Positions 1 through 64,000 of a stretch of 64,000 nt of DNA are shown here, in pieces. The DNA lies in the NCBI GenBank assembly GCA_965216325.1, contig OZ244160.1, positions 1,664,001 to 1,728,000 on the forward strand. Reading direction: 5' to 3'. Every line of letters starts with the position of its first letter. Position 1 is the first letter of the stretch. This DNA is from Coraliomargarita sp. GTDB taxonomy: Bacteria; Verrucomicrobiota; Verrucomicrobiia; Opitutales; Coraliomargaritaceae. Both the position numbers and the translations under genes were made by a program. The notes under the pieces are model-generated. The model was not told the DNA's origin and did not search any database. It saw only the letters and a program-made list of their open reading frames with translations.

Positions 1-1
1 C

Positions 2-586
2 AACTACGCGGGCTTCGACGATTGGCGCCTGCCCAATGCGAAGGAACTGCAATCGATCGTGGACTATACACGTTCACCAGACGCCACCAGCTCGCCGGCA
101 ATCGACCCAATCTTCCAAACAAGCATCATCGAGAACGAGGCAGGCGAAACGGATTATCCCTACTTCTGGACCTCCACCACCCACGTAGACGGACCGAATG
201 CCTCGCAGGCTGTCTACGTCTGCTTCGGCAGAGCCATCGGCCAAATGCACAACCAAATCATGGATGTGCACGGCGCGGGGGCACAGCGTAGTGACCCTAA
301 AACTGGAGAAGCACGACTCGGGCATGGGCCACAAGGCGACGCACAACGTATTCAGAACTATGTGCGCCTAGTGCGTGGAGGAGCCATCCCAGGAGAGCCT
401 AGCACTACCTCAGGCGACTATCCAGATCGTATCCATCTTGCGGATACATCCTATGAACCAGAAGAAATGACTTACTCCAAACATCGCCAGAGTAGTGGCA
501 TGCAACGGGCCGAGGGAGCCGGGCGCCCACCCCATGGGGGACACCCTCCGCACCGACATCATGACGGCCCACCACCACGCCGGTAG
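2..586 (+). CDS. DUF1566 (Lcl C-terminal) domain protein, 5'-truncated by the window edge
   Basis: The frame is open from base 2: NYAGFDDWRLPNAKELQSIVDY...YFWTSTT...YVRLVR are typical DUF1566 motifs. Ends in a His/Pro-rich tail. Confidence 0.8.
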   Translation, partial: NYAGFDDWRLPNAKELQSIVDYTRSPDATSSPAIDPIFQTSIIENEAGETDYPYFWTSTTHVDGPNASQAVYVCFGRAIGQMHNQIMDVHGAGAQRSDPKTGEARLGHGPQGDAQRIQNYVRLVRGGAIPGEPSTTSGDYPDRIHLADTSYEPEEMTYSKHRQSSGMQRAEGAGRPPHGGHPPHRHHDGPPPRR

Positions 587-649
587 TATGCACAGCATCC
601 AAAGCTTAGCTATTGCCTAGCCCATAGAATCCATCGAAGCTCTAAATAT

Positions 650-1306
650 ATGCGAGTCTTAGTAATCGAAGACGAACTCAGTCTACGGGAAACCGTGGTC
701 GAAACCCTGCGTGAAGAGGGCTTCGCCGTCGATGAAAGTGGTGACGGCGAAGAAGGGCTCTACAAAGCGATGGAGTATGATTACGACGCAGTGTTGCTGG
801 ACATCATGCTCCCCAAAATGGATGGCTGGAATGTCCTCCAAGCACTTCGCGCACGGAAGCAGACTCCGGTATTAATGCTGACTGCACGCGATGCCGTCGA
901 AGACCGGATTAAAGGCCTCGATAGCGGGGCAGATGATTATCTCCCGAAGCCATTTGACCTTTCGGAGATGATTGCGCGCACTCGCGCGATCGCACGGCGC
1001 GGCAGAGGCCAACGCAACCCGGAACTCAAGGTTCGCGACGTCAGCGTCAATACATCGACTCAAACCGTGAGCTACAAGGGCCAGTCTGTTGAGCTGACAG
1101 CACGAGAGTATGCGTTCACCGAACTCTTCGTTCGCAAAGTCGATGAGGTCGTTAGCCGTGATTACATCTACGAACATCTCTTCGACGAGAATGAAGACAG
1201 TCTGTCGAACATGCTCGACGTTTACATCTACAAGCTTCGCCAGAAATTCGGTAAGGACTTCATCAAAACCCGCCGAGGCGCCGGCTACATTCTCGAAAGC
1301 AAATAG
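650..1306 (+). CDS. OmpR/PhoB-family response regulator
   Basis: Receiver domain (VIEDE, LLDIMLP, LTARD, GADDYLPKPF) plus winged-helix output (DVYIYKLRQK, TRRGAGY). Confidence 0.95.
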   Translation: MRVLVIEDELSLRETVVETLREEGFAVDESGDGEEGLYKAMEYDYDAVLLDIMLPKMDGWNVLQALRARKQTPVLMLTARDAVEDRIKGLDSGADDYLPKPFDLSEMIARTRAIARRGRGQRNPELKVRDVSVNTSTQTVSYKGQSVELTAREYAFTELFVRKVDEVVSRDYIYEHLFDENEDSLSNMLDVYIYKLRQKFGKDFIKTRRGAGYILESK

Positions 1307-1312
1307 TCACTC

Positions 1313-2857
1313 ATGCTGGTCAACTCCATACGCGGCCGGATTCAAGTCTGGCATACAACACTCCTGACGATTCTCATGGTCGGCTTGTTGACCGCATTTT
1401 ATTTTCACGAGAAAGAAATCCTCAACCGTGAGTTCGACAACCGTCTGATGGCACCGATCACCTCGCTGGTGCCTCACTTCGCCCCCACACCGGTCGAGCC
1501 TCCACAAAGAAGCCAAGGGCCACAGGGGCCCGACCATGGACCACCGTCCTTGCAAGATCGTGAGAGCCGCCCATCCGGACCACCGCCACGCGGTCCCTCC
1601 GGAGGCGGGCCATCTTATCGACGGCAAGGACCTCCACCGCCACCCAACGGCGGACACCGTGCGGGGCCAGGCATGGAAAGTGAAGCAGAGCGCTTAAGCC
1701 GCCAACAAGAAGCCGCAGCACCCGTGATTGAGCAAGGCCTCTACATTGTCTCACTCCGAGCCGACGGAACCACTTCCTTCAAAAGCGCGAACGCTCCAGA
1801 CCTAGTCCCCCACCCACAAGACAACGGCGACCCGATCACACGTCAGGCCTTTGCCCGCACCGTAGGCCCCAACCGTGAGTGCGTGCACATGGCACCTGCA
1901 GGCGGATGCGTCATCCTTGGCGCAAACGCGCAGCCGATTGCAGCATCACTCGCGCAGCTGCGCTACACGCTACTCGGGACCGGAATCGGCATCGTACTAT
2001 TCGGCTACCTGATTGGCTGGGTGCTCGTCGGACGCTCGCTAAAACCGATTCAGTCCATTTCACAAACCGCAGCACAGATCTCAGCGGGTGATCTCTCCAA
2101 GCGCATCGACCTCAACGACACCGAGTCCGAACTCGGGCAAATGGGTGAAGTCCTTAACGACACCTTTAGTAAGTTGGATAGCGCCTTTGAGCAACAAGTG
2201 CGCTTTACCGCCGATGCTTCACACGAACTACGCACACCAATCTCAGTCATTCTTGCGAAATGCCAGTTCGCACTGCGACGCGACCGCGAACCAGAAAAAT
2301 ACCGTGAAGCCCTCAAAACCTGCGAAGCCTCCGCACAGCACATTCGCGGCCTAGTCGAATCCTTGCTCGAACTGGCACGCATCGATTCAGGAGAGTTTAG
2401 AATCAACAAGTCCAAGGGCGACCTCGCTGAAACCGCGGGACATACCGTCGAGATGTTGAACACGCTCGCGGAAGCCAAACAGATACGGCTGACCCTCACT
2501 CATGACTCGACACCGGCGACCTTTGACCAAAACCGTATCCATCAGGTCGCGACCAACCTGATTGGCAACGCAATCAAGTATACCCAAGAGGGCGGCACGA
2601 TTGATGTGCAGGTGCATGGACAAGGCAGCTTTGCGGTGATGGAGGTGCGCGACACTGGACCGGGCATTGAACCAAAGCACATGCCTTACCTCTTCGACCG
2701 CTTCTATCGATCCAGCAATGAGCGCTCGGATGACCGCCGTAGCACTGGCCTCGGCCTCGCGATTGCCAAGGCCATCGTCGACGCCCACCGCGGAGAAATC
2801 ACGGTCGATAGCCAACTCGGCGCCGGAAGCTGCTTCACGGTGCGGCTACCTGTCTAG
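1313..2857 (+). CDS. Two-TM HAMP sensor histidine kinase
   Basis: H-box FTADASHELRTP, N-box NLIGNAIKY, DTGPGI, FDRFYR, GLGLAI. Starts 6 bp after the regulator. Confidence 0.95.
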   Translation: MLVNSIRGRIQVWHTTLLTILMVGLLTAFYFHEKEILNREFDNRLMAPITSLVPHFAPTPVEPPQRSQGPQGPDHGPPSLQDRESRPSGPPPRGPSGGGPSYRRQGPPPPPNGGHRAGPGMESEAERLSRQQEAAAPVIEQGLYIVSLRADGTTSFKSANAPDLVPHPQDNGDPITRQAFARTVGPNRECVHMAPAGGCVILGANAQPIAASLAQLRYTLLGTGIGIVLFGYLIGWVLVGRSLKPIQSISQTAAQISAGDLSKRIDLNDTESELGQMGEVLNDTFSKLDSAFEQQVRFTADASHELRTPISVILAKCQFALRRDREPEKYREALKTCEASAQHIRGLVESLLELARIDSGEFRINKSKGDLAETAGHTVEMLNTLAEAKQIRLTLTHDSTPATFDQNRIHQVATNLIGNAIKYTQEGGTIDVQVHGQGSFAVMEVRDTGPGIEPKHMPYLFDRFYRSSNERSDDRRSTGLGLAIAKAIVDAHRGEITVDSQLGAGSCFTVRLPV

Positions 2858-2904
2858 CCTGACTGGATAGCCATTTATATTGCGAGGAAATCCATTAGAC
2901 CATC

Positions 2905-2974
2905 GTAGGGCTCGTGCTTGCACGATGCCACCGAGCCACAAGACCTCGAGGCACTTTGCAAGCAAAGGCCCTAC
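2905..2974. repeat. Inverted GTAG-REP pair (REPIN-like)
   Basis: GTAGGGCTCGTGCTTGCACGATGCC ... GGCACTTTGCAAGCAAAGGCCCTAC; one arm is near-identical to the arm ending at 18981. Confidence 0.75.
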
Positions 2975-2990
2975 CATCCTACCCTAATCC

Positions 2991-3347
2991 CTACACACCA
3001 TAGCTCTTGAGGATGTCCAAATCGACAAACTCCAAGACCGAGGCATGTGTTGCTTCTAGACGGACGGGCGGAGCAACGCCTGCATGATGCGCCTCAATCC
3101 AACGTTGCAAGCAAAGGCACCAGAAATCTCCGGGCTTCAAGCCAGGGAACTGATACTGTGGCACTGGCGTAATCAGATCATTCCCTTGCTCCACACTGAA
3201 CTGGAGAAACTCCTCCGTCATCTGCGCACAAACGGTATGCATACCAACATCATCGGCACAGGTATCACAGATGCCTGTGCGGAAGAAACCTGTTACCGGA
3301 TCGGAGCTACAGGTGATCAAAGCAGTGCCTAATACATTAGATGCCAT
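2991..3347 (-). CDS. DUF2237 family protein
   Basis: NVLG...CSSDPVTGFFRTG.C, HTVCA, FPGLKPGDFWCLC, APPVRLEATH. Confidence 0.85.
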   Translation of the reverse strand: MASNVLGTALITCSSDPVTGFFRTGICDTCADDVGMHTVCAQMTEEFLQFSVEQGNDLITPVPQYQFPGLKPGDFWCLCLQRWIEAHHAGVAPPVRLEATHASVLEFVDLDILKSYGV

Positions 3348-3405
3348 AAGACTATAGGAGTGATCAGCTGTGAGGAGTCAACCGACTCGAGCAAGTTCAC
3401 ACCCC

Positions 3406-3492
3406 GTAGCGTGCGCACTTGTGCGTCACCACAGAGCACAAGTCGCCAGCATAGCCCCTCCTGCGCAGTGCGTCCACAAGTGGAGCACCTAC
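3406..3492. repeat. Inverted GTAG-REP pair, divergent family member
   Basis: GTAGCGTGCGCACTTGTGCGTCAC ... GTGCGTCCACAAGTGGAGCACCTAC. Confidence 0.6.
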
Positions 3493-3505
3493 AGCAAACA
3501 AACCA

Positions 3506-4531
3506 CTACTGGATCCGGCCTAACTGGGCACGCACGAGCTCGGCGATCTTCTGCATCGCAGTCACCGGAGCCAACTCTTCGAACGGTGCAAGCGCAGCGG
3601 TCGCCTGAGTCAACTGACCTTCAAAAGTAGCCACCACCTCGTCAAAGATCGGGAAGTCATGCAAACGCTTGGTGAAGTCAGCGGCCACCGTCTTGTCCCC
3701 CTCTTTGAAGCGGGCCAACAAGGCATCACGCTCGTCTTGCGGCAACTTTTCCAAGAGCAACAACAAGGGCAGCGTAAATTTGCCTTTGTCCAAATCGGTG
3801 CCGAGCGTCTTACCGATCATCGACTCGTCGGCATACAAGTCGACCAAGTCATCGAAGATCTGATAGGCAATGCCCACATGACGGCCAAACAGGCCGGCAG
3901 CCTCACTGAACGCGTCCGAGTAACCACCAATCTTTGCTCCCAAGCGACAAGACACTTCAAAGAGCTCGGCAGTCTTCAACTGGATCACACGGAAGTAAAA
4001 CTCGCGACTGTAGTTCACCTCGCCGCGCTGGTAGGTCTGTGCGATCTCGCCCGCACAGACACGAGCCGTTGCCTGCGCAACCGTGCGGCAAACCTCGTTG
4101 GTCTCAAATTCCGCAGCCAGCTTCAAGGCATGCGAAAACAGCACATCGCCAATCAACACTGCGGCAGCCGGGCCAAATTTCTTCGCGGCGGTTTCCTGGC
4201 GGTGGCGAGTGTCCGCCTCATCGAGAATGTCATCATGCACCAGCGTCGCCAAGTGAACGAGCTCGATCACCGAACCAAGCTTGATCAGATCCTCACCGCG
4301 ATTTTCGGCAGGACCTTCCCAACCACTGTAGGCCACCAACATCGGCCGCAAGCGCTTGCCACTGTGCCCAAATACATAGCGCACATGATCTTGCACCTCC
4401 GGCTCCAGCTCCTCCACCTGTGACTGCAGGAAGATATCGAGATCGTCCAGATACGGCTTTACCGGCTCATATACCTCGGTAAAGCCAGCGGCGGCTACCT
4501 TGTCAGCTTCAGACTGTGATCGGGTGGTCAT
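3506..4531 (-). CDS. ispB: Polyprenyl diphosphate synthase (IspB/HepT-like)
   Basis: GKRLRP, first Asp-rich motif LVHDDILD, second motif QIFDDLVD, GKTLGTDL. Confidence 0.85.
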   Translation of the reverse strand: MTTRSQSEADKVAAAGFTEVYEPVKPYLDDLDIFLQSQVEELEPEVQDHVRYVFGHSGKRLRPMLVAYSGWEGPAENRGEDLIKLGSVIELVHLATLVHDDILDEADTRHRQETAAKKFGPAAAVLIGDVLFSHALKLAAEFETNEVCRTVAQATARVCAGEIAQTYQRGEVNYSREFYFRVIQLKTAELFEVSCRLGAKIGGYSDAFSEAAGLFGRHVGIAYQIFDDLVDLYADESMIGKTLGTDLDKGKFTLPLLLLLEKLPQDERDALLARFKEGDKTVAADFTKRLHDFPIFDEVVATFEGQLTQATAALAPFEELAPVTAMQKIAELVRAQLGRIQ

Positions 4532-4617
4532 GGGACAGATATGAAAGTCGGAAGGTTCAAAGGTGCAAAGGTATTTGCGAACTTTCCCACCTTTACACGT
4601 TCATACATGTCAACTGA

Positions 4618-5394
4618 TCACAACCACTCTTCGACGGCGGCGAGGAACCCCTTACGGTCTTCGACATGCACATTGTGGCCCGCATTCGACACACTCACTT
4701 CACGAATGTGCGGGAACCAGTGCATCATTTCCAAGGAGTCCCGATCATCTATAAAGTTGGATTTGCCCCCGCGCACCAGCAGGGTCGGGCCATTGTAGCG
4801 GTCCGTTTCCAGTAGCGAATTCTGGCGAATATGCGGCAGACTCGCATACAGGGCTTCCAGATTAATCTGCCATTTGAAAGTGCCGGTCGCGTCATCGCGC
4901 ACCAGATTGGTGAGTAGAAACTGACGCATCGCCCAATTCTCCACCATCGGCTCCAGTGCAGCCTCCGCCTCCTTGCGGTTGCCCAGTTCGCCAACCGCAA
5001 TCGACTTCATCGCACGAAACTCTGCGTCGTGATACGGTGGATACGGCTTCGCGGCAATATCCACAATGATTAGCTTGGTGACGACCTCGGGATACTCACT
5101 GGCAAAGCGCATGGCCACCTTACCACCGAGACTGTGGCCCATCAGGATGCATTCACTGATCGTGTTTGCTTTGAGGTAAGCGCTCAGATCCGACAGCATC
5201 TCTGCCCAGCGCATCGATTCCGCGTGCGGCGAGCTACCATGATTGCGCAGATCCACCGCATGCACCTCATAACGATCCTGCAAAGCCTTGCCGATCGTCG
5301 TCCAATTGCGCGACGAGCCCAACAAACCGTGCAGGATCACCATCACGGGTGCACCCGGATTCTCGAAACGAAGCGAATGTAACTGAACTGCCAT
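4618..5394 (-). CDS. Alpha/beta hydrolase, YbfF-like esterase
   Basis: HGLLGSSRNW, DLRNHG, GHSLGG nucleophile elbow, AGHNVH. Confidence 0.85.
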   Translation of the reverse strand: MAVQLHSLRFENPGAPVMVILHGLLGSSRNWTTIGKALQDRYEVHAVDLRNHGSSPHAESMRWAEMLSDLSAYLKANTISECILMGHSLGGKVAMRFASEYPEVVTKLIIVDIAAKPYPPYHDAEFRAMKSIAVGELGNRKEAEAALEPMVENWAMRQFLLTNLVRDDATGTFKWQINLEALYASLPHIRQNSLLETDRYNGPTLLVRGGKSNFIDDRDSLEMMHWFPHIREVSVSNAGHNVHVEDRKGFLAAVEEWL

Positions 5395-5456
5395 GCCTCT
5401 TCAATGAGCCAGCACACTCCGGAGATCAAGCGCGCTTGTGTATCCAGCAGAGCCTT

Positions 5457-5483
5457 GTAGGGGCGTGCCTAAGCGCGCCCGCC
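5457..5483 (+). repeat. Single GTAG-REP
   Basis: GTAGGGGCGTGCCTAAGCGCGCCCGCC, related to the copies at 37645 and 42438. Confidence 0.55.
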
Positions 5484-5558
5484 CCGTCTGATAGCGGTTT
5501 CATCGTGTATACTCCTGCCCAAAGTAAGGTCACCGCCCTCACCGCGTTTGATCTTCAT

Positions 5559-7094
5559 ATGGTCTTACGCTTCATACTGGGCGATCAGCTCAGCCATGGG
5601 ATTTCCAGCTTATCGGATGGTAACCCAAAGACGGATGTCGTCCTCCTATGCGAGGTGCGCCAGGAAGCCACGCGTGTTCGCCATCACAAAAAGAAGATCG
5701 CCTTCATTTTTTCAGCTATGCGCCACTTTGCTGCAGAGCTCGAAGCCACGGGCTACCGCGTTGACTACATTCGCTACGACGAGCCGGACAACGCCGGCAG
5801 CTTTACCAGCGAACTCGAGCACGCCCTGAAGCGCCACCAACCCGAAAAAGTCGTCGTCACCGAACCCAGCGAATACACAGCGCTCGAAGAAGTGAACAGC
5901 TGGAAATCCAAGCTAGAGACACCAATCGAAGTGCGCACAGACGACCGCTTTCTCTGCACCCAAGCACGCTTTGCCAAATGGGCTGAGGGCCGCAAACAGC
6001 TGCGCATGGAGTACTTCTATCGCGAGATGCGCCGCGCGCACAACATCCTTATGGACGCGGACGAACCCGCTGGTGGCCAATGGAACTACGACGCCGAGAA
6101 CCGCAAGCCTCCTAAAGAAGGACTGGAGATACCTCCCACCTATCAGAGCAAGCCCGACGCGATCACACAGGAGGTGCTCACATTAGTCGCTGAGGAGTTC
6201 GATGATCATTTCGGCGACCTAGAGCCCTTTCACTTCGCAGTCACCGCCAAGCAAGCACGCCACGCCCTCAAGCAATTCATTTCCGAGCGTCTCTGCTCCT
6301 TTGGTGACTATCAAGACGCAATGATTCAGGGCGAGCCCTGGATGTATCACGCGCACCTAAGCTTCTACCTCAACTGCGGTTTGCTCACTCCAATCGAGTG
6401 TATCGAAGCCGCCGAGACCGCTTATCGCAAAGGACAGGCTCCGCTCAATGCCGTCGAAGGCTTCATCCGCCAGATCCTCGGTTGGCGCGAATATGTGCGC
6501 GGTCTCTACTGGCTCAAAATGCCGGACTACGCCGCGGAGAACTTCCTCGAAGCCGAGCGCAGCCTCCCCGAATTTCTCTGGAACGGAAAAACACAAATGA
6601 ACTGCCTGCGTCAATGCGTGCTGGAGACCAAAGAAAATGCCTACGCCCATCATATCCAACGCCTCATGGTGATCGGCAACTTTGCCCTACTTGCGGGACT
6701 CTCGCCCGACGGAGTCAACGAGTGGTTCTGGATCGTCTATGCCGACGCCTACCAATGGGTCGAGCTACCCAATGTTAGCGGCATGATCCTGTACGCCGAT
6801 GGTGGCTTGCTCGCATCAAAACCTTACGCCGCCAGCGGCGCCTACATCAAGCGCATGTCCAACTACTGTGATGGTTGCAGCTACAAAGTCGCAAAGAAAA
6901 ACGGCGCCTCAGCCTGTCCCTTCAATTACCTCTACTGGAACTTTCTCCTCACCCAACAAGATCGCCTAAGCAAGAACCCACGCATGGGCATGCCCTATCG
7001 GACGCTCTCGCGAATGCAGCCCGAAAAGATCCAAACCATTCGTGAGGACAGCACACGCTTCCTCACAGCCATGTCCGCAGGCGAACTTGTCTAA
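5559..7094 (+). CDS. Cryptochrome/photolyase family, FeS-BCP (PhrB/CryB-like (6-4) photolyase) type
   Basis: Start chosen at MVLRFILGDQL. Motifs HHKKKI, LRMEYFYR, GGQWNYDAENR, EGFIRQILGWRE, AHHIQRLM, SKPY; four candidate Fe-S cysteines (NC, YCDGC, ACP). Confidence 0.9.
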   Translation: MVLRFILGDQLSHGISSLSDGNPKTDVVLLCEVRQEATRVRHHKKKIAFIFSAMRHFAAELEATGYRVDYIRYDEPDNAGSFTSELEHALKRHQPEKVVVTEPSEYTALEEVNSWKSKLETPIEVRTDDRFLCTQARFAKWAEGRKQLRMEYFYREMRRAHNILMDADEPAGGQWNYDAENRKPPKEGLEIPPTYQSKPDAITQEVLTLVAEEFDDHFGDLEPFHFAVTAKQARHALKQFISERLCSFGDYQDAMIQGEPWMYHAHLSFYLNCGLLTPIECIEAAETAYRKGQAPLNAVEGFIRQILGWREYVRGLYWLKMPDYAAENFLEAERSLPEFLWNGKTQMNCLRQCVLETKENAYAHHIQRLMVIGNFALLAGLSPDGVNEWFWIVYADAYQWVELPNVSGMILYADGGLLASKPYAASGAYIKRMSNYCDGCSYKVAKKNGASACPFNYLYWNFLLTQQDRLSKNPRMGMPYRTLSRMQPEKIQTIREDSTRFLTAMSAGELV

Positions 7095-7106
7095 GCACAA
7101 GAACAA

Positions 7107-7826
7107 ATGACAATGACCCAGCGAACCGCACGCATGTATCAAAGCTGGCGCGATCTGCTATTCCTCCACTGGCCCGTCGACCCAGCAATCATCCAAGCAA
7201 CCTTGCCATCCGGCTTGAGCACAGCCTGCCATGAGGGAGTCGCTTACCTTGGAGTCGTGCCGTTCACGATGCATGGGCTCCGGCCACGCTACCTCCCGCC
7301 CTGCCCAGGCATCTCTTACTTTCCCGAGCTCAATTTGCGCACCTACGTGCGCGACGAATCCGGTCGACCCGGCGTCTGGTTCTATTCGCTGGATGCACAG
7401 TCCCATATTTCCGTAGCGATTGCTCGCCGATTCTTCCACCTGCCCTACGCCTACGCGAACATGAGCAGCTCCCGCAAAGCAGACGGCAGCATCCACTTCC
7501 GCGCAGCGCGTCCCGGGCAGCCCACGCAGGCCCTCACCTACCGCCCCACCAGGCAACTCGGGCCTGCAGCAACTGGCTCCCTTGAGCATTTTCTGGTCGA
7601 GCGTTATCGCCTCTTCGCCTACGACGCACACAAAAAGCAGCTCCACATGGGCGAGCTCAGCCACAGCCCCTACGTCTTGCACGAAGCCGAAGTCAGCGAG
7701 TACAGCACCGATCTCTTCGAGTTAAATGGCTTCGAACGACCCAACACCGAGCCTTGCCATGCGGTCTACAGCGCAGGTGTGACCGTCGAAGTCTACGACA
7801 TGCAGCGCATCCCCTTCGAGGGCTGA
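7107..7826 (+). CDS. DUF2071/YqjF family protein
   Basis: WRDLLFLHW, FPELNLRTYV, GVWFYSLDA, FLVERY. Confidence 0.85.
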   Translation: MTMTQRTARMYQSWRDLLFLHWPVDPAIIQATLPSGLSTACHEGVAYLGVVPFTMHGLRPRYLPPCPGISYFPELNLRTYVRDESGRPGVWFYSLDAQSHISVAIARRFFHLPYAYANMSSSRKADGSIHFRAARPGQPTQALTYRPTRQLGPAATGSLEHFLVERYRLFAYDAHKKQLHMGELSHSPYVLHEAEVSEYSTDLFELNGFERPNTEPCHAVYSAGVTVEVYDMQRIPFEG

Positions 7827-7896
7827 ATCGATTCCCTGTAAATTTACTTTTACATGGGTCCAATCACGTCCATTCATGGTCGTGACTGACTAACTT

Positions 7897-10464
<2,568 letters not shown>

Positions 10465-10470
10465 TCCACA

Positions 10471-10518
10471 TGTTTGCCTTGTTATTTCGGAATGTATTCC
10501 GAAATAACAAGGCAAACA
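10471..10518. repeat. Perfect 23-bp inverted repeat with a 2-nt centre
   Basis: TGTTTGCCTTGTTATTTCGGAAT-GT-ATTCCGAAATAACAAGGCAAACA. Confidence 0.9.
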
Positions 10519-10528
10519 CTTTAAGATC

Positions 10529-11764
10529 ATGGCATGGCGCATCGAAGAATCCGTCGAACGGGGCGAAATTGACAACCGCACACGTGACCGTGTGACTGGA
10601 AAACTTTGGCTCTGCGGACGCGATGAGCCTGTCCACATCGAGTTAACTGGTAACCCTTGGCGTGATTTGGCGGGACAATACCTGCGGTTCACGAACCCAG
10701 ACCCCAAGCCCTTACCTGAGAAGTATCAAAACTTCGCCACCGACCAAACGGGTGTCGTGGGCGACATGACCGCCGCACGCAAGGTCAAGATCCTGGAGTT
10801 CCCCATCGAAGAGCTTCACAAATATTACAAGACGGGTGTGCCGATGCCCTATCACTGGGGTAACTGCCTCTACTTAGAGTGGTATAGTGTGCGAAATGGA
10901 CGTGTGGTCATCGAGGGCCCTGAATGGCAGTTACAAGTTGAACCAGAAGCCGCATGGCAGATGACCAAAGCAGAGGAGATCGCTCAAGCCGAGGCGAACG
11001 GGCGGGCACTGACGGGCTTTATGGACATGATGGTCGAGGCCGCAGAGCAAGCCGAGCAGGAGGATCTCGACGACGATGCGCCACAAAGCACTGCGGAAGC
11101 TGAAGCCGATGCCGAAGCGGCCCGCATGGACCTGCTCAACGATCGGATCGACGCCCGCCTCCAACGAGAAGACGAACTCAACGCCGACACTCTCGACCGC
11201 ATAATGGAGGAAGAGCGCGAGCGGCTACGCAAAGAGCGCGGCGAGCCCGAACCGGAACCACCCACGCCCGAGGAAGCAGCCGAACAAAACCGCCGGATTG
11301 AGGAAATGAATGCCGCTGCCGAGGAGGCGCTGCAGGATGGAAGTGTTGACGATCAAAACCGCGAGCATCCATTAGTCACTCATTGCCACGACGTATCCCG
11401 CCGTCTTCGTAAAGCGATCAAAGCGAACGCCTGGCTTCCCGAAAATGCCCACCAAGAGCATCCACTGCACGTAATGCAACAAGGCCTCTGGTTTGCCTCC
11501 GCGAAACTTGCAGGCGCCCTCAACGGCGACTTAAACGATTGGCCACCCGACCCACTTTTTGCCGGAGATACTCTGGTGCGCCTCAAGAAAGCACGCAGCT
11601 ATTTGGCCGACTCGATGGCTGGCGCCCAAGCGGCAGAGGCCGAAAAACTCTGCGATCCCGTTTGGCTCAAAAGCCACCAGCAAGAACTCGAGTCTGTGCA
11701 ATATGAAGTGCACGAACTGATCGATGAAGTGCGAGGCGTGCTGCGCCGAAGCGAAGGCGAATGA
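10529..11764 (+). CDS. Hypothetical protein (N-terminal beta-rich region, acidic coiled-coil C-terminal half)
   Basis: 411-aa ORF with host-like codon usage between mutS and holA; no motif recognised. Confidence 0.75.
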   Translation: MAWRIEESVERGEIDNRTRDRVTGKLWLCGRDEPVHIELTGNPWRDLAGQYLRFTNPDPKPLPEKYQNFATDQTGVVGDMTAARKVKILEFPIEELHKYYKTGVPMPYHWGNCLYLEWYSVRNGRVVIEGPEWQLQVEPEAAWQMTKAEEIAQAEANGRALTGFMDMMVEAAEQAEQEDLDDDAPQSTAEAEADAEAARMDLLNDRIDARLQREDELNADTLDRIMEEERERLRKERGEPEPEPPTPEEAAEQNRRIEEMNAAAEEALQDGSVDDQNREHPLVTHCHDVSRRLRKAIKANAWLPENAHQEHPLHVMQQGLWFASAKLAGALNGDLNDWPPDPLFAGDTLVRLKKARSYLADSMAGAQAAEAEKLCDPVWLKSHQQELESVQYEVHELIDEVRGVLRRSEGE

Positions 11765-11779
11765 GACCACACAGAACAC

Positions 11780-11851
11780 GGAGGTGGGACACTCTTGTCC
11801 CACTCAATAGTAGCTTTCCTATAAAAGGCAGGACAAGAGTGTCCCGCCTCC
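11780..11851. repeat. Inverted GGAG-type REP pair between convergent genes
   Basis: GGAGGTGGGACACTCTTGTCCCAC ... GCAGGACAAGAGTGTCCCGCCTCC; a related pair lies at 46529-46599. Confidence 0.7.
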
Positions 11852-11854
11852 GAC

Positions 11855-12952
11855 TCAACTCAAGCACTTCACTGCCATCTCGCGGCAGACTTCTTCCTGC
11901 TCGTTTGGGCGCTGGATGATCGCTTCGAAGGCCTCCGTGAAGGCGATCTGGAAGTCGACTAGCTTCTTGAGCGGCACCTTGCGGGCCGTCTCGGCCAAGC
12001 GGCCCAGATACCATGGGTTTTGAGTAAAGACATTGAGGTTACTCTTTTCCGGATTCTCTCCAAAGTGTTGGCCATAGGTGCGGGCTGCGGCTTCGAGCTC
12101 GGACTTAGCAATGCCGCGACCACCGATCTGGATGGCTCCTGAATCCAACAGCACGCGCAACTGAATCAGCAAGCGGTTGCGTGACTGTAAGCTCCCGAGC
12201 AAACCGCGTGAATCATTGTTGGTGAAAAAGTGACGACGCAGCGCCTGCAGCGTCCAATCAAGCTTGAGCGAGAAGAAGGCATCCGCTGCCTCGAAGAAAT
12301 CGGCATCGCCGAAGTTCGGCACCAAGTCGGTTACCATGCGTTCATTGATCGGATCGGTGCTGCTGCCCGCGAAGGTGCAGAGCTTGCGGGTCTCTTCGAC
12401 GATCAGGCGAGTATTGCCCTGCACTTTGCCAATTAACAGCTGCACCGCATCACGGGTGATCTGCACGCCCGCTTCTTTGCATTGCTCTTGGATCATGGCG
12501 ACGAGCGCCTGCGCAGAGTCTTTGCCGCCGGCAACGGCAGTGAAGTCGGCCGTCTTCTGCACCCACTTGTAAAAGCTGCGGCGTTTATCCACGGGTTGCG
12601 CGGTAATCAGCACCCCCACCCCCGCGGGATCGAGCTCCGAGAGCAGCTCCTTTAAATCTTCCAACAGGTCCAAAGTGCCCTGCGCGCGGCCGGTGACGCT
12701 GTCCGCCATGAAGTTGACATCCTTCAGCCACACCACCTTGCGCTCACCGAACATGGAGAGCGTCTGCACCGCAGAGCGAAAGCGATTCAGCGCGTCCTCG
12801 ACCTCAGCGAGATTGCCCGCACGCCCATCCACGACTTCCTTGGACAAGTCGTCCATCAGGTCCTTCGTCTGCTCGGCAAACCACGCCTTACCCTTTTCCG
12901 AAACCAGGTAATCGTCGTCGCCGCAGATGAATGTGAAAGGCTTATCAGACAT
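11855..12952 (-). CDS. holA: DNA polymerase III delta subunit
   Basis: FICGDDDYL, TLSMFGERKVVWL, DKRRSFYK, helical C-terminal domain; typical size. Confidence 0.8.
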   Translation of the reverse strand: MSDKPFTFICGDDDYLVSEKGKAWFAEQTKDLMDDLSKEVVDGRAGNLAEVEDALNRFRSAVQTLSMFGERKVVWLKDVNFMADSVTGRAQGTLDLLEDLKELLSELDPAGVGVLITAQPVDKRRSFYKWVQKTADFTAVAGGKDSAQALVAMIQEQCKEAGVQITRDAVQLLIGKVQGNTRLIVEETRKLCTFAGSSTDPINERMVTDLVPNFGDADFFEAADAFFSLKLDWTLQALRRHFFTNNDSRGLLGSLQSRNRLLIQLRVLLDSGAIQIGGRGIAKSELEAAARTYGQHFGENPEKSNLNVFTQNPWYLGRLAETARKVPLKKLVDFQIAFTEAFEAIIQRPNEQEEVCREMAVKCLS

Positions 12953-13083
12953 GAGGTCAGGAGAGGGCTGAAACTTGAAACTTGAGAGCTGAAAAAGTGC
13001 GGAAACTTAGAATCTGAAAACTCGCGTCTCCCTCCTCAGGTTTCAAGTCTCAAGTCTCAACCCTCAAAAGTCTCAGCCCTTCC

Positions 13084-14367
13084 TCAGTCCCGCGATCCAG
13101 GACTCAGAAACTCCTCGATCTTATACTTACGCAACTTGCGGCGCATCCAGTCGAGCGCGGCGATCACGGCGCGCGCTTTCACGTCCAAGCGACCACCGGT
13201 GTAGCGCACGGTCTTGCACCAGACACCGACCGGTGAGTGATACCCAAGATGGATGGTGCCGACTGGGTTCTCCTTGTTGCCACCATCGGGTCCCGCAAAG
13301 CCAGTCACACTCAAGCCGTAATCCGCACACAAGCGCTCCGCTGCACCTGAGGCCATGGCCACCGCACACTCAGGACTCACCGCGCCATGTTGCTCGAGCA
13401 AACTCTCAGGCACTCCCAGTTGAGACACCTTAACGTCGTTGGTGTAGCAAATCACACCACCGACAAAATTCTTCGAGACTCCGGGAATGTTCGTAAACGC
13501 ATCCCCCAACAAGCCCCCCGTGCAAGACTCCGCCACGGCAAGGGTGCGATCCAGGGCACGCAGTTCGCGGAAGACCACCTGCGAGAGCGGGCACTCCCCA
13601 TAACAGACAAAGTCTTCGGCCATGATACGCCTCGCCTCTTGGGCGATCTCCTTCAACTTGTCCGGACCGAGCTTGCCCTTGCGACTGCTGAAGCGCACGT
13701 CCACGATGCCATAGTGCACGCAGTAGGCCACCGTCAGATCGTCATTTTCGGCGATCAAAGGCTGCATGCGCTCTTCGACCGTCGACTCACCCACGCCACA
13801 AGTGCGCACATTAGTATAGACCGGCTCAGCAGCCAACATTCCCTGCGATTGCAGCATGGGCAGCACCTGTTGCTCAAACATTGGATGTAGCTCATGCGTC
13901 GGGCCCGGCAGCATGATTAGAGTTTTACCCTGAGCTTGATAAACCATGCCCGGCGCAGTGCCACACTCGTTACGCAACACCACACTGTCTTGAAAACGAT
14001 AACACTGCTTCTTGTGGTGCGCCGCCATCTCACGACCCAAGACCGCAAAATACTGCGTGATCGCCTCTTCGATCTCCGCATCAAACACCAGCTCCAAGCC
14101 CAAGGCATTCGCAATCGTCTCACGCGTCAGATCATCCGCAGTCGGCCCCAGTCCACCCGTGGTAATAATCACTTCCGAGCGACGCCATGCCTCCCGAAAG
14201 GCACAGGCCACCTCGGGAGGATCATCGGTAATGATCTGCGCACGCTGCACTGGCAGTCCGTAACGAGCCAGCTGCCCACCCAAATATTTAAGGTGTGCAT
14301 TCTCACGGATGCCGACGAGCAACTCGTCGCCGAAATTAATCACTTCAACTGAAGGTAACGCTCCCAT
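13084..14367 (-). CDS. cinA: CinA (ADP-ribose pyrophosphatase/NMN deamidase) competence-damage inducible protein
   Basis: GDELL.G, TTGGLGPTADD, GTAPG, LPGP, AESCTGG, GAVS, GFAGPDGG. Confidence 0.93.
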   Translation of the reverse strand: MGALPSVEVINFGDELLVGIRENAHLKYLGGQLARYGLPVQRAQIITDDPPEVACAFREAWRRSEVIITTGGLGPTADDLTRETIANALGLELVFDAEIEEAITQYFAVLGREMAAHHKKQCYRFQDSVVLRNECGTAPGMVYQAQGKTLIMLPGPTHELHPMFEQQVLPMLQSQGMLAAEPVYTNVRTCGVGESTVEERMQPLIAENDDLTVAYCVHYGIVDVRFSSRKGKLGPDKLKEIAQEARRIMAEDFVCYGECPLSQVVFRELRALDRTLAVAESCTGGLLGDAFTNIPGVSKNFVGGVICYTNDVKVSQLGVPESLLEQHGAVSPECAVAMASGAAERLCADYGLSVTGFAGPDGGNKENPVGTIHLGYHSPVGVWCKTVRYTGGRLDVKARAVIAALDWMRRKLRKYKIEEFLSPGSRD

Positions 14368-14398
14368 CCTATTTTGACATCAACTCCACAACTCCACA

Positions 14399-14461
14399 AC
14401 TTCTGACTTCTGACTTCTGACTTCTGACTTCTGACTTCTGACTTCTGACTTCTGACTTCTG
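14399..14461. repeat. Heptamer tandem repeat (ACTTCTG)x9
   Basis: Nine perfect copies in the cinA/uvrC divergent intergenic region, preceded by two CAACTCCA units. Confidence 0.95.
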
Positions 14462-14487
14462 AACAAGCCTACACTAAATCGTAACAA

Positions 14488-15966
14488 ATGCCAGAGCCGG
14501 ACCAAAGAAACCTGAAAGAAAAAGTGCGGCGCCTCCCGCACAAGCCAGGCGTGTATTTGATGAAAGACCGGCTGGGACAGACCATTTATGTCGGCAAAGC
14601 CAAGGATCTGAAGAAGCGGGTCTCCACCTACTTCCAAGCCTCGCGCAAATTCACCGTGGCGCAGCCCAAGGTCCGGGCGATGCTTGACCTGATCCACGAC
14701 TTCGACACCATTCTGGTCAAGTCCGAGGCTGAAGCGCTCCTACTCGAGAGCCAGCTGATTAAAAAATACAAGCCGCGCTACAACACCGACTTTACCGACG
14801 ACAAGCGCTTTCTCTTGGTGCGCGTGGACTTGCGCGAGACCCTACCCCGGTTCCGACTCACACGCAACCGCATCGACGGGCAGTCGCGCCACTACGGACC
14901 CTTCGCTCACTCGGGGCATCTGCGCAAAACCCTCGCCGAACTACGGCGCAAATTCGGCATCCTGCTCAGTGACGCCAAACCGCTCGACCTCGGCGACGGA
15001 CGCTGGCGCCTCTACGACGACGCCCGCGCCGAAATCTACGAGCACCCGAACGAAGTTACACCCGAGGAATACCGCGAGCGTATGGACGCGGCTTGCGACT
15101 TTCTCGACGGCAAAGCCCGCGAGTGGCTTGAAGAGCTGCAGGAGCAAATGGCCAAGGCCGCCGAAGAGCGCCACTACGAACGCGCCGCCCAACTACGCGA
15201 CATGATCGACGCGCTCAAGCGCACCACCGAGCGCACCCGCAAGTTCGAGCGCAACTTGCTCGGCACCCACAACCACGGCCAAGTCGTCAAACGCCTGCAG
15301 GAGCAGCTTGCCTTGCCGACTCGCCCCAAGCACATAGAGTGTTTTGATATTTCGCACATCTCCGGCAGCTACTGCGTGGCCTCGATGGTGTGCTTCCGCG
15401 ATGGTCGCCCCAGCCGCAAAGACTACCGCCGCTTCAAAATTAAATCCTTCATCGGCAACGACGACTTCCGCGCAATGGAAGAAGTCGTCGGGCGCCGCTA
15501 CCGTCGCCTGCATGAGGAAGGCAAAGCCTTTCCCGATCTCGTCGTCATCGACGGCGGCGCAGGGCAAGTGACCTCGGCACTCAAAGCCTTCCTCGGCCAA
15601 GGCTTGGAACCGCCCGCACTGATTGGCCTCGCCAAGAAAAACGAAACGGTGATCTTCAGCGACGGGCGCGATCCGCTCAACCTCTCGCATCACGACCCGG
15701 CGCTGCGCCTCCTACAACACATACGCGACGAAGCCCACCATTTCGCAAACAGCTTCAACGCCGAGCTACGCAGCAAGCGCCTACGCGAATCCATTCTCGA
15801 AGATTTCAAAGGTCTGGGTGAAGTAAAGCGCATGGCCCTGCTCAAACACTTTGGTTCGCTGGATAAACTCCGTAAAGCCGACGCCGAAGCCATCTGCGAA
15901 GTTGAAGGCATCGGCCCGAAGACCGCGGAGCGACTAGTGGAGTTTTTGAGCGAGAGTTCGGAGTAG
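14488..15966 (+). CDS. uvrC: Excinuclease ABC subunit C
   Basis: GIY-YIG domain (PGVYLM, IYVGKAKDL), UVR motif (YERAAQLRD), ECFDISH, PDLVVIDGG, IRDEAH, two HhH motifs. Confidence 0.95.
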   Translation: MPEPDQRNLKEKVRRLPHKPGVYLMKDRLGQTIYVGKAKDLKKRVSTYFQASRKFTVAQPKVRAMLDLIHDFDTILVKSEAEALLLESQLIKKYKPRYNTDFTDDKRFLLVRVDLRETLPRFRLTRNRIDGQSRHYGPFAHSGHLRKTLAELRRKFGILLSDAKPLDLGDGRWRLYDDARAEIYEHPNEVTPEEYRERMDAACDFLDGKAREWLEELQEQMAKAAEERHYERAAQLRDMIDALKRTTERTRKFERNLLGTHNHGQVVKRLQEQLALPTRPKHIECFDISHISGSYCVASMVCFRDGRPSRKDYRRFKIKSFIGNDDFRAMEEVVGRRYRRLHEEGKAFPDLVVIDGGAGQVTSALKAFLGQGLEPPALIGLAKKNETVIFSDGRDPLNLSHHDPALRLLQHIRDEAHHFANSFNAELRSKRLRESILEDFKGLGEVKRMALLKHFGSLDKLRKADAEAICEVEGIGPKTAERLVEFLSESSE

Positions 15967-15977
15967 AACGTAAAATC

Positions 15978-16055
15978 GTAGGGGCTTTGCTTGCGAAGCC
16001 CGCCCAGTGGCATAGCCTTCTTTTCTAACGCGGGTGTCGCAAGCAACACCCCTAC
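15978..16055. repeat. REP pair (REPIN) upstream of RAYT
   Basis: GTAGGGGCTTTGCTTGCGAAGCCCGC ... GCGGGTGTCGCAAGCAACACCCCTAC. Confidence 0.9.
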
Positions 16056-16060
16056 GAGCT

Positions 16061-16609
16061 ATGCCAATACTGCCGCAGCGCAAAACGGAGAACCTTCTCG
16101 TCGGGCGAGCCTCCATTCCTCGTGCGCGCTACTTCATTACGCTTTGCACTGAAAACAGAGAAGCAGGCCTCACCGAGACATCCTATGCTGAAGCCATCCT
16201 AAACACATGGCGCGAGCACCATCGTGCAGGAGACTTTAAACTACAGTGCGGAACTATAATGCCCGATCACTTTCATGTTTTGTTTGAGTTGGGAGAACGG
16301 CTCTCGCTCTCCCAAGTAATTAGCAAATTTAAATCGACCTGCCCCAGCACGATTTCGTGGCAGCGTAACTACTACGATCATCGACTCCGCGCTGATGACG
16401 CGATGGAGCCCTTCAGCAAATATATTTTCCTTAATCCTTATCGAAAGCAGCTGATCCCCCTCAAGGAGACATGGCCTTGGTGGATATTGAACCGCAAATA
16501 TCGCCCAGAGTTCATTCTCCACCTTAGGAACGCGCGCTATCCTCATGCCGAGTGGATCAGCAAGAGTCCCGCACTCAACAAGCTGATCGAACAAGACCTG
16601 CAGCAGTAG
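16061..16609 (+). mobile_element. REP-associated tyrosine transposase (RAYT / TnpA-REP, Y1 HUH family)
   Basis: YFITLCT, HUH motif MPDHFH, WQRNYYDH, catalytic Tyr in YIFLNP; REP pairs on both sides; no tnpB. Confidence 0.9.
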
Positions 16610-16685
16610 GGGCTTTGCTCGCGAAGCCCGCCACAACGTAAATGAATTCTCTTCCTACAGCGGGTGTCGCAAGTAACACCCCTAC
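16606..16685. repeat. REP pair (REPIN) downstream of RAYT
   Basis: GTAGGGGCTTTGCTCGCGAAGCCCGC ... GCGGGTGTCGCAAGTAACACCCCTAC; each arm differs by one base from the upstream pair. Confidence 0.9.
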
Positions 16686-16755
16686 GCCTCCACACAAGTA
16701 GCACGCCGCCAACTCTTGACTCATCTTCAGGCGTTTAATTTACTCCCCAAGAAAC

Positions 16756-17052
16756 ATGTTCAAGCAATACACCACAGCTGAGCGTCGCATCCGAGAAAAG
16801 CAACGAGAGGAACGATTTACTGTCGTCCTACGAATTAGCTGTGGCCTAATTAGCCTGCTCATAATCGCAGGTTTTATCTATTTTTTCACCAATGGCGGCC
16901 TAGAAGAACTGAAGATTAATCAAGACCTTCGAAAGCATGCACCTAAGCTCGCACTCGCAATCCTCGGCATACTCACAATGACAGGCGTTTACGCAGTCAG
17001 GGGCGACAAAAGCATCGAGTCGATCCGAAGCATGTTTAGAGGCTATCGATGA
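16756..17052 (+). CDS. Small hypothetical membrane protein (2 TM)
   Basis: 98-aa ORF with two hydrophobic segments. Confidence 0.55.
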   Translation: MFKQYTTAERRIREKQREERFTVVLRISCGLISLLIIAGFIYFFTNGGLEELKINQDLRKHAPKLALAILGILTMTGVYAVRGDKSIESIRSMFRGYR

Positions 17053-17171
17053 ACACACGAAAAGCATCCCCTGACATCTCCCATCCGGCAAGCGGATGAC
17101 CTCCCCTTCGCAGGGGAGGAGCTTTTCTTAACTCCGCGCTCTCAGCGAACTCTGCGGTTAATCCACCGAAC

Positions 17172-18884
17172 CTAAGAGGAATAATTCCAGTCCACCACCG
17201 TTGCTTGTGGGTAGCGGTTGTTGCGCCAGAGATTCCAGCTGAAGCGGATCGCGAGGTCGATGGGCTGGCCTGCTTCTGGCGCTTCGTCCATGCGCCATGC
17301 GATTCCAGCGATCGTTTGGCCGGCACCGGTGGGCAGACGGAAGCGGAAGTTGCCTTCACCAAAACAGTGTGGTGCATCGTTGAGCACCACGCCTTTCAAA
17401 CCAAAGATTGGTTCGGCGTTGCCCTGACCGAAGGGATGCAAGCGGTCGAGCTCTTCGAGCAAGCCTTCATGGAGATCCTCCGGCTTCAGCCATGCAGAGA
17501 TATCCAATGAGGCCTCGGGGAGCCCATCCGGATAGAGTTCTTCAAGTGCTTGCACAAAACGCTCGGCAAAGGCCGGCACATTGCTCGCCTTGAGCGACAC
17601 ACCGGCAGCCATTGGGTGGCCGCCCCAGTGGCCTAACAAATCGGTGCAATGTTGGAAAACTTCAACTAGGTTCGCAGCAACGACACTGCGCCCCGAGCCT
17701 TTGGCGTCTTCGCCTTCAGCACCGAGAATCACACAGGGCTTATGGAAGCGGCGGCTGACACGGCTGGCAACAATGCCGACCACGCCCGGGTGCCAGTCTT
17801 CACCGTAGAGCACGATGCCTGGCTTATTCGCGAATTCGCGCTCAGCACGGTCTTCCGCCTCTTGAGCAATGCTGCGTTCGATCGCCTGGCGCTCACGATT
17901 CATCTCGTCGAGCTCTTGCGCGATCTGAGTGCATTTTGCAGAATCGGAACTGAGCAACAAATCGATTGGCAAGGCGGCGTCGGCAAGGCGTCCACTCGCG
18001 TTGATCCGTGGGCCAAGCTTAAACGAGATATCGGTGCTGACCAAATCCTGCGTCGCATCAATACCGCTGACTTGTGCGAGCGCACGCACACCGGTGCGGC
18101 CGTTGGCGCGCAGATGGTGGAGGCCGAACCAAGAAAGGATACGGTTCTCCGCGTGCAGTGGCACGAGGTCAGCCACGGTGCCCATTGCCACCAGATCGAG
18201 ATAATCTTTGAGCTGCACGTTCTCGACACGCGGATCTTCGGCTTCGCGGCGACTCTTCAGCAAGCCATGCAGCAACTTAAACACGAGGCCTGCGGTGCAG
18301 AGGTCGCGCCAGGGGGCATCGGCCGGGTCGTTCACGTGCGGGTTGACGAAAATACAATCTTCCGGGCCGCTGCCCGCCTTGGCCTGGTGGTGGTCGACGA
18401 CGATCACATCGATGCCTTGCTCGCGCAGATAGGCGATCGGCTCGTTGGCATTGGTACCACAGTCGAGTGCAATGAAGAGCGCAGGCGGATTGCCGGCAAA
18501 TACGCGATCGATGGCTTCACGGCTCAAGCCGTAGCCTTCTTCGAGGCGGCGCGGCACACAAAAGCGCGGCTCCAGCTCAAGCTGGCGCAGCAGGCTCACC
18601 AGTTGCACCGTGCTGGTCACCCCATCGACATCGTAGTCACCAAAGACCACGACCGACTCCTTTGCTTCGATCGCTTGCTCGATGCGCTTCACGGCCGCTT
18701 CGAGATTGGTCAGCGCAAAGGGGTTGTCCAACTGAGCAAGGCGTGGACGCAGGAACTCTTCGGCCGCTTCGGCAGAGGTAAGTTCACGTTGTGCTAGAAG
18801 CTGTCCTAGAACTTTGGATACACCGAGTGTTTCGCTCAGCTGAGCAGCCAGCGATTCATCGGTTTCGAGTGAAGTCCAAAGCAT
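17172..18884 (-). CDS. recJ: Single-stranded-DNA exonuclease RecJ
   Basis: GDYDVDG, EGYGL, DCG, DHH, GTVADLVPL, PRINASGR, GSGRS, GGHPMAAG. Start chosen at MLWTSLE, downstream of a REP. Confidence 0.95.
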   Translation of the reverse strand: MLWTSLETDESLAAQLSETLGVSKVLGQLLAQRELTSAEAAEEFLRPRLAQLDNPFALTNLEAAVKRIEQAIEAKESVVVFGDYDVDGVTSTVQLVSLLRQLELEPRFCVPRRLEEGYGLSREAIDRVFAGNPPALFIALDCGTNANEPIAYLREQGIDVIVVDHHQAKAGSGPEDCIFVNPHVNDPADAPWRDLCTAGLVFKLLHGLLKSRREAEDPRVENVQLKDYLDLVAMGTVADLVPLHAENRILSWFGLHHLRANGRTGVRALAQVSGIDATQDLVSTDISFKLGPRINASGRLADAALPIDLLLSSDSAKCTQIAQELDEMNRERQAIERSIAQEAEDRAEREFANKPGIVLYGEDWHPGVVGIVASRVSRRFHKPCVILGAEGEDAKGSGRSVVAANLVEVFQHCTDLLGHWGGHPMAAGVSLKASNVPAFAERFVQALEELYPDGLPEASLDISAWLKPEDLHEGLLEELDRLHPFGQGNAEPIFGLKGVVLNDAPHCFGEGNFRFRLPTGAGQTIAGIAWRMDEAPEAGQPIDLAIRFSWNLWRNNRYPQATVVDWNYSS

Positions 18885-18906
18885 GTTGTATGAGAAGTTA
18901 GGAAAC

Positions 18907-18981
18907 GTAGGGCTTCTGCTTGCAGAATGCGGCATACGCTGGACTGAACGTCCAAAGGCATCGTGCAAGCACGAGCCCCAC
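18907..18981. repeat. Inverted GTAG/GTGG-REP pair
   Basis: GTAGGGCTTCTGCTTGCAGAATGC ... GGCATCGTGCAAGCACGAGCCCCAC. Confidence 0.75.
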
Positions 18982-19066
18982 AGAGACTATAAGATTAAGC
19001 AGAAAACAAAGAATGACGATTCGTTACCGAACCGCCATTCTTAAGATTAAAATTTGAGTAGAATTA

Positions 19067-21619
19067 CTAGGCCTTATCGGCGTTGGTAGCCTCCCACTCG
19101 TAACGCTTCGGAGTGAGTTGGCGCTCCTCGACGTGGCGGCGGTCGCCCTTGTGCCACCAGTAGAACACCGGACTGGCGATAAAGATCGAGGAGAACGTTC
19201 CGGTAAGGATACCAATGATGAAGACGAAGGAGAAGTCCTTGATCACGCCTGCACCGAAGATGTAGAGCGAGCACGCAGCCAGCAAGGTGGTGATACTGGT
19301 GAGCAAGGAACGTGAGAACACGCGGCTAATCGCAACGTTGATGATGTGGCGCAGGCCAGCACCCGGGTTGAGCTCAAGCTCTTCACGGATACGGTCGAAC
19401 ACAACGATGGTATCATTGATCGAATAACCCACGATCATCAGGATCGAGGCCAACATCGGCGCAGTGAACTGGCCGCTCACGAAGAGGCCAAACTCCCCGA
19501 ACAACACGAAGATACCGACGGTCATCAGAACGTCGTGGATGGTCGCAACAACCGCACCGATACCATATCCAACTTCGAAGCGGAAGGCCACGTAGAGGAG
19601 AATACCGCCGAGTGCAGCAAGCACCGACCAAACCGCATTCCACTGAATGTCAGAGGAAACAGAACCACCAATTTGCGAGAATCCCGTTTCTTCAAACTCA
19701 GCTTGCGGGAAGCCCACTTGCAGGGCTGGAAGCACGATCTCACGAGCCGCATCAAACTTAGTCTGAATTTTAAGCACCTCCTGATTTGCACCGATAAGCG
19801 TTTGATAAACTGGGTTTACTTCGCCGAGGCCGTTGTCCTGTGCATACTGCACGATGTCGCCCTCGTCGATCTTCTCCTTGAACTCGACGGTGATCTCATC
19901 ACCACCGGTGAAGTCGATACCGAGGATGTTATCGTGGTGCAGGACGACGCTAGCAACACCGAGCAGCACGATTGTCCAGGACGCGATGAACGCTGGCTTA
20001 CGGAACTTGAAGAAGTCGATCTTGGTTTGGCCACCGAGGTTGATGCCGAGCACCTTGCTCATGCCTGCACGGTAAACGAGGAAGTCGACCATAAAGCGTG
20101 TCACCACCAGCGCACAGAAGATCGAGGCGCAGATACCGATCGCCAAGGTGTAACCGAAGCCCTTCACCGGACCGGTGCCGAGCCAGATGAGGATCGACGC
20201 AGTAATGAGCGTGGTGATGTTGGCGTCCACAATCGTGGAGGTCACCTTTTGGAAAGCTGCGGAGGTTGCATTCTTAATGCTCTTACCCGACTTGAGCTCT
20301 TCGCGGAGGCGCTCGAAGATCAGGATGTTGGCGTCCACACCCATACCGAGTGTGAGCACGAGCGCGGCCACACCGGGAAGTGTGAGGGTCGCGCCGAGGC
20401 TGGCGAGCACGCCGAGAACGATCACTACGTTGATCAGTGCGGAAATAACTGCGACCACACCGCCGATGAAGTAATAAGCGACCATGAATGCGATCACGAG
20501 AATCGCACCGAGGCGAACCGCGCTGATCGAGCTATCCTTAGCGCCCTTCGCCATCGATGGGCCAACTTCAGCCAATTCTTGCACTTGAAGCGGGAGCGCA
20601 AGTGGGTTGTTCAAAACGTTGGCGAGGTCGAACGCTTCACGCTGCGAGTATTGGCCAGTGATTTGCGCTCGGCTGGAAAGCACTGCTTGCACAGTTGGTG
20701 CGGAGTAGAGCTTGCCATCGAGAACAATCGCAAGCGGTTCGCCGACCATTTTTTCGGTAACCGTGCGCAGCACTTTGGCACCATCACTGGTCATCTTCAG
20801 CGCAACTTCAAAACCACCAGATTGGTTTTGGGTCGGAATAGCACTCTCGATAATCTCACCGGTTGCTTCGGGGATCCGCTTCACAAAAAGCAAATTATCG
20901 TAGACCTCCCCAGACTTGGTTTCGCGCTCTTCCGCGAGAAGTTCATAGCCCGGTGGAGGCGTATCCGTATTGGAAGACGGGCTCTGCGTCGAATGCACGC
21001 GACGGAATTCCAAGCGGGCTGGCTTTACCAGTTCCTCCATGATCTCAGGATTGTCCTTGATCGATACACCCGGCATTTGAATTTCGATCGCGGAGCTGCC
21101 ACGCGCACGGATCACTGGCTCGGCAACACCGGAACCGTTGAGGCGGTCGCTCATAATGGTGATCGCCTTGCTGAGCTGTTCGTTCTGCTCAGCCTGAGAC
21201 TTGCCGGCTAGCGCAGAATCAGCGACCGCAAGCGTCGCACTGACACCACCTTTAAGGTCAAGGCCGAGCCGGAGCTGGCTCTGAGCACTTTTGAGCAAAT
21301 GCTTGAGTAGCACATCATTACGCTTTTCTAAATTCGCGATATCCTTTACACGATTGTGTGGCTGCGGGAAAAACTTTGAATAATCAATTTTCTCTGCCTT
21401 GCCAATGTCACGAAGTGCAACGAATAGCGATTGTGACTCTTCATTTGCCACTCGGGCTTGCGCGCGCTCCATGATGGCAGCGAACTCGTCAGCGTCGGCT
21501 GTAGCTTCGGTCACAATGAAGTCCTCAAACGGACGGTCTTTGAGAGGAACGATGCTGCCGATACACCATGCGATGAGGCCGACAGTGAGGAGGAATTTCC
21601 AGAGGATGTTTCCGGACAT
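19067..21619 (-). CDS. secDF: Fused protein translocase subunit SecDF
   Basis: LGLDLKGG, VGPS, GMGVDANILIFER, DANITT, GIDFTGG, GYSINDTIVVFDRIRE. Confidence 0.97.
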   Translation of the reverse strand: MSGNILWKFLLTVGLIAWCIGSIVPLKDRPFEDFIVTEATADADEFAAIMERAQARVANEESQSLFVALRDIGKAEKIDYSKFFPQPHNRVKDIANLEKRNDVLLKHLLKSAQSQLRLGLDLKGGVSATLAVADSALAGKSQAEQNEQLSKAITIMSDRLNGSGVAEPVIRARGSSAIEIQMPGVSIKDNPEIMEELVKPARLEFRRVHSTQSPSSNTDTPPPGYELLAEERETKSGEVYDNLLFVKRIPEATGEIIESAIPTQNQSGGFEVALKMTSDGAKVLRTVTEKMVGEPLAIVLDGKLYSAPTVQAVLSSRAQITGQYSQREAFDLANVLNNPLALPLQVQELAEVGPSMAKGAKDSSISAVRLGAILVIAFMVAYYFIGGVVAVISALINVVIVLGVLASLGATLTLPGVAALVLTLGMGVDANILIFERLREELKSGKSIKNATSAAFQKVTSTIVDANITTLITASILIWLGTGPVKGFGYTLAIGICASIFCALVVTRFMVDFLVYRAGMSKVLGINLGGQTKIDFFKFRKPAFIASWTIVLLGVASVVLHHDNILGIDFTGGDEITVEFKEKIDEGDIVQYAQDNGLGEVNPVYQTLIGANQEVLKIQTKFDAAREIVLPALQVGFPQAEFEETGFSQIGGSVSSDIQWNAVWSVLAALGGILLYVAFRFEVGYGIGAVVATIHDVLMTVGIFVLFGEFGLFVSGQFTAPMLASILMIVGYSINDTIVVFDRIREELELNPGAGLRHIINVAISRVFSRSLLTSITTLLAACSLYIFGAGVIKDFSFVFIIGILTGTFSSIFIASPVFYWWHKGDRRHVEERQLTPKRYEWEATNADKA

Positions 21620-21664
21620 AGTTGTTGGGTTCCTTAATGGAGGTTGGTTGGGGCAGTGTGCGCT

Positions 21665-21985
21665 TTAGGCGCTGGTCTTGCTGCCGACAGAGTTCTTTGT
21701 AAGCTCGATCTTCACACCGTCCGCGATACGGACCACGAAGCGGTCGTCTTTGACGTTGGTGATGGTGCCGTGGATACCGCCTGCAGTGACGATTTCGTCG
21801 CCCGTCTTCAATTCCGTAAGCATCTTATCATGAGCCTTTTGGCGCTTGCGCTGAGGAGCGATAATAAGGAACCACATACCCACAAAAAGGAGGATCAGTG
21901 GCATGAACTGCATGAGCGGGTTCACTTCAGCGCCTGAAGCAGCTTGTGCGAGCGGTAAAAGAGAAGAAATTTCGGAAAGAGCCAT
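21665..21985 (-). CDS. yajC: Preprotein translocase subunit YajC
   Basis: FLIIAPQRKRQK, LKTGDEIVTAGGIHG; immediately upstream of secDF. Confidence 0.95.
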   Translation of the reverse strand: MALSEISSLLPLAQAASGAEVNPLMQFMPLILLFVGMWFLIIAPQRKRQKAHDKMLTELKTGDEIVTAGGIHGTITNVKDDRFVVRIADGVKIELTKNSVGSKTSA

Positions 21986-22166
21986 AGTGCGATCTGTGTT
22001 GAAAAACCGCTGAAGGAAAGAGAGTCCCTTCTAAATGGCAAGTTCCTAATCCAGAAGGATTCGGAGCAGAAATCAGAGGCTGGAAAACAGAGGCCCGAAC
22101 TCGTCAATCGAAAGTGCCTTCGCACTTCCGCTACACAACTCTGTAGAGGAACTGCGACCGCAGTTT

Positions 22167-23045
22167 CTAACCGAGCACAAGCCCCAAGGTCAGCAACAGC
22201 CCGTAACCTGCGACCACGACAGCAGCCCCCTTGAGCGCAGCCAAGAAATCCAGCGGTTCATGAGCCCTTCGGAGCTGACCGAGCAAGATCAGCGAGCGAA
22301 TTACCGGAAGCAGTCCGAGCAGCACCCAGAGGCCATAGTCTCGCATACAAAGCCAGACTACAACCGCACCCGCCGCGCAGCTGGCAACCAGATAGAGGAA
22401 TAGGCCAAATGGGCGCCCGAAAAAGACAATCAGAGTGCGCTTGCGGGCCAGCACATCCTCATCGCGGTCCCGGTAATTATTCACAACCAACAAGTTATTA
22501 ATCAACAAGCCGCAACCAAGGCCTACGAGCAGCGCATCAAGCGTCACGCTTCCCACTTGGACGAAATAAGTGCAGCTCACTGCAATGAAACCGAAAAACA
22601 GGACGACGAAGACATCACCCAAACCATTGTAAGCCAATGGAAACGGCCCTCCGGTATAACACCAGGCACAGACCACCGAGGCAATTCCGACCCCCAGCAA
22701 CCACCAGCCGCCAAACGCGATCAGACTTAGACCGATACAAAAACCGAGCGCCAACACACCGATCGCAGCCCACTTCATCACCGCAGGTGCGACCAAACCA
22801 GACGCGACCGCCCGCTGGGGCCCAATGCGCGCCTCCGTGTCGGTCCCCTTGATGCCGTCCAAGTAGTCGTTGGCGAAATTGGTGCCGATTTGGATCAGCA
22901 CCGCGAAAGCCAGACAGATCACCGCGGGCAGCCATGCAAAACCACCATCCGCATACGCTAGCCCGGAGCCGAGCATGACAGGCGCCACTGCTGCAGGCAG
23001 CGTTTTCGGGCGGGTGGCTTCCAGCCAAGTGCTTAAGTGTGACAT
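22167..23045 (-). CDS. menA: 1,4-dihydroxy-2-naphthoate prenyltransferase
   Basis: [41 protein letters not shown]; start at MSHLSTW. Confidence 0.92.
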
Positions 23046-23103
23046 AAGTGACAGTTCTTCGCAATGCGTTGACCAGATGAAGGCGTAAGCGTAAACTAAG
23101 ACA

Positions 23104-23706
23104 ATGATCAAATATCCACAAGCGGAGGAACTCACGCGGGATATCCACGATTCCCGCGTGCGGGCAGCCTTTGCGAGTGTCGACCGCAGTCTGTTCATTC
23201 CGGATAGTCAGCAATACTTTGCATGGGCCGACCATCCCCTCCCCATCGGGCACGGGGCCACCATTTCTCAGCCCAGCCTAGTTGCGCAAATGACCGAATG
23301 GCTGGAGCTGCGCCCCGAGCATCGCGTGCTCGAGATCGGCACCGGCTCTGGTTACCAAACCGCAATTTTGGCCAATTTAGTCAGCGAGGTCACCACGGTC
23401 GAAATCAGTCGCCAACTCTCGAGTAGTGCCGCCCAACGACTCCAATCACTCGGCTACAGCAACATCCACTGCCATTGCGGTGATGGCTCCAAAGGCTGGC
23501 CAGACGCCGCGCCCTTTGACCGAATCCTCGCCACGGTCGCCTTCAACTCGACGCCCCGAGCACTGCTCGCTCAACTCAAGCCGGACGGGATTTGCATCGC
23601 CCCAGTTGGCCCGTCCGTAAGCGTGCAGCACCTATTGCGCTACCACAAAGGCGAAAGCCTGACCGAGACAACCCTAGCACCAGTGCGCTTCCTCAGCTTG
23701 CGCTAG
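23104..23706 (+). CDS. pcm: Protein-L-isoaspartate O-methyltransferase
   Basis: PLPIGHGATISQP, VLEIGTGSGYQTA, GDGSKGW..APFDRI, VRF. Confidence 0.92.
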   Translation: MIKYPQAEELTRDIHDSRVRAAFASVDRSLFIPDSQQYFAWADHPLPIGHGATISQPSLVAQMTEWLELRPEHRVLEIGTGSGYQTAILANLVSEVTTVEISRQLSSSAAQRLQSLGYSNIHCHCGDGSKGWPDAAPFDRILATVAFNSTPRALLAQLKPDGICIAPVGPSVSVQHLLRYHKGESLTETTLAPVRFLSLR

Positions 23707-26353
23707 CCTGCCGCTGACGGCCAAACACCACCTTATTGTAGAAGAACCCAATCCCAATCAGCACGCAGCCCAAGCCAAGGAATGACAACACCCGGTAGAG
23801 CCCTTCAAGCTCAGAGGCATCGACAAAGAAGACCTTGCCCACAGTGAGCAGCAACAAGAGTAAGGAGCCCACATGCAAAGCCTTCTGGTCGCGTAACAAG
23901 CCGATTGCCTGATAGGCCACCGCAAGCAACAGCCACACAACCGAATAACTATACAACTCCGTGCTGGAACTCGCGCCACCAAACAAATAACCCCCACCAA
24001 AGTAATCCTGCACCAGAAAAGTCGCCCAGACAAAGCCTAAGGCCATTGCAGCCACTTGATAGGCTCGACGTAGGGCCTCACGCCCCTGCCCTGCACTCAG
24101 CCATGCGAGCACACTGATGACCACAAAGGGCAGGCCAAACTGCCACAGCAGAGCGTTGAAAAAGAAACTTTCACCCTCAGCTCCCGAATCATTCAAGTGC
24201 AGGATGACGACACGCACACAAACCAAAGCAGTCAGCACACCACTACCAATCCGCCCAATCAATTGGCGTCGACAACACAGGGCAAACGCAAGCGCCCACA
24301 CAGCCAGCAGCGAAGTCAGCCCTCCCTGCACCGCGGACAAGGTCCATGCGTCCGGCATCCACTTTAAATCGATCCACTGGTAAGCCGAGACCACCGCTAG
24401 TAGTGTCGACAAGCCACACCACCACGCAAACACCAAACGAACACTTTCCGCCCAGCCTTGCCAGAAACAGCGCAACATCAACAAGCCACTCCCCACACCG
24501 CCGATGCAACCTAGCATCGACAAAACATCCCGGACCTCACTTCCAGCGATCCAGTCTTCACCAAAAAAATACAAGAAGGCACTCGCCATCGAAGGCCACA
24601 TGGCAGCCGTCCACGTAACCACCAACGTCCCCAGCACGAGTTCGCTGCGGACCAACTCGCGTAGTCGCCAATATACTGTCGCAACCAGCAAAAGGGCGGC
24701 AGCCGCAGCGCCATACAGCTCAACTGGCAAAGTCGCCCACAAGCCAAAAACGACAACTAGAAAAGCAAAGGACTGGGTCAGCGCAGCGGATTCATTGCAT
24801 TGTATGCGACGTAGCAAATACTCACCGCTCAGCATGAGCAGGACGGCAGAAACGAGACTCAGCAGCAACCAGAAGAACTCGAAAGGAACAGCAGCCGGGT
24901 TGATGTATTCACGATTCAAATACAGTAGTGGCACCCAAGCCCAAGCAGCAATCGTCGAGAGACCGCGCCAGTGATCCGAAATACTCGAACGCATGCCCTG
25001 CAGATGACCGACGCCCCAGAATAGCAGATGCATCCCAAACGGCCAGAGCAACCACTGGGCAAATGGCTCCGCAGGCGCCATCAGAGCAACAAGCATCGTG
25101 GCTAACAAAGCGAGCCAAGCAGCCCATTCAAACTCGTCTTCACGCAGGACTGCCAAGGCCAGTGCCCCCAAACTAAGCACCGAGAACATGCCTAGGTCCA
25201 CTCCGGCAAACTCACCCAACCAAACCAAGAGCAGCGCCTGAATCAGCCCGCCGCCCCAGACAAGCAATCGCAACCACAATAAGATCTGCCGCACCGTTTC
25301 GCTCAAAGTATTCAGTCGCAGCTTCGCCAGACCAACCGAGGAGACCGCGCAGATTCCGAGCACAAATAACAGCGCCCCCTCAGGCTCATGCATCACGCCC
25401 TCAAAACATGCTGCCAAGACTACCGCGACCCAGGCATAGGCACCGACTGCAGAGCCAAGCAATAGACCCCACCAGCCCTTACGCACGCACAGAAACTGAG
25501 CGGCCCCGAACAACAGAAAAAGATAAGCAAAGAGCAGTTCAGTATCCTGTGATCCAGTCGACATGAGCCAAGGAGTGAGGAAGCCTCCCACTAAGCCCAT
25601 CAGGGCAATCGGCGCGCCATTACGCAGCGAGAGCCCAACCGAGACTAAGGTTACTGCAACCATACACGCAAAGCCCTGCGTCGGCACGAGGAAGCCATAC
25701 AAATGCACTGCCGCATAGACCGCAAAATACAAGCATGCTACGCCTGCTCCTGACAGCGCCTGACCGATCTTCTCGTTTGCTTTAAGTCTGGTCTTCAAAC
25801 TGACCACACACCCCAATGCACACAACAAAGCACCAAAGAGAGTCGTCATCCACACGCGCACTGCAGGCGTCAACCAACCCGAATCAATCGAGTATTTGAT
25901 CATGAAGAAACCGGCCATCAACAAGGCGATGCCCCCCACCCAAATCGCGATCTTACTGAACCAATCCTTCGGTTCGGTATCTTCCTGTGTCGGAGTCGAA
26001 ATCGCCCCCTTGGTTAACTCTACAGGCTTCATCGCTACCTCCGACTGCTTCACATCAGACGGCTGTAGCTTCTGTTTAGGTATCGGCGGTGGTGTCACGA
26101 TTGGAGACTCGGGCTTCGTTACCGGCGCCTGAACAGCAGCTGCTTTTACCTGTGCTGTCACTGCCGACTGCTGATCTGTTTGCGCTTCTGCCAGCTGCCG
26201 CTTCAGTCGCTCAAGCTCGCGGCGCTGAGTTTCCAGCTCATCCTGCACGGCTCGCAACTCAGATTTTCGATTCGAAAGATTGACCAAGTTGACCCAAGGC
26301 AAAATCAGTGCCGCAACCAACAAGCCGAGTAACAAAATACCGAGCGCTTCCAT
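23693..26353 (-). CDS. DUF2339 family polytopic membrane protein
   Basis: N-terminal TM plus coiled coil and Pro-rich linker, then WVGGIALL..GFFMIKYSIDSGWL; ends KVFFVDASELEGLYRVLSFLGLG. Start chosen at MEALGILL. Confidence 0.85.
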   Translation of the reverse strand: MEALGILLLGLLVAALILPWVNLVNLSNRKSELRAVQDELETQRRELERLKRQLAEAQTDQQSAVTAQVKAAAVQAPVTKPESPIVTPPPIPKQKLQPSDVKQSEVAMKPVELTKGAISTPTQEDTEPKDWFSKIAIWVGGIALLMAGFFMIKYSIDSGWLTPAVRVWMTTLFGALLCALGCVVSLKTRLKANEKIGQALSGAGVACLYFAVYAAVHLYGFLVPTQGFACMVAVTLVSVGLSLRNGAPIALMGLVGGFLTPWLMSTGSQDTELLFAYLFLLFGAAQFLCVRKGWWGLLLGSAVGAYAWVAVVLAACFEGVMHEPEGALLFVLGICAVSSVGLAKLRLNTLSETVRQILLWLRLLVWGGGLIQALLLVWLGEFAGVDLGMFSVLSLGALALAVLREDEFEWAAWLALLATMLVALMAPAEPFAQWLLWPFGMHLLFWGVGHLQGMRSSISDHWRGLSTIAAWAWVPLLYLNREYINPAAVPFEFFWLLLSLVSAVLLMLSGEYLLRRIQCNESAALTQSFAFLVVVFGLWATLPVELYGAAAAALLLVATVYWRLRELVRSELVLGTLVVTWTAAMWPSMASAFLYFFGEDWIAGSEVRDVLSMLGCIGGVGSGLLMLRCFWQGWAESVRLVFAWWCGLSTLLAVVSAYQWIDLKWMPDAWTLSAVQGGLTSLLAVWALAFALCCRRQLIGRIGSGVLTALVCVRVVILHLNDSGAEGESFFFNALLWQFGLPFVVISVLAWLSAGQGREALRRAYQVAAMALGFVWATFLVQDYFGGGYLFGGASSSTELYSYSVVWLLLAVAYQAIGLLRDQKALHVGSLLLLLLTVGKVFFVDASELEGLYRVLSFLGLGCVLIGIGFFYNKVVFGRQRQASAS

Positions 26354-26378
26354 GATGGCGATTGTGCTAGACACAAAA

Positions 26379-26414
26379 TGAACATCGTTCAATATTTATT
26401 TTGAACATTGTTTT
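26379..26414. promoter_or_regulatory. Putative tandem TetR operator
   Basis: Palindrome TGAAC-ATC-GTTCA (26379-26391) and a degenerate second copy TGAAC-ATT-GTTTT (26402-26414) between divergent DUF2339 and tetR genes. Confidence 0.55.
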
Positions 26415-26449
26415 GTAAATACCAGCAGAACTGCAATGCCTCCATACAG

Positions 26450-26498
26450 TCTGACCTCTGACCTCTGACCTCTGACCTCTGACCTCTGACCTCTGACC
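26450..26498. repeat. Heptamer tandem repeat (TCTGACC)x7
   Basis: Seven perfect copies ending 1 bp before the TetR ATG. Confidence 0.95.
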
Positions 26499-26499
26499 C

Positions 26500-27075
26500 A
26501 TGGCCCGACGAAAAGATCACACCCGCGAAGAACTACGAGAGCTCGCCATTGAAGCTGGCACTGAACTCGTGCGTAATAATGGCGTGGGCGCACTCACTGC
26601 CCGCAATGTGGCGAAGGCGATCGGCTACACGCCCGGCACGCTCTACAACCTATTTGAGAATATCCAGGGGCTTGTTGCAGCAATTAACGCCCGCACCTTG
26701 CAAGGACTTGCAGAGGACATCGAAGCACAAATCCAGCGCTGCAAAACCCCCGAAAGCAAGTTAGCCCGAATCTGCCAACTGTATATTCAGCTGCAGGACG
26801 CCGAACCGAAGCTCTGCACCCTGATTTTCGCAACACCCCTAGAGAACATGACCGAGGACTTCGGCACTGCAGTGCACGCAGTGTTCGATCAGGTCACCGA
26901 GGCCATTCGCCCACTCAGCAAAAACGACACCGCCGCTCGCCAAGACGCAAAAATTCTCTGGTCCACGCTGCACGGCATCTGCCTGCTCCATCAAAATGGC
27001 AAGCTCGACGTCACCGAGCCCGACCCACCGGAGCAATTAGTGAAGCGTTTCTTGGCTCAGTTCCTAAAGCGGTAA
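26500..27075 (+). CDS. TetR/AcrR family regulator (WHG-like C-terminus)
   Basis: LTARNVAKAIGYTPGTLYNLF HTH; LWSTLHG. Confidence 0.9.
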   Translation: MARRKDHTREELRELAIEAGTELVRNNGVGALTARNVAKAIGYTPGTLYNLFENIQGLVAAINARTLQGLAEDIEAQIQRCKTPESKLARICQLYIQLQDAEPKLCTLIFATPLENMTEDFGTAVHAVFDQVTEAIRPLSKNDTAARQDAKILWSTLHGICLLHQNGKLDVTEPDPPEQLVKRFLAQFLKR

Positions 27076-27149
27076 CATCTCAATGAAACAAGCCTGAGCC
27101 TCGGCTGAGGGATTGCAAGTTGACGAAGAGGACTTACAACGCTGGGTCC

Positions 27150-28052
27150 ATGAAACCGACTCTCCTGATTCTTGCCGCTGGCATGGGCAGCCGTTATGGC
27201 GGCCTCAAACAACTCGACCCAATGGGCCCAGAGGGCGAAACCGTACTCGACTACTCGGTCTACGACGCCATTCAAGCGGGCTTCGGCAAGGTGGTCTTCG
27301 TCATTCGCAGGGATTTTGCAGATGCATTTAAATCGACCGTCGGCAACAAGTTCGAAGCACGTATCGAAGTGGCTTACGCCTACCAAGACCTCACTGACTT
27401 ACCCGAGGGTTTCGCTGTGCCAGAAGGCCGCGAAAAGCCATGGGGCACCACGCATGCGGTGCGCGCAGCGCGCAATGAAATCGATACGCCGTTCGCAGTG
27501 ATCAACGCCGACGACTTCTACGGTCGCGATGCCTTCGTTCAGCTCGCACGCTACTTTGAGCAACAGTCCGAGGAGCCTGAGCTGCGCACCTGCATGGTCG
27601 GGTATCCTTTGAGCAATACTCTCTCCGATCACGGCACCGTAAACCGCGGCGTGTGCGTCGTCGAAGACGGCACACTGCAGCGCGTGGAGGAGCAATTCGA
27701 GATCGCCGCAGATGCGGCTGGCGCAGTGACCGGCAAAAATCAAGCAGGCGAAGCCATTCAGATCGACGCCAACGCCATCGTATCGATGAATTTCTGGGGC
27801 TTCACGCCAGCAATTTTCAGTAGTATCGAAGCTCAATTCACCGACTTCCTCAAAGACGCCGGCGGCGAACTCAAATCAGAGTGCTACATCCCGAGTATCG
27901 TGGATACACTGATTCAAAGCGGTCAGACCGAATGTGCCGTGCTCGAAACCAGCGCCAACTGGTTCGGCGTCACCTACCCGGATGATAAGCCCTTCGTGCA
28001 AGAAAGCATCGGCCAATTGATCCAGCAGGGTGAATACCCGGCTGGCCTGTAA
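27150..28052 (+). CDS. Sugar-phosphate nucleotidyltransferase family protein
   Basis: LAAGMGSRYGGLKQ, KPWGT.HAV, VINADDFYG, SMNFWGF, WFGVTY. Confidence 0.85.
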   Translation: MKPTLLILAAGMGSRYGGLKQLDPMGPEGETVLDYSVYDAIQAGFGKVVFVIRRDFADAFKSTVGNKFEARIEVAYAYQDLTDLPEGFAVPEGREKPWGTTHAVRAARNEIDTPFAVINADDFYGRDAFVQLARYFEQQSEEPELRTCMVGYPLSNTLSDHGTVNRGVCVVEDGTLQRVEEQFEIAADAAGAVTGKNQAGEAIQIDANAIVSMNFWGFTPAIFSSIEAQFTDFLKDAGGELKSECYIPSIVDTLIQSGQTECAVLETSANWFGVTYPDDKPFVQESIGQLIQQGEYPAGL

Positions 28053-28102
28053 ACGACAGCAAAGCTCGACTTGGAGCATAATTTCACTATAGTTCAAATA
28101 TT

Positions 28103-28462
28103 ATGTCTTCCCCTAGGACATCCTCCCTACTGGCGCTTGGCGTCTTCCTAGCATACTCAAGCAGCCACTCACTGGCGTTTGAACTCGGCAGCTGTGCCTT
28201 GATACAAATCCAGCAAGAACCTGCTGACAACACGGATGAGCTCCTCATTAGCGTCCACGAAACGGTGCTCAATGATGCATCGGAAGACTCCAACACCAGT
28301 CCCACACAGAGCCAAACAGACTTGGCGAGCTTCAGCTTTGACAACATTAACAGCGGGATCGGCAGTAGCTTCAGTAACAGTAGCTTCAGTCTACCGACCG
28401 AAGCCAGCAGTAGCGAAGACACCGACCTTCTTGACTTCAGCGCAGACGGCAGCGGTTATTAA
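28103..28462 (+). CDS. Hypothetical Ser/acidic-rich exported protein
   Basis: Signal-peptide-like N-terminus; fills the gap between the nucleotidyltransferase and nth. Confidence 0.45.
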   Translation: MSSPRTSSLLALGVFLAYSSSHSLAFELGSCALIQIQQEPADNTDELLISVHETVLNDASEDSNTSPTQSQTDLASFSFDNINSGIGSSFSNSSFSLPTEASSSEDTDLLDFSADGSGY

Positions 28463-28465
28463 GCA

Positions 28466-29119
28466 TTAGGGCTTTTTCAATGTTACCGGCGATTTACGGT
28501 TTGGATATAGCGTCCGACACAGCTCACATACCGTGCCGTTGCAGCCACGTGCGGTGCAATACTCACGACCGTAGTAGATAATCTGCAAATGCAGAGCATT
28601 CCAGCGATCCTTAGGGAACAGGCGCTTCAAGTCCCGCTCTGTCTGCACGACGCTCTTACCGGAGCTGAGCCCCCAACGTTGGGCTAGTCGGTGAATGTGG
28701 GTATCCACAGGGAACGCGGGCACGCCGAAAGCCTGCGACATGACCACCGAGGCAGTCTTGTGACCGACCGCAGGCAGCGCCTCAAGGGCAGCCATGTCTG
28801 CAGGAACCTCCCCCCGATGCTTATCCAGCAAAATACGTGACAGCCCAGCAATGCCCTTTGATTTCATCGGAGATAATCCACAAGGCCGGATAATATCACG
28901 GATCTCTTCCACCGAAAGCTGGACCATTTCCTGAGGCGTACGAGCCCGCTCGAAGAGCAGCGGCGTAATCTTGTTTACCCGTTCATCGGTGCATTGAGCT
29001 GACAACAAGACCGCAATCAACAGAGTATACGCATCCGAATGATCCAGAGGAATCGGAGGGTTCGGATAGAGTTCCTCAAGGCGTCGATTAACGAGAGCAG
29101 CACGTTCGGCTTTAAGCAT
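28466..29119 (-). CDS. nth: Endonuclease III
   Basis: LLSAQCTD, HhH LPAVGHKTA, PVDTHIHR, four C-terminal Cys; start at MLKAERA. Confidence 0.93.
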   Translation of the reverse strand: MLKAERAALVNRRLEELYPNPPIPLDHSDAYTLLIAVLLSAQCTDERVNKITPLLFERARTPQEMVQLSVEEIRDIIRPCGLSPMKSKGIAGLSRILLDKHRGEVPADMAALEALPAVGHKTASVVMSQAFGVPAFPVDTHIHRLAQRWGLSSGKSVVQTERDLKRLFPKDRWNALHLQIIYYGREYCTARGCNGTVCELCRTLYPNRKSPVTLKKP

Positions 29120-29154
29120 GCCGCAGAAGAACAAATCTGCTGCTCCCATGCACG

Positions 29155-29183
29155 AAAAAAGCCGCCCAATTAAAGGCGGCTTT
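29155..29183 (-). terminator. Intrinsic terminator after the TM2 gene
   Basis: AAAGCCGCC-loop-GGCGGCTTT stem with a T-run on the minus strand. Confidence 0.6.
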
Positions 29184-29205
29184 AAGCACAACGGTCACGA
29201 CAAGT

Positions 29206-29472
29206 CTAGAACCAGCCTTTTTTGCCATTCACGTAAGTCGCGACGAAATCTTCGTCAGACTTTGTCAGATAAAGAATGCCTTCAATTAGACCGATGAGGC
29301 CCATAATCATAGGGCCCACTATAATCAGAGAGCCAAGCAGACACACCAAAAGCATGATCACCCCCTCTTTGGTATAGCCTAAAATAAACTTATGAATGCC
29401 GAGGCCTCCAAGTAGGATGCCACAAATGCCGGCTGCGATTTTCTTTTCTGCTCCTGCGGGTTTATCTGCCAT
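29206..29472 (-). CDS. TM2 domain protein
   Basis: KKIAAGICGILLGGLGIHKFILGY...IEGILYL...KKGWF. Confidence 0.9.
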   Translation of the reverse strand: MADKPAGAEKKIAAGICGILLGGLGIHKFILGYTKEGVIMLLVCLLGSLIIVGPMIMGLIGLIEGILYLTKSDEDFVATYVNGKKGWF

Positions 29473-29556
29473 AGTTCTTTGTATTAGTATTGGGTGGTTT
29501 TAACTGTGCGCAGCGAGTCTGCTGCACATGGATGTAAAAGAGGCGGAGTGGATGTT

Positions 29557-30048
29557 CTACTTCGCAACATCCTCTAAAATCTGTTTTCGATCTTGAACAG
29601 TACCATCTGCCTGATCACTCAAATCCATCATCGAATCGATCGTGAAGTAAGCCAGCGCACCTGCAGCCAGCGCAAATACGACCACGATCACCGCAGCAAT
29701 CGCACCTACATCCCAAACAAAGCGCGACAGTGCGACCACCGACACCAGCACCAGTAGTCCAAAGACAATCCATGCCAAATAGTCCTTGGCCCACGGCTGG
29801 CTCATTTCGGGCACGATAAATACTGTCGTTATACTATAGGCAACAATTCCAACCGCCAAGGGCAGCACGATACCAATGATCGCGCCAACCATACCTTTTT
29901 TACTGCCAAAGACTTTTGACAAAAACCAAGCGACTACCAACGAGCCAAACAATGGCAATGACAGCATAATCGAAAAACGTTCTGAGCCGATCTCGCCGCC
30001 AAAAACGGACTCAAGTAACGCACGGGACACTTGCAAAACTTCACCCAT
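29557..30048 (-). CDS. Hypothetical membrane protein (about 4 TM)
   Basis: Hydrophobic ORF; start uncertain. Confidence 0.6.
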   Translation of the reverse strand: MGEVLQVSRALLESVFGGEIGSERFSIMLSLPLFGSLVVAWFLSKVFGSKKGMVGAIIGIVLPLAVGIVAYSITTVFIVPEMSQPWAKDYLAWIVFGLLVLVSVVALSRFVWDVGAIAAVIVVVFALAAGALAYFTIDSMMDLSDQADGTVQDRKQILEDVAK

Positions 30049-30170
30049 AACAAAAAAGCCTATCAATTAGAGGAATGACTGAAAGATAAGAACTTACGTG
30101 GATTTGGCGATGCTAAAATACTTTAGTCAATACACTCACAAATACGCATGGACTGATTCTCTGGCAGCCC

Positions 30171-31115
30171 CTAGGCCAAACACTCTTGAACCCTAGCATA
30201 CAAACGCTCCAACTCGGGCATGGCCACGCCCTTGGCTTGCCCCCGCCGCAAGGGCTCACCCCAAAGTGATTCAACCTCAACGGCACGACCGTCTAAATAG
30301 TCGATAAGCGAGGAGGGCCGGTAAGCCCCCATCTTCTCAGTCACATCAAATTGGCCCTGCAAGAACTTATCGGAGATCTCGTGCCCATAGCATTTCGCCG
30401 CAGCACGCACTTCTTCCATCAACAAACGTGCCCGCTCCTTAAGGTCCGGATCCGAGAGAATCTTATCGGTGGTGATGCCACCCGCAGCAATCGAGAGTCC
30501 GTTGAACGGCACATTCCAGCAGAGCTTGCGCCAGAGCGCTCGCTCCAAGGACGGCGAAGTCGCACATGTGATTCCAGCAACTTCAAAGGTCTCAGTTGCG
30601 GCTTCAGCGAGCGGCTGCCATTCAGGCTTCAGACTGCCAATCTCGACACGCCCCGGCAGGTAGTTTTCGACCACACCGGACGCGGTGCGGTTGACACAAA
30701 CAAAGCACAAGGCCGCGAGCACTGGATTTGTTGGAAAATGCTTCATGAAGAACTCTGCGTTCCCCATACCATTTTGCAGGCTGAGAATAATGGTGCGCCC
30801 TGGCGCAACCAGCACACGTAAGCTCTCGACCAAGGCTTCATTAAAAGTGGTCTTGGCCGCAATGAGCACACAGTCCACTGCGCCAATGACTTCAGCTGAG
30901 TCCACAACCTGTGCAGGGACAATAGTCTCTGCAGAAAGCAGTTCACCCGAGCGCGGATCCATCATCCGGATCGTAATACCCTTATCTGCCAGCGTCTGAG
31001 TTTCCGAGCGGCCCAGCACATGCATCGGCACGCCACTCTTAGCCAAGAGCCCACCATAATACAGGCCAATCGCCCCTGGCCCAACCAGTGCCCACGATTG
31101 CTTACTTGTTGTCAT
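30171..31115 (-). CDS. panE: 2-dehydropantoate 2-reductase
   Basis: GPGAIG, LQNGMG, WRKLCWN, SSLID, EVE; lies in an operon with panC. Confidence 0.88.
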   Translation of the reverse strand: MTTSKQSWALVGPGAIGLYYGGLLAKSGVPMHVLGRSETQTLADKGITIRMMDPRSGELLSAETIVPAQVVDSAEVIGAVDCVLIAAKTTFNEALVESLRVLVAPGRTIILSLQNGMGNAEFFMKHFPTNPVLAALCFVCVNRTASGVVENYLPGRVEIGSLKPEWQPLAEAATETFEVAGITCATSPSLERALWRKLCWNVPFNGLSIAAGGITTDKILSDPDLKERARLLMEEVRAAAKCYGHEISDKFLQGQFDVTEKMGAYRPSSLIDYLDGRAVEVESLWGEPLRRGQAKGVAMPELERLYARVQECLA

Positions 31116-32718
31116 AGCTTCGCGCACAACTGGAGTCCTTGAGCTCGTTTGACTTCTCCGGATAGTCCAGCGTGCAGTGCAAGCCACGGCTTTCCTTCCT
31201 CTGCAAAGCGCAGTCAACAATGAGGCCCGCCACCAGGATCATATTACGAAGTTCCAGCAAGCTGGCGTCGACCTTGTAGTTCCAGTAATAGTCATTGGTC
31301 TCACGATCCAAATTTTGGATACGTGTGCGCGCACGCTCCAATCGCTTGGTTGTACGCACGATACTGACATAGTCCCAAAGCGTCCGCTTCAGCTCGTCGC
31401 AATTGTGCGACACCACGACACGCTCATCCGAATCACCCGCATCGCCCGGAGTCCATTGTGGTAGTTCCGCCTGAGCAAACTCGCGGGAGTTCACATAAGT
31501 GATCACTGACTTCGCTGCACGGCGCGCCATCACAACAGCCTCGAGCAAAGAGTTGCTGGCGAGACGGTTCGCTCCGTGTAGACCGGTGCAGGTCACCTCG
31601 CCACAGGCGTAGAGCCCCGGCAGCGATGTCTGACCATCCAGATCGGTTTTCACACCACCGCAGAGATAGTGCGCCGCAGGCACCACTGGAATCATGTCTT
31701 TCTCAAGATAAATGCCGCGCTTGGCACAGAAATCGTAGATATTGGGAAAGCGCTCGCGCAGCTCATCAGCCGACTTATGCGTGATATCCAACCACACGTG
31801 CGGGCTACCAGACTGCTTCATTTCCGAGTCAATCGCACGTGCCACAATATCGCGCGGCGCCAGATCCTTCCGCTCGTCGTAGTCGGCCATGAAGGCCTTG
31901 CCCTTGAAATTGCGGAGGATTGCACCTTCTCCACGCACCGCCTCGGTAATCAAGAAGCGGTCGCCCTCAACCGAGTAAAACGCCGTCGGGTGGAACTGGA
32001 TAAACTCCATATTGCGGACCTCAACGCCTGCGCGGTAGGCCATCGCGATCCCATCACCCGTCGCGATTCCCGGATTGGTCGTATATTGATAAACTTGGCC
32101 GATGCCTCCAGTTGCCAGCAGCACCGCAGCTGCCTGAAACGTCTCCACTTCACCACTTCTGGTATTCAGCACATAGACGCCCAACACACGATCCCCTTCG
32201 TTCGGAAAGGCCATCCCACGACGGCGCAATTGGTTCTTGGTCAACAACTCGACCGCAAAGTGATGCTCCAGCGTATCGATCAATGGGCTCTTCGCGATCG
32301 CATGCAGCAGCGCCTGCTCAATGGCCTTACCTGTGACATCCTGCACGTGGAGGATGCGGCGCTTAGAGTGGCCGCCCTCCTTCCCCAGTGAGACACGACC
32401 ATCGTCCAGTTGGGTAAATTCCACGCCACGCTTCACCAGCTCATCAATACTGGCAGGGCCATCCTGCAGAATCTCGCGCACGACGGCTTCATCGCAGAGG
32501 CCATCGCCAGCATCCAGCGTATCGGCCACGTGCATCTCGACATCGTCGGTCTGCGAGGTCACTGCGGCAATCCCCCCCTGCGCGTAATTGGTATTCGACT
32601 CGGCAGAGTTCTTCTTGGTGATGATCGCGACACGTTGGCCCGCTTCCGCCGCTTTAATTGCAAAGCTTAGGCCAGCAATTCCACTGCCGACGATAATGAC
32701 GTCGTAAATATGCGACAT
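31102..32718 (-). CDS. nadB: L-aspartate oxidase
   Basis: GSGIAGL, AQGGIA, EGGHS.RRI, QFHPT, EAVRGEG, LAPRD, HGANRLASNSLLE. Confidence 0.95.
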   Translation of the reverse strand: MSHIYDVIIVGSGIAGLSFAIKAAEAGQRVAIITKKNSAESNTNYAQGGIAAVTSQTDDVEMHVADTLDAGDGLCDEAVVREILQDGPASIDELVKRGVEFTQLDDGRVSLGKEGGHSKRRILHVQDVTGKAIEQALLHAIAKSPLIDTLEHHFAVELLTKNQLRRRGMAFPNEGDRVLGVYVLNTRSGEVETFQAAAVLLATGGIGQVYQYTTNPGIATGDGIAMAYRAGVEVRNMEFIQFHPTAFYSVEGDRFLITEAVRGEGAILRNFKGKAFMADYDERKDLAPRDIVARAIDSEMKQSGSPHVWLDITHKSADELRERFPNIYDFCAKRGIYLEKDMIPVVPAAHYLCGGVKTDLDGQTSLPGLYACGEVTCTGLHGANRLASNSLLEAVVMARRAAKSVITYVNSREFAQAELPQWTPGDAGDSDERVVVSHNCDELKRTLWDYVSIVRTTKRLERARTRIQNLDRETNDYYWNYKVDASLLELRNMILVAGLIVDCALQRKESRGLHCTLDYPEKSNELKDSSCARSYDNK

Positions 32719-32720
32719 GC

Positions 32721-33566
<846 letters not shown>

Positions 33567-33651
33567 AACTCAGAATTTTCCGCCGAGCGTAGGACACCAC
33601 ACATTTATCACAATAATAATCAGAGTTTAACAAATCACATCCTATCCATCT

Positions 33652-34896
<1,245 letters not shown>

Positions 34897-34917
34897 GGAA
34901 CAAAACGATCCTTTACC

Positions 34918-34947
34918 AAGGTCGCCCTCTGAGCAGGGCGGCCTTTT
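34918..34947 (+). terminator. Intrinsic terminator after dapL
   Basis: AAGGTCGCCCT-CTGAGC-AGGGCGGCCTTTT. Confidence 0.7.
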
Positions 34948-35060
34948 CTTTGCCTCCGCGGCCAACCAGCGATGACAATTTATGGATGGCCAACCGATCC
35001 TAGAGCAACTTCACTCGGGGGCATACCAATCTAGCCACACGACTACACCGCATATAATTA

Positions 35061-36029
35061 ATGGACCTACTCCTTCAGAATATACTCTCACCCGTCGTGC
35101 TCGCCTTCGTCCTCGGGATGTCGGCTCACTGGGTGAAGAGTGACCTAGAAATTCCGGATGCCATCTACCAGGCACTCTCGATCTATCTTCTCTTTGCAAT
35201 TGGTCTAAAAGGGGGTGTCGCCCTAGCTGAAACCCCACTGTCACAGCTGGTGGCACCTCTCGGGGTCACGCTACTGTTGGGGATCCTCACACCAATAACC
35301 GCCTTTTTCGCCCTCAAAGCAATCGGACGACTCGACCGCACCAACGCCGCTGCGACAGCCGCACACTACGGCTCAGTCTCCGCCGTAACCTTCCTCGCCG
35401 CAATCGAGGCCTCCAAAGTTGCCAACATCCCTGCCGACGGCTACATGCCTGCACTGGTTGCGGTGCTTGAGGTGCCCGGCATTGTTGTTGGACTCCTCTT
35501 TGCACGCCAAAAAAGCTCGAGTCGCGGTGGCATGAAAGAAGCTGTCCACGATGTCATCTTTGGCAAAAGCATTTTCCTCCTGATTGGCGGCATGGCCATC
35601 GGAGCGCTCTGCGGCCCCGTGAAAGTCGCCGCGGTCGCGCCCTTCTTCATTGATCCGTTCAAGGGCGTGCTCTGCCTCTTCCTCTTGGAACTCGGCATGG
35701 TCGCTGCCCGACGAATCGCGGACGTGCACAAGGCTGGCTGGCGTATCATCGTCCTCGGCTGCCTACTCCCACTCGTGCACGGCATGCTCGGCACCTTCGC
35801 AGGCACCCTAGCAGGCATGACCCCCGGAGGTGCGGCCGTGCTCGGCGCCATGACGGGTAGTGCCTCCTACATCGCGGCACCTGCCGCCGTCCGTATCGCA
35901 CTGCCTAAAGCCAGCCCTGGCATTTACCTGACCATGGCACTCGGCATCACCTTTCCATTCAATCTAGCGATCGGCATCCCACTCCTGCTTGCCTTCGCGA
36001 AATACTGCGCTCAAATGTTCGGCGCATAA
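35061..36029 (+). CDS. sbtA: Sodium-dependent bicarbonate transporter family permease (SbtA-like)
   Basis: KSDLEIP, YLLFAIGLKGG, AAHYGSVSAVTF, SASYIAAPAA, ITFPFN. Confidence 0.88.
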   Translation: MDLLLQNILSPVVLAFVLGMSAHWVKSDLEIPDAIYQALSIYLLFAIGLKGGVALAETPLSQLVAPLGVTLLLGILTPITAFFALKAIGRLDRTNAAATAAHYGSVSAVTFLAAIEASKVANIPADGYMPALVAVLEVPGIVVGLLFARQKSSSRGGMKEAVHDVIFGKSIFLLIGGMAIGALCGPVKVAAVAPFFIDPFKGVLCLFLLELGMVAARRIADVHKAGWRIIVLGCLLPLVHGMLGTFAGTLAGMTPGGAAVLGAMTGSASYIAAPAAVRIALPKASPGIYLTMALGITFPFNLAIGIPLLLAFAKYCAQMFGA

Positions 36030-36039
36030 AGATCCAGCT

Positions 36040-36345
36040 ATGAAAGTCACCTTAACCAAGATCACCATCATCACCGAAAGTCTGCTCACGGACCACATTC
36101 TTGAGCTGATCAAAGAGCATGGTGGAACTGGCCACACCCTGACCAAAGTCGAGGGCGAAGGCTCCAGAGGCACGCACGCCAGCGACTGGGAGGGCCGAAA
36201 CACCAAGATCGAGACCATCGTCACCGCCGAAGACGCGGACACCATTCTCGACCTACTCAACGAGCGCTATTTTGAAGACTACGCGATCATCGCATGGCTC
36301 TCCGAGGTGCAAGTGCTTCGTAGCAAAAAATTCGTGGGCCATTAA
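36040..36345 (+). CDS. sbtB: P-II-like regulator (SbtB-like)
   Basis: KITIITE, GHT..VEGEGSRG, IETIV, VQVLRSKKF; 10 bp downstream of sbtA. Confidence 0.8.
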   Translation: MKVTLTKITIITESLLTDHILELIKEHGGTGHTLTKVEGEGSRGTHASDWEGRNTKIETIVTAEDADTILDLLNERYFEDYAIIAWLSEVQVLRSKKFVGH

Positions 36346-36386
36346 GAACCCATTCGCTAAGCATCTAACTGCCCGTTAGAGATTTC

Positions 36387-36416
36387 AGGGTCGCCTTCAT
36401 CGAGGGCGGCCTTTTT
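36387..36416 (+). terminator. Terminator-like hairpin between sbtB and can
   Basis: AGGGTCGCCTTC-ATC-GAGGGCGGCCTTTTT, closely resembling the dapL terminator. Confidence 0.6.
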
Positions 36417-36425
36417 CATGATGCA

Positions 36426-37025
36426 ATGCCTACCCTGTCTAAGCTACTCCAGCGCAACCGCGAATGGGCGGCACGCATGAGCGAAGAAGACCCCACTTTC
36501 TTTGAAGAGCTGGAAAAGGAACAGCACCCAAATTATCTGTGGATCGGCTGCGCGGATAGCCGGGTCCCCAGCAGTCAGATCATGGGCTTAAAGCCGGGTG
36601 AAGTCTTCGTTCACCGCAATATTGCCAACATGGTGCTGCATACCGACTTTAACATGCTTTCGGTGCTTCAATATGCCGTCGACGTTTTGAAGGTGGAACA
36701 CGTGATTGTCGCAGGTCATTACGGCTGCGGCGGTGTCCGAGCGGCGATGAAAGATCAACACTTTGGACTGATCGACAATTGGCTACAAAACATTCAGGAC
36801 GTCGAAAGCATTCACCTTGAAGAACTTACTGCACTAGATGAGCAGGCACGCTTCGACCGCATGTGCGAGCTCAACGTTCTCCACCAAGTCGACAACCTAC
36901 GCCGCAGCCCAATCATTCAAGACGCGTGGGCGCGCGGTCAGCATGTGGAACTTCACAGTTGGGTCTACAACCTAAAAGACGGCCACCTGACCCCACTCCA
37001 AGACGTGATCAGCCACAACGACTAG
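36426..37025 (+). CDS. can: Beta-class carbonic anhydrase
   Basis: WIGCADSRV, FVHRNIAN, GHYGCGGV, CELNV. Confidence 0.95.
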   Translation: MPTLSKLLQRNREWAARMSEEDPTFFEELEKEQHPNYLWIGCADSRVPSSQIMGLKPGEVFVHRNIANMVLHTDFNMLSVLQYAVDVLKVEHVIVAGHYGCGGVRAAMKDQHFGLIDNWLQNIQDVESIHLEELTALDEQARFDRMCELNVLHQVDNLRRSPIIQDAWARGQHVELHSWVYNLKDGHLTPLQDVISHND

Positions 37026-37164
37026 CTCGCGCACCGAAAATGCCCCCCCTTTCTGAAGCTATCTCACGACTTGCCCCATAAGCGACACTCACGACACAGC
37101 TCAGACTCTAAACACCACTCGCAGCGAGTGCGCATAACTTCGGCCTACTTCCTACGGTTAAAAG

Positions 37165-37251
37165 GTAGCGCAGGAGCCTCAGGCTCCGCATTGAAAATGA
37201 GAATTATACCTTTGCAGCAACTTTGTGCGCCGCGAGACGCGGCTGCGCTAC
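37165..37251. repeat. Inverted GTAGCGCA-type REP pair
   Basis: GTAGCGCAGGAGCCTCAGGCTCCGC ... GCGCCGCGAGACGCGGCTGCGCTAC. Confidence 0.7.
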
Positions 37252-37279
37252 CTAAAGCAGAACGACGAAGTAGTTTCGC

Positions 37280-37600
37280 CTAGCTCAGGTAAGAGCAGCA
37301 GTAGTCCGCGCCACCTTCTGGCACCTTAAGCGAGAACTTAGAGTTGCCCGGCACGTTGAAAGACTGGCCTTCACTGTAGGTAGTAAAGCTGTCTTCGCCC
37401 TCAAGCTTCACATCCATGGAGCCACCGAGCATTTCCATAACTTCCGCCGCTTCGGTGCCGAACTCGTAGTCGCCCGCCTGCATGAAGCCGAGTGTCTTCT
37501 TGGTGCCGTCGGCAAAAAGGACTGTGCGGCTGGTTACCTGGCCGCCGAAATAAACATTGGCCTTCTTGATTGCGGTTACGTTTTCGAATGATTCTGACAT
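37280..37600 (-). CDS. ppnP: Pyrimidine/purine nucleoside phosphorylase (DUF1255)
   Basis: [37 protein letters not shown]. Confidence 0.9.
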
Positions 37601-37644
37601 GCCGCAACGAATGAGCAGAAATCGCCGAGGTGCAATTGCATTTT

Positions 37645-37720
37645 GTAGGGGCGCGACTTGACGCGCCCGCCAGAGCAAGCGTCCCCATCAGCATGCGGGC
37701 TTCGCAAGCAAAGCCCCTAC
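37645..37720. repeat. REP pair; right arm identical to the RAYT-flanking REP
   Basis: GTAGGGGCGCGACTTGACGCGCCCGC ... GCGGGCTTCGCAAGCAAAGCCCCTAC (reverse complement of 15978-16003). Confidence 0.85.
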
Positions 37721-37783
37721 ACAAGCGAGAAAACATTGCTCACAATTTGCAACCTTCCCACCTTTCCACTTTCTCACTGATCC

Positions 37784-38782
37784 ATGGACCCTCTCACACA
37801 GGCCACCCTCGGCGCAGCAGCCGCAGCCGTCGTCAGTCGCCCCAGCTCGGTGCGGCGCGCACTGCTGATTGGTGCCGTAGCAGGAGCCGCACCGGATCTG
37901 GATGTGTTTATTATATCCGGTGAGGATCCACTGCTGAACCTGCAGTATCACCGTCATTTCACCCATGCGTTGCTTTTTGCACCGGTGATCGGGCTGCTCG
38001 TTGCAGCACTGTTCAAAGGTCTGTTCTACCTGCGCAACTGGCCCTTCCGCGAACTCCTGCTGTTCGCAAATCTGGGCGCACTGTCCCACGGCCTACTGGA
38101 TGCCTGCACCAGCTATGGCACCATGCTCTACCTGCCCTTCAGTGGTCACCGCGAATCGTGGGATCTGATTTCGATCATCGATCCAATCTTCACCGTGCCG
38201 CTCGTGCTGCTTTGTCTCGCGGGCTTCATTGCCAGCAAGCCACGCCTCATCCGAATCGGCATGTGTTTGTGCCTGATGTATCTAAGCTTCGGATACATCC
38301 AACGTGAACGCGCCCGTAGCTATGCGCTAGAACTCGCAACTAGCCGCGGACTCTCCGTCGAGTCCGTCACAGCACGTCCCTCCTTTGCCAATACCATCCT
38401 CTGGCGCATCATCGTTCGCAGCAAAGACAGCTACACCGTCGACGCAGTGTGGCTGATGCCCTTCCAAGAGCCAACACTCTACAGCGGCGCAACCGTTCCC
38501 ATGCCAGATCTCGACAAGCTAGCACAAGACGGGAGCCAGCAAGCCGACGACATTGCCCGCTTTGATCACTTTTCACAGGGCTACCTCTACGAAGTGCCCG
38601 GCAAAGAGCACGTGCTCGGTGACTTGCGCTACGCACTCTTTCCCAATTCGGTCGAGCCCCTGTGGGGCATTCGGCTGAACCCTAAAACTCCAGACGCACA
38701 CATCGAAATGGTCCATTTTCGCGAGCCCTCCAAAGCGGCATTCACCAAACTCTGGGCGATGATCTGCGGTAAGGAATCGTAG
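37784..38782 (+). CDS. Membrane-bound metal-dependent hydrolase (YdjM/DUF457-like)
   Basis: MDPLTQATLG, PDLD, HRHFTH, HGLLDACTSYG, IIDP. Confidence 0.85.
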   Translation: MDPLTQATLGAAAAAVVSRPSSVRRALLIGAVAGAAPDLDVFIISGEDPLLNLQYHRHFTHALLFAPVIGLLVAALFKGLFYLRNWPFRELLLFANLGALSHGLLDACTSYGTMLYLPFSGHRESWDLISIIDPIFTVPLVLLCLAGFIASKPRLIRIGMCLCLMYLSFGYIQRERARSYALELATSRGLSVESVTARPSFANTILWRIIVRSKDSYTVDAVWLMPFQEPTLYSGATVPMPDLDKLAQDGSQQADDIARFDHFSQGYLYEVPGKEHVLGDLRYALFPNSVEPLWGIRLNPKTPDAHIEMVHFREPSKAAFTKLWAMICGKES

Positions 38783-38866
38783 CGCGCCACTTCAGCAAGC
38801 GCTCCTCCGCACAAAAGCCACCTCGCTACCTACAACCAAAAAGCGCTCGCTGAAGCAGCGCGCTAC
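38779..38866. repeat. Inverted GTAG-REP pair
   Basis: GTAGCGCGCCACTTCAGCAAGCGCT ... AGCGCTCGCTGAAGCAGCGCGCTAC. Confidence 0.65.
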
Positions 38867-38975
38867 GCCTCTCCAGACGCAGACACCTGTTTTTCTCAGA
38901 ATTGAGACTTGAATCAGGTCGGGGTTTTTCCAGCTTAGCGCATTCGGCTTTTACACAGCCCTGCAGTCGCCCCCA

Positions 38976-40940
38976 ATGCCACTTCCGAAATCGAAATCTC
39001 ATAACTCGCTCCGCCGCATGAAGGTAGGGATTAAGCGCTTCCTCAACACGGTTGACGAAATGCGCGCCTCGATTCAAGGCGATGACTATGAGGACGAGGA
39101 ATACGAAGAATACGAAGAATACGACGACGAATTCGAAGCATGCGACGATACAGAGGAAGCTGAAGACGAGGAGCTGCCGGAAGAAATTGTCGAGGACACC
39201 CGTCGCGAAGAAGAAGCCCTTGCCACCGAACAAGCGGAGCTAAACGGCTGGCGTCAGGAGCTCGGCATGCTCCTCAAAGAACGCGAGGAGCGCGGCGAGT
39301 ATTTCCGCAATTATTTCGCTGAGAGCCAGCAACGCTATCAGCGCATGCTGCAAAACGCGCGCGATCAGCTCGCCGGCATCGAATCACGTGGCGACGAGGC
39401 CACACCAGCACAAGCCCTCGATCATGAGCTCAACGCACCGGCCGAGCCGGAACCAGAGCCAGTGCCGGAACCAATCGACAATCCGGACATCGAGCTTTAC
39501 ACACGCCCGAGCCTGAGCTTGCTCGAAGCGGCCGACCTCAGCAAGACCGTGCTCATGGAGCCGGAAGCCCTGGAGGCGCAGAAGAATTCGTTGCAAGAGA
39601 CCATGGATAGCTTCGCAGTCGATGCCTACGTCTACGATGCCATTCTCGGGCCACGCATCACACAGTTCCGCGTGCAGCCCGGTATGGGCGTGCGCGTTGA
39701 ATCCATCGCCGGCCTGCAAAAGAACATCGCACTGGCACTGGCTACCACCAACATCCGCGTGCAGGCACCAATTCCTGGCGAACCCTTCGTGGGCATTGAA
39801 GTTGGCAACGCTAACTCCGTGCCGATCCACCTTCGCTCAATGCTCGAGTCCCGCGCCTGGCGCGAATCCGAGATGGAGATCCCGCTGGTGCTCGGCATGG
39901 ACATTCAGGGCAAGATCATGCTCGCCGACCTCGCCAAAGCTCCACACCTGCTAATCGCTGGCGCCACGGGCAGCGGTAAGTCCGTCTGTATGAGTAACCT
40001 CATCCTCAGCCTACTCTACAAGTTCCGCCCGGATGAACTGGAGTTGGTGCTGATTGACCCGAAGCGCGTTGAATTTGGACTCTTCAAAGAGATCCCGCAC
40101 CTAATTCACTCGGTGGTGACAGAGCCCAAACCGGCCGTGCAGATCCTGAAGTGGGTGGTCGCCGAAATGGAGCGCCGCTACCAAGTGCTGGCGGACAAAC
40201 AGGTGCGCAACCTCGCTGGTTACAACGACAAGGCCGAGGCCGAGGGCTTCAAGAAGATGCCGTATCAGGTGGTCATCATCGATGAGCTTGCCGACCTCAT
40301 GATGACGTCCAAGGGAGAGGCCGAAGCCGCCCTCGCCCGTATCGCCCAACTTTCCCGCGCAGTTGGCATCCACACCATCATTGCGACTCAGCGCCCAAGC
40401 GTGAACGTCCTGACCGGTGTGATTAAAGCCAACTATCCGACCCGCATTGCCTTCCAGGTATCCTCACAAGTCGACTCACGCACCATCCTCGACTGCAAGG
40501 GTGCTGAGAGCCTCCTCGGACAAGGCGACATGTTATTCAACCCGCCGGGCATCGCACGACTCATCCGTATCCAGAGCCCATTGGTGCATGACCACGAGAT
40601 ACGCAACGTCGTCGACAATCTCGCCGCCCAACGTCAGGCCGAGCACCGCGTCGACCTCAGCAGCATTCCAGCAAGCGGCAACGACCAGTCCGGCAGCCAA
40701 CTCGATATCGATGGCATTGAAGGCGAAGACGACGAAGCACTGCTGAAGAAGGCCCTGCTCACCGTCGCCGAAACCCAAAAGGCCAGCACCAGTTTCCTAC
40801 AACGTCGTCTGCGTATCGGTTACAACCGCGCGGCGCTCCTCATCGAAGAACTCGAAGACCGCATGTATATCGGGCCGCAAAACGGCTCCACCCCACGTGA
40901 GGTCTTCATCACACCGGAGGAAATCGAATGGGCCAAATAA
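38976..40940 (+). CDS. FtsK/SpoIIIE-family DNA translocase lacking the N-terminal transmembrane domain
   Basis: Alpha domain (GPRITQF, QAPIPGEPFVGIEV), Walker A AGATGSGKS, IDPK, Walker B IIDELADLMM, ATQRPS, DSRTILD, gamma domain STSFLQRRLRIGYNRAA. The first ~170 aa are charged and acidic with no hydrophobic helix. Confidence 0.92.
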   Translation: MPLPKSKSHNSLRRMKVGIKRFLNTVDEMRASIQGDDYEDEEYEEYEEYDDEFEACDDTEEAEDEELPEEIVEDTRREEEALATEQAELNGWRQELGMLLKEREERGEYFRNYFAESQQRYQRMLQNARDQLAGIESRGDEATPAQALDHELNAPAEPEPEPVPEPIDNPDIELYTRPSLSLLEAADLSKTVLMEPEALEAQKNSLQETMDSFAVDAYVYDAILGPRITQFRVQPGMGVRVESIAGLQKNIALALATTNIRVQAPIPGEPFVGIEVGNANSVPIHLRSMLESRAWRESEMEIPLVLGMDIQGKIMLADLAKAPHLLIAGATGSGKSVCMSNLILSLLYKFRPDELELVLIDPKRVEFGLFKEIPHLIHSVVTEPKPAVQILKWVVAEMERRYQVLADKQVRNLAGYNDKAEAEGFKKMPYQVVIIDELADLMMTSKGEAEAALARIAQLSRAVGIHTIIATQRPSVNVLTGVIKANYPTRIAFQVSSQVDSRTILDCKGAESLLGQGDMLFNPPGIARLIRIQSPLVHDHEIRNVVDNLAAQRQAEHRVDLSSIPASGNDQSGSQLDIDGIEGEDDEALLKKALLTVAETQKASTSFLQRRLRIGYNRAALLIEELEDRMYIGPQNGSTPREVFITPEEIEWAK

Positions 40941-42424
40941 AGACCTGCGACGACTTGATCGAACAGATCGAAGCACTTGGGATCGAGGGCACCGTGAAGG
41001 CCTATCGCAAGCCACCGCTGCACACGCGTATCCTGCGCGACCTTTACGAGCTCTACATCGACGTGCCCAAATACGTCGAGTTCCTCGCTCACTATCCGCT
41101 GATTCCATCCGACCTCGCAGAGCGCATCGCGCAAGAGATCGATCCCGAACTCGTCGGCATCGCACATGGCCTTGCAGGCAACCCGCGCAGTTCGCAACAG
41201 ACACTCAATCGCCTCACCAAGCACGAGAACGTCGACGTGCGTCTTGAGCTCGCAGCCAACCCGAACCTGACACCAAAGGAATTCCAAGCCATGGTGCAGG
41301 ATGAGTCGGCCTATGTACGCGCCGCGATTGCCAAGAATCCATCGCTGCCGAACTCCCTGCAATTCATCCTCGCCGATGATACTGAAGCGATCGTGCTAAT
41401 TGCGCTCAGCTCCCGCAAAACCTTGGACATGGATATCGCGGTCCAACTGGGCACGCACAGCGATCCACTCGTGCGCGCCGCAATCGTCAACCAGTGGTCG
41501 CAAGATCCGGAAGTGCTGCAGATGTGGGCGGACCTCGACGAACCGCACAACCAGCAGTTCCTCCTTCAGCGTAGCGGCAAACTCGAAGCTTCAGCCATCG
41601 AGGCGCTCAGCTATGCTCAGGATTCTGAAGTCCGCACCGTCGCACACGCGCAACAGAATCTGAGCGGCCCACTGATGCTCTGGCTCGCCGAGTCCGACTA
41701 CACAGAGGACCGTGTTGCGCTCGCGGAGCGCCCCAACTTGCCGAACAGCATTCAGCGCATTCTCGCACAAGACAGCTCGCCCAAAGTGCGCCGCCGCCTT
41801 GCTGCCAACTCGGACCTCGCGCCATCCCTAGCACTACACATCGCCACTTCAAGCGACTTACAAGCCTGCCGCGCACTGGCGAAGAACCCAGCAATCGACT
41901 TCGAGTGCCTGAGCGAACTCTGCCTACATTCAGACGACAACATCGCTCTACTCGTTGCTTACCGCGACGACCTCAGCGAGCAACACCTCGACCTGCTCAT
42001 CAACCATCGCCTCAGCAGCACAGTCGCGGAGCACCTGGCGTATCAGGATTTTGAATACAAAAATATTCAAGCTGACCCCGTCGCCGCACTAGCAGGTAGT
42101 GACGCACCAAGTTTACGTGTTTTCGCTGCGCGTTCCGCGCACGGCGAAGATTGGTGCTTCAAGCAACTCGCAAGCGACCCCGTCCACGCCGTCCGCTTTG
42201 CACTCGCTAAAAACTCACACGCGCCGGAATCCTGCCTCAAGCAGCTCATGGAAGATGCCGACCGCGGGATCGTTTTTGCCGCCGAAGAAACCTTGAATCG
42301 CCGCAACCGCATCACCGCATCCGAATCGAAGAACGATGAAGATGAATACGACGCGTATGACGAAGAGGAGACCTACGAACGCGGCAGCACGCTGAAACGG
42401 ATCCTTAACTTTTTCACTGAATAA
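40928..42424 (+). CDS. HEAT/LRV-like helical repeat protein
   Basis: Repeated units of the type D....VR..LA.NP.LP (VRLELAANPNL, VRAAIAKNPSL, VRRRLAANSDL, VRFALAKNSHA); overlaps the ftsK-like gene by 13 bp. Confidence 0.8.
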   Translation: MGQIKTCDDLIEQIEALGIEGTVKAYRKPPLHTRILRDLYELYIDVPKYVEFLAHYPLIPSDLAERIAQEIDPELVGIAHGLAGNPRSSQQTLNRLTKHENVDVRLELAANPNLTPKEFQAMVQDESAYVRAAIAKNPSLPNSLQFILADDTEAIVLIALSSRKTLDMDIAVQLGTHSDPLVRAAIVNQWSQDPEVLQMWADLDEPHNQQFLLQRSGKLEASAIEALSYAQDSEVRTVAHAQQNLSGPLMLWLAESDYTEDRVALAERPNLPNSIQRILAQDSSPKVRRRLAANSDLAPSLALHIATSSDLQACRALAKNPAIDFECLSELCLHSDDNIALLVAYRDDLSEQHLDLLINHRLSSTVAEHLAYQDFEYKNIQADPVAALAGSDAPSLRVFAARSAHGEDWCFKQLASDPVHAVRFALAKNSHAPESCLKQLMEDADRGIVFAAEETLNRRNRITASESKNDEDEYDAYDEEETYERGSTLKRILNFFTE

Positions 42425-42437
42425 CCACTTTCAACAA

Positions 42438-42462
42438 CGGGCGCGTCAAGTCGCGCCCCTAC
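42438..42462 (-). repeat. Single GTAG-REP inside the ftsK-like operon
   Basis: Reverse complement GTAGGGGCGCGACTTGACGCGCCCG matches 37645-37669. Confidence 0.8.
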
Positions 42463-42481
42463 AACTTACAACGCACCTATC

Positions 42482-42889
42482 ATGGCTAAGAAAAATGCAA
42501 AACTGATACCGCTGACCTTGCAGGAGATCATTCTCCGAGGTGATGCGGAGACCATCCGCCAAGCACTCGAAGCACGCACTCAAATCGACACCCTGCTGGA
42601 AGAGCGCGAAGCGGCATATCGCCGCATCAGCGAACTCGAAGAACAAGTCGAAGGCATCGTCGGCGAAGAAGGCGTCTTCCCATTCCCGGAGCCACCGGTT
42701 CCCGTGGCAGCCTTCGACACCAAGGCGGCGGCCAAGAAGAAGCCAGCGCCAAAGCCAGTCGAGGAAGCTCCAGTAGAAGCTGAAGCAGAAGTAGCAACTA
42801 AGGAAGCCCCTGTCGCGGACAGTGACGAAAACGCTCCAGCTACTGAAGCCGAAACCGACGAAGCTACAGAGGAAAACAAAGACGCGTAA
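42482..42889 (+). CDS. Hypothetical coiled-coil protein with Lys patch and acidic tail
   Basis: LLEEREAAYRRISELEEQVEGIVG...FPFPEPP; paralogous to the next gene. Confidence 0.75.
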   Translation: MAKKNAKLIPLTLQEIILRGDAETIRQALEARTQIDTLLEEREAAYRRISELEEQVEGIVGEEGVFPFPEPPVPVAAFDTKAAAKKKPAPKPVEEAPVEAEAEVATKEAPVADSDENAPATEAETDEATEENKDA

Positions 42890-42975
42890 TTCAGTTTCAG
42901 GAGCTGACGTTTCCAGAGCCAAGCAACGGGCAACTGAAAACCAGCAACTGAAAACTGCACGCGCAGCGTGCCCCC

Positions 42976-43386
42976 ATGTCGATCTCTACCGAAGAGCTCA
43001 TTGCCATCAACGGCCTTCTCATAGAACGAGAAGTGGCCTTTGCGCGCGTGGGCAGTATCGAGCAATCGATCAACGAGCTCCTCGGAGGCGACTACCCCTT
43101 CCCCGCGCCGGAGGCGATCCCGCCTTCCACCCAAAAGCGCAAGACCAAGAAAAAAGCTGCCAGGGCCGCAAAACCAAAAGGCCCGCCGAAGCTACGCAGA
43201 TTACGCAGCCCCGAGGTCGCTTACCGTATACACACTATCGAGCAGGGCCAACCACAACAGCGCGAAGCAACCGACCTCAAGCCGCTCGAAGCAATCATCA
43301 AAGGCACCATTACAGGCATACGCCTGAGCAAAGTCGAAACCCTCAACAGCAGCGGTGAAGCAGTTGAGGTAATCTATCAAGGGTAG
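42976..43386 (+). CDS. Hypothetical coiled-coil protein with basic linker
   Basis: LLIEREVAFARVGSIEQSINELLG..YPFPAP then KRKTKKKAARAAKPK; paralogous to the previous gene. Confidence 0.75.
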   Translation: MSISTEELIAINGLLIEREVAFARVGSIEQSINELLGGDYPFPAPEAIPPSTQKRKTKKKAARAAKPKGPPKLRRLRSPEVAYRIHTIEQGQPQQREATDLKPLEAIIKGTITGIRLSKVETLNSSGEAVEVIYQG

Positions 43387-43466
43387 CGCAGGCGCGTCTC
43401 GCGCCGCACTACAGAGCACACGTCAGGCGAACAAACCGTCCGCGCCGCGAAACGCGGCAGCGCTAC
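43383..43466. repeat. Inverted GTAGCGCA-type REP pair
   Basis: GTAGCGCAGGCGCGTCTCGCGCCGC ... GCGCCGCGAAACGCGGCAGCGCTAC; the left arm is identical to the copy at 56109. Confidence 0.8.
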
Positions 43467-43472
43467 CTCGAT

Positions 43473-44060
43473 CTAAATTGTCGACCTTGCGTCAGGATTT
43501 GCGGCCTTGAGAGCTTCCGCTTCGGCTTGCCTTTGAGCTTCCCTAGCTTTCCGTCTACTCATATCAGCTGCCGCCTCCGCTTCCCACCGAGCTTGGTCAG
43601 CTTTAAGTTTTTCGGCATTATATTTTTCCCACGCAGCTCTACTTGCATTGGGGTCCGTATATTTCTCTCCATTTGGCCCCGTATAGACTGGTGCTTTCTC
43701 TCGAGTGAGTGTGATTGATGAGGACTCCCCCGAATTACTGGATGTGCTAGAAATACTATTCCCATTAGTTTGGGCATAAGCAATCGAACCATAGGGATCA
43801 GGCGTTCCGCTATAGTTTATAGTCGGCTGGTAAACTGGTGTTTCTTCATATTGGTAGGCAGCAGTCGCTGCCGTTGAAGAGACATCGTCAAGATCGACGC
43901 CCTCGGCAGTTTCAATTACTGTTACCAACGCTGCCACTGGCAATGACAGTGGCAATAGCGCATACTCTGTATTATTATTGAGCTCACCATCATCGCCCCC
44001 CATTAGCTCTTTTGCTTGAGGCGTGCATGAGCAAATTGTTAGGCATATCGGAATAAGCAC
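43473..44060 (-). CDS. Hypothetical putative lipoprotein
   Basis: Lipobox-like LTICSC, Ser-rich linker, helical C-terminus; start uncertain. Confidence 0.55.
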   Translation of the reverse strand: MLIPICLTICSCTPQAKELMGGDDGELNNNTEYALLPLSLPVAALVTVIETAEGVDLDDVSSTAATAAYQYEETPVYQPTINYSGTPDPYGSIAYAQTNGNSISSTSSNSGESSSITLTREKAPVYTGPNGEKYTDPNASRAAWEKYNAEKLKADQARWEAEAAADMSRRKAREAQRQAEAEALKAANPDARSTI

Positions 44061-44151
44061 TAGCTTGTGATATACCCTTTTCTCTTCTTTTTCTTTGAGT
44101 TCATCGTTTTTATTAATCTCCGATTAATTGGGTTAACTAAGCGGCTGATCT

Positions 44152-44535
44152 CTATTTAACTTTCGTCCAAGTTTTCCCACTCGCGTATACGATCCCCGTC
44201 ATTACTAAGCTCGTATTAGTCACTTTGTAGGACAAGGTGTCGGCTGGATACCGCTTCTTTTCATCAAGATTGATACGTGGGAACTTCTGGCGAGTGATCG
44301 CTAAGGTCAGCTGGCCACCAGAGGTTGACCACTCATAAAAAGTAAGATCTTTGCTACTACTTTTTTGCTCACTGAGTATGGCAGTTCCATTAGCTTGGAA
44401 CTCAATGGTTGCTTGCCCAGATTGATATGAACCGTTGTCGATTTCCCAAGTTCCCAATAGAGATTTGTCTAGCGCAGCAACTGAAAGATGCAGGCATGAA
44501 AACAAACAAAGGGTAATGATAAGTAGCTTTTTCAT
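44152..44535 (-). CDS. Exported lipocalin-like (DUF5640-like) small beta protein
   Basis: Clear signal peptide MKKLLIITLCLFSCLHLSVAA, then LLGTW...IEFQANGT. Confidence 0.6.
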   Translation of the reverse strand: MKKLLIITLCLFSCLHLSVAALDKSLLGTWEIDNGSYQSGQATIEFQANGTAILSEQKSSSKDLTFYEWSTSGGQLTLAITRQKFPRINLDEKKRYPADTLSYKVTNTSLVMTGIVYASGKTWTKVK

Positions 44536-44679
44536 AGTTTTTTGTAGTAGGTAGTTTGATATGGTAAGTTGTGCCTTAGCCTGTGAATAGGGCTTGCTAC
44601 AGCCTTGGTTGTAAGAATTTCTTCATGAGTGAGGATAGATGTCCTTACCGATGAATTCGGCAGTTGATTCTGCCATCTC

Positions 44680-46389
44680 TTAGTTCTCTCTGACCTGATA
44701 AAATTGCTTCGCACGTAGCCCCTGTGGGTCTGCTACTGGATGATCCAGACCATCCCCGGCAAGCTGCGCAATACAGATCCAAGGGCCCGCCGGAGAATCA
44801 CTGCTCCAAACTGAATATAGCGTCTCTACTTCGGTGTTAAAAGTGAGTGTGGGTGTAGTTCCATTTTCAATATCGATGACCGAGAATTTGGAACTACCAA
44901 TCGTTTGATCTGTAGTCACGGCAAACTGCCCAAACACGTCAGTTTGTAGACTCAACCATTCGCCACCATAGGTAAAATCGGAGACTTCATTCCAAGAACT
45001 TCCTCCATCGCTAGAGCGCCACACTTTTAAATGATCCTCGCTAAAACCGGCACCAAGCTGAAACGAAAGTGTCGCAGTGGAATTTTCTAAATCAGTCGAA
45101 ACTTCATATGCAAGTAATGCCAGCTCACCATTAATCGGCCCAGTCGCAGTGAGTTCGGTTGAATTAATCGAAGCCACTCCGGCATCGCTAGAGAAACTAA
45201 TATCTAATGAATCGCCTCCCTCGATAGACGTTGCAGATATCGATGCGGATTTCAGACCGCTATCTTCTTCGATCGCAGTTGAAAAGCTCGACCGGAAACT
45301 AGGCCTCGACCAAGACCAACGCCTCCAAGGGGGGCGCCTCCAGCGATAACGCTGACCACTCAAATCCTGATCACTCACGGGAGCAGAAACTACGACTGGA
45401 GCGGGCACAGTAAACTCTCCTAAACTCCAAGTGCCACCCTGCGCGCTATAACGACTTGAACCTATAATAAGAAGCTGCCCTACAGAAATCGGAGTATAGG
45501 TGCCTGCTTCCAGATTTGGCTCAGCAATGAAATGAACCTCTCCATCAACTATAAATGACCGTCCAGCCGTCACCATATTCTCCTGTCCCACATGTAGATT
45601 GAGCGTATCGACAACCCGAACATCTCCATCTGTAGTTAGCGTAGCACCATTCTTTAACGTGGTCGTGCCTCTAACATAAACATCTGCATCAGAAGTAATC
45701 GCGCCAAAATCAGTTGCTTCAACCTCGCCTCTCAACTCCAAAGAGGAGGCCTTAAGGCTGGATCCTGCACCCGAGACTCGAATCGAACTCCCCTCGAACA
45801 ACTCCAAACGATTATTCGACTCGAAACCGCCACCCTCTTCGATTTTCAGTTTCCCTCGGCCTGTCCGATAGGCTCCAACCAAAGTAGCCTGACCGCCAAC
45901 TGTCATCATAGAACCACTACCCGTAATAAGGACTTCGCCGTCACCATCGCCAGATCCATAGACGCCGCCGATGTGAACTAGGGGCAATAAGTCCGCGAAA
46001 CTGCCACTTTGCGTAGTGACGTGACCACCATTTGTAATTCTAAGCACCCCAGAGCCATTGCCATGGCCAAGATGAAAGTCGCCGCGATTGAAATATGCAG
46101 AGCCACTACCATCGACATGAAATGTGCTATTTGCATTGAAGCCGATGCTTGTCCCTGCCCGCCAACCATCAATGCTTTGCCAGTCTATCATGTTCACCGT
46201 GCAACCATTCTCAATTTTCAGAGAACTCACCGGACCATGAAGATTCAATCGAGGAGTTAAGCCCCCAATAGTCCAAGCCGTGACATCTGCGGGCGGCTGA
46301 GGGATTACATTTCCAGTTGCAGTAAAGTCCGCAAGAACAGTTCCTCCGAAACTGAGTGCAATGATTAGAGATGCTAGAGCTACACGCAT
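44680..46389 (-). CDS. Secreted beta-helix-like protein with T5SS/PEP-CTERM-associated-type repeats
   Basis: Signal peptide; repeats of G.G...(V/I)(D/T/S)G.GS and G.L.I..GG; C-terminal domain ending QFYQVREN. Confidence 0.65.
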   Translation of the reverse strand: MRVALASLIIALSFGGTVLADFTATGNVIPQPPADVTAWTIGGLTPRLNLHGPVSSLKIENGCTVNMIDWQSIDGWRAGTSIGFNANSTFHVDGSGSAYFNRGDFHLGHGNGSGVLRITNGGHVTTQSGSFADLLPLVHIGGVYGSGDGDGEVLITGSGSMMTVGGQATLVGAYRTGRGKLKIEEGGGFESNNRLELFEGSSIRVSGAGSSLKASSLELRGEVEATDFGAITSDADVYVRGTTTLKNGATLTTDGDVRVVDTLNLHVGQENMVTAGRSFIVDGEVHFIAEPNLEAGTYTPISVGQLLIIGSSRYSAQGGTWSLGEFTVPAPVVVSAPVSDQDLSGQRYRWRRPPWRRWSWSRPSFRSSFSTAIEEDSGLKSASISATSIEGGDSLDISFSSDAGVASINSTELTATGPINGELALLAYEVSTDLENSTATLSFQLGAGFSEDHLKVWRSSDGGSSWNEVSDFTYGGEWLSLQTDVFGQFAVTTDQTIGSSKFSVIDIENGTTPTLTFNTEVETLYSVWSSDSPAGPWICIAQLAGDGLDHPVADPQGLRAKQFYQVREN

Positions 46390-46528
46390 AGACTTGGAAG
46401 TAGGTAGTTTAATTCATAATATTAGCACAAAACGAGCCTACTCGTCTTGGATAATCCTGACTTTTCGACTACAGAGGACTCAATAGCGCGCTTAGGCGTG
46501 TCAGAGAATTTACCAAGGCTACAAAATG

Positions 46529-46599
46529 GGAGGCAGGACACTCCTGTCCTGTTACTTCCAGACTCAACAGAATGTTGCGAACAAGAGTGCCCACACTCC
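46529..46599. repeat. GGAG-type REP pair
   Basis: GGAGGCAGGACACTCCTGTCCTG ... GAACAAGAGTGCCCACACTCC; related to 11780-11851. Confidence 0.6.
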
Positions 46600-46603
46600 G
46601 CTT

Positions 46604-47566
46604 CTATATCATGCGCTTGTAATCGCTAGGAGTGAGCCCCGTCCATTGCTTGAAGACTCTAGATAAGTGAGCCTGGTCATAAAAACCACACAAATAGGCA
46701 ACCTCGCTAATGCCGGAAGGCGTGTGTAGCAGCTCTCTCGCCTTCGACACGCGCATGCGCGTGATATAGCGATGCGGAGAGGAATGCGTCACAGCTTTGA
46801 AGCAACGTGAGAAATAGCCAGGCGACATACCCGCAAGGCTCGCCAATTCTTCGATTTGGATCGGCTTATGCACTCTGGACCACACGTATTCCTGAATTCG
46901 CGACATAGTGGATTCCGAAAGACCTCGACTCGGCGATTTCGGCAGCTTTCGATCGGATACATCAAGACCTCTAACTAGCAAAGTCGCTGCGATTTCGAGG
47001 TAGTCATACAAGGCCAAATCCGGCAATTTGTCACCATATTGAAGCGCCGCCTCTAGCTGCAATACATGCTGGCACAACTCCGGTAATAGCATACCCATTT
47101 GCGAGTCGCCCAAATACAGATTCTCGACCTTCTCGCTGGCCGTAGTATCCAATAGAAATGAGTCGGGTATCAAGATGTGGATACAACCCCTAGCTCCGGT
47201 GAACTCCCACTCGGTCTCAGTGAAGGGGGCAATGTAAACCAAATTATTACGGTGCAACTTGCCCCCCAAGCAGGACTCCTGCTTGCCGTGTTGAATCAGC
47301 ATCTGTTCTGGCCCGTCGTGTATTTGCACCATGAGCCAATGGTGCGGAATCGCCGGAAGCGTCATCTCTGAGGGAGGACAGTTCCTGTAATACTCGATCT
47401 GCACTTTGGCACAGCTAAGCTTCACCTCACGGGAACGATTCAGGTCAGCAGTAATATTTTCAATACGCTGATCAAGGGCACAATACATTGAGGACGAGGA
47501 CCGTTTGGGATATTTCGAATCAGTAAGGCAATAAACGCGCGAGTCAGGCACGCCTATATTTAGCAT
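46604..47566 (-). CDS. AraC family transcriptional regulator
   Basis: ELASLAGMSPGYFSRCFK, ISEVAYLCGFYDQAHLSRVFKQWTGLTPSDY; start uncertain. Confidence 0.9.
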   Translation of the reverse strand: MLNIGVPDSRVYCLTDSKYPKRSSSSMYCALDQRIENITADLNRSREVKLSCAKVQIEYYRNCPPSEMTLPAIPHHWLMVQIHDGPEQMLIQHGKQESCLGGKLHRNNLVYIAPFTETEWEFTGARGCIHILIPDSFLLDTTASEKVENLYLGDSQMGMLLPELCQHVLQLEAALQYGDKLPDLALYDYLEIAATLLVRGLDVSDRKLPKSPSRGLSESTMSRIQEYVWSRVHKPIQIEELASLAGMSPGYFSRCFKAVTHSSPHRYITRMRVSKARELLHTPSGISEVAYLCGFYDQAHLSRVFKQWTGLTPSDYKRMI

Positions 47567-47761
47567 GTAGAATGCCTACACAGAAAAATATTCCCAAGAA
47601 ATATCAAATACTTCGCCTTGAATTTGAGATTTGGGGCTCAGCAACGGCGAAACCCTCAACAGCAGCGGCGAAGCTGTTGTGCTGTTTAAATGGCTGGGGT
47701 CCAGGCTTTAGCCGGTTCAAAGTCATTTCAAACCGCCTCAAGGCGGAACCCCAACTTTCAA

Positions 47762-48982
47762 CTACCGACGACGGCGGCCGAATTTGCTGCTACCGGAATT
47801 ACGGCGACGACGCTTTGGCTTGGCCTCTTCCGCATCGCGAATCATCGGCTCATGAAAATAGTTAAAGCCGTCCAATTTGCGCTGCGGGATTTGCGCATCA
47901 ATGAACTTCTCGATTGCATCGAGTTTACTCTGCTCGTCGGGAGCAAGAATCGTTGCGGCATCTCCTTCACGCTGTGCACGTCCAGTGCGGCCAATACGGT
48001 GCACATAGTCTTCAGCGTGTTCCGGCACATCGTAGTTGATGACGTGTGTTACATTGGCGATGTCCAAGCCACGCGATGCAATATCCGTTGCCACCAAAAT
48101 CTTAATCTCGCCATTCTTGAAGCGCTCCAAGGCTTTCGTGCGCGCCTTCTGCGGGAGATTCGAGTGCATGGCCGCACAACTGTATTTTCGCTCTTGTAGC
48201 CAACGCGTAATTCGGTCCGCTCCTACCTTCATACGGCAGAAGATGATCATGCTATCGACTTCCATGCTCTCAATGAGCGCAACGAGGAGATCAAACTTCT
48301 GCATTGCGCCAACCGGATACACCTCGTGCTTCACGGTCTCGGCCGGAGAAATCTTAATGCTGATCGCGACCTCGACCGGATCCTTCAGGCTGTGAGCAAT
48401 GAGTCGCTTGATCTCTTCAGAGACGGTTGCAGAAAAGAGCAGCGTTTGGCGCTTCTTGTTGCTGCAGTAGCGGATGATACGCTTCACGTCGTCGATGAAG
48501 CCCATGTCGAGCATGCGGTCGACCTCGTCGAGAATGAGTAACTCAATGCTGCGCAAATCGATGGTCTTTTGCTGCACGTGGTCGAGTAGTCGACCTGGAG
48601 TGGCAATCACTACATCCGCGCCCGCTTCGAGTTCTTGACGCTGCTTGCCGTAACCGACACCACCATGGATCAACGCACACTTCGGTTCGGAGCCCTTGCC
48701 ATATTTCTTGAATTGATCCTTCACCTGAGCAGCGAGCTCACGCGTTGGGCCCAGCACAAGGCAGCGTGGTGCCGCTCCCTTTTTGTGACCTCCGAGAATA
48801 TGTAGCGCGGGGAGCGCAAAGGCAGCAGTCTTGCCGGTGCCGGTTTGCGCAGAGCCAATCACATCGCGGCCCTCGATAATGTGGGGGATTGCACCCGCTT
48901 GAATAGGAGTCGGCTCGGTGTAACCGGATTCTTCGATTGCAGCGAGAATAGAGGGCGCAAGGCCCAGTTCTTTAAATGTCAT
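47762..48982 (-). CDS. DEAD-box RNA helicase (RhlE-like)
   Basis: Q motif PTPIQ, AQTGTGKT, PTRELA, TPGRL, DEVD, SAT, HRIGRTGRA; start at MTFKELGL. Confidence 0.93.
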   Translation of the reverse strand: MTFKELGLAPSILAAIEESGYTEPTPIQAGAIPHIIEGRDVIGSAQTGTGKTAAFALPALHILGGHKKGAAPRCLVLGPTRELAAQVKDQFKKYGKGSEPKCALIHGGVGYGKQRQELEAGADVVIATPGRLLDHVQQKTIDLRSIELLILDEVDRMLDMGFIDDVKRIIRYCSNKKRQTLLFSATVSEEIKRLIAHSLKDPVEVAISIKISPAETVKHEVYPVGAMQKFDLLVALIESMEVDSMIIFCRMKVGADRITRWLQERKYSCAAMHSNLPQKARTKALERFKNGEIKILVATDIASRGLDIANVTHVINYDVPEHAEDYVHRIGRTGRAQREGDAATILAPDEQSKLDAIEKFIDAQIPQRKLDGFNYFHEPMIRDAEEAKPKRRRRNSGSSKFGRRRR

Positions 48983-49207
48983 ACTGTCCTGAGTGTTGAA
49001 GTGCCCGGCCAAATCATCACCCGGGTCCAATTGAAAGCCCCCAGACCAACCGGGAGCAAGAAAGCTGCACAGTGGAGTTATTTCTTTGAGAATCAAGGAG
49101 AAAGCGAGAACCCCGACGCAAGCTGACGTTACACTATAGTAACTTGCGACTCCCCCATTGACTTATCGCCAAACAGTAGGATTCTGAGCAATCCGTTTTG
49201 AAGCATT

Positions 49208-50713
49208 ATGAAGTTACTTGAAAAATCCCTCTTGGCGGCTTCCGCGCTCGCCGCCCCCCTCCTCAGCAACGCGGCATCCTTTGAAGCTGCTAGCAAGTAT
49301 TTGGATACAGATGGTTCGTTCATCGCCTATGTTGATTTCGCTGGTGATGGCGCCGCAATTGGCCAACAGCTCAACCAGATTCTGGCTGAAGTGCGCACTG
49401 GCGCGCCAGAAGCCACGATGATAGTGCCACCCATCAATTTTGAACAACTGTTTGGCCAACTTGGCTTTGGCAGCATGCAAGCATTGGGCGCCAGCTCCAA
49501 GGCACTTGACAATGGCCTTCAAGCCAATCGTTCGGTGATGCTTACCGATGGCACACTGTCTGGCCTATTTGCGATGTATGGCAGCGCTGAGGCACCAATG
49601 AGCGGCTTTGACCTTGCGGAGCGCGCACCCGCAGACTCGAACACAGTTGTTTCCGGTCCGCTCTATATCACACCACTACGCGATCTGGTTAAGGTGCTCA
49701 TGACCCAATACATGGGCACAATGGGCACCGGACTCATGGATCAACAACTCGCAGCTCCGCTGCTCGGAACGGATATCACTGCAAATGAGCTCATCGAAGC
49801 CCTATCCGGGCACTTTGAGTTCTGCATGTATCAAGGCTATAAGGACGAGCTCAGCCCTGAATACAAAATCTGGGCGAGTTTGGAAAACGCAGGAAGCATG
49901 GTCGATCGCTTGAAGGCGGCTGAAGAGACGCTGCCAATTGTCTTCTCAGAGTCGAACGGTGCTACCATCGCCGATCTGAGTGCACTTCTGGGACAGGAAG
50001 CAATGGGACTATTTCTCAAGCATGATCCTAGCGGTGCCTTGCACGTATATACCCACGCAGACTGGGGCCCCCACACCGATGGTCCGAAGCTTGCCGACAG
50101 CGAAGCCTTCCAAAAGTTCAGCGAACTCCTTCCCGAAGAGGCTCACTGGTATAGCTACGCTGAGGGTGCCAGCCAAGATATCGAGGCGATGTTTGCCACC
50201 TTCGAGGCTTTCCCTGCAGCCGCACCCTACTTAAGCGCAGGCCGCAAAGCATTTGACCTGCTACTTGGCGACTTCATGGAGCCTGCAGCAAGCGCAACCA
50301 TCATCACAGACGATGCAGTCTACAGTGAGGTTTACGCCAGCTACTCCTATAAGCAGCTGGTAACCGCGGTCCCCGCTGTGTTTGCCGGCGGCTTGGCTGC
50401 TTCGGTCGCAGTGCCCTACTACATGTTCGGTCAAGCCATGGATGACGATTTCGACATGGACATGATGCTCAGCGACGAAGAGCAAATTGAGTTCAACCTC
50501 AGCACAATCCTGACCGCAGCCCAAATCTACATGCTCGATGAAGGGGTCAATGAAATCAGCTACAAGCAACTGCTTGAGCAAGAAGAGAACTACGGCGTCA
50601 GCGACATCGAGCCCGTGCTCGGCGAGAGCTATGACGATATCGTTATCACAGCAGAAACCGAAGAACTTAGCATCGAACTTCCGGATGGACGCGTGATCAC
50701 TTCTTCGTTCTAA
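49208..50713 (+). CDS. Exported hypothetical protein with a C-terminal pilin-like segment
   Basis: Signal peptide; internal hydrophobic helix AVPAVFAGGLAASVAVP followed by a small domain (NLSTILTAAQIYMLD...PVLGESY...LPDGRVI). Confidence 0.6.
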   Translation: MKLLEKSLLAASALAAPLLSNAASFEAASKYLDTDGSFIAYVDFAGDGAAIGQQLNQILAEVRTGAPEATMIVPPINFEQLFGQLGFGSMQALGASSKALDNGLQANRSVMLTDGTLSGLFAMYGSAEAPMSGFDLAERAPADSNTVVSGPLYITPLRDLVKVLMTQYMGTMGTGLMDQQLAAPLLGTDITANELIEALSGHFEFCMYQGYKDELSPEYKIWASLENAGSMVDRLKAAEETLPIVFSESNGATIADLSALLGQEAMGLFLKHDPSGALHVYTHADWGPHTDGPKLADSEAFQKFSELLPEEAHWYSYAEGASQDIEAMFATFEAFPAAAPYLSAGRKAFDLLLGDFMEPAASATIITDDAVYSEVYASYSYKQLVTAVPAVFAGGLAASVAVPYYMFGQAMDDDFDMDMMLSDEEQIEFNLSTILTAAQIYMLDEGVNEISYKQLLEQEENYGVSDIEPVLGESYDDIVITAETEELSIELPDGRVITSSF

Positions 50714-50749
50714 TTTCAACAAACACCATAACTAACTAACACAACAAAG

Positions 50750-50781
50750 AGGTGGCACTGCTCGCGGGTGTCACCTTTTTT
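50750..50781 (+). terminator. Intrinsic terminator
   Basis: AGGTGGCAC-loop-GTGTCACCT followed by a T-run. Confidence 0.6.
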
Positions 50782-50838
50782 GTGCCTGTTCACAACCGCT
50801 GCTTGCAAGACTGCCGAACATGAATTGTAATGATGGCA

Positions 50839-51702
50839 ATGAGTTCCACATACCGCGGCCGCATTGCTCCGACCCCGACGGGTTATTTACACCTCGGACA
50901 TGCGCGCACGTTTTGGATGGCAATGGAGCGCGCCCGGGAAGCAGGCGGCACACTCATTTACCGAGATGAAGACCTCGATCCGCAGCGCTGTAAAAACGAA
51001 TATTCCGAAGGCGCGATTCAGGATTTACGCTGGTTTGGTTGCGAGTGGTCAGAAGGTCCTGATGTCGGTGGCCCCGTGGGCCCCTACACCCAGAGCGAAC
51101 GCATCCCGCTATTCCTAGACGCGTGGAAGCATCTCAAGGAAGCAGGCTTTATTTATCCCTGCAGGAAATCGCGCAAGGATGTCGCTAATGCCGCCCAAGC
51201 GCCACACGCGGAGGACGACGCCGAGCCCATTTATCCGGAAAGCTGGCGCCCGCCGCTCGGAACCGGAAAGACCGAGCAAGCACCCGGCGAGGTCAACTGG
51301 CGCTTCCGCGTGCCGGATGATCACACGGTGCAGTTTGACGATGTAAGACTGGGTCCCTGCGCCTTTGAATGTTTGCGCGACTTCGGCGACTTTCTCGTTT
51401 GGCGCAAGGATGGCGTGCCTGCCTACGAATTGGCGGTCGTCGTGGATGACAATGCCATGGGCATCACCGAGGTCGTGCGCGGCGAGGACCTGCTCATTTC
51501 CACTGCCCGCCAGTTACTCATCTACGACGCACTCGGCCTCAAGCCGCCGAGATTCTATCACACACCACTCCTGTGCGACACCGATGGCCGTCGATTAGCC
51601 AAACGCCATCGCTCATTGACTTTACGCGAACTCCGCGAAGCCGGCCATACACCCGAACAATTGCGCACGTCCGACGACTGGTGGTCGGGCCTGGACGATT
51701 AG
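50839..51702 (+). CDS. gluQ: Glutamyl-Q tRNA(Asp) synthetase (GluQRS)
   Basis: GRIAPTPTGYLHLGH, EDLD, GPYTQSER, AYELAVVVDD, VRGEDL, RLAKR; lacks the anticodon-binding domain. Confidence 0.9.
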   Translation: MSSTYRGRIAPTPTGYLHLGHARTFWMAMERAREAGGTLIYRDEDLDPQRCKNEYSEGAIQDLRWFGCEWSEGPDVGGPVGPYTQSERIPLFLDAWKHLKEAGFIYPCRKSRKDVANAAQAPHAEDDAEPIYPESWRPPLGTGKTEQAPGEVNWRFRVPDDHTVQFDDVRLGPCAFECLRDFGDFLVWRKDGVPAYELAVVVDDNAMGITEVVRGEDLLISTARQLLIYDALGLKPPRFYHTPLLCDTDGRRLAKRHRSLTLRELREAGHTPEQLRTSDDWWSGLDD

Positions 51703-51805
51703 TCGGCCATGCAGCAACACAGGCAACTGCAACTGCGAACATTCGTAGGTCGGCGACGCACAATCTCTGGTCGTAGAAGTGCCAGCACACTTTAAATTTG
51801 AACCG

Positions 51806-52333
51806 ATGGGCCCACAAGCCAAAGCACTACTGAACGGCCTACTCGGCAGTGCTCTGAGCTATGGGGCATTGACCATCTTCCCCGAACTGGAAATCGAACT
51901 CTTTGCACGCACGGCAGCGGAAGCCGCATCGCTGTTTACAGGCGCCCCCGTGCTAGCGGATCCAGCGGGTTGGCTGCTGCCTCATGCTGGCGTTGAACTG
52001 CTGGTCTCCGAGGCCTGCAGCGGCACTGATTTCTTCGTAATGCTCGTCGCATTACTGTGCTGGCGCTTCACCGCGCGCACGCATACCGGAACTGCCATCG
52101 CACTCGGTCTTGCACTGGGGCTCGCCGGCTCTCTGGCCGTGAATAGCCTGCGCGTCATTCTGGTTGCCCAGACCTCACGCCTACAACTGGCCTTACTTCC
52201 CGAAGATTATCAAAGTTTCGCGCATCTTTTGCTCGGAATCACTGTCTTCCTCCCTGCACTTGTTCTCGTTAACCTCGTCTTTGATGCCTATGACCGAAGC
52301 GACACTGCCCGAAGCCCAACCGCCCCCAATTAA
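51806..52333 (+). CDS. Exosortase/archaeosortase family protein (exosortase K-like)
   Basis: Short polytopic protein with the Cys-Arg-His triad: EACSG, NSLRV, HLLLG. Confidence 0.8.
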   Translation: MGPQAKALLNGLLGSALSYGALTIFPELEIELFARTAAEAASLFTGAPVLADPAGWLLPHAGVELLVSEACSGTDFFVMLVALLCWRFTARTHTGTAIALGLALGLAGSLAVNSLRVILVAQTSRLQLALLPEDYQSFAHLLLGITVFLPALVLVNLVFDAYDRSDTARSPTAPN

Positions 52334-55229
52334 ACGCGAGCCAATACTGCCACCGCTCCTCACTGGGACGAGCGCCTATCTATGGCTCTGGGTCCTACCC
52401 GTCGCCATCTTGCTAGTGCTGAACCTACAAGCCTACTGGTTGATTGAGGGCAACATGGAAGACTCCCACCACAAGCACGCCTGGACCCTCGGCATAGCCA
52501 ATCTCGCGAATCTCGTCGCAGGTATGGTCCTTTACGTGACGATGCATGCACTTCCCGACGCACGCAGACAATCCAGCTATTGGGGCATCGCAGCTGTTGC
52601 CATACAAATCGGCTATTTGTGGATCGCCGCAGGGATGGGCCACGAAATTTTACCCAACACAGTAACCACCTGGATCTATACAGATGGCCGTTATTTTTTT
52701 AACCAATTCAGCTTTTGCATGCTACCGCTGTTCTGGGGTCTACTGCGGATCGCCTGTGCCAATACCGGAGGAATCACGCGAACACTTTGGTTTAACTGGT
52801 GCCTAGTCATCTTCGGACCACTCACGCTGTATATCGGATTCAAACTGCTCAGCTGGCTCGACTCCGGCACCTGGATCTTCGATTCCATCGCACCCTTCCT
52901 GTGGGGCACCATAATCATCGGCTTTGGACTATTGCTCTTCTTTGCCATCATGCGCGCAACGATGCTGACGCTGCGCAAACTGTCAGGCTTAGGAAAAACC
53001 GGAGAGTGCGTCGCGATTCTGTTGGTCGCGCTGGTGATGCCAGTCGGAGGCCTGCTACTCAACCGCACAATCCCCTTCCCCGTCGATTTCCAAGCATGGG
53101 AGATCTATGCACTCGTGCTGATCAACACAGGGATCCTGGCCTTTGCCACTTTCGCACACATCCAAAAACCGCAGCTTAGTTTCTGGCTGTTGTGTGCCAG
53201 CTTTCCATTCACCCTGTATTTCTTTGTCGTCTTCCTGCCCTACACCCCACTTTCCATCTTTGCGATTTTGGCCATGGGCGCGGGCTTTCTTGTGCTGACG
53301 CCCACCTTTTTATTCACCTTACATCTACACCTACTCCTCAAAGTTCGCGGGCAGGCCCAATCGAGCAACAACGCCAAGGGTCTTCTACTCGGAGGGCTGC
53401 TCAGCTTCCTACTGCTGCCGGCATTCTTCACCGCACGCGGGCTCGCTGACAAATCGGCCCTCAATCAAGCACTCGATTACACCTATACCCCGAACCTCTC
53501 GAGCGCCTCCATTGAATACCCGGGAAGCCGAAGCAACCTGCGCCGCGCACTCGCGAGCCACCGCAATTACAAAAACGGGATCTACTACCCGCTCCTCTCC
53601 GATTACTATAGCTGGCTGGTGTTCGACAATTTGGTGCTGCCGGATGACAAAATCGACACCCTCGAGAAGAATTTCTTCAATCGCGAAGGCAGCAGCGCCA
53701 ACTTAGACCCATTCCAACATGGCCTCGACTTCTTTGGCGCCCGCAGCGTGCGGGATCGTGACAGCATGCCACGGGTGCGACCGCCCTCGCGCGAAGTCGA
53801 AATTCGACATCAAGACCTCCGCCTAATACCTTCCAGTGAAGACTGCACCCAAGCCACACTGACACTCCAACTTGAAAACGTAAGCGAGGACACATGGGGC
53901 GGCGCCGAATACATCAACCAGCTGGCAGTGCCGCCCGGCATCCTCGTCAACGGCTTCCGCCTACATATCAATGGCACGCCCGTCCCGGGACGCATTTTCG
54001 AAAAAAAGACCGCACTCTGGGTCTACACGATGATTCGCGATAGCGAGCGACGCGACCCCGGCCTGCTCGTATACAACCATCCACGCGAGATCGAGCTGCG
54101 GGTCTTTCCGATCATGAAAGACCAACCCGCAACGGTTGAAATTGACTTCCTCATTCCGGCATCAGTCGAAGCATTGACCGCACCGAATCCGCTGCCCGAT
54201 CCATCCTCATTGCTACCACAGTTCACCTCATCAATCGCCCAAGTCGCACGCGGAGAGGACTTCACCTACATCGCGCCACTCCACAAGGACAGTCCAAGCA
54301 CTCAACGCCGAGGCAATTACCTACACCTGCTCATTGATCGCTCCGAGGCCCATGCATTTGAGGGCGACCTGCAAACCGCACTCCAACAAATCGCAGCACA
54401 ATTCCCTGCGGCTCACTCCGTGCAAGCCAGCTACGTCAATTATGGCGTCGTCCCGATCAATGACACACCCGTCAGCCTGGAGAATTTTACAAGTAGCGGG
54501 CCAATGCCCAAAGCCGGCGGGAACTGCCACCTCGACCTGGCACTCGCACATGCCATCCGCGCATTCACCCTAAGCCATCTAAACAATGCCGGCGACGAAT
54601 TACGCCCCGAACCCCTCTTTGTGCTACTGCGTGGCACGGACGCCGCGATCGACCCGGAACTCAAACTAACCCGCATCTGGCAAGCTAACTTGAGCGCGTT
54701 AGACGTCTACACCTCTCATAATGGCAACCCTGTGCAAGCCTTGCTCACATCCGAATCCTCCACAGTGCCACTCGTGCGCGTCGGCACACATCAGCGCTTC
54801 GCCCATGCGGGGCGTTCATTGATTTTCCCACGCTCGAATGCCGCGCCAGAGATCTTCGATGACACTTCACAAAGCTGGCGCCCCCTGGAACATCAGGAGC
54901 ATTCCATCGATAGTCCGTGGGCCAAGGCGATCACGCTGTGGGTCAACAACCACCGCTATGCAGCAAACCCGGGCGCCGCCGCACTCGGCCTCAAAGAATT
55001 GGTCAGCCTCAGCCGCACCAGCCGTGTGCTCATTCCCGCCACCAGCTACATCGTCGTCGAGAACGAAGCCCAGTGGAAAATGCTCGAACTGAAAGAAGGT
55101 CAAAAGCTGGATCAAAACGAAGCACTCGACTTCCTCGAGACCCCCACACCTCCCGCGATCTGGATTGGGCTCGGCTTTGGCGCGTGGCTATTCTGGAGGC
55201 AGCGACGCAAGGTTCGCATTTGCGCTTGA
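52290..55229 (+). CDS. MSEP-CTERM-like membrane protein with a VIT-like domain and C-terminal sorting signal
   Basis: About 10 N-terminal TM helices, YSWLVFDNLVLPDDKI, GRIFEKKTALWVY.MIRD..RRDPG, LRVFP, TSYIVVENEAQ; C-terminal motif + TM + RQRRK. Confidence 0.75.
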   Translation: MTEATLPEAQPPPIKREPILPPLLTGTSAYLWLWVLPVAILLVLNLQAYWLIEGNMEDSHHKHAWTLGIANLANLVAGMVLYVTMHALPDARRQSSYWGIAAVAIQIGYLWIAAGMGHEILPNTVTTWIYTDGRYFFNQFSFCMLPLFWGLLRIACANTGGITRTLWFNWCLVIFGPLTLYIGFKLLSWLDSGTWIFDSIAPFLWGTIIIGFGLLLFFAIMRATMLTLRKLSGLGKTGECVAILLVALVMPVGGLLLNRTIPFPVDFQAWEIYALVLINTGILAFATFAHIQKPQLSFWLLCASFPFTLYFFVVFLPYTPLSIFAILAMGAGFLVLTPTFLFTLHLHLLLKVRGQAQSSNNAKGLLLGGLLSFLLLPAFFTARGLADKSALNQALDYTYTPNLSSASIEYPGSRSNLRRALASHRNYKNGIYYPLLSDYYSWLVFDNLVLPDDKIDTLEKNFFNREGSSANLDPFQHGLDFFGARSVRDRDSMPRVRPPSREVEIRHQDLRLIPSSEDCTQATLTLQLENVSEDTWGGAEYINQLAVPPGILVNGFRLHINGTPVPGRIFEKKTALWVYTMIRDSERRDPGLLVYNHPREIELRVFPIMKDQPATVEIDFLIPASVEALTAPNPLPDPSSLLPQFTSSIAQVARGEDFTYIAPLHKDSPSTQRRGNYLHLLIDRSEAHAFEGDLQTALQQIAAQFPAAHSVQASYVNYGVVPINDTPVSLENFTSSGPMPKAGGNCHLDLALAHAIRAFTLSHLNNAGDELRPEPLFVLLRGTDAAIDPELKLTRIWQANLSALDVYTSHNGNPVQALLTSESSTVPLVRVGTHQRFAHAGRSLIFPRSNAAPEIFDDTSQSWRPLEHQEHSIDSPWAKAITLWVNNHRYAANPGAAALGLKELVSLSRTSRVLIPATSYIVVENEAQWKMLELKEGQKLDQNEALDFLETPTPPAIWIGLGFGAWLFWRQRRKVRICA

Positions 55230-55260
55230 GCACACGGGCTTGTGATGCGAAAGCTAGACC

Positions 55261-56091
55261 ATGCAAGAGGACCTGCAGCAAATCAGTGCATGGAAAGACG
55301 AACTGATCATCTTAATCACTAAGAACGGGGCCAACTGGGCCATCGCCGTCGGCATCGTGGCCCTCGGGGTCTGGCTGGGCAAAAGCATCGCCAACCTGAT
55401 CCTCAGGATTTGCGAGAAGCGCTCGATCGACATTACCCTGGCGCGTTTCTTCGCAGGCTTTGCGAAAATCGTCATCATTATATTCGCCGCGGTGATGGCT
55501 CTTGGCAAAGCCGGCATTGAAATCACGCCACTGGTTGCCCTTCTCGGTGCCAGCGCCTTCGGCTTGAGCTTAGCAGTGCAAGGCCCCATCTCAAACTACG
55601 GTGCCGGTGTGGTGCTGATCATCACTCGCCCCTTCAAAGTCGGCGACACGCTCACACTCAACGGGCTTTGCGGTCTGGTCGATTGCGTGAACTTGGGCAA
55701 CACCCAGCTCATTAACGAGGACGAGGAACGTATCACCATCCCGAACCGCAAGGTGCTCGGAGAGATCTTTACCAACTCCGAAGTCTACAAGGTCGTCGAA
55801 GCTGAGGTCGGCATCGCCTATTCCAGCGATCCCGAACAGGCCATCCGCGTGATCACGGAAGCAGTCTCTGCTGTGGACGGCATCTCGGACACGCGCAAGC
55901 CGGACGTGGGCATCGAAACCTTTGGCGATTCCTCGATCAATATCGGCTACCGAGTCTGGGTGCCGACTGCGAAGTATCACCGCATGCGCTATGCGCTCAA
56001 CCTTGCGGTCTACAAAGCGCTGCAACAGGCCGAGATCGAAATCCCATTCCCACAGCGCGACGTGCATTTAATCGACCCGCGCAAGGGCTAG
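55261..56091 (+). CDS. mscS: Small-conductance mechanosensitive channel
   Basis: GLSLAVQGPISNYGAG, RPFKVGD, IPN, FGDSSIN, IPFPQRDVH. Confidence 0.9.
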   Translation: MQEDLQQISAWKDELIILITKNGANWAIAVGIVALGVWLGKSIANLILRICEKRSIDITLARFFAGFAKIVIIIFAAVMALGKAGIEITPLVALLGASAFGLSLAVQGPISNYGAGVVLIITRPFKVGDTLTLNGLCGLVDCVNLGNTQLINEDEERITIPNRKVLGEIFTNSEVYKVVEAEVGIAYSSDPEQAIRVITEAVSAVDGISDTRKPDVGIETFGDSSINIGYRVWVPTAKYHRMRYALNLAVYKALQQAEIEIPFPQRDVHLIDPRKG

Positions 56092-56108
56092 TGCACAGCT
56101 TTTAGCGG

Positions 56109-56406
56109 GTAGCGCAGGCGCGTCTCGCGCCGCATGAACGACGCAAAGGTCTGGTAACAACTACGTGAATGCGCCCCGAGGACGGTGCGAATGACACTAG
56201 CTTAAGAGCATTTCAGTTTGGGATAGATTGGTAGGGCAGTCTCGCCGAGACTGCCGCCTGTCTGGCGTAGCCTTAGCGAAGACGGGTTCGTAAGATGCCG
56301 TGAACTGCAATCGATTCAGGATGACAGGTTGAGGCTATAAGCAATCCACGTAGCATGGGTATTCTGTATAATTTGCCGAACGGTCGTCTCGGCGAGACGA
56401 CCCTAC
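56109..56406. repeat. Composite REP-rich intergenic region
   Basis: GTAGCGCA-REP at 56109, plus an inverted pair GTAGGGCAGTCTCGCCGAGACTGCCG (56231) and CGGTCGTCTCGGCGAGACGACCCTAC (56381-56406). Confidence 0.7.
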
Positions 56407-56575
56407 CATAATGAAGCCTTAGAGAACCCAAATTTATCTTAAAGTAGTGCCATTCGGGACAGTGCCACACTACCTCCCCCCCCCAAAAAAACCGGCCTCC
56501 CAGGAGCAGAGCCAAGATTGGCTCGATGCACCCGAAAGGCCGGCAGGGGGGATACAATACTTTGGGATGTGCTTC

Positions 56576-57025
56576 TTAGTTCAGCAGCTCTTTGATGTGC
56601 TCAACGTAAGCCTCGGCGCCACCCTCTTGGTAGCCTGTGCGGCCGAGGACTTCTCCGTCACCGGAGAGCAACAGAATGGTCGGGAAGCCGCGCACCTTAT
56701 ATCTGGCAGCCAGCGCTTCGTTCTGAGCTTCCAGCGCAGGGCTTTGCTCTTTGCCGCGCGGGAAATCGATCTCAAGCAACACCAACGAGTCCTTGGCGTA
56801 GTCCTTGAAGGCCTGCTTACTGAAGACCTCCTTATCCAGTCGAATGCACCAGCCACACCAGTCGGAGCCGGTAAAATCAACCAAAACTGGCTTGTTCTCA
56901 GCCTTAGCGGTCGCGAGCGCAGCCTTGAAGTCAGTTTGCCAGTCGTCTCCAGCTGCTTGCACCTGAAGGGCCAACGCAGTGAACGCGACGAGAGGAATGA
57001 GTGAACGGAGTAGTTTTTTCATCAT
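56576..57025 (-). CDS. Exported thioredoxin-family protein
   Basis: Signal peptide, FTGSDWCGWC, VRGFPT. Confidence 0.9.
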   Translation of the reverse strand: MMKKLLRSLIPLVAFTALALQVQAAGDDWQTDFKAALATAKAENKPVLVDFTGSDWCGWCIRLDKEVFSKQAFKDYAKDSLVLLEIDFPRGKEQSPALEAQNEALAARYKVRGFPTILLLSGDGEVLGRTGYQEGGAEAYVEHIKELLN

Positions 57026-57169
57026 AAATTGTGTGGATTTGAACTGTAGGATCTCTAAATCGCTAAGATATTCCCAAATTGACCGATAATTTAGAAATAC
57101 AGTGTGCGCGAACTATTCTCTGGAACTGTGAGCATAATCGACGTTCTATACGCACAATTACACAGCACC

Positions 57170-57841
57170 ATGGACTACCTACTACTTGTCATCGTTCCAA
57201 TTATAATCGGATTTTGGGCTCAGCATAAGGTCAAGAGCACCTACGAGAAGTATGTTCGCGTGCCCTCACGCGGGCGCATTACTGGCCGCGAAGCAGCACA
57301 GGCAGTGATGCAGAGCGCCGGGATCTACGACGTCGAGATCGTGCCCTGTCACGGCACCCTCACCGATCACTACGATCCGAACAACAAGCGTCTGGCGCTC
57401 AGCGAGCACAACTATCAAGGCACCAGCCTGGCGGCTCTCGGCGTTGCCGCGCACGAAGCAGGCCACGCAATCCAGCACAAGCAGGCCTACAAGCCCCTGA
57501 ATCTGCGCATGCAGCTCGTGCCTGTCACCAATTTCGCCTCACAACTCTTACCGATCTACTTCATCGGCAGTATTTTTCTGTTCGGGCCAAAGGCTCCCCT
57601 CTTCCTCACAATCGGCATCGGGATTTTCCTCGTCTTAACACTGTTTCAACTGGTCACCCTGCCCGTCGAATTCGACGCCAGCAAGCGCGCCAAACAGCAG
57701 CTCGTCTCACTCGGCATCGTCGATCAGGACGAAATGTCCGGTGTCACCAAGACGCTCGACGCAGCCGCTTACACCTATGTGGCCGCCTTCATCTCCAGTC
57801 TCGGCTGGCTACTATATCTCTTCATGGGCCGCCGCGACTAA
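57170..57841 (+). CDS. Neutral zinc metallopeptidase (YugP-like)
   Basis: LTDHYDP, AAHEAGHAIQH, TLPVEFDAS.RA, AAAYTYVA. Confidence 0.9.
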   Translation: MDYLLLVIVPIIIGFWAQHKVKSTYEKYVRVPSRGRITGREAAQAVMQSAGIYDVEIVPCHGTLTDHYDPNNKRLALSEHNYQGTSLAALGVAAHEAGHAIQHKQAYKPLNLRMQLVPVTNFASQLLPIYFIGSIFLFGPKAPLFLTIGIGIFLVLTLFQLVTLPVEFDASKRAKQQLVSLGIVDQDEMSGVTKTLDAAAYTYVAAFISSLGWLLYLFMGRRD

Positions 57842-57869
57842 GCGCATCTGCTGTAAGTGTAATTTCCCG

Positions 57870-57900
57870 AAGGCTCCGACGATCTGTCGGAGCCTTTTTT
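57870..57900 (+). terminator. Intrinsic terminator
   Basis: AAGGCTCCGAC-GATCT-GTCGGAGCCTTTTTT. Confidence 0.8.
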
Positions 57901-57950
57901 GCACTCAAAAATACAAGTCTTTGATTCACAAATTCTTAAAAGTTTTCAAT

Positions 57951-57979
57951 TTGCACAGATCGATCTTTTTTGGCATATT
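57951..57979 (+). promoter_or_regulatory. Putative sigma70 promoter for the S8 peptidase gene
   Basis: TTGCAC-17 bp-CATATT with TG just upstream of the -10 element and an AT-rich upstream tract. Confidence 0.4.
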
Positions 57980-57998
57980 AGAATGCTTACCCCCCCCT

Positions 57999-60599
57999 AT
58001 GAGCAGAATCCAAAAATTAGCCATCCTAAGCCTAACTGCGTTGTGCACTAGCGGCCTGAACGCTGGCTACCTAGACGATATCGGGCTCACTGACCTGCGC
58101 GCACGCGAGCCCAGCCTAGACGGAACAGGTGTTAGCGTTGGCCAAGTGGAGGCACAATTGAGCGGAAAATGGCACACCGACCCATCCAATGTCGGGCTGA
58201 GTAGCTCAACGTTCAAATATTACGATAGCACATATACATATTCCACGGGCACGAGCTATGACAGCGCCCTTGAGTCCTCTCATGCGAACACCGTAGGTGG
58301 TCGTTTCTTTGCGGATCCAAGCGGGACAGACAATAAAGATGGAGTCGCATCCGGAGTTAGCGCGATTGGAGTGTTTGAAGCAAATTACTTCTACAACAAC
58401 TTGGTTGCTTCCGGCACGAACGTAAACCTAGAGGTAATCAACCAGAGCTTCGTCTTTGACCAAATCTACTCGCAGGCCGATCAAGCTTACGATAACTATG
58501 CTGACAATTATAACGTCCTGTTTGTGAACGGCATCAACACAAACAATAATCCAGCCACCATCCCCACACCAGCAAGCAGCTACAACGGCATCGCAGTGGG
58601 TGCAGTCAATGACCCAGTTGCCTCGTTGAGCGATGGACGCAGCAAGCCGGACATCGTAGCACCAGGATCGACGGCAGCGAGCTATACGACGCCTCTCGTA
58701 TCAGGTGCTGCGGCACTACTGATACAATCAGGCAACACCAACGATGCCACCGACATTCGAACCATCAAGGCACTGCTACTGAACTCAGCCACCAAACCGA
58801 AAGGCTGGTCCAACGCAACAACCCGCCCTCTGGACACCACCAATGGAGCCGGCATCCTTGAAGTCAATCAGGCGGAACTCCAGCTCGCAGCAGGACAGTA
58901 TGCGCCGACTCAAGACGAGGTCTTAACGGAAGCAGATACCGCACACCTGCCGCCCAACGGAGAAACAGGAAATGTGGCTTCATATAGCGGATGGAACTTA
59001 GGCAGCGTGACTAATACAGCTGATAGCTCAGGCCCCCCCGGGGGCAGAAAGCAATACGACGTCACCGACCACTACTTCTTCGACCTTAGCAGCTCGGATG
59101 CCGCGGCCTTCTACCTGACCTCGACTTTGGTATGGAATCGTCAGAGCGGACGAAGCAACATCAACAATCTGGACTTATTTCTCTACGCCGAAGACGGAAC
59201 TCTCGTGGCCAGCAGTGTCAGTTCGGTTGACAACGTTGAGCACATTTATCAACGCCACATCGCTCCCGGGCGCTACATCCTTCAAGTCCACAAGCCCTAC
59301 AACAGCGGCAATGAAACGAACGGCGAAACTTACGCACTCGCATTTAACTTCCGCGCGGCCCCGACTCCCGGCACTCCGGGCAGTCTAAGTGCGACTGTTC
59401 AGTCAAGCAGTGAGATCGACTTAAGTTGGACCGATACGAGTGATGATGAAACCAATTATCGAGTTGAGCGACGTCCAAGCGGCGGAACCTACAGCACCAT
59501 CGACACACTGGACGCCGACACGACCACTTACTCTGACAATGGTTTAGATTCGGGAACAACCTACGAGTATCGAGTAACCGCCTTCAACGCTGAAGCCGAA
59601 AGCTCAACAACCGCATCGGCAACTACGCTCGCAGCACTTCCCGACGCACCAAGCAATGCCAGCGCTAACGCCGTCTCGACAACGGCAGTCAATCTGAGCT
59701 GGTCCGATAACAGCAACAACGAAGACGGTTTCCGCATCGAGCGTCGCCCCTCCGGTGGCAGCTACGCCGAGATCGCGACCGTCACAGCCAACACCACCAG
59801 CTATAGCGATACCAGCCTGTCGGATGGCATCCTTTTCGAATACCGCGTTAGTGCCTATAATGGCTCGGGTTCCTCAACCGGGACCACCACCAGCGCGACC
59901 ACCCCGATTGCTCCAGCCTCCAATGCAGGCGCAACAGTGATCTCCGATACAGAGGTCCAAATCAGCTGGACAGACAACAGCACAAGCGAAACCGGCTACC
60001 GTATCGAACGCCGCCTTAGCGGTGGCAGCTACAGCACACTCACGACACTCGCCGCCGATACCGAAGTCTACACCGACAGCACTTGCACTGCAGGAACCAG
60101 CTACGATTACCAAATCATCGCGACCAACGACAACGGGGATGCCTCGGCAGCCCAAGTAAGTGCGACCACCTACACCGTTGAAGAAGACTGGCTACTGATC
60201 AACTTCGGCACAACGACAGCCACAGGCGATGCGGCCGACGATGCCGACCCGGAATTCGACGGACTCGCCAACCAGCTTGAGTTTGCCACGGGCAGCGACC
60301 CGAATGCGTTCAGCCCAAATCCAGTGAACCACAGTCAGCTCGGCAGCACTGGCAAGTTCAGTTTCACATGGCGCACGAATAGCGCTCTGGACTTTTCTAT
60401 CGGCTACAGCAACGACCTGACCACCGGCTTCACTTACTACAGCTCCAGCGCCATTGATGGCGGCTCAAGCCCCACGCTCGAACTCATACAATCCACCCCG
60501 ATTGATAGCGAATTCGAGACACTCACCTACGGCATCAAGAGCAGTGTGACCTCAGACCGAGTCTTCATCCGACTCCAAATAAATGAGCCACCGGAATAA
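57999..60599 (+). CDS. Secreted S8 (subtilisin-like) peptidase with three fibronectin type III domains
   Basis: Signal peptide; LDGTGVSVGQVE, SSHANTVG, GRSKPDIVAPG, ASYTTPLVSGAAALL; three repeats of W.D.S..E..(Y/F)R(V/I)ERR.SGG.Y; C-terminal DADPEFDG domain. Confidence 0.8.
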   Translation: MSRIQKLAILSLTALCTSGLNAGYLDDIGLTDLRAREPSLDGTGVSVGQVEAQLSGKWHTDPSNVGLSSSTFKYYDSTYTYSTGTSYDSALESSHANTVGGRFFADPSGTDNKDGVASGVSAIGVFEANYFYNNLVASGTNVNLEVINQSFVFDQIYSQADQAYDNYADNYNVLFVNGINTNNNPATIPTPASSYNGIAVGAVNDPVASLSDGRSKPDIVAPGSTAASYTTPLVSGAAALLIQSGNTNDATDIRTIKALLLNSATKPKGWSNATTRPLDTTNGAGILEVNQAELQLAAGQYAPTQDEVLTEADTAHLPPNGETGNVASYSGWNLGSVTNTADSSGPPGGRKQYDVTDHYFFDLSSSDAAAFYLTSTLVWNRQSGRSNINNLDLFLYAEDGTLVASSVSSVDNVEHIYQRHIAPGRYILQVHKPYNSGNETNGETYALAFNFRAAPTPGTPGSLSATVQSSSEIDLSWTDTSDDETNYRVERRPSGGTYSTIDTLDADTTTYSDNGLDSGTTYEYRVTAFNAEAESSTTASATTLAALPDAPSNASANAVSTTAVNLSWSDNSNNEDGFRIERRPSGGSYAEIATVTANTTSYSDTSLSDGILFEYRVSAYNGSGSSTGTTTSATTPIAPASNAGATVISDTEVQISWTDNSTSETGYRIERRLSGGSYSTLTTLAADTEVYTDSTCTAGTSYDYQIIATNDNGDASAAQVSATTYTVEEDWLLINFGTTTATGDAADDADPEFDGLANQLEFATGSDPNAFSPNPVNHSQLGSTGKFSFTWRTNSALDFSIGYSNDLTTGFTYYSSSAIDGGSSPTLELIQSTPIDSEFETLTYGIKSSVTSDRVFIRLQINEPPE

Positions 60600-60648
60600 G
60601 GCTTGACGCTCGACCTACGTAAGGCGTTAACTTCGCATCTTTCTGAGT

Positions 60649-60706
<58 letters not shown>

Positions 60707-60725
<19 letters not shown>

Positions 60726-61082
60726 TGAAAAAACCTCCGCGCAAGCAGAGGTTTTTTTGTGGGCGTATGGCAGACAGAGGTTTGAACCTGCGGAGCAGGT
60801 TTAACGAAGCGAAGCGGAGATGGGGCGCACCACGTGCGAGTCCGAAGGACCAGACCGCAGGTCTGCCAATCCTGTCAGCCCGACCATGAAAAATACCTTT
60901 GCGCAAGCAGAGGTTTTTTTGTGGGCGTATGGCAGACAGAGGTTTGAACCTGCGGAGCAGGTTTAACGAAGCGAAGCGGAGATGAGGCGCACCACGTGCG
61001 AGTCCGAAGGACCAGACCGCAGGTCTGCCAATCCTGTCAGCCCGACCATGAAAAACCGCCTCGATTCATCGGGGCTTTTTTG
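60707..61082 (+). repeat. tRNA-linked tandem repeat: two full ~161-162-bp units plus a partial third
   Basis: AATCCTGTCAGCCCGACCA (last 19 nt of the tRNA) occurs at 60707, 60868 and 61030; the intervening sequences are nearly identical. Confidence 0.95.
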
Positions 61083-61193
61083 TGGGTTCAAGCCATGCAT
61101 TCAAATGGTCCGGTTCCCTTCACAGCTTCGGGACCCGGTCATTTTTTAAAAGGCATCCTTCCCAGGCGGATGCCTTTTTGCTATCTCACGAGC

Positions 61194-62600
61194 ATGGAAT
61201 CATTGGCGCAACAACTCTTCGGCAATTACTCAGAACCTGCCTTTGAACGGCGCGGGCTGATGCTCGACATTAGTCGCAACCGAGTGCCGACCATGGCGTG
61301 GCTGAAGTATCTAGTCGATGCCCTGCAAGCCCTGCGCTATAATGAGCTACAGCTCTATACGGAGCACACCTTTGCCTACGCGGCTCACTCCAAAGTCTGG
61401 GAGGGCGCCTCGCCCATGAGCGCCGAGGAGATCCGTGAATTGGACGCCTATTGCGCCGAGCGTGGTATTGAGTTGGTACCCAATCAAAACTCCTTTGGAC
61501 ACATGGAGCGCTGGCTGCGCCACGACGGCTACAAGCATCTGGCCGAATCACCCAATGGCTTCGAACACCCGATTGCCGGATGGCGCGACTTCGGTAGCAC
61601 CCTCTACCCCTGCCCGGAGAGCTTGGCATTCATGGATTCTCTGTATGCCGAGCTACTGCCAAATTTCAGCTCGGCCCAGCTCAATATCGGCTGCGATGAA
61701 CCCTGGGAACTCGGCCAAGGCCTCAGCCGCGAGCGCATTGCCAAGGAGGGCAAGCATTCGGTCTATCTGGCATTTCTGAGCCAACTCCTCGCATTGGCGA
61801 AGCAGCATCACAAACGCCCACAGTTCTGGGCAGACATCGTGCTCGAGCGCCCAGAGCTCGTCTCGAACTTGCCAGAAGGTGTCACCCCTGTGATCTGGGG
61901 CTATGAAGCCGATTCGCCATTTGACGAACAATGCAAAGTCGTCTCAGACGCAGGCTTTGCTAACAGCTTCTACGTCGCCCCCGGAGCAGGCACTTGGAAC
62001 TCTTTTGGCGGTCGACTCGATGTGGCACGCGCGAACATCCAAAACGCAGCCACGGCCGGACGCCTCAATCAGGCCCAAGGCCTACTGCTCACCGCTTGGG
62101 GAGATAACGGTCACCACCAACCCAACCCAACCATATTTCCAGCCCTGATTCTTGCAGCTCAAGCGGCATGGGGCCATGAGCTAGCCGACGATGCGCTGCT
62201 CGCGGATGCCACCGACGCCCTGTTCTATCCGGACGGACCATCGGGCAACGGGCAAGCACTCTGCGCACTCGGATACATCGACGGAATGCTACCTCAGCCA
62301 GCACCGCCAAGCAGCTTCCTACATCGTGCTTTTTTCTGCCAAGAGGATGCGCTAAGCGACCTTCTGAATCTAAGCAGCACCAAACAGCTGCAAGCAACAC
62401 TGGACGCCCTCGAGCAAATCCCGAGCACGCAGATCGATCCAGAAATCCAGATGGGCATCGACTTCGACCGCCATGCCCTAGAGCGCTGCCTAGGCCTCGA
62501 GCCTTCAGATACACGCGAATCACTGGCAAAACGCTTCCAAGAGCGTTGGCTAGAGCGTAGCCGCCCCGGCGGACTCGAGGAAAGCCTAAGCTACTTCTAG
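61194..62600 (+). CDS. Glycoside hydrolase family 20 (beta-N-acetylhexosaminidase-like)
   Basis: RRGLMLDISRNRVP, QLYTEHTF, NQNSFGH, catalytic NIGCDE, IWGYE, WGDNGH. Confidence 0.85.
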   Translation: MESLAQQLFGNYSEPAFERRGLMLDISRNRVPTMAWLKYLVDALQALRYNELQLYTEHTFAYAAHSKVWEGASPMSAEEIRELDAYCAERGIELVPNQNSFGHMERWLRHDGYKHLAESPNGFEHPIAGWRDFGSTLYPCPESLAFMDSLYAELLPNFSSAQLNIGCDEPWELGQGLSRERIAKEGKHSVYLAFLSQLLALAKQHHKRPQFWADIVLERPELVSNLPEGVTPVIWGYEADSPFDEQCKVVSDAGFANSFYVAPGAGTWNSFGGRLDVARANIQNAATAGRLNQAQGLLLTAWGDNGHHQPNPTIFPALILAAQAAWGHELADDALLADATDALFYPDGPSGNGQALCALGYIDGMLPQPAPPSSFLHRAFFCQEDALSDLLNLSSTKQLQATLDALEQIPSTQIDPEIQMGIDFDRHALERCLGLEPSDTRESLAKRFQERWLERSRPGGLEESLSYF

Positions 62601-62604
62601 CAGC

Positions 62605-63759
62605 CTAAAAATAAACAATCAACGCGTTCAACCAGCGCGTATCATCACGCGTATTGCCCGCTCCAGTGTCATTGTCGAAATCCTGATTATAGGAAAACTC
62701 AAAGCCCAACAAATCAGTCATCCGATACCGGATTGCGGCCTTCAACACGTAGTTATATTGTTCTGAGTCTTCAGGGTTTTGAAAGTAGTTAAAACTGTGA
62801 ACGAGAGACGTCTTCTTATCCTTAAAGGGCCTCCATGCGACCTCCTCAAATACGCTCACGACACCATTCACACCGCTGCGCGTGTCATCGAAATCGGTCT
62901 GATAATCTTCAATACCACCCGTCGCACCGACATTCAACTCCATTGCTTGCAGCGGCTTAAAGGTATAACCAAAACCAACCAGATTGCTCACCTCACGATC
63001 GATCCCCTTCTTCTGGTCAGCTCGGTAGGCGAGTGTGTTTTGGACAAACCAATTGTTGTTATCAAAAGAGCGGCGATATAGAGCAGCCGCATCATATTTG
63101 TCCTGCGACTTATACTTATCGCCTTTCTTATTCTCCGTCTCACGGTAGGTGTAGGAGCCAGTCAGGCGGTAGAGGCTCGGACCGTCGTTTGGACGAATAT
63201 CGAGTTTGCCGCGGGCATAGGTCTCGGTCCAACGAGAATCGCCACGGCTTAGGTTCATGCCCATGCGCAGATTACCATTCCACGATTCAGGAGTTTGTAG
63301 TCCCCACAATTTCTTGAACAAACTCGACTCAAGTGGTTCGTCCATCTCAGCAAAGCTAGCACTCGCAGCCTCTCCGGGCTCGATCGGCGCAACCGGCTTG
63401 GGTGAAGTCACCTTCTCCTCACTGGCTGGCTTCGCCGCCGGCGCTGGCGTTGCCTTTGCAACCTCAGCGATGGGCTTCTGTTCAGGCTTGGCGTCAGGCG
63501 TCGCACTAGCGAGCGCAGCTGGCTCCATTTTAATCACAGAGGATCGAGGAATCTGCACTTCGCCCAATAAGGCGGACTTCACGTATAGAGTTTGCTCATT
63601 CGACTTGGGCAGGACTTCGCCGACCAAGCGTTCACCGCTGGAGAGCAACAGTAATTCAGGTTCTGCCTGCGCCACCGCAGTCAATCCAAGCAAGGCCAAG
63701 CCCACACCACGCAGGAGTCTGCGCAGTCCGGCAGGCCCTGCATTGAATGTGAACGTCAT
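62605..63759 (-). CDS. DUF481-like outer-membrane beta-barrel protein
   Basis: Signal peptide, small N-terminal domain, Pro/Ala linker, amphipathic beta strands, C-terminal aromatic (IVYF). Confidence 0.7.
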   Translation of the reverse strand: MTFTFNAGPAGLRRLLRGVGLALLGLTAVAQAEPELLLLSSGERLVGEVLPKSNEQTLYVKSALLGEVQIPRSSVIKMEPAALASATPDAKPEQKPIAEVAKATPAPAAKPASEEKVTSPKPVAPIEPGEAASASFAEMDEPLESSLFKKLWGLQTPESWNGNLRMGMNLSRGDSRWTETYARGKLDIRPNDGPSLYRLTGSYTYRETENKKGDKYKSQDKYDAAALYRRSFDNNNWFVQNTLAYRADQKKGIDREVSNLVGFGYTFKPLQAMELNVGATGGIEDYQTDFDDTRSGVNGVVSVFEEVAWRPFKDKKTSLVHSFNYFQNPEDSEQYNYVLKAAIRYRMTDLLGFEFSYNQDFDNDTGAGNTRDDTRWLNALIVYF

Positions 63760-63864
63760 ATTAACAGCTCTAGCGATACTGACATCTAAGTAAATGAATT
63801 TTCCACAAATCTGCTTTGTGGCTTTTCAAAGCCCCAAATCACAGCAACCTCAGACACAGCTGAC

Positions 63865-64000
63865 ATGACTTTGTTGCGCGAATTTCTCATCCTCTCATTA
63901 CTCACGCTACTTGGCGCGAGTTACTCACTGGTAAGCGGACTCGCACCAGCGCCGTGGGCGGCTCCTGAACTCGCACCAGGCGAAATACGCTTAGACGACG
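63865..64000 (+). CDS. Partial CDS with N-terminal membrane anchor (possibly rhodanese-like), runs off the window
   Basis: MTLLREFLILSLLTLLGASYSLVSGLAPAPWAAPELAPGEIRLD is open to the end of the window. Confidence 0.4.
   Translation, partial: MTLLREFLILSLLTLLGASYSLVSGLAPAPWAAPELAPGEIRLDD

Follow-up and report, generated by a model that had tools for sequence, protein, structure and literature searches.

What does an FtsK-family DNA translocase without a membrane anchor do in a bacterium that also encodes a canonical, membrane-embedded FtsK, and what are the three genes that follow it? The question is raised by positions 38976–43386 (plus strand) of the window, the whole 64,000-nucleotide stretch of Coraliomargarita DNA analysed here, where four same-strand ORFs encode FtsK2, an LRV-repeat protein and two small proteins, sA and sB. 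The first-pass annotation, made from the letters alone, had described four co-oriented genes, the first two sharing 13 bp, and had proposed a second, non-canonical translocase with dedicated partners in a gene combination that it did not recognise. The layout was confirmed (overlap at 40928–40940), and the same 13-bp overlap is present in relatives. The proposal draws support from a second FtsK in the genome, from synteny, from an FtsK tree and from a docking model of the LRV protein. Full-text literature searches returned no paper describing the cassette and no link between an LRV protein and FtsK. The cassette appears to encode an accessory machine for DNA translocation that has not been described before. 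We put at roughly 60% the probability that the four genes encode one machine, an accessory, scaffold-tethered translocase of chromosomal double-stranded DNA (dsDNA) beside canonical FtsK.

Gene layout and conservation

The features of the locus are collected in Table 1. The public gene call uses an alternative start for ftsK2, at Met15, which gives a 640 aa protein. Upstream lies a YdjM membrane gene (37784–38782) that is retained in just two of seven related loci; downstream is a lower-GC stretch of unknown ORFs that are not conserved along with the cassette. Pattern scans found no sigma-70-like promoter in 38600–43700 and nine terminator-like sites in the region, against 6.3 ± 2.9 in shuffles, and the operon is not bracketed by promoter or terminator consensus sequences in these scans. 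Flanking genes vary by lineage. In the window and the scanned flanks of other loci the neighbours are housekeeping genes and not defence islands, with no gene for an integrase, a relaxase or replication next to the cassette.

Table 1. Positions of the cassette genes and their predicted elements within the window
Feature	Position	Strand	Basis
Weak terminator-like hairpin, ydjM/cassette gap	38906..38920	+	Pattern scan; weak hint only
ftsK2, soluble FtsK-family DNA translocase, 654 aa	38976..40940	+	Pfam alpha/beta/gamma; no TM helix
FtsK2 putative N-terminal amphipathic helix, ~aa 12–30, then acidic stretch	39009..39065	+	Hydrophobic moment
FtsK2 conserved N-terminal helix, aa 78–132, predicted LRV-docking element	39207..39371	+	Complex model
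FtsK2 alpha (aa 178–278), beta (286–476), gamma wHTH (585–646)	39507..40913	+	Pfam
LRV-repeat alpha-solenoid, putative scaffold, 498 aa	40928..42424	+	PF01816; 1LRV; AF2 model; Foldseek
LRV residues 120–300, predicted groove for FtsK2 helix	41285..41827	+	Complex model
LRV predicted C-terminal amphipathic helix, aa 487–497, beyond disordered acidic linker	42386..42418	+	AF2 model
sA, 135 aa	42482..42889	+	Alignments A1, A6
sB, 136 aa, sA paralogue	42976..43386	+	hhalign vs sA; AF2 model

The cassette is patchily distributed in the window's order and in other classes of the phylum: sA is present in 43 of the 401 genomes, from 28 of the 184 genera, and its relatives form just 89 cluster representatives (E ≤ 1e-3) among 1.84 billion proteins. 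Because many small-genome relatives lack the cassette, it must be dispensable for basic division. The order LRV-sA-sB is kept in all 39 loci examined, and of the 38 loci that extend far enough to tell, 29 have a TM-less FtsK abutting it; a further locus was too short. In 25 of the 29, ftsK2 (588–677 aa) lies directly upstream and co-oriented, although one (L072) shows just the last 61 FtsK residues at a contig end. One locus has a single gene between ftsK2 and the triad, and three have ftsK2 next to it but divergent. The proposed check of four-gene order thus came out in favour of the cassette, with FtsK apart in 9 of 38 loci, where it is missing from the fetched stretch. The arrangement is far beyond chance, since the order recurs across many genera, and the triad is the tighter unit, since ftsK2 does not adjoin it in those nine loci.

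An unbroken triad, with FtsK missing in nine cases and divergent in three, would also suit a reading in which LRV, sA and sB form a complex of their own, such as an adaptor associated with the nucleoid or the cytoskeleton, and the adjacency of ftsK2 reflects shared regulation or ancestry. We regard this as unlikely, though it is the strongest of the alternatives. The LRV gene starts within the end of ftsK2, and of five unlinked-triad genomes examined, three (G391, G320 and G317) encode a short TM-less FtsK elsewhere. Two genomes of one genus (G225 and G111) carry only a canonical FtsK and an adjacent FtsK-like gene that is very divergent, with 26% identity to FtsK2. At least two FtsK matches (E ≤ 1e-20) occur in 38 of 43 sA-positive genomes, against 37 of 358 sA-negative ones, in a hand count over related, non-independent genomes.

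A soluble FtsK beside the canonical one

The claim that FtsK2 has complete alpha, beta and gamma domains was borne out by Pfam, which matched FtsK_alpha (PF17854, residues 178–278, E 2.1e-25), the beta motor FtsK_SpoIIIE (PF01580, residues 286–476, E 4.5e-61) and the winged-helix FtsK_gamma (wHTH; PF09397, residues 585–646, E 8.6e-25). The Walker A (GATGSGKS) and Walker B (IIDELAD) motifs are invariant across 29 FtsK2 sequences (alignment A5). FtsK2 shares 46% identity with the canonical FtsK of the same genome over residues 175–645, and the gamma-helix sequence LQRRLRIGYNRAA, which, going by E. coli FtsK, would be the DNA-reading helix, is identical in the two. The intact motifs and the canonical gamma-helix sequence suggest that FtsK2 carries out ATP-driven, sequence-directed dsDNA translocation.

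The N-terminus is different. No 19-residue window in any of the four proteins reaches the Kyte-Doolittle hydrophobicity of at least 1.6 that we used to call a TM helix (maxima: FtsK2 1.24, LRV 1.31, sA 0.59, sB 1.12), and FtsK2 has no match to the 4TM Pfam domain, which agrees with the hydrophobic helix reported as absent from its N-terminus. A frameshifted upstream TM segment, which would have undone that claim, is ruled out because the frame ahead of the ftsK2 start opens for only 21 further codons (a 675 aa frame). The separate TM-anchored FtsK that the first-pass annotation advised searching for lies ∼68 kb from the cassette and is an 877 aa protein with four N-terminal hydrophobic helices. 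Three to five such helices were found in 46 of 46 canonical FtsKs fetched, and none in 32 short FtsKs. The four-TM N-terminal domain defines canonical FtsK and links it to the divisome; FtsK2 shares the alpha, beta and gamma domains, the Walker motifs and the gamma-helix sequence with canonical FtsK of the E. coli type but lacks this domain. By sequence, FtsK2 belongs to a soluble FtsK subclass and is not canonical FtsK.

Phylogenetic analysis, another of the proposed checks, likewise groups the short FtsKs together and separates them from their canonical counterparts in the window's class. In an unrooted tree of 78 FtsKs from a quick search, all 32 short FtsKs fall within one 33-row group (SH-aLRT 91), in which a canonical FtsK (L107) shares a polytomy with them, and every canonical FtsK of the window's class falls in a separate 34-row clade (SH-aLRT 100). 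The short FtsKs cluster with verrucomicrobial and lentisphaeral FtsKs, which points to loss of the anchor independently of SftA, in a tree built without Firmicutes sequences and hence without SftA. Within the group, short FtsKs from the window's order are nested next to those from one family (f54), which suggests transfer of the cassette between classes of the phylum.

Like the septum-associated SftA of Bacillus subtilis, FtsK2 is a TM-less FtsK-family translocase encoded in the same genome as a membrane-anchored paralogue (SpoIIIE in B. subtilis); the SftA descriptions consulted mention no dedicated operon partners, whereas FtsK2 has three conserved partner genes. A second comparison is Streptomyces SffA. 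SffA too is a second, lineage-restricted FtsK-like protein whose gene adjoins that of a small partner, SmeA, and both proteins are targeted to septa (PMC4255298). SffA is described as bearing only a weak resemblance to FtsK, while in FtsK2 the alpha, beta and gamma domains are all complete; SmeA is a small membrane protein, whereas LRV, sA and sB lack a hydrophobic helix; and the partners of FtsK2 are a large solenoid and two paralogues.

The LRV solenoid and the small proteins

The second gene encodes an LRV-repeat protein. Pfam matches PF01816 (E 1.5e-10, 41.2 bits, cut-off 21.6) and PF25591, and the Azotobacter vinelandii LRV protein (1LRV), of the same repeat family, is matched by sequence at E 1.4e-9. 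The AF2 model (pLDDT 89.9, ∼33 short helices) fits the tandem repeats and right-handed alpha-solenoid of that family. Its top Foldseek match is another alpha-solenoid, the HEAT-repeat A subunit of PP2A, a scaffold protein (E 3e-7); as TM-scores are low (0.25–0.33), the likeness is architectural only. The inner face of HEAT scaffolds serves to bind helices of partner proteins, and the modelled LRV protein would do the same.

In a complex model of LRV, sA(1–85), sB and FtsK2(1–175), built in three runs with three controls, the FtsK2 N-terminal helix (residues 78–132) docks in the LRV groove with a score of 0.76, against 0.07 for the best control. The score is a model confidence, not a measurement. 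In calibration, 116 of 157 solved complexes scored at least as high, as did 2 of 215 mismatched pairs; with our own alignments and a four-chain model, these counts apply only approximately. Contact agreement between the runs was at least 59%, with partner pLDDT of at least 56. No other N-terminal element of FtsK2 is as well conserved as this helix (W92 in 22/29, R93 in 21/29, R103 in 28/29 and R106 in 20/29 sequences of alignment A5), and in the model its conserved arginines face conserved acidic LRV residues (D167, D/E169, E195, D202, E225 and E249). The FtsK2-LRV interface is therefore model-supported, and its score, conservation and charge complementarity argue against a triad that stands apart from FtsK2. 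The expectation that multimer models would join the FtsK N-terminus to its partners held for LRV but not for sA or sB, for which the model reports no contacts with FtsK2(1–175). Nor did the partners prove to be members of characterised, unrelated families with no predicted interaction, an outcome that would have counted against dedicated partners.

The N-terminal 80 residues of sA are nearly invariant and comprise a helix followed by FPFPEPP (alignments A1 and A6); a lysine-rich patch and an acidic tail follow. This segment is more conserved than FtsK2 or LRV, and its 91% identity where LRV has ∼55% suggests some partner beyond these two, a point in favour of the self-standing triad. sB has a helix (aa 5–36), a YPFP motif, a KRK-rich linker and a C-terminal beta-beta-alpha-beta-beta domain (aa 80–135), whose fold found no match (AF2 pLDDT 79.5; Foldseek best E 0.09; VIA-align best Z 5.3). 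The suggested paralogy of the two proteins is upheld by hhalign (probability 95.8%, E 7e-9, 50 columns), which aligns the helix and the FPFP/YPFP motif. Both have long, charged, disordered tails, and neither has a match in Pfam, NCBIfam, PADLOC, PHROGs or PDB.

Two terminal segments may contact the membrane. In the aa 12–30 region of FtsK2 the top 11-mer has a hydrophobic moment of 0.77, and a moment of at least 0.6 is found in 23 of 29 FtsK2 N-termini, against none of 29 FtsK2 C-termini. The LRV model drops below pLDDT 50 at residues 474–485 before a helix at 487–497, and 26 of 38 LRV C-termini reach the same moment, against 3 of 32 sB C-termini. The signal is moderate in both cases, with 13 of 29 FtsK2 heads and 16 of 38 LRV tails exceeding 95% of their own shuffles. 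MinD and FtsA carry membrane-targeting amphipathic helices, the reported subject of Szeto 2003 and Pichoff 2005. The LRV tails appear to resemble the MinD tail, and by analogy the cassette's short terminal helices beyond flexible linkers may bind the membrane; in contrast to MinD and FtsA, the FtsK2 helix is N-terminal and 12 of 38 LRV proteins lack the tail helix.

Possible roles of the cassette

The motor might instead serve anti-phage or anti-plasmid defence, as FtsK/HerA-type motors do in SspFGH or HerA-containing systems. FtsK2 matches PADLOC models for SspH (E 1.2e-69) and mad8 (E 5.8e-34), and the patchy distribution, variable flanks and lower-GC unknown ORFs directly downstream are of the kind expected. 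We nevertheless consider defence improbable. The PADLOC matches cover the generic motor only (residues 141–548, aligned with the C-terminal end of a model 1766 positions long), and no PADLOC model, hence no system-specific partner, is matched by LRV, sA or sB. Pfam finds no nuclease or other effector domain in the cassette, FtsK2 keeps a full gamma domain with the helix of the housekeeping FtsK, the neighbours are housekeeping genes, and the low-GC ORFs do not travel with the cassette.

In actinomycetes, plasmid transfer is driven by FtsK-family motors with a C-terminal wHTH, and a role in DNA transfer between cells or across the envelope (TraB-like conjugative dsDNA transfer, or DNA export or uptake) would fit that architecture, a match to NCBIfam plasmid_TraB (E 1.8e-15) and the apparent movement of the cassette between classes. 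It seems less probable still: the TraB match, at 56 bits, is far under its cut-off of 800, mobility genes do not adjoin the cassette in the window or the scanned flanks of other loci, sA relatives were found in 0 of 80 candidate viral-contig stretches, and the gamma helix is that of the chromosomal FtsK. Type-VII-like secretion, in which an FtsK-like ATPase would export sA and sB in the manner of EssC/EccC with EsxA/EsxB, would account for two tandem small helical paralogues 3′ of the ATPase gene and for NCBIfam matches of the motor to EssC (E 3.8e-33) and EccC (1.4e-28), but it is scarcely credible given the scores (114 bits for EssC, cut-off 778; 100 bits for EccCa, cut-off 509), a motor that has one ATPase domain and a gamma domain for DNA binding but neither a TM nor an FHA region, and long-tailed small proteins that lack a WXG100 match.

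We favour an accessory translocase that would act on the chromosome alongside membrane-embedded canonical FtsK. The lost four-helix membrane domain would be replaced by docking of helix 78–132 into a dedicated LRV/HEAT-like solenoid, along the acidic groove on its concave side; the solenoid gene comes next after ftsK2 and is probably translationally coupled to it. The FtsK2 N-terminal and LRV C-terminal amphipathic helices would probably tether the complex to the membrane peripherally and reversibly, as in MinD and FtsA. The complex would be completed by sA and sB, each of which combines a single long helix with a Pro/Phe motif and a segment rich in lysine; they probably pair as a coiled coil and connect the motor on its scaffold with DNA or with some conserved hub of the cell. 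If LQRRLRIGYNRAA is the DNA-reading helix, FtsK2 would read the same chromosomal polarity motifs as canonical FtsK, and its physiological task is likely to be the clearing or orienting of chromosomal DNA at division, the handling of chromosome dimers or nucleoid remodelling.

A second FtsK without a membrane anchor

The cassette consists of four co-oriented open reading frames (ORFs): a transmembrane (TM)-less FtsK (FtsK2), an LRV-repeat protein (LRV), and two small proteins, sA and sB. The FtsK2 and LRV ORFs overlap by 13 bp. The first-pass annotation had described the arrangement accurately. FtsK2 has intact motor and gamma domains. Over its N-terminal 175 residues it shows a short stretch that is basic and amphipathic, a run of acidic residues, and a long helix, with no hydrophobic helix among them (Kyte-Doolittle 19-mer maximum 1.24), in line with the earlier description of a complete alpha, beta and gamma FtsK without such a helix. 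A frameshifted TM segment upstream of FtsK2 was ruled out, because the open frame 5′ of the ATG spans just 21 codons and conservation of the cassette does not extend to the upstream YdjM gene (retained in only two of the seven loci first compared). Public annotation lists FtsK2 as a plain ‘DNA translocase FtsK’, and the public gene call begins at Met15 (640 aa). Several relatives are called from the equivalent Met (633–637 aa); a start at Met15 would put the amphipathic helix at the extreme N-terminus.

Features of the cassette and its surroundings (window coordinates, or residues where marked)
Feature	Position	Strand	Remark
SbtA-type bicarbonate transporter, then beta-carbonic anhydrase	35061-37025		PF05982 E 1.1e-110; PF00484 E 3.3e-54
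FtsK2 gene	38976-40940	+	654 aa ORF
FtsK2, stretch before Met15	38976-39017		excluded from public gene call
FtsK_alpha	residues 178-278		Pfam
FtsK_SpoIIIE	residues 286-476		Pfam
FtsK_gamma	residues 585-646		Pfam
LRV gene	40928-42424	+	498 aa ORF
sA gene	42482-42889	+	135 aa ORF
sB gene	42976-43386	+	136 aa ORF
G+C-rich inverted repeats and tandem duplicate	42441-42460, 42957-42971, 43386-43460, 42929-42955		
Low-G+C ORF	43473-44060	-	195 aa
Low-G+C ORF	44152-44535	-	127 aa
Low-G+C ORF	44680-46389	-	569 aa
Stretch of lower G+C	44001-48000		0.47-0.50 vs ~0.56 elsewhere

The inverted repeats occupy every intergenic spacer of the cassette and the stretch after sB, and GCAACTGAAAAC is duplicated in tandem between sA and sB; these elements could serve RNA processing or stability. 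A promoter and terminator scan returned no promoter-like sites, and terminator-like sites were not commoner than in shuffles. The two carbon-related genes in the table lie upstream of the cassette. The three low-G+C ORFs have no significant Pfam match (only a weak DUF5640) and no counterpart beside the cassette in relatives, and this stretch may be a small island.

The genome, a single contig of 3.06 Mb of which the window covers positions 1,664,001-1,728,000, contains two strong FtsK_SpoIIIE matches. One is a canonical FtsK of 877 aa with four N-terminal hydrophobic helices, encoded ∼68 kb downstream of FtsK2 and sharing 46% identity with it across the alpha-beta-gamma region. A separate TM-anchored ftsK is thus present, and the window's FtsK2 is an additional anchor-less paralogue. 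The gamma-helix sequence LQRRLRIGYNRAA is identical in the two proteins, a hint that they recognise the same polarity motifs.

To place FtsK2 among its relatives we built a tree of 78 alpha-beta-gamma regions (32 short and 46 canonical FtsKs, with the very divergent L115–L117 left out) by a quick search, unrooted and without an AU test. Every short FtsK belongs to one group of 33 rows (SH-aLRT 91), which also takes in a single canonical FtsK in an unresolved fork; the 34 canonical FtsKs from the window's class are recovered, without exception, as a clade of their own (SH-aLRT 100). Within the short group, the window's order contributes 18 sequences (99) whose sisters are five from another class-level family, f54 (99). 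Because the short FtsKs group together and apart from the canonical clade of the class, FtsK2 is no recent copy of the local ftsK, in keeping with the first-pass view of it as non-canonical. The tree is compatible with, without proving, a short form that arose once and a cassette that later moved.

The cumulative GC skew of the window's genome (G000) is atypical, rising from 0 to ∼1.08 Mb, falling to ∼1.80 Mb, and then climbing to the genome end without a return to zero; dnaA is at 0.867 Mb. Within 100 kb of the 1.80 Mb turning point are canonical ftsK, at 1.772 Mb, and the cassette, at 1.703 Mb. The two are often found on one contig, 9–100 kb apart (G013, G127, G014, G387, G319 and G000; ∼10 kb in G013 and 9 kb in G127), and may share a chromosomal neighbourhood.

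Conservation and distribution of the cassette

The cassette is conserved. Strong LRV matches (E ≤ 1e-145) occur in seven of 40 relatives, in five genera of the family, alongside one weak, repeat-level match (E 8.4e-4), and all seven LRV-carrying relatives retain the order FtsK2-LRV-sA-sB. The sA profile matches 43 of 401 genomes sampled across the phylum and 28 of 184 genera. By our own count of group sizes from the survey table, these are the window's genome, 5/25 genomes of its family, 9/56 from other families of the order, 0/52 from other orders of the class, and 28/267 from other classes. In a protein atlas, the two nearest sA clusters are in Verrucomicrobiota and Lentisphaerota, and the sA/sB family has few members (89 cluster representatives at E ≤ 1e-3 out of 1.84 billion, with a weak, sB-like tail). 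No sA fused into a longer protein was found among 7995 scored candidates, which the tool rates as weak evidence. One sA-bearing contig (L094, 75% identity) belongs to a metagenome-assembled genome labelled Yoonia, an alphaproteobacterium; this is more likely a binning error than a true occurrence outside the phylum.

We then compared 32 further fetched loci with the first seven. In all 39, sA adjoins sB and the LRV gene is directly upstream of the pair; tblastn recovered 37 of these LRV genes, the LRV of L054 matches a profile built without it (E 7e-129), and at L059 only the LRV C-terminus is left at the contig end (E 7.5e-12). The four-gene order, whose conservation the first-pass annotation had proposed to test, is kept in the seven relatives and, for the LRV-sA-sB triad, in every locus. 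The FtsK gene is directly upstream and co-oriented in 25 loci (one cut by a contig end), co-oriented behind an inserted gene in one, adjacent and divergent in three, and not within the fetched stretch in nine; one locus is too short for judging its position. All 28 fully read linked FtsKs (588–677 aa) are free of an N-terminal TM helix, and the 29th (L072) is truncated at a contig end. The inserted gene, seen in one lineage between the short ftsK and the LRV gene (L073:4188-5525), encodes a YhcG-type PDDEXK nuclease (PF06250 E 4.6e-56, with DUF1016_N). Flanking genes are unrelated housekeeping genes that vary between lineages. Relatives with small genomes lack the cassette, which is thus accessory.

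The unlinked loci bear on an alternative that we considered, namely that the triad works independently of FtsK2. Among five genomes with unlinked triads that were examined, three encode a short TM-less FtsK outside the locus (at distances of 13 kb and 71 kb on the contig of the triad in two cases, and on a different contig in the third). The other two, from one genus (G225 L110/L115; G111 L111/L116), carry canonical ftsK followed, within ∼2 kb and in the same orientation, by a very divergent FtsK-like gene (584–588 aa, 26% identical to FtsK2). We prefer the reading in which FtsK2 and the triad form one machine. The cassette co-occurs with a second FtsK: 38/43 sA-positive genomes have at least two FtsK matches at E ≤ 1e-20 versus 37/358 sA-negative genomes, by a hand count in which related genomes are not independent.

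Partner proteins and a predicted FtsK2-LRV contact

LRV matches PF01816 (E 1.5e-10), with weaker DUF2336, LRV_2 and HEAT matches, and its only PDB sequence relative is 1LRV (E 1.4e-9). SpbR (NCBIfam, 25.8 bits versus a cut-off of 400) and DUF2336 were rejected as identities, their likeness being at repeat level only. The structural model (pLDDT 89.9) is a solenoid of ∼33 short helices that ends in a long helix (446–472), a disordered acidic linker, and a terminal helix (487–497). Its nearest folds are HEAT scaffolds (PP2A A subunit, E 3e-7, TM 0.25–0.33). The extreme C-terminus is an amphipathic helix (hydrophobic moment ≥0.6) in 26 of 38 proteins, with tail types such as TLKRILNFFTE, LLKQLKRLFWQ and ILKRLIRKV. 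The FtsK2 N-terminus is similarly amphipathic in 23 of 29 sequences (MKVGIKRFLNTV, SNLKRFLRRLG), and the signal appears in 0/29 FtsK2 C-termini and 3/32 sB C-termini used as comparators. Against the proteins' own shuffles the signal is moderate (≤0.05 in 16/38 LRV tails and 13/29 FtsK2 heads).

Neither sA nor sB has a Pfam or NCBIfam match at E ≤ 0.1. They have a helix and an FPFP/YPFP motif in common (profile-profile probability 95.8%, E 7e-9, 50 columns), which bears out their earlier description as paralogues. Residues 1–80 of sA are near-invariant within the family (91% identity versus ∼55% for LRV) and precede a Lys/Pro patch and a tail that varies and is often acidic. sB contains a helix (5–36), a disordered KRK-rich linker, and a small beta-beta-alpha-beta-beta domain (model pLDDT 79.5). 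The sB fold has no PDB match at E ≤ 1e-3 by Foldseek (best, fibronectin type III, E 0.09), and the best hit of a wide VIA-align search (Z 5.3) is inside the tool's stated noise. Among PDB sequences, the sA profile has no matches at E ≤ 1 and the sB profile has two (E > 0.5), taken as chance.

A four-chain model of LRV, sA 1–85, sB and FtsK2 1–175, in which only FtsK2 was scored as partner, supports docking of the FtsK2 N-terminal helix in the LRV groove. Three runs each gave a score of 0.76, compared with 0.07 for the highest of three controls; the mark applied is attained by 116/157 solved complexes and 2/215 mismatched pairs, a calibration that is rough for a four-chain model with its own alignments. 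At least 59% of contacts are common to the runs, with partner pLDDT of at least 56. The predicted interface joins FtsK2 78–132 and LRV 120–300. FtsK2 contributes to it its most conserved N-terminal residues (W92 22/29, R93 21/29, R103 28/29, R106 20/29), and LRV the conserved acidic positions D167, D/E169, E195, D202, E225 and E249. The first-pass annotation had cast all three downstream proteins as partners of the FtsK; the model favours this for LRV, and no contact of FtsK2 1–175 with sA or sB is reported in it.

A putative chromosome translocase and its meaning

We also considered other roles for the cassette. A defence system might be suggested by PADLOC matches to SspH and mad8, but these are limited to the motor, and the partners have none. 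Against a DNA-transfer system, no integrase or relaxase neighbours were seen in the window and scanned flanks, the sA scan of viral contigs confirmed no relative, and the TraB score is far under its cut-off. A type-VII-like secretion module is at odds with the single ATPase domain, the gamma domain, the lack of WXG100, and scores far under cut-offs. A phage origin was rejected: an sA profile scan of viral contigs confirmed 0/80 candidate stretches, and PHROGs matches were only to generic FtsK/terminase ATPases for FtsK2, with none for the partners.

The cassette encodes a translocase system of the FtsK family in which both the scaffold and the two small partners are novel. Part of the PVC group retains it, and its role in the cell is putative. 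The earlier reading of a non-canonical second FtsK with dedicated partners holds up, with segregation or division as its probable setting. The FtsK2 N-terminal helix is predicted to sit in the LRV groove, and the LRV scaffold would take the place of the lost membrane domain. MinD and FtsA attach to the membrane peripherally and reversibly, and the two terminal amphipathic helices of the cassette may confer attachment of this type. sA and sB would pair via their paralogous helices, with basic segments that may contact DNA or a conserved hub, and the FtsK2 machine would work on the chromosome in division or segregation.

We conjecture, at odds of roughly three in ten, that the cassette makes up a DNA pump complete in itself, with a HEAT-like solenoid in place of the FtsK TM domain. 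Six scaffolded N-terminal helices, together with the terminal amphipathic helices, would hold the hexamer at the membrane in a reversible way; two coiled-coil proteins, lineage-specific and lysine-tailed, would form a heterodimer that loads or aims the pump on DNA; and the unit would have spread between Lentisphaeria-like lineages and Opitutales. The cassette as such is open to direct testing, since the cultured type strain Coraliomargarita akajimensis DSM 45221 carries a short FtsK.

In function, FtsK2 comes closest to Bacillus subtilis SftA, a soluble protein associated with the septum that acts alongside SpoIIIE (PMC5357621); for a dedicated neighbour gene, the closest precedent is Streptomyces SffA-SmeA (PMC4255298). 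As described there, both differ from the cassette in having no LRV scaffold or sA/sB-like proteins. The division machinery of PVC bacteria is divergent, and the accessible part of a 2025 paper on verrucomicrobial division genes handles a single FtsK, with no mention of a soluble paralogue (PMC12283558). A full-text search, which does not extend to subscription literature, returned no description of the cassette in the excerpts retrieved, and no papers linking FtsK with ‘leucine rich repeat variant’. Why some bacteria retain two chromosomal translocases is described as an open question in a review (PMC5357621).

Placement and control of FtsK-family motors are known for only a few model bacteria. 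In the cassette, the anchor of a complete FtsK motor is swapped for a dedicated soluble scaffold and two proteins of no known family. Kept over at least 28 genera and two or more PVC classes, this set offers a handle on anchor-independent recruitment of DNA pumps, and gives context to three protein families now annotated as hypothetical. The set is relevant to chromosome handling in PVC bacteria, too: if the pump model is true, these bacteria would own a second, regulatable chromosome-clearing system without counterpart in model organisms.
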